From the NCBI GenBank assembly GCA_020348945.1, contig CP070759.1, forward strand, positions 1,172,074 through 1,204,612: 32,539 nucleotides of DNA. The letters run 5' to 3'. Source of the DNA: Candidatus Bathyarchaeota archaeon (GTDB taxonomy: Archaea; Thermoproteota; Bathyarchaeia; Bathyarchaeales; Bathyarchaeaceae). Within the stretch, counting starts at the first letter, position 1, and the number at the start of each line of letters is the position of its first letter. The translations under genes were made by a program, and so were the position numbers. Shown here piece by piece: positions 1-32,539 of this stretch. The notes beneath the pieces are model-generated. The model was not told the DNA's origin. It ran no database searches and saw only the letters and a list, made by a program, of their open reading frames with translations.

Positions 1-696
1 GTCAAAGCAGGAGCTACTACAATACCTGATAACACAAAGAGAAAATGGGACAATTTGACTGATGTTAAACTAATATTAGGTTATGGCCTCACAGAAGCTT
101 CACCTGAAACCCATGACAGCCCACCAAATAAAGTGAAAATAGGATCTGTTGGCATACCCATAATTGACACCGATGCAAAGATTGTTGACATCGAAACAGG
201 CACGAAAGAACTTGCCCTTGGCGAAGTCGGCGAACTAATCGTAAAAGGACCGCAAGTCATGAAAGGCTACAAGAAGCGCACCGAGGAAACCAAGAAAACG
301 CTTAGGAACGGTTGGCTTTACACAGGAGACCTTGCAAAAATGGATGAAGAAGGCTATTTCTACATTGTTGATAGGCTAAAGGACACGATCAAGTATAAAG
401 GCTACAGCGTATTCCCAGCAGAAGTCGAGAATGTACTTTACACTCATCCATGGATTAAAGAGTGCGCTGTGATAGGTAAACCAGACTCGGTTGCTGGTGA
501 AATCCCTAAGGCTTACGTTGTTTTGAAGGAAGGAGCTGCAATAACCAGAGACGAGGTAATTGAGTATTGTAAAAAAAGAATAGCGCCTTACAAAAGAATT
601 AGAGAAGTTGAATTTGTAGCTGAATTACCCAAGAATATTGCAGGAAAGATCATGAGAAGAGCTTTGAGGAACAGAAAATACGTTAAGAAAAGGTAA
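1..696 (+). CDS. Long-chain acyl-CoA synthetase / AMP-binding enzyme, C-terminal part (5' truncated by window edge)
   Basis: Frame is open from base 1 (VKAGATTIPD...). ANL-family motifs GYGLTEASP, GELIVKGPQVMKGY, GWLYTGDLA, YIVDRLKD and LPKNIAGKIMRR. Confidence 0.9.
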   Translation, partial: VKAGATTIPDNTKRKWDNLTDVKLILGYGLTEASPETHDSPPNKVKIGSVGIPIIDTDAKIVDIETGTKELALGEVGELIVKGPQVMKGYKKRTEETKKTLRNGWLYTGDLAKMDEEGYFYIVDRLKDTIKYKGYSVFPAEVENVLYTHPWIKECAVIGKPDSVAGEIPKAYVVLKEGAAITRDEVIEYCKKRIAPYKRIREVEFVAELPKNIAGKIMRRALRNRKYVKKR

Positions 697-740
697 ACTT
701 TTTTGAATGCACGCTTTGACTTCGCGTTTTTGATAAACGT

Positions 741-750
741 TTTATATAAA
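741..750 (+). promoter_or_regulatory. Archaeal TATA box
   Basis: TTTATATAAA about 40 nt upstream of ATG 792; SD-like AAGGTGA at 777-783. Confidence 0.55.
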
Positions 751-791
751 GTGGTCTTATTGCACGATAGATAACAAAGGTGAGATTTTTC

Positions 792-1940
792 ATGAAAGTT
801 CTGATTCTTGGCGGCGCCGGGTCTATGGCGCTAGCTACTATACGAGACTTTTTAGAGTTTGATAGCAGTGAAGTGTCTGAATTAGTTATAGCTGATATAA
901 ACTATGAAAAAGTAAAGAAGCGTGCTGAGGAATTACACAATGAGAAGGTGTCTCCTGCCTTTTGCGACGTGACAGACCATGCAAATCTCGTGAAATTGAT
1001 GAAAGAACACGAAATTGTAATAGATGCGACTGAGATAGCTGGAGTTCTAACGCTGAAAGCAGCCTTAGAGGCTGGAGTGCACATAATTGACCTTGGAGCA
1101 TGGTTTGAAGGTACATTAGAACAGCTGAAGCTAGACAGCGAATTTGAGAAGGCTGGGCTAACTGCCATTTTGGGACTCGGAAGCTCTCCTGGGATCACAA
1201 ACCTATACTCGCGATATATCGTGAATAAACTGGACACGGTAGAATCGGTACATTTGAGTTTTGCTTATGCTGAGTTGACAACGACAACATTGTTCGTTCC
1301 CTTTGCGGGTGCAATAGGAGAATTCACCAATAACGTAATGATCTTCCAAGATGGAAAACTTGTGGAGGTTCCTCCTCAGAGTGGTCAAGAAAACGCTCGA
1401 TTTCCTGACCCAATAGGTGTTCGAAGGTTAATGTATGTGCCCCACCCAGAAGTAGCTACTTTTCCAATTTATTTTAAAGAAAGGGGAATAGAAAACGTTA
1501 GTGTGAAAGCAGGATTTGTTCCAGAGTTTGTAGAAAAAATCAATTTCTTAATTAATTTAGGTCTTCTCGGTAAAGAGCCAATGCAAGTAAAGGATGTTAC
1601 AGTAGTGCCAGAGGATGTCGTTATGGCTTGTATTTCCAAGCTTTCTCAACCTGCAGAACGAATTGATTATGGTTGTACTAGGGCTGTGATAATAGGCGAG
1701 AAATCTGGAGAAAAAATGAAGTACACGACAGAGTTGTTCAGCCGTCCCTACCCGGGATTAACCGGAGTACAGCATAGAACTGGGCATTCACCGGCTATAG
1801 GAGCTAGGATGATCAGTAGAGGAGAGATTAAAAGAAGAGGTGTATTTCCTCCAGAGGTTGGCGTTGATCCCGAAAAGTTTTTCAGAGAACTCGCTCGAAG
1901 AAAATTAGACGTTTACTACACAGTTAAACATTTTATTTGA
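792..1940 (+). CDS. Saccharopine dehydrogenase / lysine 6-dehydrogenase family NAD(P)-dependent oxidoreductase
   Basis: Rossmann start MKVLILGGAGSM, GLGSSPGITN, HPEVAT, C-terminal GVFPPE. ATG at 792 is preferred over GTG 780 because of the SD position. Confidence 0.8.
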   Translation: MKVLILGGAGSMALATIRDFLEFDSSEVSELVIADINYEKVKKRAEELHNEKVSPAFCDVTDHANLVKLMKEHEIVIDATEIAGVLTLKAALEAGVHIIDLGAWFEGTLEQLKLDSEFEKAGLTAILGLGSSPGITNLYSRYIVNKLDTVESVHLSFAYAELTTTTLFVPFAGAIGEFTNNVMIFQDGKLVEVPPQSGQENARFPDPIGVRRLMYVPHPEVATFPIYFKERGIENVSVKAGFVPEFVEKINFLINLGLLGKEPMQVKDVTVVPEDVVMACISKLSQPAERIDYGCTRAVIIGEKSGEKMKYTTELFSRPYPGLTGVQHRTGHSPAIGARMISRGEIKRRGVFPPEVGVDPEKFFRELARRKLDVYYTVKHFI

Positions 1941-2041
1941 GCGGTTATATTAGCAACAGTTTGATACAGAACCATGCGCGGTTGCATAATATGTGTCACA
2001 TCCAAACGGTGTAAAGGTACGCGCCTCTTCCGGGATGCAAA

Positions 2042-2926
2042 GTGGTTGGTGTATATAAGAGACTGGCAGCGAAGACGTGTTACTGGAAACCTGGCGAAGA
2101 CTATTTCAGACAGATAGCTAAATCCATTGAAAGGGAAGTAAGGAACGGAGACTTTGTAACGGTCTCGGAGAAGGCCATCTCAACCGCTCTGGGCAACCTT
2201 GTGGATGAAAGCGTTGTTCATCCTGGCTGGACCGCGCGTTTTCTAGCAAAATACTGGATGCATTATGTTTGGGGCTACCTCCTAGGACTGCTCTGTCATC
2301 TCAGGGTGAAGACTGTTCAGCATCTTCGGGCATACCCAATGAAGGAGGGAACAGTTCACAAGCAAGTAGTCTTAGAGCATGCTGGGCTTTTACAGGCGTT
2401 AATGATGGGATCTGAGGGAGGAATTGATGGAAGCAACTTGCCCTACTCTTACGTAAGTCTACCCCTGAAGAATCCTCAGCAAACAGCGCAAAAGATTCGT
2501 GAGCACATTAAGTCTGTGTTGGACAAAAAAGTTGTAGTTATAATAGTTGACACAGACAAAACTTATTCTTTCAGAACATTTCATTTTACCCCTCGCCCCA
2601 GACCAATCAATGGAATCCACTCATTCGGAGGTTTCCTCGCCTACATAATCGGAAGATTTTTCAAGATGAAACGAAGAGCAACACCCATCGCAGTTGCAGG
2701 CTCCATACCTGTAGAAGAAGCTCTTAGAATTGCGGAAATCGCTAATAGAGCCCAAGGCTTTGGCGCTGGCAGAACCATCTGGGACACGGCAGAAACCTTC
2801 AGGGTTCCAATGACAGGCGTGACTTGGAAAATTCTTGACAAGGTAAAACACAAGCCAATTGTGATCGTAAGAGTTTCTGGTGTCTCAAAGCTGTATAAAA
2901 AAAATGATTTAAATACAAAATGTTAG
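2042..2926 (+). CDS. Coenzyme F420-0:gamma-glutamyl ligase (CofE)-like protein
   Basis: Motifs DFVTVSEKAIS, GGIDGSN, VIIVDTDK, C-terminal PIVIVR. Confidence 0.7.
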   Translation: MVGVYKRLAAKTCYWKPGEDYFRQIAKSIEREVRNGDFVTVSEKAISTALGNLVDESVVHPGWTARFLAKYWMHYVWGYLLGLLCHLRVKTVQHLRAYPMKEGTVHKQVVLEHAGLLQALMMGSEGGIDGSNLPYSYVSLPLKNPQQTAQKIREHIKSVLDKKVVVIIVDTDKTYSFRTFHFTPRPRPINGIHSFGGFLAYIIGRFFKMKRRATPIAVAGSIPVEEALRIAEIANRAQGFGAGRTIWDTAETFRVPMTGVTWKILDKVKHKPIVIVRVSGVSKLYKKNDLNTKC

Positions 2927-2961
2927 CTACTTGGTAGTATCAGGAACATGGGAACCATAAA

Positions 2962-2982
2962 TACAAGTTCTAAGAACTCGTA
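2962..2982. promoter_or_regulatory. Imperfect palindrome (candidate operator) at the promoter of the membrane wHTH gene
   Basis: TACAAGTTCT-A-AGAACTCGTA (9/10 arm match) directly after a TATA-like ATAAATA. Confidence 0.45.
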
Positions 2983-3008
2983 CAAATGGGATTTTTGGCG
3001 GGACTGCA

Positions 3009-3434
3009 ATGACGGGGAAGTTGGAGAGGGAAGTAGCTGGAGAGTACAACACGTTTCGTGTGTATTTGTATATGTTGAGGATGAAGAAGGCTAGGACGAG
3101 GGAAGTCCAGCGAAGTCTAGGGTTTTCCAGCCCCCGCCTCGCCGCTCATCACTTAGAGAAGCTTAATGAGCTGGGGTTAGTGGAGAAAGAAAACTTTCAT
3201 TATCTGGTGGTGCCAAGAAGCTTCGGCGTTCTGAGACTGTTCTTTGTCTTCGAAAGGTGGATTCTGCCAAAAAGTTTCTTCCTTGTAATCATATTCTTAG
3301 CGATGACCGTTAGCACCTACATCCTTCGCGCCCAGCATCCTTACCTACTCATGGTTTTGCCGTTATCTTTAATCGGGTTAGCAATCAGTATCTACCTAAC
3401 CGTACAATTCTACAGACTTCTGCCAAAAACCTAA
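3009..3434 (+). CDS. Membrane-anchored winged-helix transcriptional regulator (N-terminal wHTH plus two TM helices)
   Basis: wHTH REVQRSLGFSSPRLAAHHLEKLNELGLVEK, followed by two hydrophobic segments (FFLVIIFLAMTVSTYIL; LLMVLPLSLIGLAISIYL). Confidence 0.75.
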   Translation: MTGKLEREVAGEYNTFRVYLYMLRMKKARTREVQRSLGFSSPRLAAHHLEKLNELGLVEKENFHYLVVPRSFGVLRLFFVFERWILPKSFFLVIIFLAMTVSTYILRAQHPYLLMVLPLSLIGLAISIYLTVQFYRLLPKT

Positions 3435-3442
3435 TTGAATAA

Positions 3443-3467
3443 TTTCTTATACAGGTTGTATAAGAAA
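3443..3467. promoter_or_regulatory. Perfect 11-bp inverted repeat (candidate operator)
   Basis: TTTCTTATACA-GGT-TGTATAAGAAA, 43 nt upstream of ATG 3511. Confidence 0.55.
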
Positions 3468-3510
3468 ATGACTCAAATAGGAACAAGTGTTTACGATTAT
3501 TTGAAGGAAA

Positions 3511-4998
3511 ATGCGAGTCTATAGCTTGAAAGCGTTCGCAGGTTTAACTATTCTGTCTATTATTCTTGGTACCGTGGTTGTTGAGTTTGTTTATTTAGGT
3601 TTGGACGCGCTTTACCCCTACGCTTCTACGTCTGCCGGAGAACGGGGAGATGAAGGTGTCGGCGTTGCCACATCTTATGGCGAGTTATCCCTCACTGCCT
3701 TTGCGTTTTCCCCCAGCGATGTAAAATTGACCTTGTCGCTTGTTAACTATCGCACTAGTTCATACGACGACTTGACGGTTTGGATTGCAGACCTGCACAC
3801 TGGATTGCCTGAGGGATTCGAATTGGTGACTGGTAACCTGAGTTGGTATGGATCCGCTGAGGTTCCGGAGGTGAACCTGGAAGCCACGATTAGGGCGGTG
3901 AAGGATGGAAAGTGGAGACTAACTGGAGCTGCGCTGTGGTACCATGGTGGTAGTCAAAGGCAGGGTTCAGGCACCCTCGACATTATTGTTTCTAACGGAA
4001 AAGTGGCAGACATCAGAGTATGGAAATCGTCGGAAAGCAATATACCACTTGTTACAGAGGCCATGAACTTGAGGGAACTCTTACCGCCCATAGACTTGGA
4101 GATCCCTCATGATCTTATTCTCACCAACAATAATGTGACCAGATTTTACAACATGACGGTACTTATTCATGGCAACGTTAAGCTATTAGAAAATGCTACT
4201 CTCATACTGGACAATGCGGAGCTATACGTCTTTGCCAAAGATATATTTCTTGGCGGAACTTCAACATTTATAGCTTTGGGATCCGTGGTTGATCCAAACA
4301 CCATCAGAGCTGAAGATCACTCAAATCTCCTCGTATCAAACACACATCTACTTTGTGGACTTGTGCTTCAGGGCTCAGCGCAACTAAATCTATTCAATTC
4401 AAGTGCGGGACCAAGCAACCTATATGATTACTCCGAAGCCACAATCTTCAATTCAACGATAAGATTAGACGTTAGCAGTTCCTCAACTGTCCGCATCCAC
4501 AATTGTAATTCTAAAGAAGGACTCGGCGCGACAGGCACCTCAAATGTTGAAATCTTAAACTCCACGATTGAAGAAGTTTATTTACGAGGCAACACAAGCT
4601 TGTCGATGTTCAGTTCAAAAGCAACATATCTCTACTGGACATATTATAGAGGAGTCCCCCTGTGGAATGGTTCAGCCTATTTTCACTGGCAACTGACCGT
4701 AAATGTTGTGGACTCCACCGGCTCTCCTATTCCTAACGCGGAAGTAAAGGTAATAAGGGTCAATGGAGACGCAACAGAGCATATTTTTAACGGAACAACA
4801 AACTCCGAAGGAATAGTCGAAACATATCTCCTCGAAAAAATAGTTAGAGCAAGAAAAATTTTGATGGGTGGAAACGAGACGATAGCCATAGAGGAGGAAA
4901 TCTTGAACAATTACAAGGTTGAAGCAATATACAATGGAAACTCAGCCTCAACGACGATCCTGATAGACAATGAAATCTCCATCCAACTCAAAGTTTAG
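3511..4998 (+). CDS. Exported/surface protein: N-terminal anchor, beta-rich (probable beta-helix) region and carboxypeptidase-regulatory-like domain
   Basis: N-terminal hydrophobic segment; repeated 'I.NS.I' beta-strand units; LTVNVVDSTGSPIPNAEVKV...GTTNSEG; many N-x-S/T sequons. Confidence 0.7.
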   Translation: MRVYSLKAFAGLTILSIILGTVVVEFVYLGLDALYPYASTSAGERGDEGVGVATSYGELSLTAFAFSPSDVKLTLSLVNYRTSSYDDLTVWIADLHTGLPEGFELVTGNLSWYGSAEVPEVNLEATIRAVKDGKWRLTGAALWYHGGSQRQGSGTLDIIVSNGKVADIRVWKSSESNIPLVTEAMNLRELLPPIDLEIPHDLILTNNNVTRFYNMTVLIHGNVKLLENATLILDNAELYVFAKDIFLGGTSTFIALGSVVDPNTIRAEDHSNLLVSNTHLLCGLVLQGSAQLNLFNSSAGPSNLYDYSEATIFNSTIRLDVSSSSTVRIHNCNSKEGLGATGTSNVEILNSTIEEVYLRGNTSLSMFSSKATYLYWTYYRGVPLWNGSAYFHWQLTVNVVDSTGSPIPNAEVKVIRVNGDATEHIFNGTTNSEGIVETYLLEKIVRARKILMGGNETIAIEEEILNNYKVEAIYNGNSASTTILIDNEISIQLKV

Positions 4999-5150
4999 CG
5001 ATACTGTTAACTTACTAGAGATGAAAATCCGTTCCTTAATTGAATAAGGTTTTTGTCTTCCTAGTTTTTTGAGTTCTTCATAAACAGGTTAATAAGAAAA
5101 ACCATCCAAATATGCAAAATAATAACAAACTCTCTGGGAGGGAAATAGAG

Positions 5151-6644
5151 TTGGAATCTGTTATTGAGCAGATGCACCGATTTTTCAATCCGAAGTCGGT
5201 TGCGGTTGTGGGCGCCTCTCGCAAAATCACGAAGGCGGGACACGTTATTTTCAAAAATTTTGCGGATAGCAAGCGGAGAGGCATACTTCGAGGAGAGTTG
5301 TACCCCGTGAACCCGCATGAAGAGTTCATTCTTGCGTTTAAATGCTATCCATCCATCACAGAAATTATTGGAGAGGTGGATCTGGTCATCATAGTGGTTC
5401 CCGCCAAAGTCGTTCCACAAATCATGAGGGAAGCAGCCGCCAAAGGCGTGAAAGCAGCAGTTATCATCAGCGCTGGCTTCAGTGAAATCGGAAACCATGA
5501 GTTGGAGAAAGAGGTAACTACCATTGCAAAAGAGGCAGGGATTCGAGTGTTAGGTCCCAACTGTCTCGGCGTTTACGATTCCCATACTGGCGTGGACATG
5601 CTTTTCCTTCCAGAAACCAAAGTCCTCATCACTGGCGACGAAGTGGTTGCCACGCCACGTCCCATGAAGGGTCACATGGCTGTTGTTACGCAGAGCGGAG
5701 CCTTCGGTGCTTCTGCCCTAGACTACTTGGCTGGTAGACAGTTAGGGGTGAGCAAGTTCGTGAGCTTCGGGAACAAATGTGACATTGACGAATCGGAGAT
5801 GCTTCGCTATCTTCTCCACGACGAAAAAACACGGGTTATCCTCATGTACACCGAGAGCATAGAAGCGGGAAGAGAGTTCATGAAGGTTGCGAGAGAGATC
5901 ACGAAAAAAAAGCCTATAGTTGCATTGAAAGTTGGCAAAACAGGGGCTGGAGCGAGGGCAGCCCTTTCGCACACAGGAGCAATAGCTGGCTCTGACAGTA
6001 TCTACAACGCCGTTTTCAAGCAGGTCGGCGTGGTGAGAGCGAAAGACATGGAGGAGTTCTTTGACGCTGGCAAGGCTTTATCCCTTCAACTTCCAGCAGC
6101 TGGAAACAACGTTGCCGTGGTCACTGATGCTGGCGGACCAGCTATCATGGCGGTTGACGAGTGTGAATCGAAGGGAATAAATGTAAAGAAGTTTTCCGAG
6201 GAGACCGCTCAAAAGTTTGAGGATTTGAAGAGGGAAGGCACGATTCCTTCTTTTGCGACGAACTTAAACCCATTAGACCTCACGGGTTCAGCAACTTCTG
6301 AGATGTTTGAACATGGCGTAAAGATAGTTCTGGATGACCCTGAAGTCCACGGCGTCATCGTGATTGGTTTGCATCACGTTCCTGCTCTCCAAGAGGATTT
6401 TGTTGACAAAATAGCAAACTTGTCAAAGGGCTACACTAAACCCGTGGTAGCTTGTGACATAGGTGAAACCGAAATGGCGCTGTACACCCGTTCTAGATTT
6501 GAAAAGCTCGGGATTCCAGCTTACCCGTCGCCGGAAGACGCTGCGCGGGCCATGACCGCCCTCGTCAGCTACGGGCTATACCTAAAAAAGAGTGACAGTT
6601 TTGAACAATATCTAGAAACTTTTCAGAAAAGAACCAGAACGTAA
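5151..6644 (+). CDS. acdA: Acetate--CoA ligase (ADP-forming), alpha subunit
   Basis: FFNPKSVAVVGAS, RVLGPNCLG, QSGA, SFGNKCD, phospho-His motif SHTGA, NPLDLTG. TTG 5151 follows a GGGAGG SD; the ORF track starts at 5112. Confidence 0.88.
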   Translation: MESVIEQMHRFFNPKSVAVVGASRKITKAGHVIFKNFADSKRRGILRGELYPVNPHEEFILAFKCYPSITEIIGEVDLVIIVVPAKVVPQIMREAAAKGVKAAVIISAGFSEIGNHELEKEVTTIAKEAGIRVLGPNCLGVYDSHTGVDMLFLPETKVLITGDEVVATPRPMKGHMAVVTQSGAFGASALDYLAGRQLGVSKFVSFGNKCDIDESEMLRYLLHDEKTRVILMYTESIEAGREFMKVAREITKKKPIVALKVGKTGAGARAALSHTGAIAGSDSIYNAVFKQVGVVRAKDMEEFFDAGKALSLQLPAAGNNVAVVTDAGGPAIMAVDECESKGINVKKFSEETAQKFEDLKREGTIPSFATNLNPLDLTGSATSEMFEHGVKIVLDDPEVHGVIVIGLHHVPALQEDFVDKIANLSKGYTKPVVACDIGETEMALYTRSRFEKLGIPAYPSPEDAARAMTALVSYGLYLKKSDSFEQYLETFQKRTRT

Positions 6645-6656
6645 CTCTCCGTTTTT

Positions 6657-7025
6657 TCAGCTCTGTCCTTTAAGCCACTGAGTAACCTTTTGGAACAACG
6701 GACTCGTGGACATGTCGATAACAGGGACAATGAACCTCTCTTTGGTCTCGATTTTTGGGTTGTACTCCGGCATCAACGTGTAACTCACAAACGCCCAGTT
6801 AACTCTTTTCTCTTCGATGAGAGACTTTGCGGCTGCCTCGGTGCTTACTGGTATCGGATAGTAGATGAAGGCTACTCCTTCCGCCCAATAAATACCCGTT
6901 GGCTTTCCTCCAGTGGCGATGCTTGCAAACCGTGCCAGAGCATCGGGTGTCGGAAATTTGTTGCACTCCATGATTACAACTTCCTTAAACGGTTCATACC
7001 GGATAACTGTTTCACTCTTCTTCAT
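6657..7025 (-). CDS. Hypothetical protein (about 122 aa)
   Basis: Clean globular-looking ORF between acdA and ino1. ATG at 7025 follows GGGGG; no recognisable catalytic motif. Confidence 0.7.
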   Translation of the reverse strand: MKKSETVIRYEPFKEVVIMECNKFPTPDALARFASIATGGKPTGIYWAEGVAFIYYPIPVSTEAAAKSLIEEKRVNWAFVSYTLMPEYNPKIETKERFIVPVIDMSTSPLFQKVTQWLKGQS

Positions 7026-7159
7026 ATAGGGGCCCCCAGTCACAACCCCTATTGAGTAAAGCTCCTTTTTACTTTTGCTCCAAGAAAAGCGTTAGCACAA
7101 GTTAAATAAGAACTTGGCAACAAAGCGCTCTTAAAAGATTTAGTTATGGAGGAAATGGT

Positions 7160-8236
7160 TTGCCAGAAATTCGGGTTGCGATTGTTGGAGTTGGCAATTG
7201 CGCTTCAGCTCTCGTTCAAGGTGTTGAATACTACAAGAAAGTAACGGAAGAAGTAACGGTTCCGGGACTCATGCATGTGAATTTCGGAGGCTACCACATA
7301 CGTGACATAAAGTTTGTAGCCGCCTTCGACGTGAACAAACAAAAAATCGGGAAGAACTTGAGCGAAGCAATTTTTGTGGAGCCAAACTCGTGCTCAAAGT
7401 TCGCAAGTGTGCCCAAGCTGGGAGTGAAGGTTCTTCCTGGACCCATTTTAGATGGTGTTGCTCCGCACATGAGGAAGCCTTTCAAGTCACATGAGGAGAC
7501 TATGAAGCCTGTGAATGTTTCTGATGCTCTTACAGAAGCCGAGACACACCTGCTCATCAACTTTCTACCAGTAGGAAGCTACGAGGCAACACGCCATTAC
7601 GCGCAAGCAGCCATTGATGCAAAATGTGCCTTAGTGAACTGCATACCCGAGTTCGTGGCCTCTGATCCAGCGTGGGAAGAACGGTTTAGAGAAAAGGGAC
7701 TTCCTGTGGCTGGAGACGACATAAAGAGCCAGCTTGGTGCTACCATTCTCCATCGTAACTTGGTTAAACTTTGTGTAGATCGGGGAGTCGAGGTGGAGGA
7801 GACTTATCAGCTTAATCTTGGTGGAAACACAGATTTTCAGAACATGACCGTGGAAGAACGACTGAAAACCAAGAGGATCAGCAAAACCGAGGCCGTCACC
7901 AGTATGGTCCCCTACAAGGTTCCCACTAGAATAGGCCCATCTGACTACGTTCCCTTCTTAGGCGACAAAAAAATCTGCTACCTTTTCATCAAAGGCAGGA
8001 AGTTTGGAGACCAACCAGTCACTGTTAAGGCGAAATTGGAGGTGGAGGATTCTCCAAACAGCGCTGGAGTTGTAATAGACGTTATTAGAGCAGTGAAGTT
8101 AGCATTGGATAGAAAGATAGGCGGGCCGCTCACCAGTATATCTTCATACGCGTTTAAGCATCCGCCAGTTCAGGTTGCTGATGATGTGGCGAGACAGTGG
8201 GTTGAAGAGTTCATAACTAGAAAACGCGAACAATAA
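7160..8236 (+). CDS. ino1: myo-inositol-1-phosphate synthase
   Basis: IRVAIVGVGNCASALVQG, GDDIKSQLGAT, YQLNLGGNTDF, KRISKT, EDSPNSAGV; GGAGG SD. Confidence 0.93.
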   Translation: MPEIRVAIVGVGNCASALVQGVEYYKKVTEEVTVPGLMHVNFGGYHIRDIKFVAAFDVNKQKIGKNLSEAIFVEPNSCSKFASVPKLGVKVLPGPILDGVAPHMRKPFKSHEETMKPVNVSDALTEAETHLLINFLPVGSYEATRHYAQAAIDAKCALVNCIPEFVASDPAWEERFREKGLPVAGDDIKSQLGATILHRNLVKLCVDRGVEVEETYQLNLGGNTDFQNMTVEERLKTKRISKTEAVTSMVPYKVPTRIGPSDYVPFLGDKKICYLFIKGRKFGDQPVTVKAKLEVEDSPNSAGVVIDVIRAVKLALDRKIGGPLTSISSYAFKHPPVQVADDVARQWVEEFITRKREQ

Positions 8237-8255
8237 TTGAAAAGTAAAAGCACGG

Positions 8256-9266
8256 TTACGTTAAGAAACGCGTTTTAGTTGGAAGAGGCTTTGCTGGAAT
8301 GTTTAGTTGCTTCTGGATTTCTCTCGCTAGAGTTACAGCGTCTCCAGCTCGATAGTTATCGGTTATGACTAGTTTTGGTTTACTTTCTTTAACGTATTGA
8401 ATCAAATCGTTAAAATCAGAATGGTCACTTAAGGCAATCACGTACTCGTTTTCAGCTATTCTGCGGTAAGGACCATCGAATTCCCACCCACTCATGCAGA
8501 TGCGTAAAGCGTCTCTTCCAACGTATCGTCGGGAGCCCATATGGTAGAAGGCAACGTAAGGCTGAAGCCTCTGTTTCATCAACTGCGCCTCTTCACCGTT
8601 AGACAATAGGTATCTTCCAAGCTTCATTCCGTGCTTTTCACAAATCTTTGAAACTTTGAAGATTTTCTCTGGAACCACAAAGGGAGTCCTCACTCCGGTT
8701 CTATGCAGGATCTGCATGGCCTCCTGAAGCTTACCATAATAGCCGAAAAGATAGACAGGTCCCTTCTTCAACCCTTGCTCAACCAATGAAACGAGAATGC
8801 TCTTAACAGTTTTTTTGAAAGGTCTAACGCGGGAGGGGTTTCCGTAGGTTGTCTCCATAACCAAGACATCGCTTTCAACAATCGGCGTCTCGGGCAGTCT
8901 AAAATCGCTGGTGTACAGAATTCTCGTTCCTTCAGCGTCTTCTACGAGAACTTGAGCCGCACCCAGAATATGATCCGCGTAATACAATATCAACCGTTCA
9001 TCCCTGTACGTGAATTCCTCTTCATACCTAACTGTCTTCACTTTCCCAGCCGTCAAGAAAAGCGGTCCTTTCAAAACGGCGATCAGATCCTTGGTGACTT
9101 GGGTCATCACCGCCATCTCACAATTTTTTAGGCTCTCTCGTAAGCCAAGCATGTGATCGGCGTGAGCGTGAGTAACCACTCTTAAGGGTCTGACCTCGTC
9201 AAACGCGTCGCATGCTACGTGTTTTCCTAAGAGAATTGCTCCTCTCTCTGTCACAGCGGCTTTCAA
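8256..9266 (-). CDS. MBL-fold (beta-CASP-like) metallo-hydrolase / putative RNA- or DNA-processing exonuclease
   Basis: THAHADH, HILGAAQ, YTSDF, METTYG, LSDHSDF. Confidence 0.82.
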   Translation of the reverse strand: MKAAVTERGAILLGKHVACDAFDEVRPLRVVTHAHADHMLGLRESLKNCEMAVMTQVTKDLIAVLKGPLFLTAGKVKTVRYEEEFTYRDERLILYYADHILGAAQVLVEDAEGTRILYTSDFRLPETPIVESDVLVMETTYGNPSRVRPFKKTVKSILVSLVEQGLKKGPVYLFGYYGKLQEAMQILHRTGVRTPFVVPEKIFKVSKICEKHGMKLGRYLLSNGEEAQLMKQRLQPYVAFYHMGSRRYVGRDALRICMSGWEFDGPYRRIAENEYVIALSDHSDFNDLIQYVKESKPKLVITDNYRAGDAVTLAREIQKQLNIPAKPLPTKTRFLT

Positions 9267-9490
9267 CGATATTTAATACTCCTGAGTGTAGCTTTAGGAG
9301 TTGTGAGTTTTAAACGATTTTTGAAACTTTTGCGTAAAAGTTTGCATATTTAGGAGTTTACAGTGGAATGGAGAGCACTAAATATGCGGGACCATTATGT
9401 TGACGAAATCGACAGCGTAGAGAAACTGCACAAGTTATACAATATGTAGTATGAAAGGCACCTTTTCTAGAGCTTGTAAAGCACTTTTTT

Positions 9491-10012
9491 CTAAATTATT
9501 TTTCTTCCTCTGGCCCTGAAATATGCTGGGCGATAAGGTATTTTTGATGTTGAATAGTATTGCTTTTCCCGCAGCCCCAAGGCGATTTCAACAATTTCAG
9601 TTATAGTTTGATGCACGAACCTTCGAGCTGGATTTCCCCAACGTATGCCCATGCACAAGGGATCCACGTAAACGTAGAGCCTTCGATCATTGTAATTGTA
9701 CAAAGCTTCGTTGGCTCTACCAAATTTAGGCCTACTGAGAATTTTGAAGGGCCAAAGCTTGCAAGCCGTGGGTTTCATGTATTGAAGACCGCAGAGCCAC
9801 TGGTTGAAGTTCTTGCACAGGAATATACATGAGCCGTCGCTTCTTCTCTTCAGGTGGAACTTGCTTATACTGGGCCTCGTGACCCCTACTCCATAAGAGT
9901 AGATAATGTTCATCCATTCTGGGAAGGAGAGAACCACCTCATAGCCTTTGCAGCATGCGCCGCAGGCGATGCAGTTCCAGGATTCTACGTATCTCCAGGG
10001 TACCTGTCTCAT
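9491..10012 (-). CDS. YkgJ-family cysteine-cluster (putative Fe-S/Zn) protein
   Basis: CIACGACC...CIFL...CGLQYMKPTACKLWPF. Confidence 0.82.
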   Translation of the reverse strand: MRQVPWRYVESWNCIACGACCKGYEVVLSFPEWMNIIYSYGVGVTRPSISKFHLKRRSDGSCIFLCKNFNQWLCGLQYMKPTACKLWPFKILSRPKFGRANEALYNYNDRRLYVYVDPLCMGIRWGNPARRFVHQTITEIVEIALGLREKQYYSTSKIPYRPAYFRARGRKII

Positions 10013-10266
10013 TTGTTCATCATCAGCTGGATTTTATCATTTAAGTTTTTGGTGAACTTTTTTATGTGTTTTGTGCCTTCCACTATGTTGCGAAAGGTGT
10101 ATTGAATAGTAATATTTAATACTGTCTTTTTTCATGATATACTTGAGCGTGAAAACGTGAATTTAGATAGGACACGATTCTGGAGCTTCAAGATAGACTC
10201 AGCATTCATAAAAGTTATTATTAACGCCAAAAAATACACCCAAGCTACCATGTGAGGAAAAAGACA

Positions 10267-10485
10267 ATGAAACGCACTTTGGTATACAAAGTTGATTTAA
10301 CCAAAATCGAAGGAGACGGGGCCTTTTCCTGCCCAAAATGTGCCACCACTATTTCCCCTGATGATGAAACAGAAAACGCTTACACCATTCTGGAAACAAA
10401 GTTTAAAGGAGATTCATTGAATAAGCTGATAATCCAGTGCAAATGCGGGAGTGAAATTCATTTAGTAGGATTCCTTTCCTCCTAG
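10267..10485 (+). CDS. Small zinc-ribbon protein
   Basis: CPKC and CKC pairs; GAGG SD before ATG 10267. Confidence 0.7.
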   Translation: MKRTLVYKVDLTKIEGDGAFSCPKCATTISPDDETENAYTILETKFKGDSLNKLIIQCKCGSEIHLVGFLSS

Positions 10486-11412
10486 ACGCTGAATGTTGCA
10501 GGAAACTTGACAAAAATACAGAAGACTTTTAACGAGTTAATGACCAAAGTTGGGATTCAACTATAGCTTATAACTGTAGAATCACCTACGAACCACGTAT
10601 ATCATAAATAGTGTGGAAATATCCCCCTGCAAAAACCCTCTTTTCTATAGGTCGCGCGCATGCATTAACAATTCTTCGACATATTGTGCAGTTTGAAATA
10701 ACTTCTTTAATTATTCTTAAGCATGTTTCTTACAGGGTCGGTTTAGCATGCATGCATCGTGTCCAAAATGCAGAGAAACTTTAGCAAAAAAAGAGAGAAG
10801 AAGTAAATGCTGCTGCGAAAATGAAAGTTGCCCCGTGCGTATGCGCGGGCATAAATGTATGCATGCGGCGTGCATGTGGTTACTCGCTTCCAAAGTAGCG
10901 AGTGTATCAGATGATTAAACAACGCGCGTGAAGTTTCATACGTAATTAATGGAAATAAAAATTTACTCATAGATTTTGGATTCTCTATTCAAACTTTTTG
11001 TGGGTTAGCAAAAAACATGCGAGGGCTACAAGAGCAGTTTCTATTCATTCAAATATCTCAATTGATAAATCTGCCATAAATCCCAATTTCTCTAGTCTTT
11101 ATTTTATAGATTTCGTGTGTTTTCTAGAAGATATTGCATGAATGCTTGTAGGGTTGAAATCGTCAACCTTTCACGTTTTACAGGGAAAAGTTTGCCTAGG
11201 TGAAAGAATGAAAAGAGACTGTAAAAAGTCTAATCCTAGGCGCGCCGTCTCCTTTCTGCACGGCATTGATTTCACCCATGCATACATGGAGGCTTTAAAG
11301 TTTTGCGCGCATGTTGGTTACTTCTAATACAGACTCCAGTTTAACAAGAGTTAAATCTGTTAACATCATGCATGCGAAATGGCGCACGAGTTCCATCCTA
11401 GGGAGGTGAATC

Positions 11413-11559
11413 ATGGACTTGAAAAGGGAACCTACCCTTATTAAGAAGCTGAAAACTGAAATGCATGAACTAAGCAAACGGATAAATAAAGAAAAGAATT
11501 CAACAAAAAAAGCTAAGATGGTTAAAGCTTTTCATAGAATGTCTAAAGCGTTAAGCTGA
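11413..11559 (+). CDS. Small basic helical protein, 48 aa (not in ORF track)
   Basis: Perfect SD GGAGGTGA at 11402-11409; MDLKREPTLIKKLKTEMHELSKRINKEKNSTKKAKMVKAFHRMSKALS*. Confidence 0.5.
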   Translation: MDLKREPTLIKKLKTEMHELSKRINKEKNSTKKAKMVKAFHRMSKALS

Positions 11560-11684
11560 AAGTGTAGAAAATAGTGAGTGATTTTAAAGAGTTTACACCG
11601 CCTTAACTGTAACTGTTTACTTGCGCATGCATACTTCGTTCTAATCGCTTGATCATTGATTTCTTATAGAGCAGAAGGGAAATG

Positions 11685-12785
11685 CTAAGTCAATAGTTTT
11701 TCAGGGTTTTCTAAAGCCGTTTTCACGTTCTGCAGAAAACGCGCAGCAGGTGCCCCGTCCACTACACGATGGTCAAAGGACAAACTCAGACGCATCACAG
11801 GCTTAACCATGATTTTCCCATCCGCCACCACTGGTTTTTCTACTACCCTTCCAACACCCAGTATCGCATTTTCAGGCGGATTAATAATGGGTGTGAACAT
11901 GTCCACCCCAAACATACCGAGATTAGTGATGGTGAAGGTTCCGCCGCTCATCTCTTCCCTCGTGAGCTTTCCCTCTCTAGCTTTTTCCACAAGTTCTTTC
12001 AGTTTCGAGGAGACTTCTTTGAACCCTCTCTTGTCCGCTTTACGTATTACTGGAACAACCAGTCCATTCTCGGTAGCAACGGCGACGCCAACATTGACAT
12101 CCTCAAAGATCTTAATTTGATCTTTTTCCAGCGTAGAGTTCATGACAGGATGTTCGGTCAAAGCCTTGGCAACAGCTTTAACTAACACATCAGTATAAGA
12201 AAACTTGAATTTTTCACGCAGCTTCGCAGCGTTAGACATGTCCACTTCCATGGTTATGGTAATATGTGGAGCTGTTTGAGCGCTTAGAGAAACACGTTCC
12301 GCCGCAGTTTTTCTTATTCCAGTTAGTGATATAACCTCTCTCACTCTCAGCTCTACTTTCGCTTTCTTAACATTTTTCCTTATGTCCTCTTCAACGATTC
12401 TTCCATCGGGACCCGTACCCTCCACTTGGGCTAAATCTATGCCATACTCTCTCGCCAGTCTCTTGGCTGCTGGGGAGGCTACGATGCGCTTCTCAACTTT
12501 TTCTACAGGTGCTTCAGCGGCAGCTTCAACATCTGAAAGTTCTTCATCTGGTGCAGTTATGATGGCAAGTGTTTCAGCAACCGGAACGTCAACTCCTTCC
12601 TCTGCCAAAATCTTGCGAATAACTCCAGCGGTGGGCGCTTCCACTTCGTATGTCACCTTGTCAGAGAGCACTTCTACCAAGGGCTCTCCCTTCTCTACCT
12701 TCTCTCCTTCCTTCTTGAACCATTGAACAACAGTTCCCTCCTTCATGGTTAGACTAAGCCTAGGCATCATGACATTAGTTACCAA
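11685..12785 (-). CDS. pdhC: 2-oxoacid/acetoin dehydrogenase complex E2, dihydrolipoamide acyltransferase
   Basis: Single lipoyl domain (SDKV), E3-binding ASPAAKRLA...GTGPDGRI, catalytic SFDHRVVDG. Substrate specificity (pdh vs aco) is unresolved. Confidence 0.88.
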   Translation of the reverse strand: MVTNVMMPRLSLTMKEGTVVQWFKKEGEKVEKGEPLVEVLSDKVTYEVEAPTAGVIRKILAEEGVDVPVAETLAIITAPDEELSDVEAAAEAPVEKVEKRIVASPAAKRLAREYGIDLAQVEGTGPDGRIVEEDIRKNVKKAKVELRVREVISLTGIRKTAAERVSLSAQTAPHITITMEVDMSNAAKLREKFKFSYTDVLVKAVAKALTEHPVMNSTLEKDQIKIFEDVNVGVAVATENGLVVPVIRKADKRGFKEVSSKLKELVEKAREGKLTREEMSGGTFTITNLGMFGVDMFTPIINPPENAILGVGRVVEKPVVADGKIMVKPVMRLSLSFDHRVVDGAPAARFLQNVKTALENPEKLLT

Positions 12786-12805
12786 CTTAAACCTCCTCTC
12801 CTAAG

Positions 12806-13783
12806 TTAATGGACAACTTCCTTTACTGCCCCTATTATCTTGTTCTCGTCAGGTATAACAAATTTCTCCAAGGGAGGGCTGAAGGGTATGGGAGTGTCTG
12901 GTTCCGCCACCCTCTTAACCGGAGCATCAAGATAATCAATAGCTTCCTCTGCAACCACCGCCGATATCTCCGCACTAACACCTCCCGTCTTGCAGTCTTC
13001 TGTAACAATCACGATTCGACCCGTTTTCTTAACGGATTTCACAATCGTCTCCTTGTCTAGGGGAACAAGCGTCCTCGGATCAATAACTTCTGCGCTGATT
13101 CCCTGTTTAATAAGCTCTTCAGCTGCGGCGAGCGACTTGTGAACCATGTATAGAGTGGCAACAATCGTAACGTCCTCTCCTTCCCTCTTCACGTCTGCAA
13201 CACCCAACGGAACAGTGTACTCTTCTTTTGGAACAAGCTCTTTAATTGAATAAAGAAGTTTATGTTCAAAAAACATCACTGGATTATCGTCTCGTATCGC
13301 TGTTTTCAGCAATCCCTTTGCATCATAAGGAGTCGAAGGCACCGCAACTTTCAAGCCTGGAACGTGTATGAACCAAGCCTCCAAGCTTTGAGAATGATGC
13401 GCTGCAATGTTAACTCCAGCGCCGAAGGGCATTCGGATCACCAGAGGCACTTTAGTTTGACCTCCAAACATGTATCTCAGCTTGGCTGCTTGATTCGCAA
13501 TCTGATCCATAGCGAGGGTGGAAAGGTCTCCGAACATGATCTCGGCGACAGGTCTCATGCCAGTTATAGCTGCTCCAGTGGCAACTCCTATGATGGCTGA
13601 CTCTGAGATAGGAGTGTCTTGAACTCTCTCATCCCCAAACTCTTCTGCCAGCCCCTTCGTCACCTTGAAGGCACCTTTCCAGTACCGCCCAACGTCTTCG
13701 CCCAACACGAAAACCGTTTCGTCTCGAAGCATCTCCTCCCTCAAAGCTTCACGAAGAGCATCTCGATAAGTTATCTCTCTCAA
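12806..13783 (-). CDS. pdhB: 2-oxoacid/acetoin dehydrogenase E1 beta subunit
   Basis: LGEDVG, DTPISE, PVAEIMF, HHSQSLE, EVIDPRTLVPLD. Confidence 0.9.
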   Translation of the reverse strand: MREITYRDALREALREEMLRDETVFVLGEDVGRYWKGAFKVTKGLAEEFGDERVQDTPISESAIIGVATGAAITGMRPVAEIMFGDLSTLAMDQIANQAAKLRYMFGGQTKVPLVIRMPFGAGVNIAAHHSQSLEAWFIHVPGLKVAVPSTPYDAKGLLKTAIRDDNPVMFFEHKLLYSIKELVPKEEYTVPLGVADVKREGEDVTIVATLYMVHKSLAAAEELIKQGISAEVIDPRTLVPLDKETIVKSVKKTGRIVIVTEDCKTGGVSAEISAVVAEEAIDYLDAPVKRVAEPDTPIPFSPPLEKFVIPDENKIIGAVKEVVH

Positions 13784-13796
13784 CTTTCAACATCTC

Positions 13797-14756
13797 CTAG
13801 ATATACACGTGTTCGAGGGCTTCCTCTGGTGCTGGAAACGGACTCTCTACAGCAAACTTAACCGCATCTTCAACAGCAGCAGCAACATCTTGCTCAATCT
13901 TGTCAGCCTCCTCCTCAGTCAAGGTCTTCATTTCAAGAAGCCTCGCCCTGAATCGTGTGATGGGGTCTCTCTTCATCCATTCCTCAACCTCCTCTTTTGG
14001 TCGGTAAGTGGCAGGATCAAAACGGGAGTGCCCCTTATGCCGGTACGTCTTACACTCAATCAACGTAGGTCCCTTTCCACTCCTCGCCCGCTCAACAGCC
14101 TCACATGCAGCTTCATACACTGCCATCACGTCATTTCCATCCACAACCACACCGGGAATACCGTATGCTACACCTCGATCCGCCACATTCTCTATCGCCA
14201 TAACTCTTGACTGACGGGTTCCCATGGCGTAAAGGTTGTTTTCACACACAAACAGAACTGGAAGCTTCCAAAGTGCCGCCATGTTAATTCCCTCGTGAAA
14301 CGTCCCCTGATTGGAGGCGCCCTCGCCGAAGAAGCACGCCACAACCTGGTCAGTTTTCCTCAGTCTGATGGACAGACCTGCACCAGCAGCAATGGGAAGT
14401 CCAGCCCCCACAACAGCAGTGGCGCCCAGCATGCCTACACTGAAGTTTGCAATGTGCATGGACCCTCCCTTGCCCTTGCAGTAGCCTGTTTTCTTGCCCA
14501 AAATCTCAGCCATCACCCTGTTCAGTTGGGCGCCTTTGGCTATGCAATGGCCGTGTCCTCGGTGAGTGCTCGTTATGTAGTCGTCTCTTCTAAGGTTGGC
14601 ACACACCCCAACCGCCACTGCTTCCTGTCCAGCGTAAAGGTGTATGGTTCCTGGGACAAGGTTCTGGCCGTACAAATCATAAACTTTCTCTTCAAAGTGC
14701 CGGATTTCCAGCAGCTTCCTGTACATTTCAATTTTTTTTCTTTTTTCCAGCGTCAA
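13797..14756 (-). CDS. pdhA: 2-oxoacid/acetoin dehydrogenase E1 alpha subunit (TPP-dependent)
   Basis: HLYAGQEA, STHRGHGH, GKGGSMH, TPP motif GEGA...CENN, TYRHKGHS; GAGGAGG SD. Confidence 0.9.
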   Translation of the reverse strand: MTLEKRKKIEMYRKLLEIRHFEEKVYDLYGQNLVPGTIHLYAGQEAVAVGVCANLRRDDYITSTHRGHGHCIAKGAQLNRVMAEILGKKTGYCKGKGGSMHIANFSVGMLGATAVVGAGLPIAAGAGLSIRLRKTDQVVACFFGEGASNQGTFHEGINMAALWKLPVLFVCENNLYAMGTRQSRVMAIENVADRGVAYGIPGVVVDGNDVMAVYEAACEAVERARSGKGPTLIECKTYRHKGHSRFDPATYRPKEEVEEWMKRDPITRFRARLLEMKTLTEEEADKIEQDVAAAVEDAVKFAVESPFPAPEEALEHVYI

Positions 14757-14800
14757 TTCGTTTTCCTCCTCGGAAAAACTACCTTAGAGAAATCAAGGTA

Positions 14801-14812
14801 CCTTATATAAAA
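14801..14812 (-). promoter_or_regulatory. TATA box of the E1a-E1b-E2 operon
   Basis: Minus-strand TTTTATATAAGG about 45 nt upstream of the start at 14756. Confidence 0.5.
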
Positions 14813-14993
14813 TCGTTACGAGGAGAACATGGATTGGTGTGCCTTATCATGTTTGGTATGCGCAAACTTTTTATAAAATGTCGAGTGTAGTAATACTTCG
14901 GATATGTGTCTGGAGCAGTACATATTGTACAAACGTATAACATCAAAACTGTTCAACACAACTACTAGAACCATTAAGGTTGAGATTAATGCA

Positions 14994-15245
14994 GTGAAAC
15001 CAAGAGTCCAGAGCAAAACTAAAAAAAAGGAAAGAAAGCCCAAAAAAGAGAAAAAGAAGCCTAAAAAAGAAGAAAAAAAATCTCTACGAACGAAGTGCCC
15101 ATATCTACGCTCGGACAAAACGTGTACAATTCTTATCACTGAGGGGTTAGACGGCGGCGTCTCCGACGTTGACATCAAACATTTTTGCAACGGTAATCCT
15201 CTTCTTTGCTACTATTTTCGGTTGTCCTCGCAAAAAGAGAAGTAA
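14994..15245 (+). CDS. Small protein with a Lys-rich N-terminus and a four-Cys C-terminal domain
   Basis: KTKKKERKPKKEKKKPKKEEKK followed by CPYL...C...HFC...CYYF. GTG 14994 is the preferred start; the ORF track starts at 14904. Confidence 0.6.
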   Translation: MKPRVQSKTKKKERKPKKEKKKPKKEEKKSLRTKCPYLRSDKTCTILITEGLDGGVSDVDIKHFCNGNPLLCYYFRLSSQKEK

Positions 15246-15373
15246 AACAGGGTTATCCTTCTTTAAAATCGAGAGTGTTAATAAGGAAAACTTTAATGTT
15301 AGCCCAAGAAAGGGTGAAAAGACAAGCGCTGTAGCTTGACATGTTTGAGTGATGGCTGCAACAGGGCTCTAGG

Positions 15374-16771
15374 TTGATGGAAATGCATGGTCAGTTGGTC
15401 ACCCGAAAAACCGTTTTGTTGGTCACTCTTGTTCTTAGCACAGCATGGATCTTCGGACCTGTCCCATCCAAGTCCATAGAACTCAACCAAGAGTTTCTGA
15501 AATACAGGCTCAGAGCACCCATCGTTAGCAACCTCACACATACCGTTCAAATCCACAACGTTGGACCTTCAGAAACTACAGATGTTCATCTTTATGTTCC
15601 CCTTATTCAAAACGAAACTGCCCGACACTTCGTGATGATCAACAGGATTTCGCCGACGCCGCAACAGTTTCTGGAAGACAACGGGAACGCTTATGCTTAC
15701 TGGAATGTTGAAGCGGTTCCGGTAGGACACACTTTTAACGTTAGCATAAACTATTATGCGTTGGCTTTAGATGTCGACTTTTTGATGAATTCTAGTCTCG
15801 TCGGCACGTATGATGAAGACTCCGTTATCTTTCAGGAGCACACAACACCTGAGGAGTTAATAGAGTCGAATCATGCCCTCATCGTTTCAACCGCTGAAAA
15901 TGTGGTTGGAGAAGAAGAAAATCCCCACGAGATGACTTTGAAAATCTACGATTTTGTGGTTGACAGCTTAACGTATGAGATTCAACTAGAGGAGATGGGA
16001 GCCCTCTGGGCGTTGCAAAACGGAAGAGGAGACTGCTCCGAACATTCTTACCTTTTTGTGGCTCTCTGCAGAGCCATGGGAATTCCCTCCAGAGTTGTCA
16101 CAGGCTTCGCCTTCAACAGTTACAGTGAACCATTGTCCGATGGTCACATGTGGGCGGAATATTACTTGGAAAACTATGGTTGGGTGCCCACCGACCTGAG
16201 TTGGAACCTTTTTGACGAGATGGACAGTCACCACTTTGGCTCCCTCTGGGGCGAGTTAAAAATAACTGAACCCCCTAGTTACGCCAATTACTACCTCACC
16301 TACAACAGCAACGCTCACGTGAAATCCTACCAAACTGTACAAGCGCAGAGAATTTCAATCACTATTTTAAACGATTTTCCATTCGCTCAAACCATCTACG
16401 ACGTGGTCTCAAAAATCCAAGAGGCCGAGCTAACAGTTATGGTGGCGGAAGCTACAGGAACACCATTCCTTTTCCCCTCAGCCTTTAGTAGAGCAAAAGA
16501 AGCCTTAGCCGAAGCGGACCTTTACCTTCAAAAGGCAGAGGACACTTGGACCAGCCAACCTCATTCTGCTCAGAGGTATGCGCAAACCGCTCGTGAAAGA
16601 GCGGAGGAGGCACCGAGACTGGCAAGAGACGCCATTTTAAAAACGGCTGGCATTGCCGTTGTTGTTCCCGTAATCATCGTAACAGTTATCGGGGTCTTAG
16701 TTGTGAAACGTAGAAGAAAGGAAGTGTCACATTATTTCGGGGAAGAAACTGGAAAAGAATGGATCACCTAA
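15374..16771 (+). CDS. Membrane-anchored extracellular transglutaminase-like (Cys protease fold) protein
   Basis: Signal-like N-terminus; triad GDCSEHS / GHMWAEYY / WVPTD; C-terminal TM helix followed by KRRRK. Confidence 0.82.
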   Translation: MMEMHGQLVTRKTVLLVTLVLSTAWIFGPVPSKSIELNQEFLKYRLRAPIVSNLTHTVQIHNVGPSETTDVHLYVPLIQNETARHFVMINRISPTPQQFLEDNGNAYAYWNVEAVPVGHTFNVSINYYALALDVDFLMNSSLVGTYDEDSVIFQEHTTPEELIESNHALIVSTAENVVGEEENPHEMTLKIYDFVVDSLTYEIQLEEMGALWALQNGRGDCSEHSYLFVALCRAMGIPSRVVTGFAFNSYSEPLSDGHMWAEYYLENYGWVPTDLSWNLFDEMDSHHFGSLWGELKITEPPSYANYYLTYNSNAHVKSYQTVQAQRISITILNDFPFAQTIYDVVSKIQEAELTVMVAEATGTPFLFPSAFSRAKEALAEADLYLQKAEDTWTSQPHSAQRYAQTARERAEEAPRLARDAILKTAGIAVVVPVIIVTVIGVLVVKRRRKEVSHYFGEETGKEWIT

Positions 16772-17687
16772 ATGAGTTAATGATTTTCTCCGCGATCAGG
16801 ATGGCTGCGGCTCTCTGGCCTTCTTTTGTTTGGGCTCCTATGTGGCAAGTGCAGATAACGTTCGGCAATCCCATCAACGTCAGGTCTGTTGGTGGCTCCG
16901 TTTCATAAACATCCAGTGCGGCTCCACCAAGCTTTCCGGACTGCAATGCTTCCAAAAGGGCTTTTTCATCAACGATGGCACCTCTTGAAGTGTTGATGAA
17001 GAAGGCTCCGTTCTTCATGAGTTGGAATTCCTTGGCACCAATCATGTGGTTGGTTTGGGGAGTTAAAGGAACGTGAATGGTAATAACGTCGCTCCGTTGA
17101 AGTAGCTCTGGGAGCGGAATGAATTCTCCTTCGAGTTCTCTCAGCAACTCGGGCTTCGGAGGGGTTCGCTTCGTGATCAGTATTTTCATTCCCATAGCCT
17201 TGGCGATTTTCGCCATCTTCTCACCGACGTTTCCCAGTCCGACGACGCCGAGAGTTTTGCCTTTCAACTCCCAACCCCTCAGCTTCTTTTTGATCCACTT
17301 TCCATCCTTCATTGTTCGATCTGCAAGGGATATGTGGCGTGCCAGTGATATCATCAACCCTATTGTCAGCTCAGCCACAGCTTCAGAGGGGGCTTCAGGA
17401 GTGTTCAGAACGGTGATGCCTCGTTTTTTTGCGGTCTCTAGGTCGATGTTGTCTAAGCCAACGCCAGCGCGTCCTATAGCTTTCAGTTGCTTTCCAGCTT
17501 CGATTATTTCTTTGGTAACTTTGGTTCGGCTTCGCACAATCAGCGCGTTGTAATCTGAAACAGTGTTTCTGAGTTCCTCGTGTGAAATGGTGGTTTTTAC
17601 GTCAACGTCGAATTCAGTTTGCCTCAGCTTTTCTATTCCGTCTTCATGAATTGTGTCGCAGACAAGAACTCTCACTTTTGGCTTCAT
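16764..17687 (-). CDS. serA: D-3-phosphoglycerate dehydrogenase / D-2-hydroxyacid dehydrogenase (no ACT domain)
   Basis: IVRSRTKV, GRAGVGLDNID, AVAEL, GVVGLGNVG, NTSRG, LDVYETEP, HIGAQT. Likely start MKPKVRVLV at 17687. Confidence 0.8.
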   Translation of the reverse strand: MKPKVRVLVCDTIHEDGIEKLRQTEFDVDVKTTISHEELRNTVSDYNALIVRSRTKVTKEIIEAGKQLKAIGRAGVGLDNIDLETAKKRGITVLNTPEAPSEAVAELTIGLMISLARHISLADRTMKDGKWIKKKLRGWELKGKTLGVVGLGNVGEKMAKIAKAMGMKILITKRTPPKPELLRELEGEFIPLPELLQRSDVITIHVPLTPQTNHMIGAKEFQLMKNGAFFINTSRGAIVDEKALLEALQSGKLGGAALDVYETEPPTDLTLMGLPNVICTCHIGAQTKEGQRAAAILIAEKIINSFR

Positions 17688-17814
17688 ATAGCTCAGCTCC
17701 TTTTTAACTTCTGAGTAATTCGTTAGCTTGCATTTATTTTTTCCTTCAACTACGTAAATGTAATAGAGAAGCATTGAGATAACATTCGCGAAAACTTCTT
17801 TGCTACCCATTGAC

Positions 17815-18657
17815 TCATCTTGCGGCACCAATGACAAATGCTAGTAATCCGATGATGAACCATAAGAGAACATTTTTCTTAGTTTTTCTAGCATTTTCCC
17901 TTGAATATTTCTTCATGAGCATAAGTGAAGATGCTACGAGTCCAAAATCAGTTATAGCTACCAAAGGAATGAACCATAAAGAAACAAGGTCTAGAAGCCA
18001 AGGTATTGGACTTAACAGAACCGCGGAAAGATAAAAGAATGAGGCTGCAACTGCAGCTGTTTTCTCTCCATAAAGCACAGCCAAAGTTTGGATGCTCCTT
18101 GCTCTATCTCCTTGAACGTCAACGATTCCTTTTGTTATTTCTCTGCCAGTGTTTGAAAGAAAAGCCATAGAAGCGAAAAATAAAACGTTTAACTCAATTT
18201 TATTAGCGACCGCTAGACTGCCATAAATAAAGGGCACTGCCACACAGGCACTAACGAGGAAATTGCCGGGAAGCCCTGTTCGTTTTCCAACAGTGGCATA
18301 AGCTACGGAAACCGTCCAAGAGGCTATGGCCGTTATGAAACAGGGAAGGTTTGTCAAGTATGCTGTTACAAAGCCGATTATTGTGCATATGAAAGCGAAT
18401 GCTAGTGCTTCCTCTGGCTTAATTAAGCCGCTGGGGATGGGGCGATTAGGCTCATTTACAGCATCAATTTCCCTATCGTAATAGTCGTTTATGGCCATGG
18501 ATGCAGCAGTCAGCGTAAAACCAGTGACAAAAACATAGATGAGGGTTAGCAAAGGTGCTTCCAAGAAAATCGAGGTTGCGAGGACTGTTCCAACTATAAC
18601 TGCAAATCCCATCATCAAACAGTTTATGGGGCGCGTTAAACGTAGGTATGCAACCAT
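17815..18657 (-). CDS. Digeranylgeranylglyceryl-phosphate synthase (UbiA-family prenyltransferase)
   Basis: LTRPINC, INDYYDREIDAVNEPNRPIPSG, GREITKGIVDVQGD; multiple TM helices. Confidence 0.85.
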   Translation of the reverse strand: MVAYLRLTRPINCLMMGFAVIVGTVLATSIFLEAPLLTLIYVFVTGFTLTAASMAINDYYDREIDAVNEPNRPIPSGLIKPEEALAFAFICTIIGFVTAYLTNLPCFITAIASWTVSVAYATVGKRTGLPGNFLVSACVAVPFIYGSLAVANKIELNVLFFASMAFLSNTGREITKGIVDVQGDRARSIQTLAVLYGEKTAAVAASFFYLSAVLLSPIPWLLDLVSLWFIPLVAITDFGLVASSLMLMKKYSRENARKTKKNVLLWFIIGLLAFVIGAAR

Positions 18658-18841
18658 TTTTGTTACAGTAACGTCTATCTTGTTCACTTTCCCCTTAATT
18701 TATCCCCATTTTTTTGTTTGCGAGTGTGACACGAAGTCAAATGAATAAATAAATGAACGATAAAGGTTCACCTTTAAAACTTTCTATGTGCTTTGTGCAT
18801 CATATCATGTTCATGTACGTGCATAAAACGTTTAATAGGAA

Positions 18842-19078
18842 ATGCAATTGTTACATATGTACATGCACGCGCCTAAAAAGTTGCGCCCAAAAACACCACC
18901 ACGAAAAAAAGAAAAAGAAGCAGTTCCACCTCAATTTTCAAAAGAAGAATGGAAGACCTTAATACAATATTTCACCCGCATGTATCATCAGGATAAGCAT
19001 GGAAAAACATCGTCATATACAGTAGATTGGTTCCCAGGCTTGCGTTTCCCAAAAATAAGCGAAAAAGACAAACGCTAA
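18842..19078 (+). CDS. Possible small basic hypothetical protein (start uncertain)
   Basis: ORF in an otherwise empty intergenic region; basic/Pro-rich N-terminus followed by an amphipathic helix FSKEEWKTLIQYF. Confidence 0.35.
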   Translation: MQLLHMYMHAPKKLRPKTPPRKKEKEAVPPQFSKEEWKTLIQYFTRMYHQDKHGKTSSYTVDWFPGLRFPKISEKDKR

Positions 19079-19240
19079 CATTCACAGACTATTCTGTTAT
19101 TACTTGTGCACTTGGTTCTTCAAGCCTCCACACGCATATTTAACCGTTGTAAGTCACTGGAATTTAGCGTCAGTTGTGCATGTTACGCACTGTTTTTTTT
19201 AAATCTACTAATCGCGTAACAACATTGGAGATTAAACTTT

Positions 19241-19630
19241 ATGTCGACTGCTGACGAGGAGGAGGAATCTTATTACGAAGGAGAAGAAGAAGAGGAGACT
19301 CAACTTCTGAACGCTGAGGAAGTCACTCTAATAGCAACCAATTTTTTGAGAAGACTGGGAAACAAGCGTGGCCTTAAACCAGTTAAAGCTACTTTGGAAG
19401 AAGAAAGATACATTGTGGATGTTGAGTTAAAAAAGAAAATTGCGACGGTGCAGATCGATGCCATCAATCAGGGAATTAAGGAATACGAGATCAAAGGCAA
19501 AGCGAAAGAAATCGTGTCTTCTTTCCCACTTACACGAAAAAACATATTCTTAATATGCGGAATTATAATCATAGCGATTCTTGTTTCCGGTCTCTTGGGA
19601 GTTCAATCATTTTTACCCAGCTTGTTATAG
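19241..19630 (+). CDS. Hypothetical tail-anchored protein with an acidic N-terminus and a PepSY-like domain
   Basis: GGAG SD; poly-Glu N-terminus; AEEVTLIA...YIVDV...VQIDA..G pattern; C-terminal TM helix IFLICGIIIIAILVSGLLGV. Confidence 0.7.
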   Translation: MSTADEEEESYYEGEEEEETQLLNAEEVTLIATNFLRRLGNKRGLKPVKATLEEERYIVDVELKKKIATVQIDAINQGIKEYEIKGKAKEIVSSFPLTRKNIFLICGIIIIAILVSGLLGVQSFLPSLL

Positions 19631-19715
19631 CATTCATCTGACAGATAGACTGCGTGCATTGAACGAGTATATGCGGAAAAAGCTAACCTAACGGCTTCAT
19701 TCTTTTCAATAGTTT

Positions 19716-20879
19716 CTATTGGGTGACAGAGTGATACCACTGGATTATGTACTCTGGCAGCTTCAGTCCTCGTTCACTAAATCTTTCAGCCAGTTTAACT
19801 GGTAAAGGGCTCAAAACGTATGCTGTTCTCATGTAAAACCTTCTAGGTTGACCTAGTTTAACTGCTTCTTTTAGAGTTATATTGAAGTCTGACTTTTTGG
19901 CTAAAGTTGACTTTTTTGTTCCCGTAATAGACAGAACAACTCCATTCAGCTTTTTGAAGACGTTGCACCAGCTGATGACAGGTTTGGTTTCTCCAGAAAA
20001 TGACACCAAAATCTCAAAGTCTCCAGCTCTAGGATGCGGAGTGCTCACGCCTCTGGCTATGTAAACGTTGTCTCCCAAGAAACCCTTTATGTGAAAAAGT
20101 CTTATACCAGCCATCTTGACGATTTCGTTTGCTGTGCCCTTTCCGCCTAGAAACACGTTGCTCCGTCTTTCCAGCAGATCAACTAAGTGCGTGTAGGTCT
20201 CTGATTCTACATTCGAGTCGATCATTGGCCCTAGCTTAGTGAATTCTTCCTCGCAGAGTCGAAAAACTCCATCTACCCGTAAGTTTCGAAAAATCGCTTC
20301 CGTCATCATACATAAAAGGAGCAAGCTTCCCAGCTCGAACATGTCGCCCATGATACCTATCTCGCTGTATTCAAAGGAGGGCTTCGATTTTCCTCGCCCT
20401 CTCAGCTCAACCACATGTCCATGTTCACTGACTATCTGAGTTAACGGAGAGTTCATGTTAGAAGTTACGAGTCCCATGGAAAAACTTGACGCTTTTTTGT
20501 CTTCTATGTATCTTGCCAAATCTTCCGCCATCGTCTTGGGGTCTCCAGAGAGACCGCTTCCAGAGTTGATCAAAAGCAGAATTCTTTTGTATCGTCTTTC
20601 GAGTTCGGCTGCCGCATCGTACATGTTTTTTCCAGGAAAGCCTGGGTCATCCGGAGTCAGCACAACTTTGTTTCTCCAGCCTATCTGGCTCATTGCGATT
20701 TGGCTCATGGCGGCATTCAAAGAATACAGTGACCTGCCTGATCCACCGCAGACTACGCAGTCGGCGGATTTCAGGTCTTCGTATAGTGGCAGCAGTTTTT
20801 TTCTTTTTAGACTGAGAAGGTTGTCTCTGATCCTGTTGACGTATCCTACCTTGCTGATCTTGCTTCTGATCTCACTCAC
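19716..20879 (-). CDS. Tandem SIS-domain protein (two 6-phospho-3-hexuloisomerase-like domains)
   Basis: Domain 1: GGSGRS...INSGSG...FELGSLL. Domain 2: VFLGGKG...IRL...VSFSGET...SITGTKKSTLAKKSD. Confidence 0.72.
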   Translation of the reverse strand: MSEIRSKISKVGYVNRIRDNLLSLKRKKLLPLYEDLKSADCVVCGGSGRSLYSLNAAMSQIAMSQIGWRNKVVLTPDDPGFPGKNMYDAAAELERRYKRILLLINSGSGLSGDPKTMAEDLARYIEDKKASSFSMGLVTSNMNSPLTQIVSEHGHVVELRGRGKSKPSFEYSEIGIMGDMFELGSLLLLCMMTEAIFRNLRVDGVFRLCEEEFTKLGPMIDSNVESETYTHLVDLLERRSNVFLGGKGTANEIVKMAGIRLFHIKGFLGDNVYIARGVSTPHPRAGDFEILVSFSGETKPVISWCNVFKKLNGVVLSITGTKKSTLAKKSDFNITLKEAVKLGQPRRFYMRTAYVLSPLPVKLAERFSERGLKLPEYIIQWYHSVTQ

Positions 20880-21071
20880 ACCTCATTCAAGAAGTGCTTC
20901 TAACGGTTCTAAACAAACGTGGGAGATTTTAGCTGAAAAATCTTTCCCATAAGCGTTTTGAAAAAAAGTTTAATGCACGCACGTAATGTACCATATTATA
21001 ACTGAAATACATTTATGTTAAACTAATTTAGTTAAGCATATATTAACCCCCAGAACGTAGGAGGCGCATGT

Positions 21072-21512
21072 TTGAAGCGAGAATATCCTACACAGCCTGT
21101 TGCAAGCGTTGGAGCACTCATCGTGCACGAGGGAAAGCTCCTCATCGTAAAAAGAGGAGTGGAACCATCAAAGGGCAAATGGAGCATTCCAGGCGGAGCC
21201 GTTGAACTCGGCGAGAGGATTCGAGATGCGCTCCTTCGAGAGGTAAAGGAAGAATGCGGCTTAGACGTGGAAATAGCGTTGGAAAAACCCATGGACGCCA
21301 TCGAAAACATCACAATAAGCAAAGATGGACGCCTCCAGTATCACTACGTTTTGCTACAGTTTCTAGCTCGACTCAAAGGAGGAATCCTAAAACCCGCAAG
21401 CGACGCGCTGGATGCCAAATGGGTTCCTTTAGACGAAGTGGAAAAATACGACTTAACAAAATCTTTTCGTTCATTCTTCCAAAAGCATCAAGATGAACTG
21501 AGAAAAGTTTAG
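21072..21512 (+). CDS. NUDIX hydrolase (ADP-ribose pyrophosphatase-like)
   Basis: Nudix box GGAVELGERIRDALLREVKEECG; AGGAGG SD. Confidence 0.9.
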   Translation: MKREYPTQPVASVGALIVHEGKLLIVKRGVEPSKGKWSIPGGAVELGERIRDALLREVKEECGLDVEIALEKPMDAIENITISKDGRLQYHYVLLQFLARLKGGILKPASDALDAKWVPLDEVEKYDLTKSFRSFFQKHQDELRKV

Positions 21513-22963
21513 TTCTTTTCGGTGAAGAAAAGCCTCGTATGTCCCATCGCTTGAACGTCAAGGGCCTTCACCCTAACAACAACAGGAAAATCTTTCACCG
21601 CCCTTCCAAGAACAAGACAGTGGCGAGGCGGCAAATCTCGTGCGACAGACTTCACTGTTTCAGCGTCCACCTTCGCAGCTCGAGACACGACTTCAAGATC
21701 ATGTTCGTTAGTGAAGTTGAAGAGAAACACATTGTCGGCTTGACGGTAGATGTTTTCCCGTATGGTGTTGGGCTGATTTGTCACGAAAGTGGTGAAAACT
21801 CCGAAGTGTCTCATCCTAGTAACGATGTCGTCCCAGTAAGTTTCGCGGAGGTAAAGATGTGCCTCTTCAGCAAAGAGAAAGACAGCTTTTATTTTCCACT
21901 GAGTTAACATCTCAACAAGCTTTCCAAGCACGTATTCCACCGCGACCTGTCGGTCCACCAAAGAAATGTCGTGCAGGTTTATGACCAAGGCCCCGCCGTT
22001 TCGAATTTTACGAAAGTTTTCCTCAAGACCATTCGCATCTGCTGGATTATCGGTGAAAAAACGGGAGTTCAAAAGACTGTAATAGCGGGAGAAGAGGGCG
22101 TCCCGTACGTGAGTATTGCATTTCCAGTTTTTTATAGTCTCACCGAGCTCATGTAGAGTGAGGGTGCCTTGCTCTTGGAGGAAACGCCATATGCGTCGAA
22201 ACTCTCGAGCAGAGGTTCCTGGAAGGTGAAGAGCGTGGATAAGGATGTCCAGCATAACCCGCAATTTCATCTGGGGAAGTGTCATCTTAAGGTTGTCTCC
22301 TGGGGTGAGCGCTTGAATCTTGCTGAAATGTTCATTTTTTTCTCCATTCGAAGAGAAGCCTAGGTGGGTGTACTCACCGTTGAGGTCTAAAACAACCACC
22401 ATGGCTCCATGATCAATGAGTCCCATGACCAACAGCTTGGAGAGATGGGATTTCCCTGTTTCCTTCTTTCCAGTTACGATGTTCAGTCTTCCGTCTAGAG
22501 TCTGAGCGTCAATGTTGAACTGGGACAATTCCCTTGTCTCACCGAGCTGGATAGGAAGATCAGCGCTTATCTTTGCAAGGGTTAGGAGGGATGTTGTTGG
22601 AAGCTTTTTGATTGTGGACTGGGAACGAGAGGGAAGCCACGAGGCGGTTACCCTTAACTTTCCATCTTCCATGGTTCCGCGAATCTTGCAAACGAGCAAC
22701 CGTGAATCTTGGATATACGCCACATGGGAGATTACCCCTAACGGGTCAAAACTTTCCTCGTGAACAAGATCGTTAGTGGTGGAATTTCGCAGAAGCTCTT
22801 CTAAGATGCCGGGAACGTTGGCGAACTGGACGTCGATTACTTGAGTGATCAAGCTTCTACGAGTTGCAGGGTCTTCTATGAGGAGGTATTCTCCCTTCTC
22901 AACGTTCTCGGTTGGAAGAGCTAGAATTTGAACCGTGTTTCCCTCTTTTCTGTAAAGTCGCAT
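21509..22963 (-). CDS. herA: HerA/FtsK-family (DUF87) ATPase / DNA translocase
   Basis: Walker A GKKETGKS, DLNGEY, Walker B FLFAEEAH, RMRHFG, VTNQP; beta-rich N-terminus. Start MRLYRKEG at 22963, 2 nt after the nurA stop. Confidence 0.8.
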   Translation of the reverse strand: MRLYRKEGNTVQILALPTENVEKGEYLLIEDPATRRSLITQVIDVQFANVPGILEELLRNSTTNDLVHEESFDPLGVISHVAYIQDSRLLVCKIRGTMEDGKLRVTASWLPSRSQSTIKKLPTTSLLTLAKISADLPIQLGETRELSQFNIDAQTLDGRLNIVTGKKETGKSHLSKLLVMGLIDHGAMVVVLDLNGEYTHLGFSSNGEKNEHFSKIQALTPGDNLKMTLPQMKLRVMLDILIHALHLPGTSAREFRRIWRFLQEQGTLTLHELGETIKNWKCNTHVRDALFSRYYSLLNSRFFTDNPADANGLEENFRKIRNGGALVINLHDISLVDRQVAVEYVLGKLVEMLTQWKIKAVFLFAEEAHLYLRETYWDDIVTRMRHFGVFTTFVTNQPNTIRENIYRQADNVFLFNFTNEHDLEVVSRAAKVDAETVKSVARDLPPRHCLVLGRAVKDFPVVVRVKALDVQAMGHTRLFFTEKN

Positions 22964-22965
22964 CG

Positions 22966-24063
22966 CTAATCCTCTGAGCCCTTTCCGAAAAGTCCGAAAA
23001 GAAGTCGACGCACATTTGGCCGCGTAACCATTTTCAGCCCACATTTTTGAGCTATGAAGCGTTGAATGCCTATCACTTCGTTGGCGGTGAAAGTTGAAAA
23101 TATGTGAGCCAAACGTAAAGTTTCGGGATAACTCTGAAGAAACATGTCGTTCCCAAGAAGTCTCTGGACGGCTTCTAATCCATGTTCCCACGAAATCTCT
23201 CTGTCAATGTCCAACCGAAAAGAACAGCTTCCCTTGGTGAGCTTAGCCACAAAAATGTTTCCTAGAAGACACATTGTACCCGAAGTATGGGCAGGGAAAT
23301 CGTTGAATTTGAGCAGGTAAGGCGGTGAACACTTCCCCGATAGGTCAGTCAGTCGATGTCCGGAAAGCCTTAGGCGAGTGATCTTAGAGAACGCCAAGAC
23401 CGTGTTTAGGCGGTTTCTGGCGACTTTCAAGAGTTGAGAAACAACGTTCACTGGACTGTCTATTGTTCCAGCGGTCAGGGAGCCGTCCCAAAGGATGACG
23501 CTTCGATGTAGGGAACAACTGATACCCATCTGAAGCCACCGTTCAAGCAGATTGCACATTCGATTTTGCATGTTAATGAGGCTGGGAGTGTTAGTCTCTC
23601 CTGAACCTTTAAAACAGAATTGTCTGAGCATGCCGTAAATTTCCCGCTTATTTTCCTCTGTTATGTGGAATGGAAATGGCCCGATGCGGAGGCATCTGTA
23701 TCTCCTTTTTTCCCTCCAAACTACAGCTCCCCTCAAGGCGCACAACACTCCGGTTTCGGTTTCTCCAACTTTTATGCTGGAAACGTCCACGGCAACGACC
23801 GTAGTGTCATCGAGAAGGGGTTTCAAGGGTACAGATCGTAACGTGCAGGAGTTGTGATGTGGAAAAGCTAGTGTAATGTTTTCTGTGCTTTCTTTGGCGG
23901 GTTCGTAAGGTGTTATTTCGTTGGGCTGAAAATATTCTCCGTTGATTTTCTTCATGGATCTAAGGCTGAATTCGATGAACCGTTGTGGGAGTTGCAGGTC
24001 TTCGAGGGATTGTGGAAAATTATATTTTGGTGTTGTTGCATAATGTAATTGTTCAATCAACAA
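22966..24063 (-). CDS. nurA: NurA-family nuclease
   Basis: VAVDVSS, ILWDGSL, AFSK, FRLDI, YPETLRLAH; GGTGA SD; directly upstream of herA. Confidence 0.78.
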   Translation of the reverse strand: MLIEQLHYATTPKYNFPQSLEDLQLPQRFIEFSLRSMKKINGEYFQPNEITPYEPAKESTENITLAFPHHNSCTLRSVPLKPLLDDTTVVAVDVSSIKVGETETGVLCALRGAVVWREKRRYRCLRIGPFPFHITEENKREIYGMLRQFCFKGSGETNTPSLINMQNRMCNLLERWLQMGISCSLHRSVILWDGSLTAGTIDSPVNVVSQLLKVARNRLNTVLAFSKITRLRLSGHRLTDLSGKCSPPYLLKFNDFPAHTSGTMCLLGNIFVAKLTKGSCSFRLDIDREISWEHGLEAVQRLLGNDMFLQSYPETLRLAHIFSTFTANEVIGIQRFIAQKCGLKMVTRPNVRRLLFGLFGKGSED

Positions 24064-24097
24064 TATTCACCAATTTGCAGTTTATGGAGGTACTGAG

Positions 24098-24129
24098 TAT
24101 TTAAATATTGCGCATGAACAACATGTTCA
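24098..24129. promoter_or_regulatory. Divergent promoter: palindromic TATA plus inverted repeat
   Basis: TATTTAAATA (24098-24107) and TGAACA-ACA-TGTTCA (24115-24129) between nurA (-) and wHTH gene A (+). Confidence 0.55.
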
Positions 24130-24156
24130 ATACAATAAACAATAAGGGACACAAAC

Positions 24157-24567
24157 ATGTCAGAAGAACCAAAAACTCCAATCCGCCTCAAAATGAAAAT
24201 TGGAAACATGGAGTTCGAAATCGAATGCCGAGAAGACCAACTGGAAAAGACAGTTAAAAAAATCTTATCAACAGTCAAAGAGTACGCCAGAGAGCCAATA
24301 ATGATGCCAGAACGAAGATTGCCCCCCGCGAGAGGTGAAACCTGCAAGGGACTCATACAGAAACTTTGGTCAGAAGGCTGGTTCGCGTCTCCCCGAGGAC
24401 TCGGAGAAGTGCACAGTGAAATGGCACGAAGAGGCTACCACTACGACCGCACCGCAGTGGCACACGCCCTCATCGACTTGGTTAAAGATGGCCTACTAAC
24501 AAGAGAGGGAAGACCTCGCCGTTACCGTTACGCCCAGAAAAGACCTCCACTGACCAGTCAGGTTTGA
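24157..24567 (+). CDS. Winged-helix protein A (N-terminal beta-hairpin/helix plus C-terminal wHTH)
   Basis: IRLKMKIGNMEFEIEC...; PRGLGEVHSEMARRGYHYDRTAVAHALIDLVKDGLLTREG..RYRY. Paralogous to 25536..25949. Confidence 0.78.
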   Translation: MSEEPKTPIRLKMKIGNMEFEIECREDQLEKTVKKILSTVKEYAREPIMMPERRLPPARGETCKGLIQKLWSEGWFASPRGLGEVHSEMARRGYHYDRTAVAHALIDLVKDGLLTREGRPRRYRYAQKRPPLTSQV

Positions 24568-25064
24568 ATCTTTTCCCGAATTTTTAGCAGAATTCCTTCT
24601 TGTAAACGCTTAATCCCAATGGTAGTTATTTTATAATCGCCTTCATCGGTTTTTGTTGCCATTCCTTCCCGACAGAGTTCACTCAGTCGTGTGCTCGTGA
24701 TTTTGGAGCTTTTTCCAAGTCGTGTTTGCAGTTCTTCCTTGGAGAAAGAATTTCCGTTCAAGTGTCCAAGTTTATGGCCTATGTGAGCGGCTAAGAGATA
24801 TAGTTGGATGGTTTCGCTGTCCGTGAGCTTTTGTTTAGAGATGAGAATCTCGGGGCCTTCAGGAGCAATTGCAATGACGCCCTCAACGTTTTCGATGAGT
24901 TTTTGAAGGTCAACGGTGAGCATCACCTTGCGCGCTACATGAAAGGAAGGAATCATTTGGGTGAAGAAACGGTTGACGCTAACCCAAACATCATCTACAT
25001 TACCAACAAACGTTTGTTCAACATCCCTGTACTTAACCTGAACAGTTATCTTCTCTTCACTCAA
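24558..25064 (-). CDS. Winged-helix protein B
   Basis: ITVQVKYRDVEQTFVG...; EGPEIL...KLTDSETI...TRLSELCREGMATK...YKITTIG. Paralogous to 25066..25533. Confidence 0.75.
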   Translation of the reverse strand: MSEEKITVQVKYRDVEQTFVGNVDDVWVSVNRFFTQMIPSFHVARKVMLTVDLQKLIENVEGVIAIAPEGPEILISKQKLTDSETIQLYLLAAHIGHKLGHLNGNSFSKEELQTRLGKSSKITSTRLSELCREGMATKTDEGDYKITTIGIKRLQEGILLKIREKIQT

Positions 25065-25065
25065 C

Positions 25066-25533
25066 TCATTGCCCTCGAAGCTTAGCTAGCAGCTCTTCCT
25101 CAACCCACCTTTCGCCTTGTACAGTTAACTTGAACTCCGGTCTAGACGGGTCTGGTTTAAACACCATTCCCCGCTTGGTCATCTCGTTGAGACGTGCCGG
25201 CACCATAGATTTGATTCCGCTTGAACTGAGCAGTCGGCTGATTTTGGTAGCGGTGCTGACTTTTTCTTCAGAAGCATATAAGACCAGACCAATGGCTTCG
25301 TAGTGGGTTAGCTTTCCTCGAGTAGTTATTACTGGTCCTTCCGTGGTAAGTTCAACGATTCCCTCAAGCTGCGCTTTTATTGGTGGAGCAAGTTTTGTGG
25401 AAACTAGACTGCTTATTTCGCTCATAAACTGGGCGGGCATGGTTCTCAGCGTCTCAAGGATTTCTTGGGCGTTGTCTCCCTCCAAAACTATCTCGCCAAA
25501 AGGAGTTTTGATCTTCACCTGAATCTTTCCCAT
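25066..25533 (-). CDS. Winged-helix protein C
   Basis: IQVKIKTPFGEIVLEG...; EGPVIT...KLTHYEAI...ARLNEMTKRGMVFK...FKLTVQG. ATG 25533 follows AAGGAG. Confidence 0.75.
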   Translation of the reverse strand: MGKIQVKIKTPFGEIVLEGDNAQEILETLRTMPAQFMSEISSLVSTKLAPPIKAQLEGIVELTTEGPVITTRGKLTHYEAIGLVLYASEEKVSTATKISRLLSSSGIKSMVPARLNEMTKRGMVFKPDPSRPEFKLTVQGERWVEEELLAKLRGQ

Positions 25534-25535
25534 GT

Positions 25536-25949
25536 TTATGTCTCCTTTCCAGCCAAAGTGTATACGTAACCCTTTTTCGTTTTCCACCTTTTAATCCTGC
25601 CTTTCTTAACAAGCCACACGAGCACCCCGGAGAGGGTGGTAGCTGGATAGTGTGCCGTATTTGCCTTCATGGCTTCCACCAGTTCAGGCAGGGTTCTGGG
25701 CTGCTGTTTTCCCCAGTCTGTTTCAAGTAGCTTCAAAACTGTTTCACTGCAGTTCGCGGAAGACGATATGGTTGGATAGAGTGGGAGAGTAGATTGAGGC
25801 AGAGTTACGTTGATGTTGGCTGTATCAAAAGCTTTGGAAACGTTTGCCACCAGACTGGGAAGTTCCTCGATAGTTTTTATGACTTCCTCACGTGTTCCAC
25901 TAATCTCTATCTCATGACTGCCGAATTTAACACGAAGTGAAAATGGCAT
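25536..25949 (-). CDS. Winged-helix protein D
   Basis: LRVKFGSHEIEISG...; PRTLPELVEAMKANTAHYPATTLSGVLVWLVKKGRIKR...YVY. ATG 25949 follows GGAG. Confidence 0.75.
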   Translation of the reverse strand: MPFSLRVKFGSHEIEISGTREEVIKTIEELPSLVANVSKAFDTANINVTLPQSTLPLYPTISSSANCSETVLKLLETDWGKQQPRTLPELVEAMKANTAHYPATTLSGVLVWLVKKGRIKRWKTKKGYVYTLAGKET

Positions 25950-26041
25950 CCATTTTTTTCTCCATACTTCGAATATACTGCTGTCCTTTTTAGAATTTAC
26001 GACAAGTGTTAAATTTCTGATTCCAGTTGGTGCCAAGGTCG

Positions 26042-27940
26042 TTAAACGAGGTCTTTCAACTTTCTTTTCAATGTTTCGCTAACTGACTCAACCTTGACTC
26101 GTCCTCGGGTTCTCTTCATAACCATGCCCATGAGGGGCCCAAAAGCACCCTCTTTTCTCTCTTCTATCAAGCTTCTGTTTTCTCTTATCAAATCATCTAT
26201 TATTTTTTCCAGTTCCTCTTGTGAAATCATAGTCAACCCCAGACTTTTAACAGCCTCCTTCGCTGTAGCGTTCTCATTTTTCGACAGCCAAGTAATGCTG
26301 TCTGATATTGCTTCCTTAGCGGTTTCTCCGGCGTCCACAAGATGAAACAGCTCTTTCAACTGCTCATCACTAACCTTCTCCACTTCGATTCCATCGCGTC
26401 TCAAGGCCTTCATGGTCTCCGTTAACGCAACCGCTATGACAGTGGGAGAAACCTTGGTTTCCTGAGCCAGCGCTTCAAATAAATCCGTGTACTGTGAATT
26501 CAGAATTTGCCTCACCAGCTTAAGATTTAAACCGTACTCTTTTGTTAAGCGCTTCATCTTCTGCTCGGGCAACTCCGGAAGACAAGCGCGCAGATTTTCC
26601 ACATGATCTTCACTCAACTGGATTGGAGGAACATCAGTCTCCGGATACATTCGAGCAGCCCCAGGCCTCGGACGCATGTACCGGGTAGTCCCATCTAGGT
26701 TTGCCGCACGCGTTTCTTCAGGAACTCCCATCACCGCCTCTCTAGCTCTCTGCGTCACGACTTCAATGGCGTCGTTTGCGTTTTCCACACTATCCGCCAC
26801 GAATACAACAGCATCTTGGGGTTCCGCTTTCACAAGCTTCTTTAGATCTTCTGTTTCTTTGACGGTTACTCCATAGGCTGGAAGCTCATCCGTGTGAAAG
26901 ATTCCGCCTACCCTTCCCCAGAAACGAGCAATGTCTGCCATTTCCATTCCAAGCCTCATGCCAGGAGCTAGCTCCATCTTGAGTAGCCCAGCAAACATGG
27001 GCAGTTTGACCGCTAACACAAGCTGGTTTTGGCTGACTGCTTTTTGGATGACTCGACACTTTGTTTGCTTGAAAATGGGTGTAACGTCCACGAACTCGTC
27101 TTTGATGATCTTTTCTGTTACTCCGCGTTTTTTCAACTCAGCTTTTATCTTGAGGAGACCGAGCTGGCGCTGAACCTCATACTCGACAGCCTTCGAGACC
27201 AGTTCAAGCTGTTGAACTCCCTTAATTTCGGTTAGAGCTCCGTCTCGAATTGATATGTTCAGGTCTTGGCGAATGGTTCCTAGTCCTCGCCTAACCTTTC
27301 GTGTGGCTCTCATTACTCGCCCGATAGCTAGAGCGGTTTTTTCCGCTTCCTGAGGAGAATAGATGACTGGCGCTGTGGTGACCTCAATGAGGGGAATTCC
27401 GAGGCGGTCGATTCGATATCGAATGACAGAGTCTTTTTTCACCATTTTTCTAGCAGCGTCTTCTTCAAGACTTACGTGTTGTATGGGAACTTTTTTTCCT
27501 TCAATGTCCAGTTCTCCGTCAAGAGCAATGACGCATGTTCGCTGGAAGCCTGTGGTGTTCGATCCGTCTATAACGGTTTTGCGCATCACATGTATTTCAT
27601 CCACGGATTTGGCGTTCATCATGAGTGCAGCTGTGAGGGCGATTTCCACTGCTTCTCGATTAAGGTCGTGAGGGGGCTCCTCATCCATCTCTACGAGGCA
27701 CGAGGTTTCTCTGTTCGCTTCGTACAGTATTTTCACGCCTTTCTGAAACTCGAAGAAGGCTGCTGGATCAATTTGCCCCAACTCGCTCTGAGTAGGTCTT
27801 AGCCTCCTTAGAAACGTGATTTCTGATTCTTCTTTGAAGAGTTTAGGCTTGCAGGAGCAGAAGAGTTTTGTCTCTGTGTCGAGTTGCTGATGCACTTCAA
27901 GCCCGATTTTTAGTCCAACTTTTGGATAATTGATGTTCAT
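26042..27940 (-). CDS. gatE: Glutamyl-tRNA(Gln) amidotransferase subunit E
   Basis: KIGLEVHQQL, LRPTQSELG, RKTVIDGSNTTGFQRT, LEEDAAR, GTIRQDLN, RPRPGAARMYPETD. Confidence 0.96.
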   Translation of the reverse strand: MNINYPKVGLKIGLEVHQQLDTETKLFCSCKPKLFKEESEITFLRRLRPTQSELGQIDPAAFFEFQKGVKILYEANRETSCLVEMDEEPPHDLNREAVEIALTAALMMNAKSVDEIHVMRKTVIDGSNTTGFQRTCVIALDGELDIEGKKVPIQHVSLEEDAARKMVKKDSVIRYRIDRLGIPLIEVTTAPVIYSPQEAEKTALAIGRVMRATRKVRRGLGTIRQDLNISIRDGALTEIKGVQQLELVSKAVEYEVQRQLGLLKIKAELKKRGVTEKIIKDEFVDVTPIFKQTKCRVIQKAVSQNQLVLAVKLPMFAGLLKMELAPGMRLGMEMADIARFWGRVGGIFHTDELPAYGVTVKETEDLKKLVKAEPQDAVVFVADSVENANDAIEVVTQRAREAVMGVPEETRAANLDGTTRYMRPRPGAARMYPETDVPPIQLSEDHVENLRACLPELPEQKMKRLTKEYGLNLKLVRQILNSQYTDLFEALAQETKVSPTVIAVALTETMKALRRDGIEVEKVSDEQLKELFHLVDAGETAKEAISDSITWLSKNENATAKEAVKSLGLTMISQEELEKIIDDLIRENRSLIEERKEGAFGPLMGMVMKRTRGRVKVESVSETLKRKLKDLV

Positions 27941-27947
27941 TTGTTGT

Positions 27948-29276
27948 TTACTCCTCTTCTTCAGGAGTGGTTCTGGGCGAGATTTCGTGAGCTATGTTTG
28001 CGGTGAGAAGCTTTTTAACTTCTTCAACATCCTTGGTTTGTCCTAGGACCCACATGAGTTTCACTAGGGCGGTTTCGGGCAGCATGTCTTCAAGCGGGAT
28101 CACTCCCATTGCTAAAAGGTCTCGACCTGTGTCGTAAACGTTCATGCCTAAACGTCCCCAAATACACTGCGAGGTCATGGCGACAACCACATCGTTTTTA
28201 ACAGCCTTCCTAATCGCTGGGAAACAGTAGTTGCTCACGTGGCCAAGTCCTGTTCCCTCGAGGACAATGCCCCTGTAACCTTCTTCAATGTGCCACTCGA
28301 GGATTTTAGGATTTAAACCTAGATGAAACTTGACTAGCGCCACTTTTTCATCAAAGTCTGGTTTCAGAACCAGTTTTCGTGAGGAGTCACGCTGACAATA
28401 ATCATCCACCAACATGGTGATCTTCTCGTTTTCTATCCTAGCGAGCGGTGAGGTGTTCACGGATTGAAAAGTGTCCCGTCGACTCGTGTGACATTTTCTA
28501 ACCTTAGTTCCCCGATGGAACACGATGGAAGCGTCCGAAATCGTTTCGTGCATAGCTAAGACCACCTCGGCAAAGGGAGCCCACGCAGCCGCCCTTACAG
28601 CACCTATCAGGTTGGTTGCAGCATCTGAACTAGGGCGGTCAGCGGATCGTTGGGAACCCACCATTATCACAGGCACTGGCAGATTTTGAAGTGTGAAGCT
28701 TAAGGCGGCTGAGGTGTATGCCATGGTGTCGGTTCCATGGGGTACCACGACTCCTGCTGCGCCTTTTTGGATGTGTTTGGCGACGGTTTTGGCTGTTTCT
28801 GACCAGTGCTTCGCTGTGATGTTTTCGCTGTAAAGGCTGAAAAGAATCTGTGCGTCTATTGTGGCGACTTCTGAGAGTTCCGGAACAACGCTGTAGAGGT
28901 CGCTTGCGGAGAGGGCGGAGCGTACTCCTCCTGTTCGGTAGTCCACTCGGCTGGCGATGGTGCCTCCGGTGCTGATGATTGCCACTTTAGGTAATTCTGG
29001 TTTTTGTTTTGGAAGCGGTGGCGGTGTGAAAGTGGGTTTGGCTCCTACTCCGATTTTTTCGATTTGTGTGTTGAGGGTGATGTTGATTCCTATGTTGTAG
29101 CCGCTTTTCATCTTAATTACAACGTGCTTTTCATCGCCATATTCGGATCTGGGAATGAGGATGCCCTCGTAGGTTTTCGCGTCTTTCGTGATGCGGATAA
29201 GGTCGCCGATTTCAGCTCCAGCTTTCCTCAGAACTTGTAATGCTTTTCCTTTATATCCTGGAAAACCTTCGCTCAA
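27948..29276 (-). CDS. gatD: Glutamyl-tRNA(Gln) amidotransferase subunit D
   Basis: KMKSGYNIG, STGGTIASRVDYRTG, HGTDTM, GSQRSADRPSSD, RKCHTSRRD; adjacent to gatE. Confidence 0.96.
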   Translation of the reverse strand: MSEGFPGYKGKALQVLRKAGAEIGDLIRITKDAKTYEGILIPRSEYGDEKHVVIKMKSGYNIGINITLNTQIEKIGVGAKPTFTPPPLPKQKPELPKVAIISTGGTIASRVDYRTGGVRSALSASDLYSVVPELSEVATIDAQILFSLYSENITAKHWSETAKTVAKHIQKGAAGVVVPHGTDTMAYTSAALSFTLQNLPVPVIMVGSQRSADRPSSDAATNLIGAVRAAAWAPFAEVVLAMHETISDASIVFHRGTKVRKCHTSRRDTFQSVNTSPLARIENEKITMLVDDYCQRDSSRKLVLKPDFDEKVALVKFHLGLNPKILEWHIEEGYRGIVLEGTGLGHVSNYCFPAIRKAVKNDVVVAMTSQCIWGRLGMNVYDTGRDLLAMGVIPLEDMLPETALVKLMWVLGQTKDVEEVKKLLTANIAHEISPRTTPEEEE

Positions 29277-29299
29277 ACCTTATTTCTCCAGTTTAATAC

Positions 29300-29350
29300 T
29301 GTAACGTTACAACTACCTAAAATCACTTCTTTAACGTTAGATATATAAAA
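29300..29350 (-). promoter_or_regulatory. gatDE promoter with TATA and two TAACGTTA palindromes
   Basis: Minus-strand TTTTATATAT (29341-29350); TAACGTTA at 29332-29339; TGTAACGTTACA at 29300-29311. Confidence 0.55.
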
Positions 29351-29404
29351 ATTGAATACTTTTGATCGATTAGCTTCACTTATACGTTTGAGTTGCCCGA
29401 TGAC

Positions 29405-29566
29405 CTACTTTATTTTCAAATATTGTTTCAACGCGTTGGTTACTGTCTCGGACAACGTTAATTGTTTCTTATGCATTTTCTTTGTAACTTCTTCCCATAA
29501 TTCGTAATCTATGGCAAAAGCTACATCTAGAAATTGTCGATTTTTCTTGTCTTGTTCTGTTTCCAA
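29405..29566 (-). CDS. Ribbon-helix-helix (CopG/Arc-like) DNA-binding protein
   Basis: Beta strand FLDVAFAID, helix YELWEEVTKKMHKK, helix TLSETVTNALKQYL. TTG 29566 follows AGAAGGA. Confidence 0.68.
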   Translation of the reverse strand: METEQDKKNRQFLDVAFAIDYELWEEVTKKMHKKQLTLSETVTNALKQYLKIK

Positions 29567-29585
29567 CGTTTCATTCCTTCTATAC

Positions 29586-29624
29586 AAACCGAACAGTTTT
29601 TCATGATGCGTGCGTGTTCGGTTT
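29586..29624. repeat. 10-bp perfect inverted repeat with 19-nt spacer
   Basis: AAACCGAACA (29586-29595) / TGTTCGGTTT (29615-29624). Confidence 0.6.
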
Positions 29625-30040
29625 CAACTGAAAAAAGGTTGGGCACTAAGATAAGGGTTGTTAATCATCACTTATGATTTGGAAATTTTAGTTATTTTCT
29701 TTCAAACTAATCTATGACTTAAAAAAAGTGGTATCGCCGACTCCTAGTATGACTATTTGCGTGTGCATTCTTTATAATTTCACAGTTTTCACAACTTTCT
29801 GTCGAATATTAATTAATATATCACTAAAAATAAGGCCAAAATAAGCTTGAAACTATGGAAAAGGCTTGTAAAACAATACGCGGGTAAAACACAAAAGAAT
29901 TGCGCGCGCAAAACGGGTCTGATGATGTAGAGAACAATAAGCCTTTTAGGAAGGCAACTTACCCAAGTAGAGAATAAATAATGCGCGCGCTGCAATAGTG
30001 AAGAGGTGTCTCGATTTTATAAATTAGATGTGTGATACTG

Positions 30041-30253
30041 ATGCCATTCACGCCGTTTCATTTAGGTCCAGCTTTGGGTTTAGGGCTTCCCCTTAGAAGG
30101 TACATGCATGTACCGACGTTTATTTTAGCTAACGTAATAGTTGATGTTGAGCCTTTCTTAGTACTTTTTCTCGGGTTACACTATCCTTTGCATGGATATC
30201 TTCATACATTCTTTCTATCTTTCTTTTCTAGAAGTTATTTCCATAACCGTTAA
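30041..30253 (+). pseudogene. Truncated membrane-bound metal-dependent hydrolase (MPFTPFH-type)
   Basis: MPFTPFHLGPA...ANVIVDVEP...LHGYLHTF matches the family N-terminus. The sequence then becomes unrelated and AT-rich and stops after 70 aa; no continuation seen in other frames. Confidence 0.6.
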
Positions 30254-30362
30254 ATCTTAAACAATACAACTGAAAATGAATTTCTATGCTAAAGAAAATA
30301 GAAATGGAAGAGAAATTATACATAATGCTCAAAAACGAGTAACTGCTTGACGGTGTTGTAAA

Positions 30363-30800
30363 ATGAAACGAGGCCTGCTCGTTTTAATGGTTATCTGTGG
30401 TTTCACGTTGGGCGTGGGACTTAGCTTCACCGTTCATTTGACGCGTTACAGCATTGAGAACATTGCGGCTGTGAAAATGGTGGGCGTATCAGTTTGGCAA
30501 GATGTGAACCTTACGACGCCGTTGACCCAATTGGACTGGGGATTTATCGAGCCTGGAGAAAACGTGACAATCACTTGCTACGTTCGAAACGAGGGAAATA
30601 TACCTGAAACACTCGGACTTTTAACGGAAAACTGGACGCCCGCCAACGCTTCGGATTGGATAAATCTTTCATGGAACCTTGAGGGCGTAACCATAGATTT
30701 TGGTGAAGCCTTGACGGGCAACTTCACCTTAACGGTTTCATCAAGCATCACGAGTGTAATAAAATTCAGTTTTGACACGGTGATTGTTGGAAGCGGTTAA
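30363..30800 (+). CDS. Secreted small beta-sandwich protein of unknown function
   Basis: Signal-like MKRGLLVLMVICGFTLGVGL; LDWGFIEPGENVTITCYVRNEGN; all-beta pattern; several N-x-S/T sequons. Confidence 0.75.
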   Translation: MKRGLLVLMVICGFTLGVGLSFTVHLTRYSIENIAAVKMVGVSVWQDVNLTTPLTQLDWGFIEPGENVTITCYVRNEGNIPETLGLLTENWTPANASDWINLSWNLEGVTIDFGEALTGNFTLTVSSSITSVIKFSFDTVIVGSG

Positions 30801-30848
30801 TTTGAATTTGTTCGAGTTCACCGTGTACGCGTGTACACTTGAAGTTTT

Positions 30849-31028
30849 TTACTCTTCAAGAGGTTCTATGACTAGTCTCTTTTTTCCAGTTTTAAATGAT
30901 ACTTTAACTCTTACTGAAGTTTCTGTTTGAAAGGGAAACATAGAATCTGTTGCCAAATCTAAGGGCAGATAAATCAAGTATTTGCCATCAGCCCTTTTGA
31001 ACAATCTTCCCTTACCAGCGTTAACCAT
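30849..31028 (-). CDS. AbrB/MazE-like (swapped-hairpin) small DNA-binding protein, 59 aa (not in ORF track)
   Basis: GAGGTGA SD; MVNAGKGRLFKRADGKYLIYLPLDLATDSMFPFQTETSVRVKVSFKTGKKRLVIEPLEE*. Confidence 0.72.
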   Translation of the reverse strand: MVNAGKGRLFKRADGKYLIYLPLDLATDSMFPFQTETSVRVKVSFKTGKKRLVIEPLEE

Positions 31029-31223
31029 GCGATCACCTCGCGCTTTTATCCTCTATGGAATACTCTTTATTAAATCTTTAGTTCAATTTTGAAACAAAAC
31101 GACATTAATATTAATCAATTAAATGAAAATAACCCCAAAATTGATTCGTAGAAACGAGAGAAGCTGAAGAAAGTGTAGAAGAGTGAGGCTATGAGAGAGA
31201 ATAGCGTAAGCAAAATCAAACCA

Positions 31224-32537
31224 TCAGTTCTCCAATATCTTGGAAACATACGGGTCATCACAGTCGTAACCAAACTTTTTGTAATATTGCTTTGTCCCCA
31301 GAGCACTTGTAACAACAATCTTTCTTCGATCATATTCTTCCCAAGATATCCGTTCAGCTTCTGAAAGAAGAATGCCTCCGTAACTCTTATGTTGCCACGC
31401 TTTCGCCATACGTTTTCCAACAGGAACCAAAGGACCGTAAACATGTAGTTCACGAACAATCGATGTTGCCTTGGGAAGGATTTCAGGTCTATGCGCCTTT
31501 TCAGTGGGGATACGCAGCCTAAGGTAACCTATGAGAATCTCGTTAATTGAATCTTCAATAGAGATAAAAACGTCTTCTCCTTCTGAAGCTCTCTCTTTCG
31601 TAATTATTGTTTGTATGTTGTTGAGATCAGGCTTTACTTCGTCTTTCAACCATCGATGTCCCACCTCACGGCATCGGATACAGTGACACTTCATCTTCTG
31701 TTCTTTAAGTCTCCGCAAAACCATCTGTCGAAGATTACCCTTGTCTACTCCAGCTTCGATGAGAAAAGCGGGGATGTCTCTCTGAACTCTCATGATCCGA
31801 ACCCATTGAGGAACCATTTTTTTCACTTTCAGAATAAGTTGAGTTGCCTCTTCTGTGGTGTAGGGCTGGTACTTTCCTTGACTCCACCATTTGTAAGCTT
31901 TTGTTCCTTTGAGAACAAGGCAGGGATAAATCTTAATCATGTCTGGCTTGAAGCTGGAATCCGTGAAGATCTTCTGGAATCCTTTCAAGTCACGTTCAAA
32001 GTTTGAGCCAGGCAGTCCAGGCATGAGATGGTAAGCCACTTTCAGTCCAGCATCCTTCAATATACGGGTGGCTTCAATCACGTCTTGAACCGTGTGTCCT
32101 CGACCGACCAGCTCATAAATGTCGTCATAAACGTTTTGGACACCTAATTCCACGCGAGTTACGCCCATGGACAACATGTGGTCAATGTGGTTTTCTTTGG
32201 CCCAGTCGGGACGTGTTTCCACGGTGATGCCGACATTGCGGATTTTGCTTGTTTCTGCAGTTTTTTTTGCTTCTTCTAGTGATTTAGATTTTTTCTTGGT
32301 GATGGCTTCTAGGCAACGTTGAATGAAGTGTTCTTGATAGTTAAGGGGCGTGTTGGGAAAGGTTCCTCCCATTACCACTAGTTCTATTTTGTCCACGGTG
32401 TGTCCGATTGCTTCTAGTTGTTTGATGCGATTTTTAACTTGTCTGTAGGGGTTGAATCCGCTTTGTATTCCTCTCATGGTTGCTGGTTCGTGTCCTGTGT
32501 AGCTTTGAGGAACTCCTTGAGGTGGGCCGCCTGGACA
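31224..32537 (-). CDS. elp3: tRNA uridine(34) 5-carboxymethylating acetyltransferase Elp3 (radical SAM plus KAT), 5' truncated by window edge
   Basis: Frame is open to the window end: CPGGP...PQSYTGHEPA, MGGTF, ETRPD, VELGVQ, KIYPCLV, RVQRDIP, CIRCREVG, VRELHVYG. Confidence 0.94.
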   Translation of the reverse strand, partial: CPGGPPQGVPQSYTGHEPATMRGIQSGFNPYRQVKNRIKQLEAIGHTVDKIELVVMGGTFPNTPLNYQEHFIQRCLEAITKKKSKSLEEAKKTAETSKIRNVGITVETRPDWAKENHIDHMLSMGVTRVELGVQNVYDDIYELVGRGHTVQDVIEATRILKDAGLKVAYHLMPGLPGSNFERDLKGFQKIFTDSSFKPDMIKIYPCLVLKGTKAYKWWSQGKYQPYTTEEATQLILKVKKMVPQWVRIMRVQRDIPAFLIEAGVDKGNLRQMVLRRLKEQKMKCHCIRCREVGHRWLKDEVKPDLNNIQTIITKERASEGEDVFISIEDSINEILIGYLRLRIPTEKAHRPEILPKATSIVRELHVYGPLVPVGKRMAKAWQHKSYGGILLSEAERISWEEYDRRKIVVTSALGTKQYYKKFGYDCDDPYVSKILEN

Positions 32538-32539
32538 GT

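What the first reader, a model, noticed from the sequence alone, without database searches (positions are those of the whole stretch)
21509..25949. Candidate undescribed DNA-processing/chromatin module: stand-alone nurA-herA linked to four winged-helix proteins
Seen: nurA and herA are tightly coupled (2-nt gap) and have no mre11 or rad50 beside them. They share a 93-nt divergent promoter with wHTH gene A, which converges (10-nt overlap) on the operon D-C-B (gaps of 2 and 1 nt) downstream of gatE. Established: archaeal NurA-HerA usually resects DNA ends with Mre11-Rad50, and HerA-nuclease pairs also occur in defence systems. Inference: the wHTH proteins form a heteromeric DNA-binding adaptor or regulator that directs this nuclease-translocase in repair, segregation or anti-MGE activity. 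The housekeeping neighbourhood favours a core chromosomal role over a mobile defence island.
Basis: partly seen in the sequence, partly recalled or inferred. Interest (0 to 1): 0.8.

Follow-up and report, generated by a model that had tools for sequence, protein, structure and literature searches.

The report
Winged-helix partners of a NurA-HerA machine
An uncultured Bathyarchaeia archaeon encodes a very divergent DNA nuclease-motor pair (NurA-HerA) beside four related small DNA-binding proteins of an unnamed family, a pairing kept across many archaeal lineages, which points to undescribed helper parts of the archaeal DNA-break repair machine.

Summary
The gene layout is exactly as described. 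The window is from a Bathyarchaeia genome.

- **Enzymes:** HerA and NurA are real but very divergent, and they keep their ATPase and nuclease motifs.
- **Small proteins:** A to D are paralogues with an N-terminal beta-hairpin/helix module and a PadR/MarR-like winged helix. They have no Pfam family.
- **Linkage to A:** A lies divergently beside nurA in 64 of 64 orthologous loci.
- **Linkage to B/C/D:** In other orders and families the genes form one operon, C-B-(D)-nurA-herA. This held in 14 of 17 assessable loci.
- **Fusion:** One genome fuses a HerA ATPase core to a C-type domain.
- **Not truly stand-alone:** In 13 of 91 related loci, including the closest relatives, mre11-rad50 follow herA directly.

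Best reading: a break-repair NurA-HerA variant with dedicated winged-helix partners or regulators. Physical binding is not shown. No paper describing this was found. The scan has noted the same module before on other DNA: 29 notes in at least 26 genomes. I rate it a new variant of a known kind.

The parts
21509..22963 (-). herA (HerA1 clade), 484 aa hexameric-type translocase ATPase
   Evidence: PF01935 E 2e-10. PDB 4d2i HerA E 2.4e-5. Walker A G165..G170-K171-S172, D193, Walker B E366-E367-A368 and R385 are kept in 28/28 clade members. Orthologues are 63-87% identical in 80 loci.
22966..24063 (-). nurA (NurA1 clade), 365 aa RNase-H-fold nuclease, 2 nt upstream of herA
   Evidence: PF09376 matches 65 of 73 orthologues. 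D93, D193-G194, K227, Y312-P313 and A319-H320 are shared with classical NurA. Adjacent to herA in 69 of 69 loci.
24064..24156 (.). 93-nt divergent promoter/operator region between nurA and A
   Evidence: Length is 87-103 nt in 65 loci and most positions are conserved. Features: three TATTG repeats, core TTGTNCATGCRCAA, TATA-like TTTAAATA, and GGTGA before the nurA start. The triple repeat and the core each occur once in the 1.72-Mb genome.
24157..24567 (+). A: 136 aa, beta-hairpin + long helix + linker + winged helix
   Evidence: Model pLDDT 77. Only generic winged-helix matches were found. The family has 1828 clusters, none carrying a functional name or a Pfam domain. Divergently adjacent to nurA in 64 of 64 loci.
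24558..25064 (-). B: 168 aa, B/C-type paralogue
   Evidence: hhalign to C: 96%, E 3e-9, 147 columns. The N-domain is shared with A (81.5%, E 1e-5).
25066..25533 (-). C: 155 aa; hairpin, helices, second hairpin, winged helix, C-terminal helix
   Evidence: Model pLDDT 82. Residues 70-155 resemble PadR/MarR/F93-type winged helices (best Z 10.2, rmsd 2.5, 79 aligned). Orthologues are 61-91% identical.
25536..25949 (-). D: 137 aa, A-type paralogue
   Evidence: A against D in the own genome: E 8.5e-7, 30% identity. In other orders a D-type gene sits directly upstream of nurA.
26042..29276 (-). gatE-gatD (context), upstream of and co-directional with D-C-B
   Evidence: gatD Pfam match. gatE-gatD recur beside the module in several lineages.
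21072..21512 (+). Nudix hydrolase (context), convergent on herA
   Evidence: PF00293 E 5.4e-19. Within 700 nt of herA in 60 of 75 loci. In the closest relatives it lies between herA and mre11.

Best explanation
This is the local, rearranged form of an old archaeal gene module. A deeply divergent NurA nuclease and HerA translocase are encoded together with two to four small paralogous proteins. Each small protein has an N-terminal beta-hairpin/helix module and a C-terminal PadR/MarR-like winged helix.

Shown:
- The enzymes keep their catalytic motifs.
- The small genes travel with nurA-herA across families and across HerA clades.
- In some lineages all of them form one operon that runs on into mre11-rad50.

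Inferred:
- NurA-HerA resects DNA ends in double-strand-break repair, as the classical pair does.
- The winged-helix proteins are its dedicated partners.
- A most likely binds the unique conserved repeats in the 93-nt region between A and nurA, and so controls both promoters.
- B, C and D most likely pair through their shared N-terminal modules into a mixed DNA-binding assembly. That assembly would load, target or restrain the nuclease-motor on DNA.
For: Adjacency in close relatives:
- nurA is next to herA in 69/69 loci and A is next to nurA in 64/64 loci.
- At least two of B/C/D lie within 10 kb in 36/47 loci.

Phylum sample of 301 genomes:
- 84 genomes have a strong A match. Of these, 68 hold HerA1, and in 65 of the 68 it lies within 4 kb on the same contig.
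- The other 16 belong to four families. In all 5 of their loci examined, A lies beside another NurA-HerA clade.

Operon form: among loci chosen by herA alone, C-B-(B)-(D) lie directly upstream of nurA in 14 of 17 assessable loci.

Joint presence and absence in the window's own order:
- 23 of 34 genomes have both A and HerA1, 11 have neither, and none has only one.
- B was not found in 8 of 10 of the lacking genomes tested. D was not found in 0 of 5... that is, in none of the 5 tested.

Fusion: a 468-aa protein joins a HerA ATPase core (PF01935, 3.4e-18), a coiled coil and a C-type domain (3.9e-20).

Link to repair: mre11-rad50 lie directly downstream of herA in 13 of 91 loci.

Catalytic motifs are kept. 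The intergenic region is conserved and unique in the genome.
Against: - No physical interaction is shown.
- The winged helices resemble ordinary transcription factors. A divergent promoter with a conserved site is the classic layout for a simple local regulator.
- C persists in 10 of the 11 same-order genomes that lack A and HerA1. It stands alone or directly after gatE, so it has some role without the enzymes.
- C was not found in 4 of the 23 same-order genomes that hold A and HerA1.
- In close relatives the gap between A and B ranges from -3 to 4006 nt. In 11 of 47 loci, B/C/D are more than 10 kb away.
- Three herA-clade loci have no winged-helix neighbour.
- B/C-type domains are also fused to a protein kinase and to DUF488, so the domain is not exclusive to HerA.
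Confidence: 0.55

Rival explanations
1. The four proteins are only transcription factors. A, perhaps with B, C and D, represses or activates the nurA-herA (and mre11-rad50) repair genes, for instance after DNA damage. They never touch the enzymes.
For: - The winged helices are closest to the PadR, MarR, BlaI and Fur regulators.
- A shares a divergent promoter whose repeats are conserved in 65 loci and occur once in the genome.
- C survives without the enzymes.
Against: - Two to four paralogous regulators kept in fixed order inside one operon, across families and across HerA clades, is unusual for regulators.
- A HerA::C-type fusion protein exists.
- A (48-93%) and C (61-91%) are at least as conserved as NurA (44-83%).
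Confidence: 0.28
2. The module is an anti-virus or anti-plasmid system. The winged-helix proteins sense foreign DNA and NurA-HerA degrades it, as in the bacterial HerA-effector defence systems.
For: - The HerA gives weak, partial matches to defence-type HerA models (best mad8 7.8e-15 in PADLOC; HerA_antiphage 8.3e-13 against a cut-off of 800 bits).
- The module is missing from some genomes of the same order.
Against: - No defence model matches NurA, A, C or D, and B gives only two marginal PADLOC matches (E 0.003-0.004).
- The neighbours are metabolic and housekeeping genes.
- The position next to gatDE and Nudix is stable, and HerA identity is 63-87% across 80 loci. This speaks for vertical descent.
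- mre11-rad50 are directly attached in relatives.
Confidence: 0.07
3. Only A is tied to nurA-herA in this genome. D-C-B is a separate operon, perhaps serving gatDE or general DNA organisation, and lies nearby through inherited gene order alone.
For: - The A-B gap is variable, and D-C-B lie more than 10 kb away in 11 of 47 loci.
- C alone stays directly after gatE in genomes without the enzymes.
Against: - In other orders and families, C and B are translationally packed directly upstream of nurA.
- B and D disappear together with A, nurA and herA.
- A HerA::C-type fusion exists.
Confidence: 0.1

Closest known systems
Classical archaeal HerA-NurA end-resection complex with Mre11-Rad50 (herA-mre11-rad50-nurA operons of Sulfolobus, Pyrococcus, Thermococcus; PDB 4D2I)
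   Same: - The same two enzyme families, with catalytic motifs kept.
- nurA and herA are tightly coupled.
- mre11-rad50 lie directly downstream in 13 of 91 related loci.
   Different: - The HerA forms its own clade, on a long branch away from Mre11-linked HerA (quick tree, SH-aLRT 100).
- NCBI HerA equivalog scores are far below their cut-offs.
- Two to four winged-helix genes belong to the module. These are not mentioned in the passages I read of a 2026 NurA review, which has no occurrence of 'winged' or 'Bathyarchae'.
- In this genome, mre11-rad50 have moved elsewhere.
Bacterial HerA-effector anti-phage systems (Sir2-HerA, DUF4297-HerA)
   Same: A HerA-type ATPase paired with a nuclease or other effector. 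There are superfamily-level matches.
   Different: - No Sir2 or DUF4297 effector is present.
- The effector is a NurA with classical motifs.
- The context is chromosomal and housekeeping.
- The winged-helix partners are absent from those systems, as far as I recall. This was not tested.
PadR/MarR/BlaI-type winged-helix regulators and small archaeal or viral winged-helix proteins (F93, AspA, Sso10a)
   Same: - The C-terminal 80 residues of C align to them at Z 8.5-10.2.
- The winged helix of A matches BlaI, Fur and HOP2 weakly.
   Different: - No Pfam family cut-off is reached.
- The N-terminal hairpin/helix module, and in B and C a second hairpin, have no match found.
- The genes occur as paralogue sets tied to NurA-HerA.
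Phage terminase (small DNA-recognition subunit plus ATPase/RNase-H-fold nuclease large subunit). This is an analogy recalled from memory only.
   Same: The division of labour would be the same: an oligomeric winged-helix or HTH DNA recogniser, a translocating ATPase and an RNase-H-fold nuclease.
   Different: No homology was tested or claimed. There are no virus genes nearby.

Membership tests
HerA (FtsK-HerA superfamily, PF01935) | Match to the HerA central ATPase domain above the curated cut-off | tested here: met
   41.6 bits against a cut-off of 23.2, E 2e-10.
HerA (FtsK-HerA superfamily, PF01935) | Walker A, Walker B (EEAH) and a conserved arginine | tested here: met
   G170, K171, E366, E367, A368 and R385 are kept in 28/28 clade members and 20/20 members of other clades.
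HerA (FtsK-HerA superfamily, PF01935) | N-terminal HAS-barrel domain | tested here: inconclusive
   No PF09378 match for this protein. The second HerA of the genome gives only a weak match, E 0.037. No structure was predicted.
Classical break-repair HerA (NCBIfam equivalogs NF040819, NF040937) | Score above the equivalog cut-off | tested here: not met
   29.9 bits against 970, and 22.1 bits against 800. It is also a separate clade in the tree.
NurA (PF09376) | Match to the NurA domain | tested here: met
   The window protein scores 19.8 bits against 21, with full-length coverage 2-249 of 254. 65 of 73 orthologues match, best 6e-11. The own-genome scan reaches 21.4 bits when neighbouring pieces in the frame are added.
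NurA (PF09376) | Conserved acidic, DG and histidine motif residues | tested here: met
   D93, D193-G194, K227, Y312-P313 and A319-H320 are kept in 17/17 clade members and in most of 12 classical or second-clade NurA. A conserved 'DG' active site is named in the review passages I read.
Mre11-Rad50-HerA-NurA repair operon | mre11 and rad50 adjacent to herA/nurA | tested here: not met
   Not adjacent in this window; they lie at G000:C1:950611 onwards. The feature is met in 13 of 91 related loci.
Catalogued anti-phage systems (PADLOC) | Matches to all components of a listed system | tested here: not met
   Only partial HerA superfamily matches were found. There was nothing for NurA, A, C or D, and only two marginal matches (E 0.003-0.004) for B.
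Winged-helix DNA-binding fold | Three helices plus a beta wing | tested here: met
   In the A model these are H63-72, H82-91, H98-110 and E114-127. C residues 70-155 give Z 10.2 to QsrR and 9.9 to F93.
Named winged-helix families (Penicillinase_R, GntR, HVO_A0261_N) | Score above the Pfam cut-off | tested here: not met
   A: 15.3 bits against 22.6. D: 18.7 against 22.6. B: 19.5 against 35. C: no match.

The most novel reading that the evidence does not exclude
The paralogous winged-helix proteins assemble through their hairpin/helix modules into a mixed ring or platform. This platform docks on the NurA-HerA nuclease-motor and gives it a defined DNA entry site or structure specificity. It would be a so far unknown holoenzyme form of archaeal DNA-end processing, working much as a terminase small subunit guides its ATPase-nuclease.
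Probability: 0.3. Interest if true: 0.8.

Novelty: new variant of a known kind. Interest (0 to 1): 0.62.

Why it matters
HerA-NurA with Mre11-Rad50 is regarded as the minimal archaeal machinery that starts homologous recombination. Here a large part of one archaeal phylum keeps two to four extra, unnamed DNA-binding proteins in the same operon:
- 100 of 301 sampled genomes carry this HerA clade.
- A further four families carry another clade with the same partners.

If these proteins are subunits or loaders, the 'minimal' picture is incomplete for abundant sediment and soil archaea. A new protein family, with 2148 representative clusters for the B/C type, would also gain a function. The idea is directly testable with recombinant proteins.

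Tried and rejected
- **Complex prediction.** NurA + C + B + A, with A as the partner, scored 0.00. The verdict was 'no answer'.
- **RNA runs.** No RNA holder was listed for the locus.
- **The listing of cluster members.** Only unnamed family codes are given here.
- **Search for longer fused forms.** A B/C profile found one unrelated protein. The tool itself calls this weak evidence.
- **NurA against the PDB.** The NurA profile gave no hit. The single sequence gave weak encapsulin matches (E about 1e-3 over 68 residues), which I take to be chance.
- **Structure searches.** Foldseek and VIA-align gave only generic winged-helix matches.
- **ESM Atlas.** Nearly all nearest clusters are named 'hypothetical protein'; one lower-ranked cluster near A (score 0.92) carries a Penicillinase repressor name on 16% of its members.
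- **Second-module gene wH2.** It could not be shown to belong to the A family (hhalign 30%).
- **'A-bearing families without HerA'.** I considered this as an exception and dropped it. Those loci hold a third NurA-HerA clade that my first profiles missed.
- **Truncated rad50.** I considered this and dropped it. The frame runs into a run of N.
- **HerA tree.** The careful tree search did not finish, so the quick tree is what I report.
- **Paper supplements.** These were closed. Gene-context tables of the cited papers may hold relevant neighbours that I could not see.
Full report
**Observation.**
- herA is at 21509-22963 and nurA at 22966-24063, both on the minus strand and 2 nt apart.
- A is at 24157-24567 on the plus strand, 93 nt from the nurA start.
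- B (24558-25064), C (25066-25533) and D (25536-25949) are on the minus strand. The gaps are 1 and 2 nt, and B overlaps the end of A by 10 nt.
- gatE and gatD lie upstream of D on the same strand.
- The window is G000:C1:1172074-1204612 of a single-contig 1.72-Mb genome.
- Of the 80 best related loci, 79 are titled Bathyarchaeota or Bathyarchaeia. One is labelled as a Krumholzibacteriaceae bacterium, probably a binning error.
- The neighbours are metabolic or housekeeping: 2-oxoacid dehydrogenase E1/E2, transglutaminase, 2-hydroxyacid dehydrogenase, UbiA, SIS, Nudix, GatD and a radical-SAM enzyme.

**The enzymes.**
- HerA matches PF01935 (E 2e-10) and Sulfolobus HerA 4D2I (E 2.4e-5). It falls far below the NCBI HerA equivalog cut-offs.
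- Its Walker A, Walker B and conserved arginine are kept in 28 of 28 clade members.
- NurA alone is just under the Pfam cut-off (19.8 bits against 21). However, 65 of 73 orthologues match, best 6e-11.
- D93, D193-G194, K227, Y312-P313 and A319-H320 are shared with classical NurA.
- Both enzymes are therefore predicted to be active.

**The small proteins.**
- The AlphaFold model of A (pLDDT 77) shows a beta-hairpin, a long helix, a disordered linker and a winged helix.
- The model of C (pLDDT 82) shows a hairpin, helices, a second hairpin, a winged helix and a C-terminal helix.
- Structure searches give only generic winged-helix regulators. The best for C is QsrR (Z 10.2, rmsd 2.5, 79 residues). 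F93, PadR, MarR and AspA follow closely.
- C and B are full-length paralogues (hhalign 96%, E 3e-9).
- A shares the N-terminal module with B (81.5%, E 1e-5). A is homologous to D (E 8.5e-7).
- None reaches a Pfam cut-off.
- The A family has 1828 clusters at 90% identity, none carrying a functional name beyond one stray 'acyl carrier protein phosphodiesterase' label.
- The B/C superfamily has 2148 representative clusters at E<=1e-3.
- Atlas neighbours are almost all unnamed clusters; one lower-ranked cluster near A is called 'Penicillinase repressor domain-containing protein', and all are from Bathyarchaeota and Nitrososphaerota.

**Linkage in close relatives.** These counts come from the 80 herA-orthologue loci.
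- nurA is adjacent in 69 of 69 assessable loci.
- A is divergently adjacent in 64 of 64.
- Nudix is within 700 nt in 60 of 75.
- At least two of B/C/D lie within 10 kb in 36 of 47, with an A-B gap of -3 to 4006 nt.
- In 5 of 5 genomes without a nearby trio, D-C-B sit together elsewhere. In one of them they are only about 10 kb away.

**Linkage in a phylum sample of 301 genomes.**
- The A profile gives 84 strong matches, and HerA of this clade is in 100 genomes.
- 68 genomes have both. In 65 of these the two genes lie within 4 kb on the same contig. The other three have the genes at contig ends.
- The 16 A-bearing genomes without this HerA belong to four families. In all 5 of their loci examined, A lies divergently beside a NurA (PF09376, 1e-13 to 1e-23) and a HerA of a third clade, with C-B-B next to it.
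- The 32 genomes with this HerA but no strong A were sampled at 18 loci. In 14 of 17 assessable loci, C-B-(B)-(D) lie packed directly upstream of nurA on the same strand, several times right after gatD-gatE. One locus is cut by a contig end and three have no such neighbour.
- The window's layout is therefore a rearranged version of an older single operon.

**Joint presence and absence in the window's own order.**
- 23 of 34 sampled genomes hold both A and this HerA. 11 hold neither. None holds just one.
- Of the 11 lacking genomes, B was sought in 10 and not found in 8. The hits in G167 and G181 fall on the C gene.
- D was sought in 5 and found in none.
- G058 carries C-B-B-D followed by a distant NurA-HerA pair.
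- Against a strict complex: C is still present in 10 of the 11, alone or directly after gatE. C was also not found in 4 of the 23 module-bearing genomes.

**Fusion.** In G010 a 468-aa frame joins three parts:
- a HerA ATPase core (PF01935, 3.4e-18, with Walker A and B);
- a coiled coil;
- a C-type domain (my profile, 3.9e-20).

This is the strongest hint of physical coupling. Other fusions join the B/C domain to a protein kinase (P0122) and to DUF488 (P0243).

**Relation to the classical system.**
- The genome has a second pair, orc1 <> wHTH-nurA2-herA2 >< MarR-like gene, conserved in relatives.
- Weak relatives of that HerA2 in other lineages sit in nurA-herA-mre11-rad50 operons.
- In a quick IQ-TREE of 48 rows that I chose, the 28 HerA of the window's clade form one side of a branch with SH-aLRT 100 and length about 4.7. 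The Mre11-linked HerA, the orc1-linked HerA and a third group lie on the other side. The groups were partly defined by the searches that found them.
- Even so, mre11 and a 703-aa rad50 lie co-directionally just after herA in 13 of 91 loci with enough downstream sequence. These include the closest relatives (herA, convergent Nudix, mre11, rad50) and another order (gatE-C-B-D-nurA-herA-mre11-rad50, with a 21-nt gap).
- In the window's genome, mre11-rad50 sit at 950 kb.
- 'Stand-alone' is thus a local rearrangement, and break repair is the likeliest role.

**Control region.**
- The 93-nt A-nurA spacer is 87-103 nt long in 65 loci and conserved at most positions.
- Its features are three TATTG repeats, a core TTGTNCATGCRCAA, TTTAAATA about 42 nt before the nurA start, and GGTGA just before that start.
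- The triple repeat and the core each occur once in the whole genome. This fits a locus-specific operator.

**Rivals.**
- *Pure regulators* remain quite possible. See the fold matches and the promoter layout above.
- *A defence role* is unlikely. PADLOC matches are only superfamily-level for HerA, absent for NurA, A, C and D, and marginal (E 0.003-0.004) for B, and the context is stable and housekeeping.
- The complex prediction gave no answer, and no RNA run was listed.

**Literature.**
- Six searches found no description of winged-helix partners of NurA-HerA.
- I also read passages of five papers: PMC7554672, PMC9905601, PMC13707971, PMC5682000 and PMC13748450. None describes such partners.
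- The 2026 NurA review has no occurrence of 'winged' or 'Bathyarchae'.
- Supplements were closed.

**Earlier notes of this scan.** The same module has been reported on other DNA: 29 notes in at least 26 genomes. I read these only after my own analysis, and they agree with it.

**Verdict.** This is a new variant of the HerA-NurA(-Mre11-Rad50) system with an undescribed family of winged-helix partners.

Noticed in passing
G000:C1:346900-353100 (L004:7200-13075): A second NurA-HerA pair in the same genome. A 145-aa winged-helix gene, nurA2 and herA2 lie in one direction, divergent from orc1/cdc6 and convergent on a MarR/TrmB-like gene. The layout is conserved in relatives. The small gene could not be shown to belong to the A family.
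   Followed up: partly
L015:3631-11046 (G000:C1:948600-956000): mre11-rad50 of this genome lie beside a CAP12/Pycsar-type TIR-domain gene (L015:4518-5429) and a family-B DNA polymerase. The rad50 frame runs into a run of N, so its apparent truncation is not real.
   Followed up: partly
L119:4268-6778 (G022): A HerA of the third clade carries an intein (Intein_splicing, 5.9e-20) inside its ATPase domain.
   Followed up: no
L171:7775-9178 (G010:C16): A 468-aa fusion of a HerA ATPase core, a coiled coil and a C-type winged-helix domain, in a small (0.9 Mb) genome. It lies next to a prolyl-tRNA-synthetase-like gene.
   Followed up: partly
P0122, P0243, P0196, P0197: The B/C-type domain also occurs fused to a Ser/Thr protein kinase (P0122), to DUF488 (P0243), and to an unknown 200-residue N-terminal region (P0196, P0197).
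   Followed up: partly
window 26042-29276 and loci L113, L120, L127, L133, L136-L139, L176: gatD-gatE recur next to the winged-helix genes or to herA in several families, in different relative positions. In genomes that lost the module, C remains directly after gatE. The reason is unknown.
   Followed up: partly
L115, L116, L119, L123, L124, L130: A third NurA-HerA clade, not found by profiles of the window's clade, is also flanked by A- or D-type and C-B-B genes.
   Followed up: partly
window 11685-14756: A complete 2-oxoacid dehydrogenase E1-alpha, E1-beta and E2 gene set lies on the minus strand.
   Followed up: no
whole genome G000: The marker-based completeness estimate is only 78.7% for a single-contig 1.72-Mb genome. 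The marker set probably fits this lineage poorly.
   Followed up: no

Follow-up and report, generated by a model that had tools for sequence, protein, structure and literature searches.

Paralogous winged-helix proteins linked to nurA-herA in Bathyarchaeia and other Thermoproteota: a candidate regulator or adaptor set for the NurA-HerA end-resection module

NurA and HerA, a nuclease and a translocase, form the core archaeal DNA end-resection machine. To our knowledge, how this machine is regulated and recruited to DNA is understood for a few thermophiles only, where it is encoded with Mre11-Rad50 in one operon. Several described systems serve here for comparison. AspA is a centromere-binding protein that acts as a DNA-bound adaptor and recruits a partition protein; the gamma domain of FtsK is a winged helix (wH) that reads short DNA words (KOPS) and thereby loads and orients a motor of the FtsK-HerA superfamily; Hop2 and Mnd1 carry an N-terminal wH followed by coiled coils; and Lsr2, a mycobacterial nucleoid-bridging protein, oligomerises through a small N-terminal hairpin-plus-helix domain that a linker connects to a DNA-binding domain at the C-terminus. 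Two published papers place herA, mre11, rad50, and nurA of the best-studied thermophiles in one operon (PMC13748450, PMC9905601).

We investigated a window of 32,539 nucleotides (the whole stretch of DNA analysed) from a Bathyarchaeia archaeon, in which a first-pass annotation had reported four related genes at 24157-25949. Open reading frames indeed occupy these places, and the locus is laid out as follows:

21509-22963, minus strand: herA, encoding a HerA-like ATPase, downstream of nurA (Pfam DUF87/HerA central domain)
22966-24063, minus strand: nurA, encoding the NurA nuclease, divergent from A (Pfam NurA)
24064-24156, no strand assigned: nurA/A bidirectional promoter region, 93 bp (from sequence and cross-locus conservation)
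24157-24567, plus strand: gene A, open reading frame of 136 aa
24558-25064, minus strand: gene B, open reading frame of 168 aa with a TTG start
25066-25533, minus strand: gene C, 155 aa from the ATG used by orthologs, paralog of B
25536-25949, minus strand: gene D, 137 aa from the ATG used by orthologs, paralog of A
25985-26000, minus strand: TATA/BRE-like motif in the promoter of the D-C-B unit, conserved in Bathyarchaeia loci

Genes A and B converge from opposite strands, their 3' ends overlapping by 10 nt, and C begins 2 nt past the stop codon of D. The listed open reading frames of C and D are longer than the genes by upstream extensions; the start of D was set at 25949 because its orthologs start there and a conserved promoter motif lies upstream. 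Most of the B orthologs that were examined likewise begin with TTG. On the far side of the nurA/A region, the NurA protein scores 19.8 bits against a Pfam cut-off of 21, a cut-off that it passes in the genome search, and this nurA is the only one found in the genome. The herA product matches the Pfam DUF87/HerA central domain with an E-value of 2.7e-10; its true start is likely an ATG at about 22963, just past the nurA stop codon, with the listed open reading frame extending to 23191. A gene for a SIS-domain protein lies directly downstream of herA, and a gene encoding a Rad50 zinc hook lies near 0.95 Mb, ∼240 kb from nurA-herA near 1.19 Mb. Judged by the rad50 zinc hook and the herA neighbour, the canonical herA-mre11-rad50-nurA operon is not the arrangement found here.

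The 2+2 pattern of paralogs that had been read from the DNA, A with D and B with C, was borne out both by BLASTP and by hhalign comparisons of family profiles. BLASTP matched A with D (E = 4e-12, 27% identity over ∼130 aa) and B with C (E = 2e-9), returned chance-level fragments only for A-B (best E of 2.0), and gave no match at E≤100 for C-D. With hhalign, the within-pair comparisons reached 98.6% (A-D) and 97.8% (B-C); A-B matched over the full length at 91.4% (E = 9e-7), and the other cross pairs gave 48% (D-B), 33% (D-C), and 0.8% (A-C). Sequence comparison thus identifies A/D and B/C as paralog pairs. None of the four proteins reached a curated threshold in Pfam or NCBIfam, and all Pfam wH matches were sub-threshold: (i) Penicillinase_R (BlaI/MecI; cut-off of 22.6 bits) scored 15.3 with A and 18.7 with D and did not match B or C; (ii) NCBIfam BlaI reached 13.7 bits, where the cut-off is 180; (iii) HVO_A0261_N scored 19.5 bits with B against a cut-off of 35; and (iv) C had no wH family match at E≤1. 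Pfam PadR gave no match. Profile searches of PDB sequences yielded nothing meaningful for A and weak matches on the B/C side, the best being CooA (E = 7e-4, 43 residues).

AlphaFold2 modelled A (mean pLDDT of 72.5) as two β-strands (residues 9-15 and 18-24), a helix (26-45), a linker with pLDDT<50 (45-58), and a wH domain (63-127), and B (mean pLDDT of 84.5) as two β-strands (6-12 and 15-21), a helix (23-47), an extra helix and hairpin (53-73), a wH domain (82-146), and a C-terminal helix (148-167). With a predicted three-helix bundle and β-hairpin wing in each model, A and B are members of the wHTH superfamily, in which C and D are placed by homology only; the succession of hairpin-helix, linker, and wH is likewise extended to C and D from A and B. 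Matches in VIA-align, which span the wH halves of A and B only, relate residues 58-133 of A to Fur/BlaI/PadR types (Z of 8-10, top Z of 10.0) and residues 74-168 of B to MarR/PadR/ArsR-type regulators (Z of ∼10, maximum of 10.2). The top structural match of the A wH domain is 2mh2, which we take to be the wH domain of Hop2 (Z of 10.0, rmsd of 1.8, 64 residues), and linker-histone globular and Z-alpha domains are found among its many other matches, with Z of 7.8-8.9. Foldseek returned nothing at E≤0.001 for either model, its best match of B being AspA (4rs8; E = 7e-3, target TM of 0.76, 91 columns). The AlphaFold2 models and VIA-align therefore agree with the three-part layout proposed in the first-pass annotation, namely an N-terminal module, a linker of low confidence, and a C-terminal wH; the chromatin or silencing role attached to that layout fared less well, as weighed below.

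The N-terminal module itself is homologous among A, B, C, and D, beyond what chance would give, as had been suggested from the resemblance of the four N-termini. When profiles were cut to residues 1 to 42-48, hhalign gave 95.6% for A-D, 95.1% for A-B, 90.5% for D-C, 85.7% for D-B, 29% for B-C, and 11% for A-C, and reversed target sequences gave ≤3.1% in all of the same comparisons. Moreover, 35 N-termini from all four families could be jointly aligned, nearly free of gaps, over the hairpin and the first part of the helix. The module is acidic and the wH half basic (pI of 9.5-10.2). Searched against the PDB, the N-terminal profile matched designed proteins and low-complexity helices only, with Lsr2 and ZapA chains absent from the matches listed. 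The module may well provide an oligomerisation surface; a prediction of the full-length A+D+B+C complex, with own alignments and A as partner, gave an ipSAE of 0.00 in both runs, which were made without controls and carry no weight for or against an interaction.

The genomic linkage of these genes to nurA-herA is conserved. Among the loci of Bathyarchaeia and Nitrososphaeria that were anchored on A and had at least 700 nt of upstream flank, 56 of 58 carry nurA head-to-head with A at a distance of ≤600 nt, and herA follows nurA in related loci. A further 18 loci, anchored on B-family matches, were fetched from other families of Thermoproteota: NurA and HerA both adjoin the wH genes in 11, a HerA-like gene lies two genes off in six more, and the last is a 4.7-kb contig with neither. 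In seven loci, nurA-herA is immediately preceded on its own strand by two to four wH genes, which mostly abut or overlap; in six others, an open reading frame of ∼355-412 aa separates the wH gene from the HerA-like gene, and the sole such frame compared with NurA (locus L093) scored 7.6% in hhalign. About 20 Bathyarchaeia loci have A alone beside nurA-herA, with B, C, and D elsewhere. The synteny of gatD-gatE is likewise conserved, which indicates that part of the gene order is simply ancestral. A fifth protein of similar architecture, E, is encoded elsewhere in the genome, outside the window, and shows no detectable homology to A, D, or B. We considered E as part of a second wH-NurA-HerA module and rejected this, because a NurA-like/HerA-like pair adjoins its gene in only 4 of 14 loci, whereas orc1/cdc6 does so in 13 of 14.

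The promoter region shared by nurA and A contains the following elements:

24098-24107: TATA box
24108-24115: TTGCGCAT, right after the TATA box
24116-24128: inverted repeat
24124-24131: TGTTCAAT
24132-24148: conserved leader

Bathyarchaeia loci preserve this region nearly to the base, and at the equivalent position Nitrososphaeria have TTGCGCAA palindromes. TGNNCAA, repeated downstream of the TATA box and ahead of the A start codon, was present in every one of 59 A promoters, with 84 occurrences where shuffling gave a mean of 6.5; none of these promoters contained ACGT. Conversely, where a B/C-type gene leads the operon, all nine promoters contained ACGT (22 occurrences, against a shuffled mean of 2.3), and none contained TGNNCAA. 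The motif therefore tracks the paralog type, with TGNNCAA in A promoters and ACGT palindromes in B/C-headed operons, although the compared loci are kin and these counts thus overstate independence. In Bathyarchaeia loci, the D-C-B promoter motif is kept in front of D, or in front of C in loci that lack D, and it is absent from the D upstream regions of Nitrososphaeria; the D-C-B unit in the window has its own promoter, with neither an A-type motif nor clear ACGT palindromes. Genome-wide, the two strands together hold 35 copies of TTGYGCATG, none of them in a promoter-like setting similar to that of A, and a TATA box followed by TTGNNCA[AT] occurs at 49 sites, against 60-74 in shuffled sequence, and is thus unenriched; the composite of TATA, TTGNNCA[AT], and a second half-site is confined to the A promoter and one unrelated place. 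Part of the conserved TATA-adjacent sequence could be a BRE or leader element rather than an operator. Promoter repeats specific to a paralog type are a pattern typical of dedicated, autoregulated DNA-binding proteins.

The family is widespread. Of 301 sampled Thermoproteota genomes, 91 contain a match to the A profile and 126 a match to the B profile; the B/C type has the widest distribution of the members, the B type alone comprising 634 clusters at 50% identity. Identity is 72-93% among the 120 matches listed and 46% for A between classes. Across Bathyarchaeia and Nitrososphaeria, 25 columns of the A alignment (A1) are invariant, most of them in the wH, and the recognition helix and wing are near-invariant over the two classes; the C alignment (A4) has a mean column identity of 74%. 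In other organisms, fusions join B-family members to a protein kinase and also to DUF488, which fits a portable DNA-targeting or regulatory module, whereas a search among longer proteins found no fused forms of A (weak evidence). The annotated names that we met are nearly all "hypothetical protein", and the ESM Atlas likewise holds only "hypothetical protein" clusters, save for a few rows with wH Pfam labels of low share.

With moderate confidence, we propose that A-D are a dedicated wH regulator or adaptor set for the NurA-HerA end-resection module. They would bind DNA as homo- or heterodimers, A/D-type and B/C-type pairs being natural candidates. Protein A would recognise the TGNNCAA repeats that precede its own start codon, downstream of the TATA box, and, via these sites in the bidirectional promoter, would control both itself and nurA-herA. 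The B/C type, which heads the nurA-herA operon in other lineages, would bind its own sites there, the ACGT palindromes, and might serve as a co-regulator and/or DNA-targeting adaptor of NurA and HerA. Because the family travels with nurA-herA, its members look like dedicated regulators or adaptors of NurA-HerA and not like general chromosome-packing proteins. At the same time, two to four paralogs exceed the usual regulatory need of an operon, which suggests a structural role in addition.

Such a role could be a primary one, in that a hetero-oligomer held together by the N-terminal modules might dock on the NurA dimer or the HerA hexamer and act as its DNA recognition or loading part, complementing or replacing operon-encoded Mre11-Rad50, with transcriptional effects being secondary; we regard such accessory subunits as a somewhat unlikely alternative. 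The co-encoding of two to four mostly abutting or overlapping paralogs with nurA-herA in distant families, their very high conservation, the ∼240 kb between nurA-herA and rad50, the resemblance of B to the adaptor AspA, and the enzyme fusions of B-family members all favour it, but the tracking of motif with paralog type argues for the behaviour of sequence-specific regulators, B, C, and D lie away from nurA-herA in many genomes, and the missing fusions of A weigh slightly against it. In a bolder and unlikely version, the paralogs would form a hetero-oligomeric, sequence-reading subcomplex that physically loads or orients HerA and NurA on DNA, by analogy a trans-acting counterpart of the FtsK gamma wH or a functional stand-in for Mre11-Rad50, and ancestral to Bathyarchaeia, Nitrososphaeria, and several other lineages of Thermoproteota.

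The first-pass annotation had instead pictured an abundant, hetero-oligomeric complex that bridges or silences the nucleoid in the manner of Lsr2 or Rok, through wH domains of low DNA specificity. The layout of a small N-terminal module, linker, and DNA-binding domain is real, the wH halves are basic, linker-histone and Z-alpha domains occur among the structural matches of A, and the family is strongly conserved and widespread. Nevertheless, a general chromatin or silencing role is not supported, and we consider it improbable: the genes are not free-standing but tied to one enzyme operon, their paralog-specific promoter motifs suggest recognition of specific sites, the motif combination of A is unenriched genome-wide, and the genome already encodes one histone and three Alba proteins. 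Pfam Lsr2 had no match at E≤1 in any of the four proteins, whose C-terminal domains are winged helices, and the TTG start of B is no sign of very high expression (weak evidence). There is a similarly small chance that A-D are four functionally unrelated, ordinary small transcription factors whose linkage to nurA-herA and gatDE is a frozen ancestral order. The conserved gatD-gatE synteny, which has no obvious functional link, the generic nature of wH folds, and the main linkage of E to orc1/cdc6 are in keeping with such an order. Yet the nurA-herA linkage survives inversions, being divergent or co-directional by lineage, and outlasts changes in paralog number over class- and family-level distances, which is rare for neutral synteny.

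Taken together, our analyses point to an unnamed family of small wH proteins of Thermoproteota that is a constant genomic companion of nurA-herA. Searches of openly available full texts found no account of this association. If confirmed, A-D would supply NurA-HerA with its first candidate regulators or partners in mesophilic Thermoproteota, among them the ammonia oxidisers, and would bring a new small oligomerisation module and two conserved cis-elements that can be tested by gel shift; the lineages concerned, Bathyarchaeia and the ammonia-oxidising Nitrososphaeria, are very abundant.

Among known systems, regulators of the MarR/PadR/BlaI/Fur type share the wHTH fold with B (Z of ∼10, rmsd of 1.8-3) and A (Z of 8-10), sub-threshold sequence hints (Penicillinase_R and HVO_A0261_N), and palindromic or repeated motifs beside the TATA box of their own promoters. 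In place of the dimerisation elements of these regulators, however, A-D have a hairpin-helix module on a flexible linker, and two to four such paralogs occur together in linkage with nurA-herA. AspA, from the Sulfolobus plasmid pNOB8 (4rs8, 5k5q, and 5k5o), resembles B in having a wH followed by a C-terminal helix (VIA Z of 8.9; Foldseek E of 7e-3), a match that is not separated from dozens of MarR/PadR matches; both are small archaeal DNA-binding proteins linked to an ATPase-driven DNA machine, but B has ∼75 additional N-terminal residues, the identity is 24-25%, and the context is parA-parB for AspA and chromosomal nurA-herA for B. Lsr2 is similar in its general plan and in the predicted order of N-terminal secondary structure, whereas its C-terminal domain is AT-hook-like rather than a winged helix, Pfam and PDB profile searches showed no sequence relation to A-D, and the context of A-D suggests a dedicated role at one locus. 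Hop2-Mnd1, a eukaryotic accessory heterodimer of recombination, likewise consists of paralogous wH proteins attached to a recombination pathway, but its domain order is the reverse of that in A, the Z of 2mh2 is tied with Fur-family matches, and no evidence of sequence kinship was found. Finally, the likeness to the gamma domain of FtsK is one of function, as a wH module in the service of HerA; that domain is fused to its motor, whereas A-D are separate polypeptides.

The four small winged-helix (wH) genes at 24157-25949 form a compact cluster, in which D, C, and B are spaced 1-2 nt apart and A converges with B over a 10-nt overlap:

24157-24567, + strand: gene A, a 136-aa ORF
24558-25064, - strand: gene B, a 168-aa ORF with a TTG start
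25066-25533, - strand: gene C, 155 aa, start set by orthologs and a conserved promoter
25536-25949, - strand: gene D, 137 aa, start set by orthologs and a conserved promoter

Upstream of D, and on its strand, are gatD and gatE (26042-29276), while nurA diverges from A over a 93-bp spacer and is followed by a herA-like ATPase gene. The host genome is a single 1.72-Mb contig, and the closest relatives are annotated as Candidatus Bathyarchaeota/Bathyarchaeia. TTG is the start of B in the window and in most orthologs examined (A, C, and D mostly use ATG), and may lower the translation rate of B inside the D-C-B unit. The herA ORF as listed (21509-23191, - strand) overlaps nurA by 226 nt; its first ~76 residues look like an upstream extension, and the ORF and ortholog match ranges make an in-frame ATG at ~22963, right after the nurA stop, the likelier start. 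A complete 2-oxoacid dehydrogenase set (11685-14756, - strand; E1 alpha, E1 beta, and E2 with lipoyl and E3-binding domains) is unrelated to the wH genes.

A matched D (BLASTP E value of 4e-12; profile-profile probability of 98.6%) and B matched C (2e-9; 97.8%), with no significant BLASTP match between the pairs, confirming the 2+2 paralog pattern proposed in the first-pass annotation. Across the pairs, family profiles gave 91.4% (E value of 9e-7) for A-B at full length, 48% for D-B, 33% for D-C, with the alignment confined to the N-terminus, and 0.8% for A-C. The annotation had also claimed an N-terminal hairpin/helix common to all four proteins. When the family alignments were trimmed to their first 42-48 residues and compared locally, the probabilities were 95.6% for A-D, 95.1% for A-B, 90.5% for D-C, 85.7% for D-B, 29% for B-C, and 11% for A-C, against at most 3.1% for reversed-target controls; together with a joint alignment of 35 N-termini from the four families, nearly gapless across the hairpin and into the beginning of the helix, these scores uphold the shared module. 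The proteins combine an acidic N-terminal module with a basic wH half (pI 9.5-10.2). From the conservation and small size of the module, we infer that it may mediate oligomerization.

AlphaFold2 models from the family alignments of A and B comprise, in A, a hairpin (9-24), a helix (26-45), a low-confidence linker (45-58), and the wH (63-127), and in B, a hairpin (6-21), a helix (23-47), an additional helix plus hairpin (53-73), the wH (82-146), and a C-terminal helix (148-167). None of the four proteins reached a curated family threshold, their matches being to sub-threshold wH families only. Residues 74-168 of B matched MarR/PadR/ArsR types (Z about 10), and the best Foldseek match of B was AspA (E value of 7e-3), while residues 58-133 of A matched entry 2mh2 (Z 10.0) and Fur-family domains (Z 9-9.8), with linker-histone and Z-alpha domains ranking lower (Z about 8). 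These matches are near-tied and essentially indicate a generic wH alone; as modeled, the wH halves of A and B resemble sequence-specific regulators. No structural match of full-length A or B extended to the N-terminal module.

Linkage to nurA-herA recurs well beyond the window. Among 67 A-anchored loci, 58 had at least 700 nt upstream, and in 56 of these nurA is head-to-head with A, with herA behind it. In a sample of 18 loci of B-family matches from other families of the phylum, NurA and HerA both adjoin the wH genes in 11; in six others a HerA-like gene is found two genes away, beyond an unconfirmed ORF of ~355-412 aa, and one, a 4.7-kb contig, lacks both. Two to four wH genes, mostly abutting or overlapping, lie immediately upstream of nurA-herA on the same strand in loci L085, L086, L087, L088, L091, L100, and L101. 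The order in L101 is gatD, gatE, three B/C-type genes, one A/D-type gene, nurA, herA; L087 repeats it from gatE onward with two B/C-type genes. In the window and in L026, L032, L087, L094, L096, and L101, loci spanning Bathyarchaeia and Nitrososphaeria, gatD-gatE immediately precedes the wH cluster in the same orientation; this order is deeply conserved, and its functional reason is not obvious.

The nurA/A spacer is kept nearly base for base across Bathyarchaeia, and consists of the following elements:

24098-24107: palindromic TATA box
24108-24115: TTGCGCAT
24116-24128: inverted repeat
24124-24131: TGTTCAAT
after TGTTCAAT, last element: conserved leader

A portion of the conserved spacer may be a BRE or leader. 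Nitrososphaeria carry TTGCGCAA palindromes at the corresponding place in the A promoter. As the loci compared are kin, the motif counts are descriptive: TGNNCAA occurs in all 59 A promoters (84 occurrences, versus a shuffled mean of 6.5 and maximum of 12), which all lack ACGT, and in 5/6 additional A promoters of other families. Promoters of B/C-headed operons hold 22 ACGT sites (9/9; shuffled mean of 2.3), with TACGTA or AACGTT counted ten times (6/9), and these nine lack TGNNCAA. Motif class tracks the encoded paralog type, as expected under autoregulation. A separate conserved promoter motif, lacking the A-type repeats, precedes the D-C-B unit (25985-26000). In the window's genome, the TATA box combined with TTGNNCA[AT] shows no enrichment (49 sites versus 60-74 in shuffles), and adding the second half-site leaves A's promoter and one unrelated site.

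Database relatives number 1828 for A (E value ≤1e-3, among 1833 candidates) and 770 for B (same threshold, among 822), and the names given on the matches listed are nearly always "hypothetical protein". Of 301 genomes sampled evenly from the phylum, 91 contain a match to the A profile and 126 a match to the B profile; searched against a library of 1.84 billion proteins, the B profile yielded 634 clusters (50% identity). Between Bathyarchaeia and Nitrososphaeria, A sequences share 45-50% identity, and their wH is almost invariant. The window's 2+2 set is one version among variable paralog sets: A is accompanied by one B-like and one D-like gene in certain Nitrososphaeria loci and by two or three B/C-like genes in others, and some families carry two B-like genes only. 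B-family fusions include a Ser/Thr protein kinase domain with two B-like repeats (P0247), DUF488 (P0364), and an unassigned N-terminal domain of ~200 aa with a PD...E.K-like motif by eye (P0282 and P0303).

Two further wH-like proteins are encoded outside the window. Protein E (145 aa; G000:C1:350545-350982, - strand; L106:9546-9983) has by eye the layout of A-D, with a hairpin-like start, helix, linker, and BlaI-like wH (Pfam Penicillinase_R, 20.1 bits, sub-threshold); no homology to A, D, or B could be detected. Behind its gene come a NurA-like gene (hhalign 86% against the NurA alignment) and a second HerA-like gene; orc1/cdc6 is divergently oriented to it, and the PolD small-subunit gene is nearby. 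Among 14 further Bathyarchaeia loci, cdc6 is a neighbor in 13 and a NurA-like/HerA-like pair in four; present in 46/81 sampled genomes of the class, E may be an origin-associated wH protein. A 334-aa ORF (G000:C1:274807-275811, + strand) with two weak A/D-wH-like stretches (E value of about 2e-4, local profiles) may be a tandem-wH protein.

The most parsimonious interpretation is that A-D are a dedicated wH DNA-binding set belonging to the nurA-herA module, with the B/C type as its older, more widespread member. A would bind an operator in the bidirectional nurA/A promoter as an (auto)regulator, and the B/C type would serve as a co-regulator and/or adaptor, the pairing of each motif with its binding protein being presumptive. 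Given their number and tight operonic coupling, the paralogs may also have a structural role, as loader or DNA-recognition subunits of NurA-HerA. Least supported is the general nucleoid-bridging role put forward in the first-pass annotation, because the wH genes are tied to one locus, their promoters point to recognition of specific sites, and a histone gene and three Alba genes are present in the genome.

Full-text literature searches returned no description of wH partners of NurA-HerA. The word "winged" is absent from passages of a 2026 NurA review (PMC13748450), and wH neighbors go unmentioned in passages of PMC13707971, which reports that two Nitrososphaera-related MAGs have the gene order NurA-HerA-Mre11. 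In the classical thermophile layout, as given in excerpts of PMC13748450 and PMC9905601, four repair genes share one operon. The window's nurA is the sole copy in its genome and the Rad50 zinc-hook gene lies ~240 kb away; nurA-herA is thus uncoupled here from rad50 and coupled to wH genes.
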